A stretch of 32,252 bases of DNA, taken from Dirinaria sp. TL-2023a (lineage: Eukaryota). The notes below the pieces were generated by a model. That model was not told the origin of the DNA, searched no databases, and was given only the letters and a program-made list of their open reading frames with translations. Positions 1-32,252 of the stretch are shown here, piece after piece. Each line of letters begins with the position of its first letter. Positions within the stretch are counted from its first letter, which is position 1. The DNA is taken from NCBI GenBank assembly GCA_051941275.1, contig JAVEBF010000083.1, forward strand, positions 1 through 32,252. The letters are read 5' to 3'. The position numbers and the translations under genes are program-made.

Positions 1-217
1 GATATAGAGATGCGAATTGGATCCCATCAAGGTCTTCTTGTGGCTTTATTTACATGCTGTTTCCCTTGATCTACATCAAAGGACGATTCTTGAGTTGTGA
101 CCGAGATGGTTATTGGAGTTCTACTTGCTTAGACCTTTTCGACGCTCTCATTCAACTTTCAAGTACAAAGAAGGCTCCGAAGGAGGTATCTGAGTCGAAT
201 CAGACACCGCCAGCACC

Positions 218-1988
218 ATGGTCACGACTTTGGACCAGAATATCTTAGGTCCAACCATCGCAGAGGACCAAGATGCCGTTCGCGCTCAGGCATCTAACAA
301 CGGCGAGAAGGTCACGACTTTAGATCGGCATAGCCTAGATTCCACAATCGCACAGAGCCAAGATATCACACGTGTTCAGAAATCTATAAACAGCGAAAAA
401 CTAACGAATTCAGACGTATCTTTCAAGAATTCTATTAGGGCCCCCAAAACCCGAGATTCTATGCCCGTTGTTGATACGTTAGCAGAGGTCGAGAAAGCTC
501 CAATTATCGACTCCAATCTAGTCGATTGGGACGGCCCCGATGACCCCAAAAACCCCGCCAATTTCAGCTGCAGCATGAAAGCGATCAATATCGGTATAGT
601 CAGTGGACTTACGTTCGTCGCACAGCTGGCCTCGTCGATGTTCGCGCCTGGAGTCCCCGAACTCATGGCCGAGTTCCACAGCACGAACACATTGCTGGCT
701 GGGTTTGTGGTTTCGGTGTATCTCCTTGGTTTGGCGATCGGCCCTCTGATCCTGGCTCCGGCGTCCGAGCTGTTTGGAAGGGTAATCATCTACCACGTTT
801 GTAACGTTGGCTTTCTCGTTTTCTCTGTTGCGTGCGCAGTTAGCACGGATCTTGGCATGCTCGTCGCTTTTCGGTTTTTTCAAGGCTGCTTCGGTTCTGC
901 GGCTGTGACAAATGGTATCGAATTCGCCTCCATCCCTCACTTGCCCCCAGTTGACTTTCGTATACTGATCTGTTCACATCGTAGGTGGTGGCACGATCGC
1001 AGACCTTGTCGTGCAAGAGAAACGAGGAGGCGTGATTGCCATCTATGTGCTCGGACCCTTGCTCGGACCAGTCATTGGACCTGTAGCGGGAGGATACCTC
1101 GTGGATGCCCGTGGCTGGAGATGGGTTTTCTGGGTCCTTACAATAATCGACGGATTCTTCACAATCGTCTCTGTTCTTTTCCTGCGCGAGACTTACTCGA
1201 CCGTGCTACTCAAGCGCAAAGCAGCGCGTCTCATCAAAGAAACTGGAAATACCACTCTGCGTTCGAAGCGAGACAGCGGACTGACCGTGAGGCAACTGCT
1301 TGCTCGATCTATCATCCGACCAACCAAGATCCTCATCATGTCGCCCATCGTCTTTGCCTGCTCAATCTATATCGGTGTCGTTTACGCATATCAATACCTC
1401 ATGTTCGCGACCTTCACATTCGTTTTCGAAGAGCAATACGGTTTCCCGAGCAAGTCTGTTGGTCTTTCGTATCTCGGTATTGGCGCGGGATCAGTGCTAG
1501 GCCTCATCGTCATCGGCGCCGTGTCCGACCGGATCGTGAAAGCCAAATCGCAACCAACACCCACGTCACCTTCGGGAACTATGGAACCCGAATACCGTCT
1601 CCCACCCGTGGCCGTCGGCGCGTTCTTCATCCCCGCAGGCCTTTTCCTGTACGGATGGTCGGCTCAATACAAGACGCATTGGATCGTGCCCATAATCGGC
1701 ACGGCCCTGATTGGCGTCGGTAATATCGCGGTCTTCATGTGCATAACTAGTTACCTGATTGACGCATTCACCGTCTATGCAGCGAGCGCTCTGGCAGCAA
1801 ATACGGTAATCAGAAGCGTGATGGGTGCCCTCTTGCCCTTGGCTGGTCAGAGCATGTATGCATCACTTGGACTGGGTTGGGGCAATAGTCTGCTAGGCTT
1901 CATCGCCGTCGCGTGTATACCGGTTCCATGGGCGTTGATGAAGTATGGCAAGAAGCTGAGAAAGACGTTTGATGTGAACAGACTTTGA
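218..1988 (+). CDS. MFS transporter, DHA1 (drug:H+ antiporter) type; exons 218-914, 985-1988
   Basis: Motifs VDWDGPDDPKNPANF, LAPASELFGR, FRFFQG, ETY, PEYRL, YLIDAF..YAASALAA, LGLGWGNSLLGF. Intron 915-984 (GTATCG...TACTGAT...TAG) joins the two ORFs as TNGGGTIADLVVQEKRG. Confidence 0.95.
221..400 (+). repeat. Degenerate 90-bp (30 aa) tandem duplication in the MFS N-terminal tail
   Basis: GTCACGACTTT begins both 221 and 311. The peptides VTTLDQNILGPTIAEDQDAVRAQASNNGEK and VTTLDRHSLDSTIAQSQDITRVQKSINSEK align without gaps. Confidence 0.85.
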
Positions 1989-3496
1989 TATCATGAAACT
2001 GGGATACGGCTTTCTGTCTCGCTCTGATTGTTCAACGCAGAGCAACTATTTCGGGAACGGTATGCAAAACATGCGGTCTAATGCCAAGGCGACGGCATTC
2101 CTGGGTGTGCTTGCATAGATGTATGGCAAGGCGGAAACGTCGTCGTCCATCTCTCCTTCTCGTTATCGTCGTTCCCGCAGAGGCAAGGTTGACTTTTATC
2201 TGGTATTGCGTACTAACGCAAACGTCTACCTATTCCCCATCGCAACTGATCAACTTCCTGGGCGGTACAGCATTTTTCACAGTCAACCAAACTTCTTACT
2301 TCTTACAAACACTATGAACCTCAGTCAATTACGATATTTTGTCGACGTCAGAGTATGGGTTATTGTGTTCTGGTGTGATGAGCCTGCGAGAGAGAATGTA
2401 TGAGTGATTGGAAATAATCGGATTCGTATTGGAAAATCAAGAAATGTATCTCCAGTCAATTTCAACTCGATACCGTTTGAGACAACGTGTCAGTATCAAT
2501 CTCATAAATCTGAGTTGGTAGACTTTGAGCCACTGTCAAAATCTGAAACTTGTAGCTGTTGACCGTAGGTTACAGTCATGACTCGTGTACCAGAAACAGT
2601 GTATAGTCTCAATCAGCCCCAGGTTGAGAGGAGATATAAATTGTTTATTCAACCAAAAGAAGAGAAAAAGATAAAGAAAAGAAGAGAGTTTCCGGCTCCT
2701 CAATGGCAAAGAACATCGCAGTGTGTTTTGAGTGACATCGGATGACAACTTCATAGATTCTCCGACGGCAAAATAATAATTATTATCGCTCAATTTTGCT
2801 GTCTGTAGAGAAAGTGTCCGCATTTAGGGATTATGTAAGGTTCCCTCACCGCAGGATCGTGGAGATGCTTCTAGTAGCAATGCATGTGCTGATTGGACTC
2901 TCGTTGCAGATACTGTACATACATAGTCCGTCAGCTCAGCGATCAAGCGCCAAGAGGAGACCACTCATATCTTGTCACATGAATTAGGTACTCTACCTTG
3001 TGTACTAATGAAGGCAATACTGTACGTAGATATGACGATTGAAAGAGAACATGGGCGATATAGTATATATGAAGCAGTATGAGCACCGTGTAGAGTCGTA
3101 CAGATGACCTTTGGGTGGTGAGAGGCATATTGAAACAGTAAGATAGGTCCTCGGTACCTTCCGTAAAGTACAGTAAAATATGTAAGTAAAGTACTTTACC
3201 TTACCTATGTGTGCAGAGAGTGCCTATAGTCTCAATCTAAACTGGAATAGGTAAAGCGTCACGAATTGGTCTCCGCGGGATGCCCTCGGCCCGGTCACAG
3301 ATGCGTCTGTCCTGATCACGGATGAACACGAAATAGCCCGTAAGCTACCTTACCTTAGCTTCCTGACTGATTACGACATCCGTCATATGTCCCACAGATT
3401 TTGCGGGGATGTTCGTACAGTGGTTCTAGCAAGAATCTGCACACCTGCATCATATCCTACGCCGTTATGGTATGAAATAGCATCCAGAGCGCGAAA

Positions 3497-6304
3497 ATGG
3501 CCGACCTCAGCGGCTTGATCATGACGGCTTTGGGCGTCTCATTCGAGATCTCTTCCACTATCTACAACTACTCACGGGATGTCAAGGCAGCATCCGACAG
3601 CATTCATCGTCTGAGTAGTGAGCTTTTTGCCTTGATAGGTGTACTCGAACATATGAAGTTGCAGAGGCAGCAAAAGAGCTTTGTAAAACCTTCCTTGGAA
3701 GGAGAAACCAGCGACTCGACCAGCTTGAAAAGAGTGCTGCAGGAGACCCTCGTCTTCTTGAAGGAGCTCGCAATATCGTTAGACCCGCCTCAAAGCCGAT
3801 TGAAGGTCACCCTTCAAAAACTGAAATGGCCACTCAAGGAGAACGAAACACGAAGTCATCTGCAAAGACTCGAACGTGTCAAGACATATTTGATCCTCTC
3901 CCAAGTCACCGAAGAATTGTTCGTAGGCGGCTCTTTCATCTTTTGCTCGTGTTGAATCCTCCCCTGTGCAGATGCTTGAGTTTTTACATCCATTGCTCTA
4001 AGTCGCTGCACTCACAATTATATCCGGTGAAACTCTTAACGATCATGAGAGATATGGAGCCTTCACACTGTCCTGACATTTGCCAGAGACCGTACGCAAG
4101 ACCTTGCTCGACAGATTACGGCCTTGACCACACGCATAGAAGAGGGTCAATTAGAACAGCAAGCAGAGGCTACCGGTAGGTGACCCAAGGCCGTTCAAAG
4201 CTGATACTTATGCGTTCCAAGAAAACACACATGCCAAAATCTCACAGTGGCTTTCACCCATCGATCCGCGAAACACGTTTGAGAAAGTTGAGAAATATCG
4301 AGCTGCTGGTAGCGGAGCTTGGTTCATCGGTAGCAAGCCGTTTCAAAACTGGTTTGGCTCCAAAACGTCGTCCACTTTCTGGCTGAATGGGATAAGTCAG
4401 TCTCAGCATATCCTTAGATCTTGGTTTTATGCAAAGGCTAACGAAATTTTGCGGACTATAGCAGGATCTGGTAAGACAACATTAATGTAAGCCATTACAT
4501 AGCCGTTCCTTCGTCGACTGAGGTCATACCCCTGGCTTATACGCTCGTACACTCAACATGTCTCAATATTTTGTCCGTCTGCACAGCTCAGTTGGTATCT
4601 GCTCATCTGTATAGTCAATATGTCTCGTGCTATTATGAAACCTGCTAAAGTCAATTTCCAGGACGGCAGCTGTCGATGCAGTGAGCACAGGTGTACCAAA
4701 CGCCTGCATGGCATATTTTTATTGCTCCTTCACAGCAAGTGAAAGCCTTCAAGAAACCATAATACTTGGATCACTCTTATCACAGCTGTATCAGTCGGCC
4801 GAGAAGACCAACATCATAGCAGCGCTTGAGCCTTTGTACACGGCCAATGGGGGACAGACTAAGGATTCTGCACAAGCGTGGCGGCTGGACGCGAAGCAGT
4901 TGGCTGAATTGATCATTGATTATCTCCGTGACGCTAAAGATGTATACATCTTTATTGATGGCATCAATGAGTGTACTGATCCTGAGTCAATACTGTTATC
5001 GCTTCGAAACATCATCCGGTCATGTGAAGATCTTGCTATTCATGCTTTCCTCTCAAGTATCGACGAGAAAGACATCGGGCCATGTGTGGACGCTTTTCCG
5101 GATCTCACGACTTTGAAGCTTCGACCGGGCCATCTTGCCGACGATATTGGCCTACTGATCCAAACGAGTCTAGACTCTAATCCACGGCTTCGAAGGCATA
5201 GCACGCAGTTGAAGTCAGATATACAGTGGGCACTTGTTCATGGAGCACACGGCATGTATGTAAGCCAGCCCAGGACCATGTAGCACCGTGCTTACGGATA
5301 TCAGGTTCCGTTGGGTGCAATGCCAACTCGATACCCTGTCGAGACTCCGAACTCCTGGCGCAGTAAGGAATGCTTTAACCAAACTTCCATCGACTTTAGA
5401 CAAGACCTACGAAGGATTACTTCAACGTATAGATGGTGATGAAGATAAAGCCCTTGCGCGAGAGATTCTGGAGATACTAGCCTTCACATATCAGCCTCTC
5501 CGACTGCAAGAAGTGTCTGAAATGTTACAGATCACTTCCGGACTGCGAACTTTAGACGACAGCAAATGCTTGTCTGACCCTATCGATATTCTCAGCATCT
5601 GTGGCAGCCTCCTGACATTTCAAAAAGAATCAGGGCTTGTGGCATTGGCGCATCATTCAGTAATGGCTTACCTGACTTCGGAACTGAGTGGGAGGAATGC
5701 TTACTTCCGGCTAATCCCAAATCAAGCTCATAAAAATCTTGCCATCAAATGCCTTGCGTATCTTTCTTTCGATGCATTCTCCGACGGACCTTGTCCATCA
5801 GCAAAAACTTTCCGAGACCGATGCTCATGCTTTCCCCTCCTCAAATACGCAGCGCATCGCTGGTCGTCTCATGTGGGTGCATTGAACGGTCTCGATGACT
5901 CATTATGGCAATCTGTCAAAGACTTGCTATTCAGTGCGGACGAAGGACGTGGAAATTTCCATGCCTGGGTACAGGTTCTGAGACCATATGCTAGTACCAG
6001 TACAATATTCCAGACGCTTCCACTTTACTATGCGGCTTCGTTCGGCCTTACAGAAATAGTTCGATATTTGTTGGATGCCGGTGCAGATATGGAGGCTCGT
6101 GGAGGTCACGGTGGTGCAACTCCACTCAACATCGCTAGTTACAGGGGTAATTACGATGTTGTCAAACTGCTCCTAGAACGTGGCGCCGATCCGCACGCCG
6201 TAGATCATGGTGGGCAACGGTCTGCCATCCATTGGGCGTTTTTCAACCACCACAGAGAAGTCTTCAGATTGCTCACCAATTCCAACAACGCCAAAGAAAT
6301 ATAG
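3497..6304 (+). CDS. Fungal NLR-like STAND protein: Helo-like N-terminal domain + NACHT + winged helix + ankyrin repeats; exons 3497-3918, 4087-4175, 4222-4395, 4462-4486, 4662-5255, 5305-6304
   Basis: N-terminal helical domain ending LKWPLKE. Splicing gives QWLSPIDP...GSGAWF...FQNW...FWLNGITGSGKTTLM (Walker A split by introns), AYFYC, Walker B IFIDGINEC, GMFRWVQCQL, LPSTLDKTY, ALAHHSV, and ankyrins PLYYAASFG, TPLNIASYRG, SAIHWA. All five introns are GT-AG and frame-consistent. Confidence 0.9.
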
Positions 6305-7386
6305 CCCTACTTGACAGGAAAGCAACTCGCGCAGCCCTAATATTGCGGCAATGATGGTTGGGCGATCTTGGTGCTCCGACTGCTATCGTCGCTCGTGTAG
6401 TGGTTGCTCCGTTATAGGCCGAAAGAACCTGGCCAATCTCTTCTGGGGTGGGGCCTCGTTGCTCTAGCCGAGTGCCAGACAGACCATCCATCTGGCAGAG
6501 CCATAACGACATTTGTCAATCTACACAAACGGCTGCATCACACTTCAACAGTAGAAAGCAGAGCTCTGGATTTTGAGGCTATGGCAGGCGGTGGCCCCTT
6601 GGCGTATGTCGAGCTACAATTGTCGGCGTTACGGATCTATAGCGTTCTGGTTGGAAATAGAAGCCCTCATTGATTTAAAAGACGTTCAAATATCGACACA
6701 CGTCGAGAGCGACATCGATCGACTTCTTTCGAGCGAGCCTTCGGACCCTACTGATGCGAAGAAAAATACTCTGGCGTTTGTTGCTGTTGACGATGATTCT
6801 GATACGCTGACTGTATAACATTAGCTGATAATCGCATCGCAAATCGTCATTCGATGAAGAAAATAGCATTGCCATTTGAGTATAGAGATACCGGGTTCGT
6901 AGATTTCTACTCAAGGCGACATCTTCTGGTGAACCCGGACAGGGTAACCGCACCGCGATGACCGTGTCACTATAACCAGCCCGCAAAACGTGAAATCTAT
7001 ATTCTATATAATCTATACTCAAGATTAATTCACGTTACCTAAATCCGCTCTCGGCTTTCTGATATCTAACGCTCTAGTAGGGTGTTAGTCCTGACAAAGG
7101 CTTAGTGACGAAATGAAGGAACATCAGTACATCAACGAGAAGTCATCGTCAATCTTCGATATTCCTTCAACAAATTAAGGATTCTCTAGGCTTTGCTTTG
7201 AAGCGACGCAAAGAGCCGACGCAACGGTGATTTGAAAATCGGCGAGTAAAAAGCTTCATGCCTCAACGCATCTGATCTATTCATGTGTGAAGCATGATTA
7301 ATCACATATTTAAGCATTGGAAAATACGCCTCGTGATATTATTTCTTTCCCCTCTTTCCTTCCCTTTCTTGTCCTATACAATTGTC

Positions 7387-8500
7387 ATGGAACCAAACTA
7401 GGTGCTGGCATAACCACCGCTCTGTCGTTCACCTCAGGGCGCATCGTAACTGCCGCCTTAACCCTCAAATACACTTACCACGTTGGTAATGCCATGTATT
7501 TATTTCCTTCAAAGTCACCTATTTCTCATCATCCTTTGATCCATCCATATTCCCATACCTACGACCGCCTACGACTGTAGTATGGTAATACTCGCCGTGC
7601 GTACATGTATCCAGAACTAAGGTCTTCATAACTTACTTTGCTCCTCTGTCATCAATCTCTTTTTTCTCTAAGTAGTTTTCATCTAAATTGACGAGTTCCT
7701 CAATTGTTGTCCGGGCATGGTCTGTTGTTCGATGTCTTCCGATTCCAAACGATCTTGTGTCCAAATTACCTTCATCAACATGGAAGACGTGTACGTGTGC
7801 AAATAATGCAGCATCGAGAAAAATTAAATTACTCGTCTAAAGCTTCGTCGAGTCCCCCCAAGATCATTACCGTTTCTCCAAGCATATCGAGACACAGCGA
7901 AGCAAAACCTTATCATATTCAAGTATCTGACAGAGTCTGGCGATGATCTGGGTGCAGAATGCAAGGCATTTTGTACAGCATCCTTAGCAAAAAAGGAAAA
8001 TTAACATCACATGGAAGAGTTCTGTGAGTGAAAACAATAACAAATGGTCTAAGACCAACTCGCAGCTGAAAACTACACATTTAAAACGATAAACTTGACC
8101 AAAATACCAACCATGAAAAGAACGCACGCAATGTTAGAAACTACCTATGAGCTAAATATGAATCTCATTCGTGTAAGGGCTTATAATTACCAAAATCGCA
8201 CAAATTCTAGAAAGTCACCAAAAGCTCCCAGAAATGGTCCCGCAATCGAGTCTTTCACTCAAATGCTCAATTTGATAATTCTCAAAGAGACACATATCAT
8301 GACGATGCGAGAGAGGTTTTGAAATTGTTGTTCTCAATGAAGCTCTAATTAAGCAAAACTTAAAAAGAGAGAGAAATAAAAAACAATCGAAATTTGAACA
8401 TATTGATTTTGATAAGCAAAATCGAGAACGACAGAATAAAAGAGGTGAAGAAGAGAGAAGTGTGATTTGTAATGAGAAGAGATTTTCGAGATGAATATCT
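7387..8500 (+). pseudogene. Possible decayed gene relic at the start of an AT-rich tract
   Basis: Protein-like fragments in shifting frames with stops: MEP/LGAGITTALSFTSGRIVTAALTLKYTYHVGNA (resembles Helo-like N-termini), IIFKYLTESGDDL (ankyrin-like) and a charged helix EALIKQNLKRERNKKQSKFEHIDFDKQNRERQ. No intact frame. Confidence 0.3.
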
Positions 8501-9760
8501 CTTTTGATAGAGAAAGTATGTGTGTAAATAGAACGGCGAATAATCATATCTCATCGCTGAATTTCTTCAATCCCCGCTCCTCACTGATTCTATTTTCTCT
8601 TTTATTTTCCTAGTACCGTGGTCCTTTTCAACATCATGATGCTATTTAATCAAAAACGAAATAATTTCCAAAACAATCATCATCTACGCACAATACCTCC
8701 AAGTGCGCTTATCATTTTTATATTACTATATATTTACATTAGAATAATTTTCATTGACTCATATCTATACTAACTCAGAGAGAATCTGTTTGAGAAATTA
8801 TCCGCTTATTCCTTTTTTGTCTCTAAACCTTCAGATGATTATCTTACTCGAAATAAGGTGTGTATATTGGAAGAGAAGGGGGGTGGGGGGGGTGCAAGTT
8901 TCTTCGTAAAAAACTAAAAAAAAATGATCTAAAAACATGTGATACTCTATAACAAAATGATTCTTTTGAATCTATAGAGAGAGATGCCAGAAGCCTGAAC
9001 AGAGACACACGAATGCGGCCGCTTTCATCTTATCCTTAGAAACTCGACGAAAGAACTACATGCCACAGTAAATCATCAAATATATATCTATTTCTCGTCG
9101 TCGCGCAAACCAGCAATTTTAGTTTTTCGTTTCTTCCTGCCTTTCGTTTGTTTGTTTGATGGATTTAAATCCAACGCAGCATGGCATCCCATCGACGAAT
9201 TTCGGACGTGTGTGCAGGGGAAGTAAGTAAGTATTGCGATGGATGGCGCTTTTTTCAAACGAAACTACCGCAGAAATGGACTGCAGCTGAAAGCAGCAAG
9301 AGTTTTCGAGTGAAGTGACGGGATTGCTGCCAAGTAAGTGCATGTAAGTCATAGAATAGCTACAGTAGTTCAGATGAATCAGCTTTGCTCTTTTTTTAAG
9401 GAGAGAGAAGCGGAGCGGCTTTTTTTTTTTTTTGAAGAAGACAGAAAGAAAGAGTAGTTGGAAAAAATCGGTGGTGAAATAATTTTCGAGATATTCTATG
9501 TAGCGTCATTTAATCCTTTTTCCTCGAGATAGCTATTTCCATCGTGCGTTGTGATTTTTTCTGTTTTAGTCTTCAATACACTAGCTAATAAAACAGTAAT
9601 TCAGATCATTTCACGAGGTTCCCAGGCATGGGTGAGTAGTATCAGTGAAGAAACATTGCAGAACATTTTCGATCGATTAGTTAGAAAAAGTTAGACGCTG
9701 GATACAGCCCCCTTCCCCTCTTTCCCCTTTTTTATGTCCCCAAGGTCTTCTGAGCTTATT
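7950..9760. other. AT-rich low-complexity tract with no intact gene
   Basis: Long A/T homopolymers, GA-rich runs and a G run at ~8878-8892. Only short, compositionally biased ORFs. Confidence 0.6.
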
Positions 9761-10025
9761 CAAGGAAAAAAGCACGCTAGGCCGGCTACATCATATTTCA
9801 TCTGCCCCTACTAGCAGAGAATCACGATCAATAATTCCCGTTCTGGAATCTACTTAGAGATCTCCAGAATCATTGCCAGTCTCTCACCTAACATTACGTC
9901 TATCTAATGAAGTACTCTGGCCACAGACAATTGGAGTGAGCGACGAAGCGACACGGTTTTATGTATAGCTTCTCCCATTATGGAAGGCCGGTAGGGCTGA
10001 CATACTCAGATATCTCACTACTTGC

Positions 10026-11193
10026 CTATCTGTCGTCTCTCAAATCCGTGGGAGAAGCCTCGGTTCCCTTCTTTTGATCAACATTGATTTCTGTTGTTAT
10101 TACAATGTCGCTCTCAAGCCTACGAAATCCAGTCTCTCTCCTCTGAATTCTTGGCTGCAGTGGAATATTCGAGCTGTGATCCTGTACGTTCTTTGCTGGT
10201 GTGGGTGCTGACGCACTGTTCTGCGTTACCTTGCGGATGATTCCGACCCATCCAACACGCTCTAAGAGTGGTCGGTATGTCATCAAGCAGGCCGATATCA
10301 AATAGACTCCAGTCTCAAATTGTGTCCAGATAATGAGGTCTACCGCAGACCATGTACCGTCAATGAAGGAATTCTTCTTGAAGAAAGTTGTAAATCGAAC
10401 GATCGAGGTCACGAGGCCACTGTCAACATTACTTTAGCCCTGATTGGCTGAAGGGTCCATACAGGCCACATACAAGCTTCCAACAATAAAGGTCAAGTTA
10501 AGACCGATCTTCAAGCGCCTCGTGGTGTGTAAATTCCACATGACACGCAATGGCAACGCCAGCATAATTATGTCAGTCAGAATATTGGGCAGACTCCCCC
10601 ACCTAAAGAAGGCTTCCTTGTTGATACAGTAAGCGCCAGGTAGGCTGGGATTCCAATTGGCAGCAAAAGGTCGGCACGCCGCAGAAGCAGTTATAACAGT
10701 TGAAATCGTCAAGGCGCCAAGCACTCCTGCCAGGACTAGGATGATTCTGTGGTTGGTTTTGCCGGCAAAGAGTCTGTGATATAGTGCGAGAATGGCAAAC
10801 TTTGGAATGTTTACACTTCCGAAATACAAGAACGATATGGCGATCAGGAACTTGCCCCAGGTCGGGACAGTGTGAGGGCTAGTCCTCTCGAGATAAGGCA
10901 GATGGTATCCAACTCCACCATAGTATACCGATGCTTTGAGGCGTTAGCTATGAAACTATGTCCAAACGGAGCCGCTCGATCAAGGACCTACCAACACTAA
11001 GTACACCCATAGACAGCTGTAAGGCAAGTGACAGCACGACCACGGCGTCGTCCATACCCCAAGGCCCTTTTACTAGGTAGCGTGCTAAGTATCTTAAAGC
11101 TACGCAAATCGCTTGCGCCGGAACGAATATTGCAGTGAATACTAGTAGCTTATGACCAGAGTATGTGCCCAGGGTTTCTGTTTGTGAAGGCAT
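10026..11193 (-). CDS. Fungal rhodopsin-domain (PTH11/SAT4-like, no CFEM) 7-TM integral membrane protein; exons 11193-10992, 10933-10474, 10419-10026
   Basis: Family motifs VALRYLAR..GMDD, GVGYH, PKFAILALYHRLF, CRPFAANW, NILTDIIMLALPL, KIGL..F..G, TSIVRF, WTQFE.GVYLISACL..RPL. Introns 10991-10934 and 10473-10420 are GT-AG and in phase. Confidence 0.92.
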
Positions 11194-11485
11194 ATTGACG
11201 GTAGTATCGTAGACGTTTAATGACTAAAGAAATTCATGGCTAGAGACCAGCGAGTGGTATCCGAGTATTACTTAAACGTTGGCCGAGCTGCTGTCAGGGT
11301 TGATCCATGCAGCAGCTACTTACTCAGTCCATCCTGCCAGCTCTGCAAATTGCATCTGATTGTGTGCAACTAGGCTGTTGTAGCATGATAACAGTGTGAC
11401 CGGGACAGCCAAGCGCCGAAATTAGAGGTGGTAGTTGCTGACCTGCTCTAGTAAATGTTCCAGCTCACAATGTCGTGCAGCCATG

Positions 11486-11906
11486 GTCGGTTTCAACGGC
11501 GCGCCGATACTGTCGGGCGGTTCCGTACAGTAGATAGTGAGGGCTTTGTATTGTCGTCAGCACTCCAACCTATCACCACACTAGGTCACATAGTACTCGT
11601 ACCAAATCGTCATGGATCGCCATAATGTGGTGACACCGCAGAAGAACAAACAAGTCTGCGCCACGAGAACTTTCTTGATATTTGCGACGCAGTAATGAAA
11701 GTCCACTAATGCTCACCGTGGTGAGGACAAGCATGCATGACTCCTTTGAGTCGGGGCACTTACCTTATCTTCCATTCAGACCGAGGGGATTGCAGAGTAG
11801 CTAGTGACCTGACCTGCTTTAGGTAGGGAGATAAAGGTGAGGTAGTTAGTTACCTTATTCTGGGGACGGCTAAGATACATTACCTTAGGATTCCGAAAAC
11901 TTTCGG
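11486..11906. promoter_or_regulatory. Candidate Zn2Cys6-type CGG sites in the divergent promoter of the membrane protein and NRPS-like genes
   Basis: CGG/CCG cluster at ~11486-11525 and perfect inverted repeat CCGAAA-AC-TTTCGG at 11893-11906. Function is inferred only. Confidence 0.3.
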
Positions 11907-12384
11907 TAAGAAACAAGTAATTTAAGGTGTGCAGTACCTAATGTAGGTAAGGTATGTCGGTAAGGTAGGTAGGTAAGGCTTCTAAGGTATGCATTAATGA
12001 CTAACTCGACTTGACGTAGGTGTCTTATAACTACCTACTGTATCTACCTTATCTTAAGAACCTGTATGGCTGCATGTGGACGGTGGACAAGACCATCATC
12101 TCCTACGACAATCAATTTTTCTGCAGGTTTGGTGTCTTTAGATTCTCTTCTAATACTTGCTGAGCTGACTTCTGTTAAATTCATATGAAATACAGAATTT
12201 ACCACTGCTCGAGGAATCAAATTGTCAAAAGGAGGGTTTCGAAGCGACGAGCAGCTTGCAACACTAAAGACACGGAAGCATCGTTGTCTTAGCAGAAATC
12301 TTTGCCCGCGAATTGGGCATCGCAAAGGTTTCTCCTGTGGATAAGCCATCACTCTGAACAGCTTTGCGGTATTAGAGAGTCACT

Positions 12385-15300
12385 ATGACTGCATGTGAGA
12401 CTGCTCAAACTCCGCAACCGTCAATGGCAGAGCTTCTGCTTCCTCAACTGGTTGAGAGCCGCGCAAGGACGGACCCTGATGCTATCTATGCCGAGTATCT
12501 CGTATCACCTTCAAGCTACGATGATGGCTACCGCAAGATTACTTATGCAGACTTGGCAAATGCAGTGAATGGCATCGCTTGGTGGCTTCACCATGCCTTG
12601 GGTCCAAGTCGAGGTCTTGAGACGCTAGCTTATATAGGCCCGAATGACCTGAGATATCCCGCTTTGGTGCTGGGGGCCGTAAAGGCTGGCTATGTGGTAT
12701 CCAAAAGGGTTTCTGCATTGCTTTATTGACATAGTGTACTGAGCAGAGCACAGATGTTCCTTACTTCACCCCGGAACAGTGTTCCCGCGCACTTGAATCT
12801 CTGCCACCAACTCAATTGTAGGGTGTTGTTGTCTCCCACGTCCCACCCGTCAGCTGTGACCGCCATCAATCATGCTAAGAAGATGCGGATTCTAGAAGTA
12901 CCGGAAGTCGACTACTTCCTCGGTCAAATCAGTCCTCAATACCCATACGAGAAGTCACTTCCAGCGGCTCAGGACGACCCCCTTTTTATTGTGTATGAAT
13001 GCTCCAAGACTTCTCATTGTTAGCGCACACGCTCATGCGCTACAGCCATACTTCCGGCTCCACTAGCATGCCGAAACCCATAATTTACACGAATGCCACT
13101 GCAGCCATGAATATTAGAATGATATCACTAGACCCACCGAGTGGCTTCGAAAGCCAGGATAGACTGTATCAAGGCAATAGAGTTTTTATAACATTCCCAG
13201 CCTTTCATGTATGTCTGCTCTGGCAGCGCCCTTTCTGCAAGACTCATGCCTGGAGATTTGCTAACTAGCTGGTCAGGGAGCTTATCTCGTCACCTTTCTG
13301 TTCAATGCAATACCCTTTGGAACAACTATGATTGCACCAATATCAGCAGCCCTTCCTTCTGGGAGCGGACTTGTAGCAGGTTTGAGAAAGACTAGCGCGG
13401 ATGTTGCGTTTATTGTCCCCTCTATAGTACAAGATCTCAGTCAAGACTTGGATCTCTTGGACTATTGCGCTCAACATCTCGACGCTATTATCTACTGTGG
13501 TGGGGATCTTCCTCAGGCGATCGGTGACATCGTTGCGGCTAAGATCAAACTGCTGAACCAATTTGGCGCCACGGAACTGGGCTTAACCCCTAATATCCTT
13601 TCGCTACAGGATCGTAGCAACGCGGACTGGAAGTATGTTCAGTTTCATCCCAAAATTGGCTTGGAACTCCGGCATGTTGCAGACGGCGTATTCGAACTCT
13701 ATGCGGTACGCAAGCCTGAACTGAAGGAATACCAGCCAACTTTCACTCTTTTCCCTGACAGACAAGAATACGCTACCCGTGATCTGTTTGTTCAACATCC
13801 ACACAATGTCGACCTTTGGAGATGGAAAGCTCGCGCGGACGACATTATTGTTTTCCTCAACGGCGAGAAAACAAATCCAATCTCCATGGAGCAGCATGTA
13901 ACGGCGAGCAACCCCGAAGTGGCAGCTACTCTAGTTGTTGGGGCTCAACGTTTCCAAGCAGGCCTTTTGATCGAGCCATCAAGTGCTCACGAGGATCTAT
14001 CGACCTTCCAGCGTGCAGATCTCATTGAGAAAATATGGCCAAGTATAGAAGAAGCCAATTTTGAAGCACCGAGTCATGCTCGCATTTTGAAGTCTCATAT
14101 CCTTTTCACCAGCACACAAAAGCCAATGTTGCGCGCTGGAAAGGGGACTGTTCAAAGGTCGGGCACTTTGAAAGCATACGAATCGGGGATCGAAGCCTTG
14201 TACCGAGATGCTGATCAGATGTCAATCTACTCTGGTACACCAGCCGCAGTTGGACCCTTCTCGTTTGATGAGGACAAATTTTCTCAATGTATCAGCAATA
14301 CCATCATGTCGGTCATGAGCTGGCCTCAACTCTCGGAGTCTGACAATTTCTTCACTCTTGGAATAGACTCACTTCATATCATCCTCCTAACTCGCAAACT
14401 GAAACAACAGCTACGGCTACGCAACCTCAGTCCCAGTACAATTTACACAAATCCCTCGGTGTCGACTCTCTCAAACGCGATTTTAAGTATGCATCATCAG
14501 TCTCAGGCCACATCATCTACCATGTACCAAGCACGAGTGAAGAAGCGCAATGATTCGCTAGAGGAATACAAAGGGTATATAGATCAGCTAGGCTGCTCCT
14601 CAGACCCTAAAGAATCCAAAGCAACCAATCTGGAGACCGTCATACTTACAGGATCGACTGGGGCCCTTGGATCCTACATCTTGGACAGGCTACTTACCAA
14701 TCCCGCTGTAGGTCACATATACTGCCTAAATAGAGCGACGGATAGTTTTGCCCTCCAGATGGAAAGAAGCCAAGCACGAGGCCTGAAAACGCACTTTGAG
14801 TCGTCAAAGGTAACCTTTCATTGCTGTGACCTGACCAAGCCTGAGCTCGGTTTGTCTGCAGATATATATGCAGAGCTCCTTGCTGCAACTACATTGACTG
14901 TTCACAATGCATGGCCTGTTAACTTCAACCTCGATCTTCCTTTATTCCGCCCGCAATTGGATGGCATGGTCAATCTAATTGATTTTGCATCCAAGTCATT
15001 GAAAAAAGCACACTTATTCTTCATCTCTTCAATCAGCTCTGTCATGTCTCATACTGGTTATGAGGGTAACATACCCGAACAAGTCATCCTTGGAGACTCT
15101 TCAACGGCCGCGAACGGATACGCAGAGAGTAAATATCTTTCCGAGATGCTTCTTGACCATGCAGGACAGAAAATGGGCATGTGCAGTTCTATTGCTCGAG
15201 TGGGCCAACTGGCAGGGGCGGTCGACGGGGTTGGAGCGTGGAATGCTGCCGAATGGTTCCCAAGTCTTGTGATTAGCTCTTTCCACGTCGGAGCTCTACC

Positions 15301-15847
15301 TGCCTCTCTGGGGCCCGCATTTGACAGCATAGATTGGCTCCCAATCGATCTCTCAGCGGATGTTGTCGTTGATCTAGCGCTCAGTGGACCTCGAGCGCCA
15401 AGTTCACCTCCAGCAAAAGATGCCTCCAACGTTCTGAATACGGCCCAGAACGTGTACCACCTGGTAAACCCTCAGAAGATTCAATGGTAGGCCGTGAGGA
15501 TGACTGTGGCGACGGCTATTTCGCAGTCCACCAAAAAGATCATAGATGTTGTGCCGTCGGGTGACTGGCTAGCGAAAGTGCGCAAGGAAATGGAGCGGCA
15601 AATCTTAAGCTCAAAGATTGTTGAAAAAGCAGATCTGGAGAAAGCTTTGCAGCTGAATCCTGCTGCGAAGCTGCTCGATTTCTACGAGGAGATATTCCGA
15701 CCAGCCGATGAACCGGTCTCCCAGTTTGAACTGCAGCAGACACTTCGACTCAGTGCAACACTTCGGAACATGCACAGTCTTCGGGAGCCTTGGATCCAGC
15801 GATGGGTGGCCCAGTGGCTTGAAAGCTTAAGTAACGGTAGCTCTTGA
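12385..15847 (+). CDS. NRPS-like A-T-R enzyme (carboxylic acid reductase type) interrupted by an in-frame TAG at 15488-15490; exons 12385-12696, 12754-12992, 13046-13208, 13277-15847
   Basis: A domain ITYADLANAVN, LTSPRNS, VHTSGSTSMPKPI, QFGATE, TRDLF, RADDIIVFLNGEKTNP, GKGTVQR; T domain NFFTLGIDSL; R domain ILTGSTGALG, HNAWPVNF, FISSISS, GYAESK, RVGQLAG, WNAAEW. ORF 15494-15847 continues in the same frame (DWL...LNPAAKLLDFY). May be a pseudogene. Confidence 0.92.
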
Positions 15848-16681
15848 TCGAGAACAGGGGCAAAACGTCCACCGGGGCCTAGAATGGAGTGCGTCTGTCG
15901 GGTTATCACAGCATTCAGGTCTAGACGATGCAGCAGCAGATATGGTTGCTTAAGCCTAATCAACGGACTGGGAAATGCTCTGTGGTGGCCCACTTTCGGG
16001 GACTATACCGTGGAAGCCTGGTATAAGAAATCGAAATTGCTAAGGTTAAAGACCTGAGATTGCCTTCTGGATCCGACACGAATAAAATCTTCCGTTTTCA
16101 AGTACGTTTGTTTCTACCTGCTACCGATCCTAGCTTATTATGCTGCTGCTCTACCCCAGCTGCAAGCCTTTAGCGAGTATTAGCAGGTAGTGAATGCCGC
16201 GCTTGCAGCGAACGCTAAGCGCCTCCATCACTTACCCTTTGTACTGTATGTGGGCTACTTAAACTTTATCATGTCCTGGAACTCGCCTAAAAGCTTGCCA
16301 TTGATACCACCAGCATACTACGTAAAGACGCATATCTTCAAAACCCTGCATCGTGACTAGTACAGATAGTGCCGGACTTGCCGCTCGGAAGTACTCGCTC
16401 AAATGATTGTATTGGTAAAGTCTGCCATCCCTGATCCCACGGACTACCAGAAAGATATCAGTCTTCTATGCAACGCCTTTAGCTTGAAAACAAAAGAACA
16501 ATATAACCGGACCAATCAGGCTTACCAAGGCAAAGTAGACTTGTGCCGAGAACTGCTATAAGTAAGTAGCTAAGAATGTACTCGCAAGGAGACAAGCCCT
16601 CATCTTTCTGTGATCCTAGCTTTCGTTAAAACTCAAACTCTCAATAGACATTCCACAACTGTTCCAACTTCAACCCTAACC

Positions 16682-17362
16682 ATGACGACTTCAGGAAGCT
16701 GCTGTATGTTCATCAAAACACCCTTGCCTCTCAAAGTACATACTGACCAAACACACCACAGTGTGTGGCGCAATCACTACTTCATTGATCGGCGCTCCTC
16801 AACTCAAGGTCCAGATAATCACATCGCCCCAAAATCACGAGAGATCCTGCTGATTCAGCTTGGGTACTAGGGACTCTGTCACTGCACTGACTGCCGCAAA
16901 GTCAGCGGAAGCGCTTTCAGCACCAATCTTATTGTCGCCGCCGACGCATACACGTTGCAGTCTGGGGAACCGGCAAAGTACTCCAAACCATCTGACGCGG
17001 GCAACACCATCACGTCCTACTTCTGCAAGGACTGCGGTACCACGCTGTGGCGTGAGACGACGGGCATGCCGGTATTATTTTCTTCTCTCCATTTCCCCCT
17101 TTTTCGTTCCTTGCGATTCTGTACCCACTACAGGACTCGAATGCTGACAGACGATGGGTTATTTTAAGGGAAAGAAAATTGTCAAGGTAGGAACACAAAA
17201 CCGTTACTACGAGTTCCGTTCATTTTCGGCACTGATACGAGATTCTAGGAAGGCGCGTTGGAAAAGCTTTCCGAGACCAAGCCGGCGGTCGAGCTTTACA
17301 CCAAGCGCCGTGCGGACTGGCTTGAGAAAATCGACGGAGCGGACCAGAAGGCGACGGAGTAG
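16682..17362 (+). CDS. GFA / Mss4-like (CENP-V-like) zinc protein; exons 16682-16703, 16762-16808, 16871-17071, 17169-17186, 17249-17362
   Basis: Spliced product MTTSGSCLCGAI...GLCHCTDCRKVSGSAF...SDAGNTITSYFCKDCGTTLW...KIVKEGALE...PAVELYTKRRADWL carries the CxC, CxCxxC and CxxC zinc ligands. Not visible as a single ORF. Confidence 0.9.
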
Positions 17363-17479
17363 CAGGACTGTTAGCGGCTGGAGATGGGTGTTTGATCTGG
17401 ACTGTGGTCAACAATTTTCCTTAGATTAACCCTGAACCGTTAAGCGGTAGTCACTCTACTCTAGCTAAAAAGTAGCACA

Positions 17480-20400
17480 CGGTATTCTCACAGGTTTCTA
17501 GGGGAAACACTCATTTTCCATCACTTTTATTCAATTCCCCAACATCCACGTATTGGCGCACTAAAAGGTACACAAACTACCATCTGTGATTTTCCGCAGG
17601 TTTCGCTTTTCGGAATCACTGTTTCGCATATTGTTGCTTTCGACCATACACAAGCCGCCTTTTTTTTTTCCCGCCCCACAGCATTACAAAACAATAAATC
17701 CTGGAATCAAGCTCTCATCACCATCCATTAACCCTTCTCTCTTGATCAAAACAAACCCCGTAGATTGAAACGTATAGACAGCATAGCCGTCTCTTCCCAG
17801 CCAACGTAATCCAGAATACTCCAGCCATGCAGGTTAACTAAATCCCAACCAAAACCCTCATCTCCTCAATTATAACCTATACATACACAGCCCATGCGTT
17901 CCTTTTCCTTTTCCCATCCCTTCGCATACCAAACAGCCTCCCGACTCATTAACACTCTTCCTCAACCTATATCCAAAAGAAACGAAAAGCCACAAAAAAA
18001 AGACAGCGCAAAACTCTCTCCCCTAATCCAGCCCCCAATCCAGTTTCCCTTCAACAACCACAGCCAGATCAAGTTTATCATTACGTTCTTCTTCCTTTCT
18101 ATACATGATCTATCCATGAGAAACCACAATCTCCTTCTAAAATCAGCCAAGCTCATTTCATCCTTGCTGCCTATGAAGTCCTGAGGGCCGTGGAATATAC
18201 CAGATGTATGTAGTGAGTTATGCGATATCGGGATGAGGGGGTTGGTTCATATTTTTTTATTGAAAATTGCAGGGGTTCTGGAAAGGCGCTATGACTGGAA
18301 GGATTATAGACCAGAAGAAGAAAAGAAATCGTTAACTCTCAAAAAAGAGATTGAGAGAATAATGGAAGGCATACCACGAAATCTACCTTCCATCCAAATA
18401 ACACACAAAATTCTGGCTTCAATGATCCCATCATAAATCTACTCTAAAAAAACTCCAAGAATCGGATAGACGTAAAAGTTACTGATTTGTGCTAGTTCCG
18501 ACTCAATCAAATTAACATCCTTGATACCCAATCTCTCTGCATTTGGGATAAAGTCAAAAATGCAGAATCTCGCTTTCTTCTTTCGTCTTTGTCTTCGAGT
18601 TTTGATACCAACCTTTTGGTTTCATTGGGTCGATGCTTTGAGTGTGAATTCTGCTTTAGGGGATGATTTTGAAGGATGGTGGAGAGGTTTGAGTTTAGAT
18701 TATTTAATCCAGGGGCTGGTTGATTTACTTCATATACCTATGAAAGAGGACAAAAAGGAAATAAGGAAGAAGAAAAAACTATGTGTTTAGAATTTTCTAA
18801 ACACCGTCAAGCACTTTAGATACCCAAAATTTTGTCCGAGGGGAAGAGCAGTCAGTCAGTATACGTAATTCAAATCGAAGCGGAGATATTGATATCCGTT
18901 TGGGAGAGAAGAAAGAAGATGTTCGAAGCATGATGGTGGAATATAAGATAATTCTGGAGTTGGATAGCAACAGCACCAGCAGCGGAGACTTTTCAAAAAC
19001 CACCTACCCTACCATTTCTCACTCCAAACCCCAAGAATCAACGTCTAAGCTTATATCATCTTCTTTTCTAAATATCCTAATCTTTGTTTCCCTCGTCACC
19101 AGAGCGGTAATACCCTCCCTGCCGCGCACGAAAACAAAGAGAAGAGAAGAGAGAGAAGAGTGTGTAAATAAGATACCGAGTTCCCATGATCTATGATCTT
19201 ATTACGAAGAATATATGATTCATCTCTCGCACGTACGCTGGGATATAGTCCCTCGTAGCATTTCCTTGTGGGAAATCTGGGTCTGAGCTAAGAAGACGTG
19301 AGAAGAAGGATGGGGTGCGATGCACTTTACCCACAGAGAAAAAAGAAGGGAGACAGAAAAGACGAACAGGAACCGATACAAAATGAAGCTCCGCATATCG
19401 TATCCGAATCGCAGATCCACGAATTTCTCACTTTGTCTTGTTGTTTGAAAGGAAAATATTATTCGGCAGAGTAAGAGTAAGAGCTTACATCTCCCACAAA
19501 AAAAAAAAAAACACCAATAAAGCCCGCAATAAAAACAAGAATTTAGATGTTCAGCACCGATTCGCGCTTTCAGCAGAAGAAAACATCTAACCCTCATAAA
19601 TACCAAGTCATAACTCAAAAGTTCCTTTTTCCAACTTCTTTCAAAAATATATGACGGAGAATATCTCCCCCCCCCTCATCTACCTATCCAAATTCCACCT
19701 TCCTCCCCCTGAAACCTCGTCCTCTAAAAGCGAAAAACCCAGCAAAAACCTGATCCTATAACCAAGCTAAGAACCAAAACGCCTCGCTCTCTACAATTCC
19801 TTCCGTGATAGTATCACTCATCAATACCTTCCTTGAACCAAAGAACCACACTAAAATCGCGTCCTATATCTCGCCTTCACAAGCAATCGAAAAAAAATTT
19901 TTTTTTAATGATGATGAAGTCCATCGATCACCCATCTTCCCCCCCCAAACCGGTAAAAAAAAGAAAATTCTTATAGCAGAGATTAGATCACGAAGTGAGT
20001 ATGGGGAATGAGGAGTGTGATGAAGCAAGAATGAGTGTATGAGTATGAACACAGCTAGCTGTCTCTGTACACGCTCGACAAGAGATGCACGAGATGAAAG
20101 AAGCTGCGATGCGGATGTAAGTTCCATGATAGAGTAATGAGATGTGATATTCGCAGCATTGTCGTTGAAGGGAGGGATTTGAGAAGGTTTCGTCGAGTTT
20201 GTGAAGGTGGGGAGATACCGACTTTTCCCCCCTTGTTATTAAAAAGTGAGTTTTCAATTGCTGTTCATTATTGTTTCAAGTTCTTTCTCTTTTTCTTTTC
20301 CTTCTTTCTCGTCCTGATACAGCTTTCGCATCCAACAAGTTTCGGCTGATCAACGCTCAAGCCCGATTCTTGGGAAAGAGCTTTACGATTAGATGGATTA

Positions 20401-20500
20401 TCCGTTATGCTTGTGAAATTAGGTACTTACCACAATAGAGATGTAACCCTTTTAATGATGAGGCTTGAAATTTCAGAGTGAGTCGAAATGTAAATGGTTG
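17480..20500. other. Second AT-rich low-complexity tract
   Basis: A/T homopolymers, purine- and pyrimidine-skewed blocks, no intact gene, no recognisable transposase or RT motif. Confidence 0.6.
18010..18790 (+). pseudogene. Stop-riddled relic of an unidentified spliced gene
   Basis: Frame reads ...QVYHYVLLPFYT*SIHEK...HFILAAYEVLRAVEYTR; a putative intron 18206-18272 (GTATGT...TGCAG) joins in phase to WVLERRYDWKDY. ORFs 18233-18436 and 18521-18790 share one frame and are separated only by stops. Confidence 0.4.
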
Positions 20501-21087
20501 AAAGTACTTAGAGATGGGCGCTAAGTCAGATAATTTCTATCGTTTTAGTATGACTACAGAGGTTCTAGAAAGATCCACGTTTATGTACAAGGGCGCAGGA
20601 CGCTCCAATGCTGTGTTTGTCTGGAATTCTCGGGATAAAGATGCGGCCTCGCTCGGGTCGGGCGTGTCTAAGATACTTGTCTACAGTATACCAAGACTTG
20701 AGTGTATTCTCAAGTGTAGACTCATGCCTTGTATTCTAACGGTCAAGTGACTTCCTTTAAACAAGATCTTAGCTATCCCTGCAATTCGACGGTTTGAGGA
20801 GTTGATGTTCGGCAATTAGGCCAGGATCACCTGTAAGACGTCTGATTATGAGAAATGGTCAATATCAGGCTGTTAGATGCGAGCTTACCGGGAGATGTCT
20901 GGCTCATTCGAAAAGGTTCTTCTGTATGACTGGGACCATTAGATTCGCTAGATTTGAATCTACTGCTCTCGTGGCAGAGACGCGAAATGGCGGATTGCGA
21001 TGTGGTGGAGATATGGCAATGGCTAAGCCGCGGCGCGAGATTGAAGGATAATATGTGAGCTTGGAGCCGAAATGAGCATGGCTCAGT

Positions 21088-22671
21088 CTAGGGTATCTTG
21101 ATCTGATTGTCTTTGGTGCATATCATCTCATTCGCATACGCCCGGTAACGACTTAATAGGTCGGTGTCATAGAGCTCATGTTGGGTTCTGAAGCTGAAAT
21201 GAGCGGCGATGGCGTGGGTGTTAACAAACAGTGCTATTGGATATTGTCAGTTTTCACATAACGGACGAATCTACAACGCTTACGTCTTTCCAGCTGCTTT
21301 GTCAAAGTTTCAGACAGAACCCGCTCGTCATCCGTATCCTTGAAAGGTACCGCGTTAAGGACGTCTTTGCCCCAGATGGCCATGAAGTTGATGTTCATTC
21401 TGTCGTACGTCATATCCCATATGCCTTCTCGCATTGGATCGATGCCGTCTCCATACCAATACTTGCGGAGTTGATTCTTTTCAAGGTTTTCGAGGAAGGA
21501 GTAGTGCAATTGTGCGGCAATGGCCCAACTTTTCCACTCGGGTCCGAAGGCATTGTATTCAGCGTGACCGATCGGCGTCTTGTACAGATTCTTCTTCGAT
21601 TGGTCGGCCAGTGGAAGCCAGCGATGTCCTTTAAAGGGTGGCGCTGCCGGATCTGAGTAATCCAGAACCTCGTCACCTGTTCCCTTTTCCACGTTGATAG
21701 GGAACTCGAAGTCGTCGCCTTCCCAAATGGGTAACTCGGAAGCTCTCCAGGCTTTAGGGCCGAGAGCGGCAGGTTTCTGATCTAAAGGATGCTCCATCTC
21801 CGGCGTATATGCATGTACGGCTCCCAGATGGTAGTGAAGCCAGCCAGTCTCGGGGCTGTTGATCAGATTTGCGACGACGTCTAGTGTTTCCGGGTGCTTG
21901 AGCTTGGTGTACACAACATCAGCCACTGCGTTGTCGCTAAAATAGACCTAATTCCACAGTCAGCATTGACGCTAAGGACGCAGCAGAAAGTGAATGTACA
22001 ATATCATCATCTATCTTGATGAATAGATTCTTGTCGTCAACAGAGTGCTCCCAGACACTTTCATAGCCAAGGGTGTCGAGGTGAAGGCTTCTGTACAGTG
22101 GCTCATCTTTGATCAGCTGATGCAAATATTGGAGATCATCATCCTTCTTGGTATTCTCCACCCAGAGCACCTCGTCCAGAAAACCGCCGTTCGAGACAAG
22201 GTTCCGCTTGAGGTAGCAGTCAAGTATCGCAACGACTGGTGGCCTCCCAAAGAATATCAGCCCGATAATCTTGAACCCTGTTGGCTTCTTCCATGGACTG
22301 AGAGATGAAGCATTTGCACTAGGCGGCTGAAGATCCTTGTACGGCGAGTTGCTGGTAGGCTGCTCGTGGCTATTGACCTTCAATCCCCCATGAAACGCCT
22401 TGGGGCCCTTGTGCCAAGCAGCAGCAACAAGTGCGAGTGTGAAGCCTAGGCCCAGGATTATTATTATATTGCGAAGCCGTAGCCAGCTGGGCGCAGATCT
22501 CCAAGTTCTCCGAGTGCCGAACCAGTCGTCTCCCCGCGAGTAGCTTCTGGGCTTGCGGTTATTGGTGTGGCCATTGCCATTTGCCTCCAGCTCGTCAATG
22601 CCATCGAAAGATGATGGGCGCATCAGATGTTGCTGCTGCTCAGCATTCGATCTGGAAGTATGTTCAGACAT
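21088..22671 (-). CDS. Uncharacterised fungal type II membrane protein with DxD motif (putative glycosyltransferase-like); exons 22671-22000, 21947-21284, 21233-21088
   Basis: Single TM IIIILGLGFTLALVAAAW, Ser/Pro-rich stem, then LIFFGR, ILDCYLKRNL..NGGFLDEV, FIKIDDDIVYF, VANLINSP, AAQLHYSFLENLE, INFMAIWG, DDE, AAHFSFRTQ, RYRAYANE. Two in-phase GT-AG introns. Start ATG chosen at 22671. Confidence 0.85.
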
Positions 22672-23058
22672 TTTCAACCACAGACCGTCTGGACAGCCTA
22701 TAAGGCACACTGGTCTGCTGGCATGGATAAGGAGGGAGGACAGGCTGGTGATAGGAATATGTACATGAGGAGCACAGGTTGCTAAGGTACGCGCCCTTTT
22801 GATCGTGGTATTAAGATTAACTCAAGTAGTGAAGAAGCTAAAAGGCACTTACTTGGATGTGGAACGGGCTCAGCCGAGGCTTGTTATATCCGTCGCTGTT
22901 ATCTCCGTATATAGTATAATGGGTGTTGCCCGGCGGAACGAAGGACCGGATGTACTTGTGGTTCTTACATGTTTTCGCTTAGCTAGGTAGGTAGCGAGGC
23001 TAATTCAGGTCCCAAGGTACCTCAGCTCGCTAACTATGTACCTTATCAACTAGTCTAT

Positions 23059-24400
23059 CTACCCAGCAACATTCTCAGCAATCCTCTCTCCATCCGCTCC
23101 CAGCTTGCCCTCCGCCCTTTCCCCTTTCTTCTGCTCTACAGCAAACATTTTCGTTATTGCTTCGACTGTCGTATTACCACCGCTCAGGACGATGCCGATA
23201 TCCCATCCTTCTTCTCCGCCTTCCTCCTCCACCAGATGCCTGAACCCCTCATCGTAAAGGCATACCGCAAGGCCCACGACGGCACTAGGCTCCACAACGA
23301 TTTTCATACGCTCCAGTACTAATTTCATTGCACTCAGGATCTGCTCTTCGCTGACCGCATAGACACCGCGAACTTTAGACTTGTCGCTGATGACTTTCCA
23401 AGTGATTTCCCCAACAGGCGTTCGTAAGCCGTCTGCGATAGTCAAGGTCTTTACAGTGGTGATTCGCTCGTTAGCCGCAAGTCCCCGCCGAGCGTCGTCT
23501 GCTCCTTCGAACGATGGTTCTGCACCAAAGACTGTAGTTCCCGTGCCGCTGAGCGCAGTGGCTACGCCTGACAGCATCCCACCACCGCCACAAGGGGTAA
23601 TCACTGCATCGAGATGCCCTGCACCCTGCTTCAATAGACCGTGAACTGCCGTCGGGCCGTCTCCATTCATATCAACATTGGCGATGTTCGCTTTACCTTG
23701 ACTGTGTGCGCTTAGACTTTCGTCTTCTCTGACCAGCTCCTTGACCTGCTCTTCCAGTTCCAGCGCCATGGTTCCTTGCCCCAGTATTATGTTTGGATGA
23801 TCATAAGGCGGTATCAATATTGCGCCAGTCTTCTTCATCACCTCTTCCACGACTGCTTCGCGCTCTTGCGAGGTGCTGCCACTGAAGATGACTTTGGCTC
23901 CGTATCCCTGCGTAGCAGCGATCTTGGATGGTGTGGATATCTTTGGCATGACAATATGAGCAGGGACTCCAAAGGTGCGCGCCGCGAGTGCGAGTGCTTG
24001 AGCGTGATTGCCTGGGAATGTCCGGCGTGAGCACTATGCATTACTATTGAGCTTGCCATCCAAGCCAGCACGTCCCCATACCTGAGCTGTGCGTGACCAC
24101 GCCCCGCAACAATTCATCTTTGCGCAGCCGAGATAGAGCGTGAAAAGCGCCCCTGATTTTGAACGCGCCTATGCGCTGATGATTCTCACACTTGAAAAAG
24201 AACTTCATTCTTGGTCGTGCTGGCCTTTGACCTTCGAAAGGCGTTCCGACGAGCGCATCGTGTGATTGCGCTGTCGATGCAAGATCCGACAGGGTGTTTG
24301 AGGTCAGGACAGGAGTTCGATGAATGCTTGTCTTGATTAATTCATGGGCGGCTTGGACAGAAGGCCGTGTAAGGGGAGGATGCTCTGTAAGGTTAGCCAT
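23059..24400 (-). CDS. PLP-dependent serine/threonine dehydratase family enzyme (SRY1/serine racemase-like, no ACT regulatory domain); exons 24400-24082, 24011-23059
   Basis: IHRTPVLTS, PLP-lysine motif KCENHQRIGAFKIRGA, spliced THSSGNHAQAL, IPPYDHP..ILGQGT, PCGGGGMLSG, TIADGL, VVEPS, LSGGN. Confidence 0.93.
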
Positions 24401-24679
24401 TATAGTTTCGGATCAAATTAAGCATTGAAAGGGAAGGCAGTAGCCAAAAAAATGAAATGAATGATCAACATGTTTGAAGCTGTCTCGGTCAGCGATTTTT
24501 CGCGTTGCGTTGGCTAAATTGCGTCAGTGCCGCATTTCTCGCCGATGATCGGCAAGCTACCTTTAGGTTTGCTATGTAAATCAGAGACTTTTGGGCCAGC
24601 ACCACAAATGCTGAAGGTATCATACAAAGGAGGCCTAATGCGCCTTGACCGTCCATACATGGGGAATTGGGTATCCGCT

Positions 24680-26184
24680 TCACATCTGGTTCTCTGGCCG
24701 CAACCCTCTATCCAAACGTCAGAAAGAATTAAATGTCGAGCAGATAAGAACTTACCTGACAGCCTTCCCAGCACGCCATATTTCCAGGTCCCGTATTTGC
24801 TGCATCTCCTGTTCATACTTCTGTCGATAGTCGGATTGAGAATTGAAGTCCAGCGATCTTTGCGTCTCCTTGCCATCTTTTACACTATCATATAGCTCAT
24901 TGAACACCGGCTTCAGGGTATCCTTGAATTTAGAAGACCAGTCTGCAGGAATTCAGCATGATTCAGGCCCTCAGAGGTTGTTGGGATAGACATACCAATT
25001 GCTCCGCGCCTCGCTGTGGTGGAGCAAGCCGCATACATCCAATCCATCCCGTTCGCACCAATCAAAGGGTACAGGCTCTGCGTGGCCTCTTCAACTGTTT
25101 CGTTGAAGGCTTCACTTGGGCTGTGGCCGCGCTCGCGCAAAACCTCATACTGCGCAAGAAACATGCCATGAATACCACCCATCAAGCAACCGCGTTCGCC
25201 ATACAGATCTGAGTAGACTTCCTTCTCGAATGTTGTTTTGTATAAGTATCCGCTGCCAACTGCCACGCCCAGAGCGACGGCCTTCTCTTCGGCTTTCCCA
25301 GTGACGTCCTGATATACCGCTACCGAGGAATTGATGCCTCTTCCCTCCTTATAAAGCGACCGAACAGTCCTACCAGAACCTTTGGGCGCGACAAGAATTA
25401 CGTCAATATCTTTGGGTACGTCGACTTTAGTAAGGTCCTTGAATACCGGGGAAAATCCATGAGAAAAGTACAAGGTCTAAAGCGTCAGCCAAAAGAAGCC
25501 AAATGCAATGCTGATCAAGCCATACCTTGCCTTTGGTCAGCTGTGGTTTGATAGCCGGCCATGTTTCGCTTTGTGCAGCGTCGCTAAGCAGGTTCATAAT
25601 CACTGTACCCTTGGATATGGCTTCGTCAACTTCAAAAAGATTGGTACCAGGTATCCAGCCGTCATTTTGAGCCTCATTCCAGGATGCACCGTTCTTCCGA
25701 ACACCAATGATGACGTTCAAACCGTTGTCTCGTAGATTAAGTCCCTGGCCATGACCTTGCGACCCGTACCCAATTAAGGCCAGGGTATCATTCTTGAAGT
25801 ATTCCTGTAAGCCAAAATCAGCGAAAGGCTCAGATATCCAACCTATCAAGCCGACCGGCGCTGAATAGCCTATGACATGGTTTCAAACATACCAGCAGCT
25901 TCGATCTGGGCCAATCCTCGCGCTCTGAGAGCTTGTCAGCAGGACAACCACATTGCTAGACAGGGGCGCTATCTACCATAGACAGTTTCTTTTTGACCAG
26001 CGAAGTCTATCTGTTTCAGTCCTCGAGACTGTATTGTTGCCTGGCTGACAATGGGTTTCCAAGGTGCTGCAAACCCAGCTCTTGACTTGGTCAACGCTGA
26101 GACGAAGCTTCTCTTGTGCGCTGGAGTTGCCAATTGGCGGGTCAATGGCGATCTGAGGGCACGACTGAAGCTTCGGGAAGCCAT
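24680..26184 (-). CDS. ILV5: Mitochondrial ketol-acid reductoisomerase; exons 26184-25977, 25924-25893, 25804-25526, 25476-24996, 24942-24756, 24707-24680
   Basis: Arg/Ser-rich presequence, then RGLKQIDFAG..ETVYEREDWP, LIGYGSQGHGQGLNLRDNG, SHGF, VAPKGSG, SDLYGERGCLMG, FNETVEE, CSTTARRGAIDW, and terminal EIWRAGKAVRGLRPENQM*. Confidence 0.98.
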
Positions 26185-26626
26185 ACTGCGAAGTGAGAAG
26201 GAAACTTTAGGATATCGCAATCCACAGTAGTGGTGGGTTTCGTCCAAGGTAAGATTTGGGAGGGTCGTCCAAGAGCTCAAATAATTCTAGCTCTCTCGCC
26301 AAGCCTCCGATGATCGGCCTCGTTCAAACCCTAGAAAACCCCTTGATTTCAAAATACCCCTTCAATCACTCGCAAAATAAGTGAAGGAGCTTAACAATTA
26401 TCAGAACACAATAGTACCTTTGCAATTAAGGATAGACATAGAGCCTTCTTGGGCATTACCTTGTTCATAACTCAATTCCCCGTTCGGGCCAGGCGGCTGC
26501 TCTTTCTTCAGCTGGTTGAATGTAGGGTTCCGCCGGACCTCGCTTATTTTCCGCCCACAAGGAATTTGATATCGAGCTCCCAGCCGCTAAACTTCCAGCA
26601 AACAGAACAGCACCGCAAACGCCAAC
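26185..26626. promoter_or_regulatory. Compact divergent promoter region shared by ILV5 and RACK1/CPC2
   Basis: 442 bp between oppositely oriented ATGs; contains AAACCCTAG (26326-26334) and TAGGGTT (26523-26529). Confidence 0.55.
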
Positions 26627-27916
26627 ATGTCTGAGCAATTGGTGATGAGAGGTGTGCTCGAGGGCCACAGCGGCTGGGTTACCAGCTTGGCGACCTCGCT
26701 GGAAAAGTCGGTTTCTATATTTTCCATCACCCGATATTACAGAAATCATAGCAACGAGAGCTAACTACGATTTGGTATATAATGTAGCCCAAACATGCTC
26801 CTCTCAAGCAGCCGCGACAAGACGCTCATCATCTGGAATCTGACTCGCGATGACCTGAATTACGGCTACCCGAAGCGAAGCTTACACGGTCACTCCCACA
26901 TCGTCTCCGATTGTGTATGCCGTCTTTTTCCCCACAGAACCCTCCTTCCCTCCCTCATCCCCTATTAATCGAGAATTAGGTGATTTCCTCGGACGGCGCC
27001 TACGCTCTATCAGCGTCCTGGGACAAGACTCTTCGTCTCTGGGAACTGGCAACTGGTGTCACCACCCGCCGCTTCGTGGGCCATAACAATGATGTCCTCT
27101 CTGTTTCCTTCTCTGCCGACAACCGCCAGATTGTCTCCGGATCGCGCGATCGTACCATTAAGCTTTGGAACACTCTCGGGGACTGCAAGTACACCATCAC
27201 CGACAAGGGCCATACCGAGTGGGTGTCCTGCGTGCGCTTCAGCCCAAACCCTCAGAACCCGGTTATTGTGAGCGCGGGATGGGATAAGCTTGTCAAGGTA
27301 TGTAGGACTTGTCTTAAATGGTCGAAGAGATGAATCAGAGGATGCTATGCAACGTTTACGTATTTGCTACTTCAGAGCTTTCGAGCAATGAGACAAACCT
27401 ATCACCGGCGCACTGATGATATTCAATTTACCCCAAATCCCGCGAACATCAATCATTCAATCAGGTACTGATGCTGATTGATCGACAAAGGTCTGGGAAC
27501 TCGCATCCTGCCGCATTCAAACCGACCACATCGGACACACTGGCTATATCAACACCGTAACCATCTCCCCTGATGGCTCCCTATGCGCGTCCGGCGGCAA
27601 GGACGGCACAACCATGCTCTGGGATCTCAACGAGTCCAAGCACCTCTACTCACTTACCGCCGGCGACGAAATCCACGCTCTTGTCTTCTCTCCGAATCGC
27701 TACTGGCTTTGCGCCGCTACCTCCAGTTCAATCATCATCTTCGATCTCGAGAAGAAATCGAAAGTCGACGAGCTGAAGCCTGAGTACACCGCGGTGGGCA
27801 AGAAGAGTCGGGAGCCGGAATGTGTGAGTTTGGCTTGGAGCGCGGACGGACAGACGCTGTTTGCTGGCTATACGGATAACCTCATCCGCGCTTGGGGCGT
27901 GATGGCGAGAGGTTAG
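26627..27916 (+). CDS. CPC2: RACK1 / G-beta-like WD40 40S ribosomal protein; exons 26627-26706, 26788-26914, 26980-27297, 27491-27916
   Basis: [108 protein letters not shown]1/Asc1/Cpc2 signature. Confidence 0.98.
27331..27425 (+). ncRNA. snR24: Box C/D snoRNA U24 (snR24/SNORD24) in intron 3 of RACK1/CPC2
   Basis: Intron 27298-27490 is the gene's longest. It contains variant C box AGGATGC (27339-27345), guide TATTTGCTAC (27361-27370, antisense to LSU rRNA GTAGCAAATA), D' CAGA (27373-27376), GCT-TTCG-AGC hairpin, C' ATGAGA, D box CTGA (27413-27416) and terminal stem TGAATCA/TGATATTCA. Yeast U24 is hosted by the ASC1 intron. Confidence 0.9.
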
Positions 27917-28134
27917 TCAACCATGACAGGAGGCGCATGTATCTGCAATTGAGAGGATGGTTGCAATATGGAATCTGTCGGCGACGGCGCTACAATCAGA
28001 GCCAATGCAAAACATAAGTAAAAGTGCGGCTACATACCACAGACTGACTTCTGCAATGAGCTCTTGCGCGATTGGGATATGTCGTGACGTTAAAACTTTC
28101 AAACAGGGCTCGTTTCCCCCTCGGCTTTTCGTGC

Positions 28135-29485
28135 CTACGCCATGCCTTTGTCCAATCTTCGCAAAGCTTCTCTCCCTCTTACTACACCTTCTTGGAACCC
28201 GATTTTTCTGCTAAATTCAACACCTTGCTCGTAAATTTTTCGCGCTTCTTCGATGTTCCCTTCCATTTCTGCAAACTCTCCAAGATTGATCCGTGTGACT
28301 GCACAAGCTTGATCGCATTCTTCCGTCTTTGTGGGGGCATTTTGTAGTGACTCATGGACTGCGAGCGCTTTCTGCGCCCATGTGCGAGCGGACGATATCT
28401 GAGAGACGGAGGAGGGTGAAGGTATGCCGCCAACTGGAGGAGGATTTTGGAGCGCCAGGGAAACCGAGAGGTTGTTCACTAGTGAGACGTCAGCCAGGAC
28501 TCTGACCAGAAAGCGACCGTAACATACTCAATGTTATCGCATGACAATTGGTCTGTGGTATCATGGAGACAGCTTGCAGAAACAGCGGCACTGCGAGGAA
28601 ATGACGCTTTGTTTGCTCATAATGGGTCCCTAAAGCTGCCGATAAGACAGTGATCAGCAATTCCAGCATCGCCATTCTGAGCAAAGACAGATTCTCACAT
28701 TCTAAAGCAGCACCCATTTCTTCGCCATCCAACCACTCTCCCTCCCCTTCCTTCAAACCTTCTCTCGCCCGCCGCTCATTCTCCTTCAACACCGTTGTCA
28801 CAGCCCATACCATTTTCTCCTCCGCCGCTTCCTGGTTCCCAATACTGTCATCCGCATACAGCTCCCCCAACTTAGTACTAACCCCAATCATCTTCTTTAA
28901 GACGCGATACCTTCTCACTCTATTACTCTCATGCCCACCCCTTTCTGGATCCTCGACAAAATCCTTGCACTGTTGTTGAATGCCCTCCAGCACGTAAATC
29001 GCCTTCTGGAGATCCCCAATAACTTCCATCAGCCTGCTAACTTGGAACCTGATTCCCAGGACCTCGTCACTAAAAGGGTCCATGCGGAGTTCTTTCGCAA
29101 CCTCCAGAGCTTGCCTGTAGTACTTCATGGCGTGCTTAGGTTTGATCTCCACATTGGTGTAATAGACAGCGCGGCGCAGTTTTTGCGCCACAAGTTCCGG
29201 GTACCGTGCGTACTGGTCGACGATATACCACTTGTAGACAAAGTTCAGGTAGACGAGCGTTGAGGCGCCGAAGAGGATCAGGATGGACGCGAGCGTGACG
29301 GATATTGGGTTCTCGTGCCAGAGTTTGTAGGCGGCCGCGCGGGTGGTAACTGGGCGACGAGATAGAGGCCATTGATGGCGTAGGACAGGGAAAGAACGTT
29401 TGGAGTGGTGAGGTAGTGTATGGGAAGGTATTGAGGTACGGCAAAAGGTTGTGCGGAGTGCTCGAGTGCAGGTTCGAGCGAACAT
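28135..29485 (-). CDS. Mitochondrial TPR-like membrane protein, probably MGR3-like (i-AAA protease adaptor); exons 29485-28699, 28635-28528, 28478-28135
   Basis: Arg-rich presequence, one TM, then YPELVAQKLRRAVYY, MDPFSDEVLGI, KLGELY, AEEKMVWAV, LAVPLFLQA, CHAITLMNNL, INLGEFAEMEG helical repeats. Two in-phase introns. The MGR3 label is from resemblance only. Confidence 0.8.
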
Positions 29486-29774
29486 GCTGAGTAAAACGCC
29501 AGCGTCGTGAAGTATACAACTTGACTACGAGGAATAAACAGACGGTGTGCAAACAAGGTGCTCAGGGGCTAACTGAATTGTACCTCAGCAATTTATCGGC
29601 TTGTCATTATTTCACAAATCTGACTCGCTTCGTCTCGTCTTGCCGGCAGATCCTCGGCTATCAATGACGTCGAGCATTGCATCTCAAAGTTCGCGTACAG
29701 CGCGTTTTCTCAACGCATACAGCTCTCTTATAATCGGTCAAGCGACTGATTGAAGGTCCCGCCTTGAATCCATC

Positions 29775-31157
29775 ATGTGTGGACGGTATGCTCTAGGTAT
29801 TGTGAGTCCTGTGCTTCAAGTAATGTTTTTTAAGACTTCATTGACCCATCAAAGCGGGCTTCGTTTGTCCGTTACCAGTTACAGGAGCGTGACATGCCAG
29901 TCGAGGAAGCACCAGATGACGATGACGTAAGGCAGACCTACAATTTCGCGCCTGGCAATCATGGGTTGGTTTATCGAGCCGACGTACCAGATCACGGCGC
30001 TGCCGGTGGGCAAAATGCCGGCGAAGGAGCTCCGTATGGAGGCATTCAGGACGGCGAGGAGGATGATACCACGAGAACTGAAGATCCAAAGGATGTCAAG
30101 TACAAGCTTCAAGCTATGAAGTGGGGTTTGGTACCATTCTGGACGAAAAGAAGCCCAGATTACGGTTCGATGTTGCGGACAATCAACGCTCGAGATGACT
30201 CTCTGGCTTCGAATGGCGGGATGTGGAACACAATGAAGCAGAAAAAGCGGTGCGTTGTCGTTGCACAAGGGTTCTATGAGTGGTTGAAGAAGAATGGGGG
30301 AAAGGAGAAGATTCCACATTACGTTAAGCGTAAAGACGAACAGCTGATGTGTTTCGCCGGCTTATGGGACTGCGTGCAGTACGAAGGTATGACAGCCCTT
30401 GGATGTAGTTTTTGGACAACGCTGACTCCTCATAGGGTCTCACGAAAAGCTTTATACGTACACCATTATCACCACGGACTCGAACAAGCAGCTCTCTTTT
30501 CTGCATGACCGCATGCCTGTGATTTTAGAAAACGGCACCGACCAAATACGTACATGGCTTGACCCTAAGCGCTCGCAATGGTCAAAGGAGCTGCAATCAT
30601 TATTAAAGCCTTTTGCTGGCGAGCTCGAATGCTATCCTGTCGACAAAGCGGTCGGAAAAGTCGGTAACAACTCGCCGGCATTCATTGTGCCTGTCGCAAG
30701 CACGGAGAATAAGAACAATATTGCGAACTTCTTCTCGAATGCCAAGAAGTCCGCTAAAGGTAATACAGAGGAAAAGGTGATCAAAGCGGAGGAAAGTAAA
30801 GCGAAGACTATGGAAGGAGATGTCGAGCGCGGGAAAGATGAGCAGCGGGCCACGACAGAGCAGAGTGGTACAGAAGATAATGCGCCATTACCTTTGGCGT
30901 CTACGGTCCATGAGAAGGCAGGCTTGAAACGGAATCATGAAACGATCGACACGAACGACGAACATGATCCGGACACTAAGATCGCGCGGACAGATGCCGG
31001 CAAGGCGTCCCGGGCATCAGCAGTATCTATTGCGGGCACACCCGAGAAAGCGGCCGATAGGCATACCAAAAGCGCAACCAGTAACGGCACGAAAAAGGGT
31101 AGCCCGACCAAGGCTGGTGATGGTAGTCAGCGCATCACCAATTTCTTCAACAAGTGA
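29775..31157 (+). CDS. SRAP/HMCES (DUF159) abasic-site processing protein; exons 29775-29801, 29855-30386, 30436-31157
   Basis: Short first exon supplies MCGRY (catalytic Cys2). Then YNFAPG, MKWGLVPFW, INARDD, RCVVVAQGFYEW, FAGLWD, spliced YTIITT..LHDRMPVIL, VGKVGNN. Confidence 0.95.
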
Positions 31158-31732
31158 TGCCTTTGCCGCGACGATGCTTCAAACAATGCTCGAGCGGGCC
31201 GCGTGATTGGGGTGCAGGCCCGGCGCGGGTTACACTGCAAACTTGAGAAAAGCCGAAAAGGATGCGTTGCATGCAGCTGATGACTCCTCTGCAAGGCCTG
31301 GAGGGAGCATTACCTTACTTAGTATTAATTATCGGCGCCTGATGCTGCTAAGACGAGGGAGAGGAAAGAAAAGATGGAGGTTACTATCTATATAATAGTA
31401 TTGAGCCTTGCTATCAGCGACCGAAGGGAGGAAGTACGTACAAGTAATTTACAGATTACGATGATTAGGCCACAAGCAAAAGTGCTGCTAGATGAGATGG
31501 CTTGCGCATACCTCTTGTATGGAACGCTTCGCTTCGCTTCGCCTCTTAAGGTTTTTCGTACTGTACAGTATAGTAGCTTTGGGGGGGGGGAGAGGATTGG
31601 TGGTGCAGTCGTCGGGATTGGAAGAATTGATGCGCGAACTCTTGAGAGCCTATGAATAAGCGCCATGTCTCAGTTAGTCAGTACGCACATGATGTGCTGT
31701 CCATGCGGGCTTTCCCTTTAGCTTCTCATTTT

Positions 31733-31760
31733 ATGCAGAGTTGATGCAGAGTTGATGCAG
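31733..31760. repeat. 11-bp tandem repeat (ATGCAGAGTTG x2.5)
   Basis: ATGCAGAGTTG ATGCAGAGTTG ATGCAG. Confidence 0.8.
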
Positions 31761-32009
31761 GTTGGGGGAAAGGCAGATTGGCATGTAGGGAGTACAGGAC
31801 TCCATACATACTGTACAGTGCCCTTATGTGCATGGGTGAGGGGAGTTCGAGGAAGGGATGGTACGAGTACGGGGTGTCGGAGTTCCTCCAATACTACCTA
31901 AGGTATGTATGTACTCGTACAGTACAGTAGCTCTGGTAGTGGCGATGCTCGGTCTTCTGCCGGCAATTGGCAGGTTCAGGCGGCTCCTGCTTTTTCGCCG
32001 CCCATGATC

Positions 32010-32030
32010 ATAATAATAATAATAATAATA
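32010..32030. repeat. (ATA)7 microsatellite
   Basis: Perfect trinucleotide run. Confidence 0.9.
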
Positions 32031-32150
32031 CCAATACCTTAGCTACGGTTACTGTTACAGTAAAGTAGTTCGTCCTGCACCAGAACTCAAATACTTTCCT
32101 ACTCCCAAATCCAATCGTGGTTAAAGTATATTTTCATAAACCTCCACCTC

Positions 32151-32217
32151 CCTACCTACCTTACTTACCTACCTTACCTACCTACCTACCTACCTACCTA
32201 CCTACCTACCTACCTAC
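32151..32217. repeat. (TACC)n microsatellite with TACCT variants
   Basis: About 10 perfect TACC units preceded by imperfect units. Confidence 0.95.
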
Positions 32218-32252
32218 ACCTTCCCCCAACATCTCCCCCCCCTCCCTTCCAA

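Follow-up and report, generated by a model that had tools for sequence, protein, structure and literature searches.

The box C/D snoRNA U24 of S. cerevisiae (snR24) is a double guide, in which AAGAUCU serves Cm1437 of 25S rRNA. In an alignment of 45 fungal U24s, 17 budding yeasts retain this guide intact, and Yarrowia, three fission yeasts and 24 Pezizomycotina rows have lost it (van Nues 2011, PMC3116282). The function of U24 is split between two snoRNAs, as stated by Liu 2009: in N. crassa, Am1430 is assigned to the intronic CD51 and Cm1418 to the intergenic CD50, and human U76 is the functional counterpart of CD51 and S. pombe U24b (PMC2780460). A comment in a supplement table for C. thermophilum names Cm1420 (PMC12723226); if this is taken as the C1437 equivalent, the modification itself appears to survive. 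In the alignment of fungal U24s, the UAUCACC remnant of the lost guide carries the mark L1444-38, for an accessory contact by pairing with 25S 1438-44 (van Nues 2011, Fig. S1, PMC3116282). Beyond U24, 14 of 68 C/D families have, besides a conserved guide, a lineage-specific target on the other element (Canzler 2018, PMC5824354); U24, CD_50 and CD_51 are unnamed in the main text of that study, and its Supplemental Table S14 may list them. Gains of new targets are usually inferred from single clades, where chance matches are possible.

The U24 locus described here, from the lichen fungus Dirinaria, resembles N. crassa CD51 and S. pombe U24b in being intronic, in its D' guide, CAGA and AUGAGAC, in having no Cm1437 guide and in a D side that ends CGCA-CUGA (PMC2780460). 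In contrast to CD51, whose D side is without an assigned target in Liu 2009, the Dirinaria D side is a perfect 10-bp complement of the 25S L1 stalk, and its box C reads AGGAUGC, unlike that of CD51 (PMC2780460). With S. cerevisiae U24/SNORD24 it has in common the D' half, the C' box and the distal UAUCACC, and with intact-guide U24 loci the host intron, whereas AAGAUCU is absent. The extra base-pairing elements of van Nues 2011 (PMC3116282) reuse a second-guide region beside the methylation site, as is likewise the case here; no Pezizomycotina row of that alignment has GG before box D, and the new complement is not shown there. The second targets of Canzler 2018 (PMC5824354) belong to the same class of event, but a gain of the Dirinaria type is recurrent rather than clade-wide. 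Our search of the literature, largely confined to papers outside subscription, turned up no report of a new target for U24 or of snoRNAs in lichens.

A reduced U24 in the third intron of RACK1

The window, by which we mean the whole stretch of 32,252 nucleotides that was analysed, contains the RACK1/Asc1/cpc-2 gene with the following features.

26627 to 27916, + strand: RACK1 gene, four exons (26627-26706, 26788-26914, 26980-27297, 27491-27916)
26627 and 27914 to 27916, + strand: RACK1 start ATG and stop codon
27298 to 27490, + strand: intron 3 (GTATGT...AAAG), host of the snoRNA
27334 to 27337, + strand: 5' arm of the terminal stem, AUCA, pairing with UGAU at 27417-27420
27339 to 27345, + strand: box C, variant AGGAUGC
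27348 to 27351, + strand: UGCA element 3' of box C
27360 to 27372, + strand: D' guide for 25S Am1449/Gm1450 (N. crassa Am1430), 12-bp duplex
27373 to 27376, + strand: box D', CAGA, as in U24 (van Nues)
27388 to 27394, + strand: box C', AUGAGAC, as in U24 (van Nues)
27400 to 27406, + strand: UAUCACC remnant of the Cm1437 guide, also positions 7-13 of the putative new guide
27402 to 27411, + strand: putative D guide, positions 11 to 2, UCACCGGCGC, with G27408 as the +5 base
27413 to 27416, + strand: box D, CUGA
27466 to 27478, in intron 3: branch-point candidates, about 55-60 nt 3' of box D

In a protein comparison, the last RACK1 exon is 99% identical to RACK1 of Letharia and Pyrenodesmia. Judged by RACK1 protein identity and by lichen-sample runs that share parts of the region (0.09-0.20 of its words), the host fungus is a Lecanoromycete lichen former. 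A putative ketol-acid reductoisomerase gene at 24900-26190 (-), which we take to be ILV5, lies head to head with RACK1 at 26627 (+); other frames of the window, named by eye, are an MFS transporter, an ankyrin, an NRPS-like reductase and serine racemase-like and SRAP-like proteins.

An 87-nt box C/D snoRNA occupies 27334-27420 of the window, inside intron 3, with boxes C and D near its ends, a short terminal stem and internal D' and C' boxes. Box C differs from the consensus at two positions; AGGAUG is present as box C in N. crassa CD50 (PMC2780460) and in the Ater and Aapi U24 rows of van Nues 2011 (PMC3116282). The location in RACK1 and the D' guide for 25S A1449/G1450 are those of U24, and the retained D' guide together with a D side of CACC plus YGC(N) is the arrangement of single-guide U24b/CD51; the double-guide SNORD24 family (RF00069) does not include it, by the lack of AAGAUC and of a gathering score. 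Going by these boxes, guides and location, the element is a U24 orthologue in its reduced Pezizomycotina form, of the N. crassa CD51 and S. pombe U24b type. The sequence-only reading had recognized an intronic U24 in RACK1, and boxes, D' guide and host intron all bear it out; the D' half, TATTTGCTACTT-CAGA at 27361-27376, is intact and the D side reads TATCACCGGCGCA-CTGA at 27400-27416, both as it reported. The yeast U24 sequence that it gave agrees with the S. cerevisiae row of van Nues 2011 (Suppl. Fig. S1, PMC3116282), where an rRNA complement is also marked at the UGCA element. This UGCA co-occurs with a D-proximal YGC; its pairing partner is probably the D-proximal YGCA or 25S.

The D' guide is identical to that of N. 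crassa CD51 and forms 12 bp with the 25S of L019, a contaminant fungal locus, at -16.7 kcal/mol. Among the matches listed, all 56 Pezizomycotina-like loci have G at the 5' base of this guide (27360) and 35 of 37 others have A; this base matches the opposing 25S base (C or U), as seen in L019 and L001. The snoRNA would be excised from the intron and then assembled into a snoRNP, in which the D' guide would direct Am/Gm at 25S 1449/1450, helped by the CACC remnant. Its free fold is not more stable than that of shuffled sequences (z 0.72).

A search of the intron against Rfam, for which the sequence-only reading had suggested the SNORD24 model as a check, gave no match, either at the gathering score or at E up to 10. 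RF00069 matched 7 of 20 fungal test loci, all of the intact-guide type, and reached its gathering score in one of the 20; the window and the Pezizomycotina-type loci (0 matched) were missed, and U24 is therefore likely to be unannotated in many fungal genomes. A model of sequence alone, built from 28 intact-guide U24 loci, found the intron as its sole match in the window (E 8e-08), a detection that is partly circular because the training loci had been fetched with the D' half. The alignment to this model ends after CACC, the point at which the guides diverge.

Loss of the Cm1437 guide and a complement to the L1 stalk

Scanning metagenomes with the D' half yielded at least 115 loci, giving 116 sequences with the window, and RACK1 exon codons flank the equivalent intron in 93 of the 116. 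The 23 without RACK1 exons were excluded from the counts; none of them, among the matches listed, is of the GG type described below. We call Pezizomycotina-like the 56 loci among the matches listed with at least 88% RACK1 protein identity to the window. Eight of the 23 excluded loci (L041, L063, L068, L072, L073, L081, L101 and L132, among the matches listed) carry an intact double-guide U24 outside RACK1, about 200-280 nt upstream of the RACK1 start, on the opposite strand and head to head with it, and thus U24 has left the intron in some fungal lineage.

AAGAUC, the guide for Cm1437, occurs in 0 of 56 Pezizomycotina-like loci versus 35 of 37 others among the matches listed; CACC is kept in 50 of the 56. 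The D guide of the window no longer fits C1437, as had been noticed. The proposal that this rewrite is specific to the Dirinaria genome fails, since the loss is common to all 56 loci among the matches listed and is published: by this distribution, the Cm1437 D guide is lost in the Pezizomycotina stem. The distal TATCACC does pair with 25S 1438-44 as proposed, a fit already published as accessory pairing (PMC3116282). We rejected a change of the host 25S at C1437 as the cause, for the canonical site is retained in L019, L188 and L189 and is the one to which N. crassa CD50 pairs (PMC2780460). Also discarded was a perfect copy of the Cm1437 guide decamer at 6364-6373 (-), as neither a C nor a D box flanks it; when one mismatch is allowed, the decamer has 9 matches in the window versus 2.1 expected.

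Where the old guide stood, a new GC-rich complement adjoins box D, as the sequence-only reading had it. Its +5 base, G27408, faces a C both in the 25S L1 stalk and in 18S helix 10. The rRNA for these comparisons came from 27 GTDB prokaryotic records that match the fungal 18S motif (L002-L028, mostly small contigs, contamination), one of which, L018, has its match inside a 932-kb archaeal MAG contig; 4 of the 27 genomes also supplied 25S L1-stalk loci (L188-L191). Twenty-three further contaminated genomes gave only short bacterial-type L1-motif matches and no further fungal 25S. Viral contigs (IMG/VR) held no U24, no fungal 18S and one eukaryotic 25S piece, with 44 L1-motif matches, none fungal by context, and 0 for a longer L1 motif; plasmid and phage collections gave no L1-motif match. 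Two IMG/VR contigs, L001 and L185, contain stretches resembling eukaryotic large-subunit rDNA.

At the L1-stalk site (H77/H78) all four 25S loci read GGCGCCGGUGAAAUACC, and the Dirinaria guide pairs with it by 10 of 10 Watson-Crick pairs over positions 2-11 in 4 of 4 loci, which look Sordariomycete and are not the host's own 25S; no GG guide was found among the Sordariomycetes sampled. The predicted +5 target is the first C of CCGG at the H77/H78 junction (Rfam RF02543 position 2486). In L188 it lies 1021 nt further 3' than the C1437 equivalent, and by offset it would correspond to about yeast position 2479. The Rfam consensus structure leaves target positions 4-11 unpaired. The duplex has 0 mismatches under the methylation-guide rule cited in PMC5389715 (7 or more pairs, no more than one mismatch, no bulge, Watson-Crick at +5). 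The UCACC of the remnant also fits GGUGA of the L1 stalk, so that a change from AAU to GGC (three transitions) completes the 10-bp duplex. Nop1 on the C/D motif would then 2'-O-methylate the L1-stalk C opposite guide position 5.

The L1-stalk duplex has -21.7 kcal/mol over positions 1-11, the 18S duplex -18.0. Across some 5300 nt of 18S, 5.8S and 25S, a duplex at least as stable as the former is formed by 5 of 4096 proximal hexamers (3 of 384 GC-matched), always at the L1 site. PLEXY defines the core as positions 3-11. An all-Watson-Crick core is present in 8 of 56 Pezizomycotina-like loci among the matches listed, in 7 of the 8 at the L1-stalk C. The 25S base opposite position 7 varies: the Rfam consensus has a weak A, and the figure text for C. 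thermophilum apparently has A too (scrambled text, our own parse; PMC12723226); with A there, the L1 duplex falls to -15.5 with a core mismatch. Predicted duplexes are often unmethylated, with 67 of 362 captured sites in Gumienny 2017 (PMC5389715).

Recurrence of the GG state

The D-proximal state GG[CU]G was found in 11 of 56 Pezizomycotina-like loci among the matches listed. Their nearest named RACK1 proteins, a coarse guide, are from Lecanoromycetes, Chaetothyriales, Dothideomycetes and Leotiomycetes. In a tree built from RACK1 exons, with 61 rows (55 Pezizomycotina-like loci, L065 and five outgroups; L121 was too short and was omitted), the GG state needs 5 changes, of which at least 4 are forced by the starred branches, with the backbone weak (21 of 58 branches open). 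A single change occurs in 0% of 200 bootstrap trees, and GG as one clade is rejected with p-AU 5e-07 for a group chosen once a first tree was available. The GG state is shared by L044, the window's sister (97/94), and the lichen relatives L103, L115, L042 and L105 carry AAUGCA. GG is absent from 45 of 56 loci among the matches listed, including the close lichen relatives L103 and L115, and none of the 24 Pezizomycotina rows named in van Nues Fig. S1 has it (PMC3116282). Since most relatives are without GG, an L1-stalk guide must be dispensable; that GG has arisen at least four times in Pezizomycotina suggests selection. The tree cannot tell gains from losses, and gains are preferred because AA is ancestral in U24 and no named van Nues row has GG.

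Among the matches listed, all 11 GG loci conform at the L1 site to the core rule of one mismatch at most, 10 of them being free of mismatches, and in these 10 the guide changes relative to this site are G-U wobbles or fall at positions 1-2. At the 18S site 10 of 11 pass and 1 of 11 is mismatch-free. A GC bias as the source of GGC was not supported, for GG and other loci are equal in GC3 (0.75 vs 0.75) and flank GC (0.45 vs 0.45). A template-switch origin from the CACCGGUG palindrome would predict GGUG, which is present in only 1 of 11 GG loci among the matches listed. Rfam searches of four GG-type loci returned no informative match and none to SNORD102; a weak Afu_294 match on L112 belongs to a separate snoRNA with a different D' guide. 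Free drift of the segment among relatives, named in the sequence-only reading as a refuting outcome, holds for 45 of the 56 loci and not for the 11 of the GG type (matches listed).

Weighing the possible targets

The evidence leaves evenly balanced whether a known snoRNA has here a plausible, recurrent new target, its D guide being addressed to the 25S L1 stalk. The fuller proposal is that the guide freed by the split was reprogrammed independently at least four times, in four filamentous classes, to one L1-stalk ribose, and that its palindromic core may also methylate 18S helix 10; this is a serious possibility that we would still place a little short of even. Repeated reprogramming to one ribose would be eased by the leftover accessory element, which is already half of the guide. 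Against it stands a rather unlikely, by no means negligible, alternative in which U24 is a single guide only, its D side accessory, GGCG a neutral wobble-compatible state, the rRNA fit coincidental and no new methylation made. On that account CACC and two purines pair with 25S 1438-44, and YGCA closes a stem with the UGCA after box C. An accessory role of the D side is published (van Nues 2011, PMC3116282, Fig. S1 and section 8), the Dirinaria element pairs with the 25S 1430s region at -12.6, equal to its AAUGCA relatives, and GGC is only three transitions from the commonest state by changes that are wobble-compatible with 25S 1438-44. The 56 Pezizomycotina-like loci among the matches listed hold 38 different D-proximal strings, with the intermediates AAC, GAC, GAU and GGU all present, and, given UCACC, 10 of 256 tetramers (about 4%) yield an all-Watson-Crick core anywhere in the scanned rRNA. 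A 5' YGCR and a D-side YGC co-occur in non-GG rows (26 of 27 vs 3 of 17, matches listed), a hint of an internal stem that falls to about 3 of 4 independent pairs (p 0.25, non-significant). Neutrality accounts less well for the distribution of states: GGC is found in four lineages versus one each for AAC, GAC, GAU and GGU and 0 for AGC and AGU (matches listed), all GG lineages point to one single site, and L049 and L123 have lost position 2 and retained positions 3-6. With 64 free states and 20-40 lineages, a rough assumption, the chance of at least four lineages is 0.0002-0.003, without GC bias; under saturation of the eight RRY states it is 0.02, or 0.065 without the window's lineage. In a Dothideomycete-like clade, a CGCC/GGCG hairpin explains the GGCG letters equally well, and L054 retains the hairpin with a core mismatch at the L1 site. 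In that clade, five loci (L054, L071, L086, L091 and L113) have CACC duplicated, with a GCC/GGC or CGCC/GGCG hairpin possible around a 6-nt loop. L037 and L111 have GCG/CGC where most have GCA/UGC, a possible compensatory change (cf. window 27348-27351 and 27409-27412).

The sequence-only reading proposed 18S as the new target of the D guide; that this is the main target, in helix 10 and with methylation of C278, we consider unlikely. The Pezizomycotina 18S segment that the reading gave, UGCGCCGG, is real, occurring in 22 of 27 fetched fungal 18S loci with variants in 5 (many of the 27 represent one contaminant), and the duplex can be drawn as it described, in helix 10 at C278 (L005 numbering): 8 pairs, an A-C mismatch and 5 pairs, with 9 of 10 Watson-Crick at positions 2-11. 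The guide rule allows it with one mismatch, as in 10 of 11 GG loci among the matches listed, and in L071 a G at position 9 abolishes the mismatch. This duplex is stronger than expected by chance in a pool that lacks the 3' third of 25S, where it is equalled by 3 of 4096 proximal hexamers. Once this third is added, the 25S site beats 18S with its mismatch-free 10-bp core (not in the host's own 25S), so that the duplex scan, while finding the 18S complement, makes 18S probably not the best target. The A-C mismatch lies at core position 9 in 10 of 11 GG loci (matches listed), the L1 site is stronger over positions 1-11 in 10 of 11 among the matches listed, and the 18S target sits inside a GC-rich helix, H10 in the C. 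thermophilum figure (PMC12723226). Over 15 nt the 18S duplex is slightly the better (-22.7 to -23.7 vs -22.5 kcal/mol), and 18S C278 may therefore be a weaker second substrate of the same D guide. A contig of lichen run X5 spans the 18S site with one other letter, apparently near the contig end, but that run shares 0.09 of the window's words and may be another species; X4 gave two short 18S pieces with 2 and 7 other letters, and X1 and X2 none (all compared with L003). A fit of the AAUG/AACG types to 18S helix 45 was set aside, as it rests on an L005/L019 variant from which the C. thermophilum figure differs (PMC12723226). Very unlikely, in our view, is a complement that was selected without methylating, as a chaperone-like contact with the L1 stalk or 18S helix 10, or for a target among unscanned RNAs (snRNA, tRNA, ETS). 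Recurrence indicates selection without saying for what, a single palindromic core is complementary to a site in each subunit, SSU and LSU, and the scanned pool covered 18S, 5.8S and 25S; yet the register (position 1 free, 2-11 paired, Watson-Crick at 5) is exactly of the methylation-guide type, and no positive evidence for another target was found. Taken together, the earlier observation is confirmed, and its interpretation, read against these pairings, is partly supported.

We return to the L1 stalk as the preferred target. The human C/D guide SNORD102 serves a neighbouring L1-stalk base, Gm4042 (PMC9941101), though gene and host are unrelated and the target is a G; human Cm4054 (C4032/4054 primers, PMC6856654) and Arabidopsis Um2494 (PMC8583080) also lie in this segment. 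These neighbouring modifications indicate that the segment is a C/D substrate elsewhere. The exact register of SNORD102 relative to it is our assumption. To our knowledge, budding yeast has no L1-stalk Nm.

If the L1-stalk reading is wrong, the locus is an ordinary U24b missed by Rfam, and strong predicted duplexes arise easily from inherited half-guides. If it is true, the fungus would have an L1-stalk modification with known human and plant neighbours, and repeated reprogramming would mean that an rRNA modification was gained convergently and is distributed patchily, even within the lichen relatives. Between close relatives, a perfect guide is switched on or off by three transitions, and its presence recurs. 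Should methylation follow the letters, U24 of filamentous fungi would offer a natural, testable case of rRNA modifications arising from accessory pairing elements.
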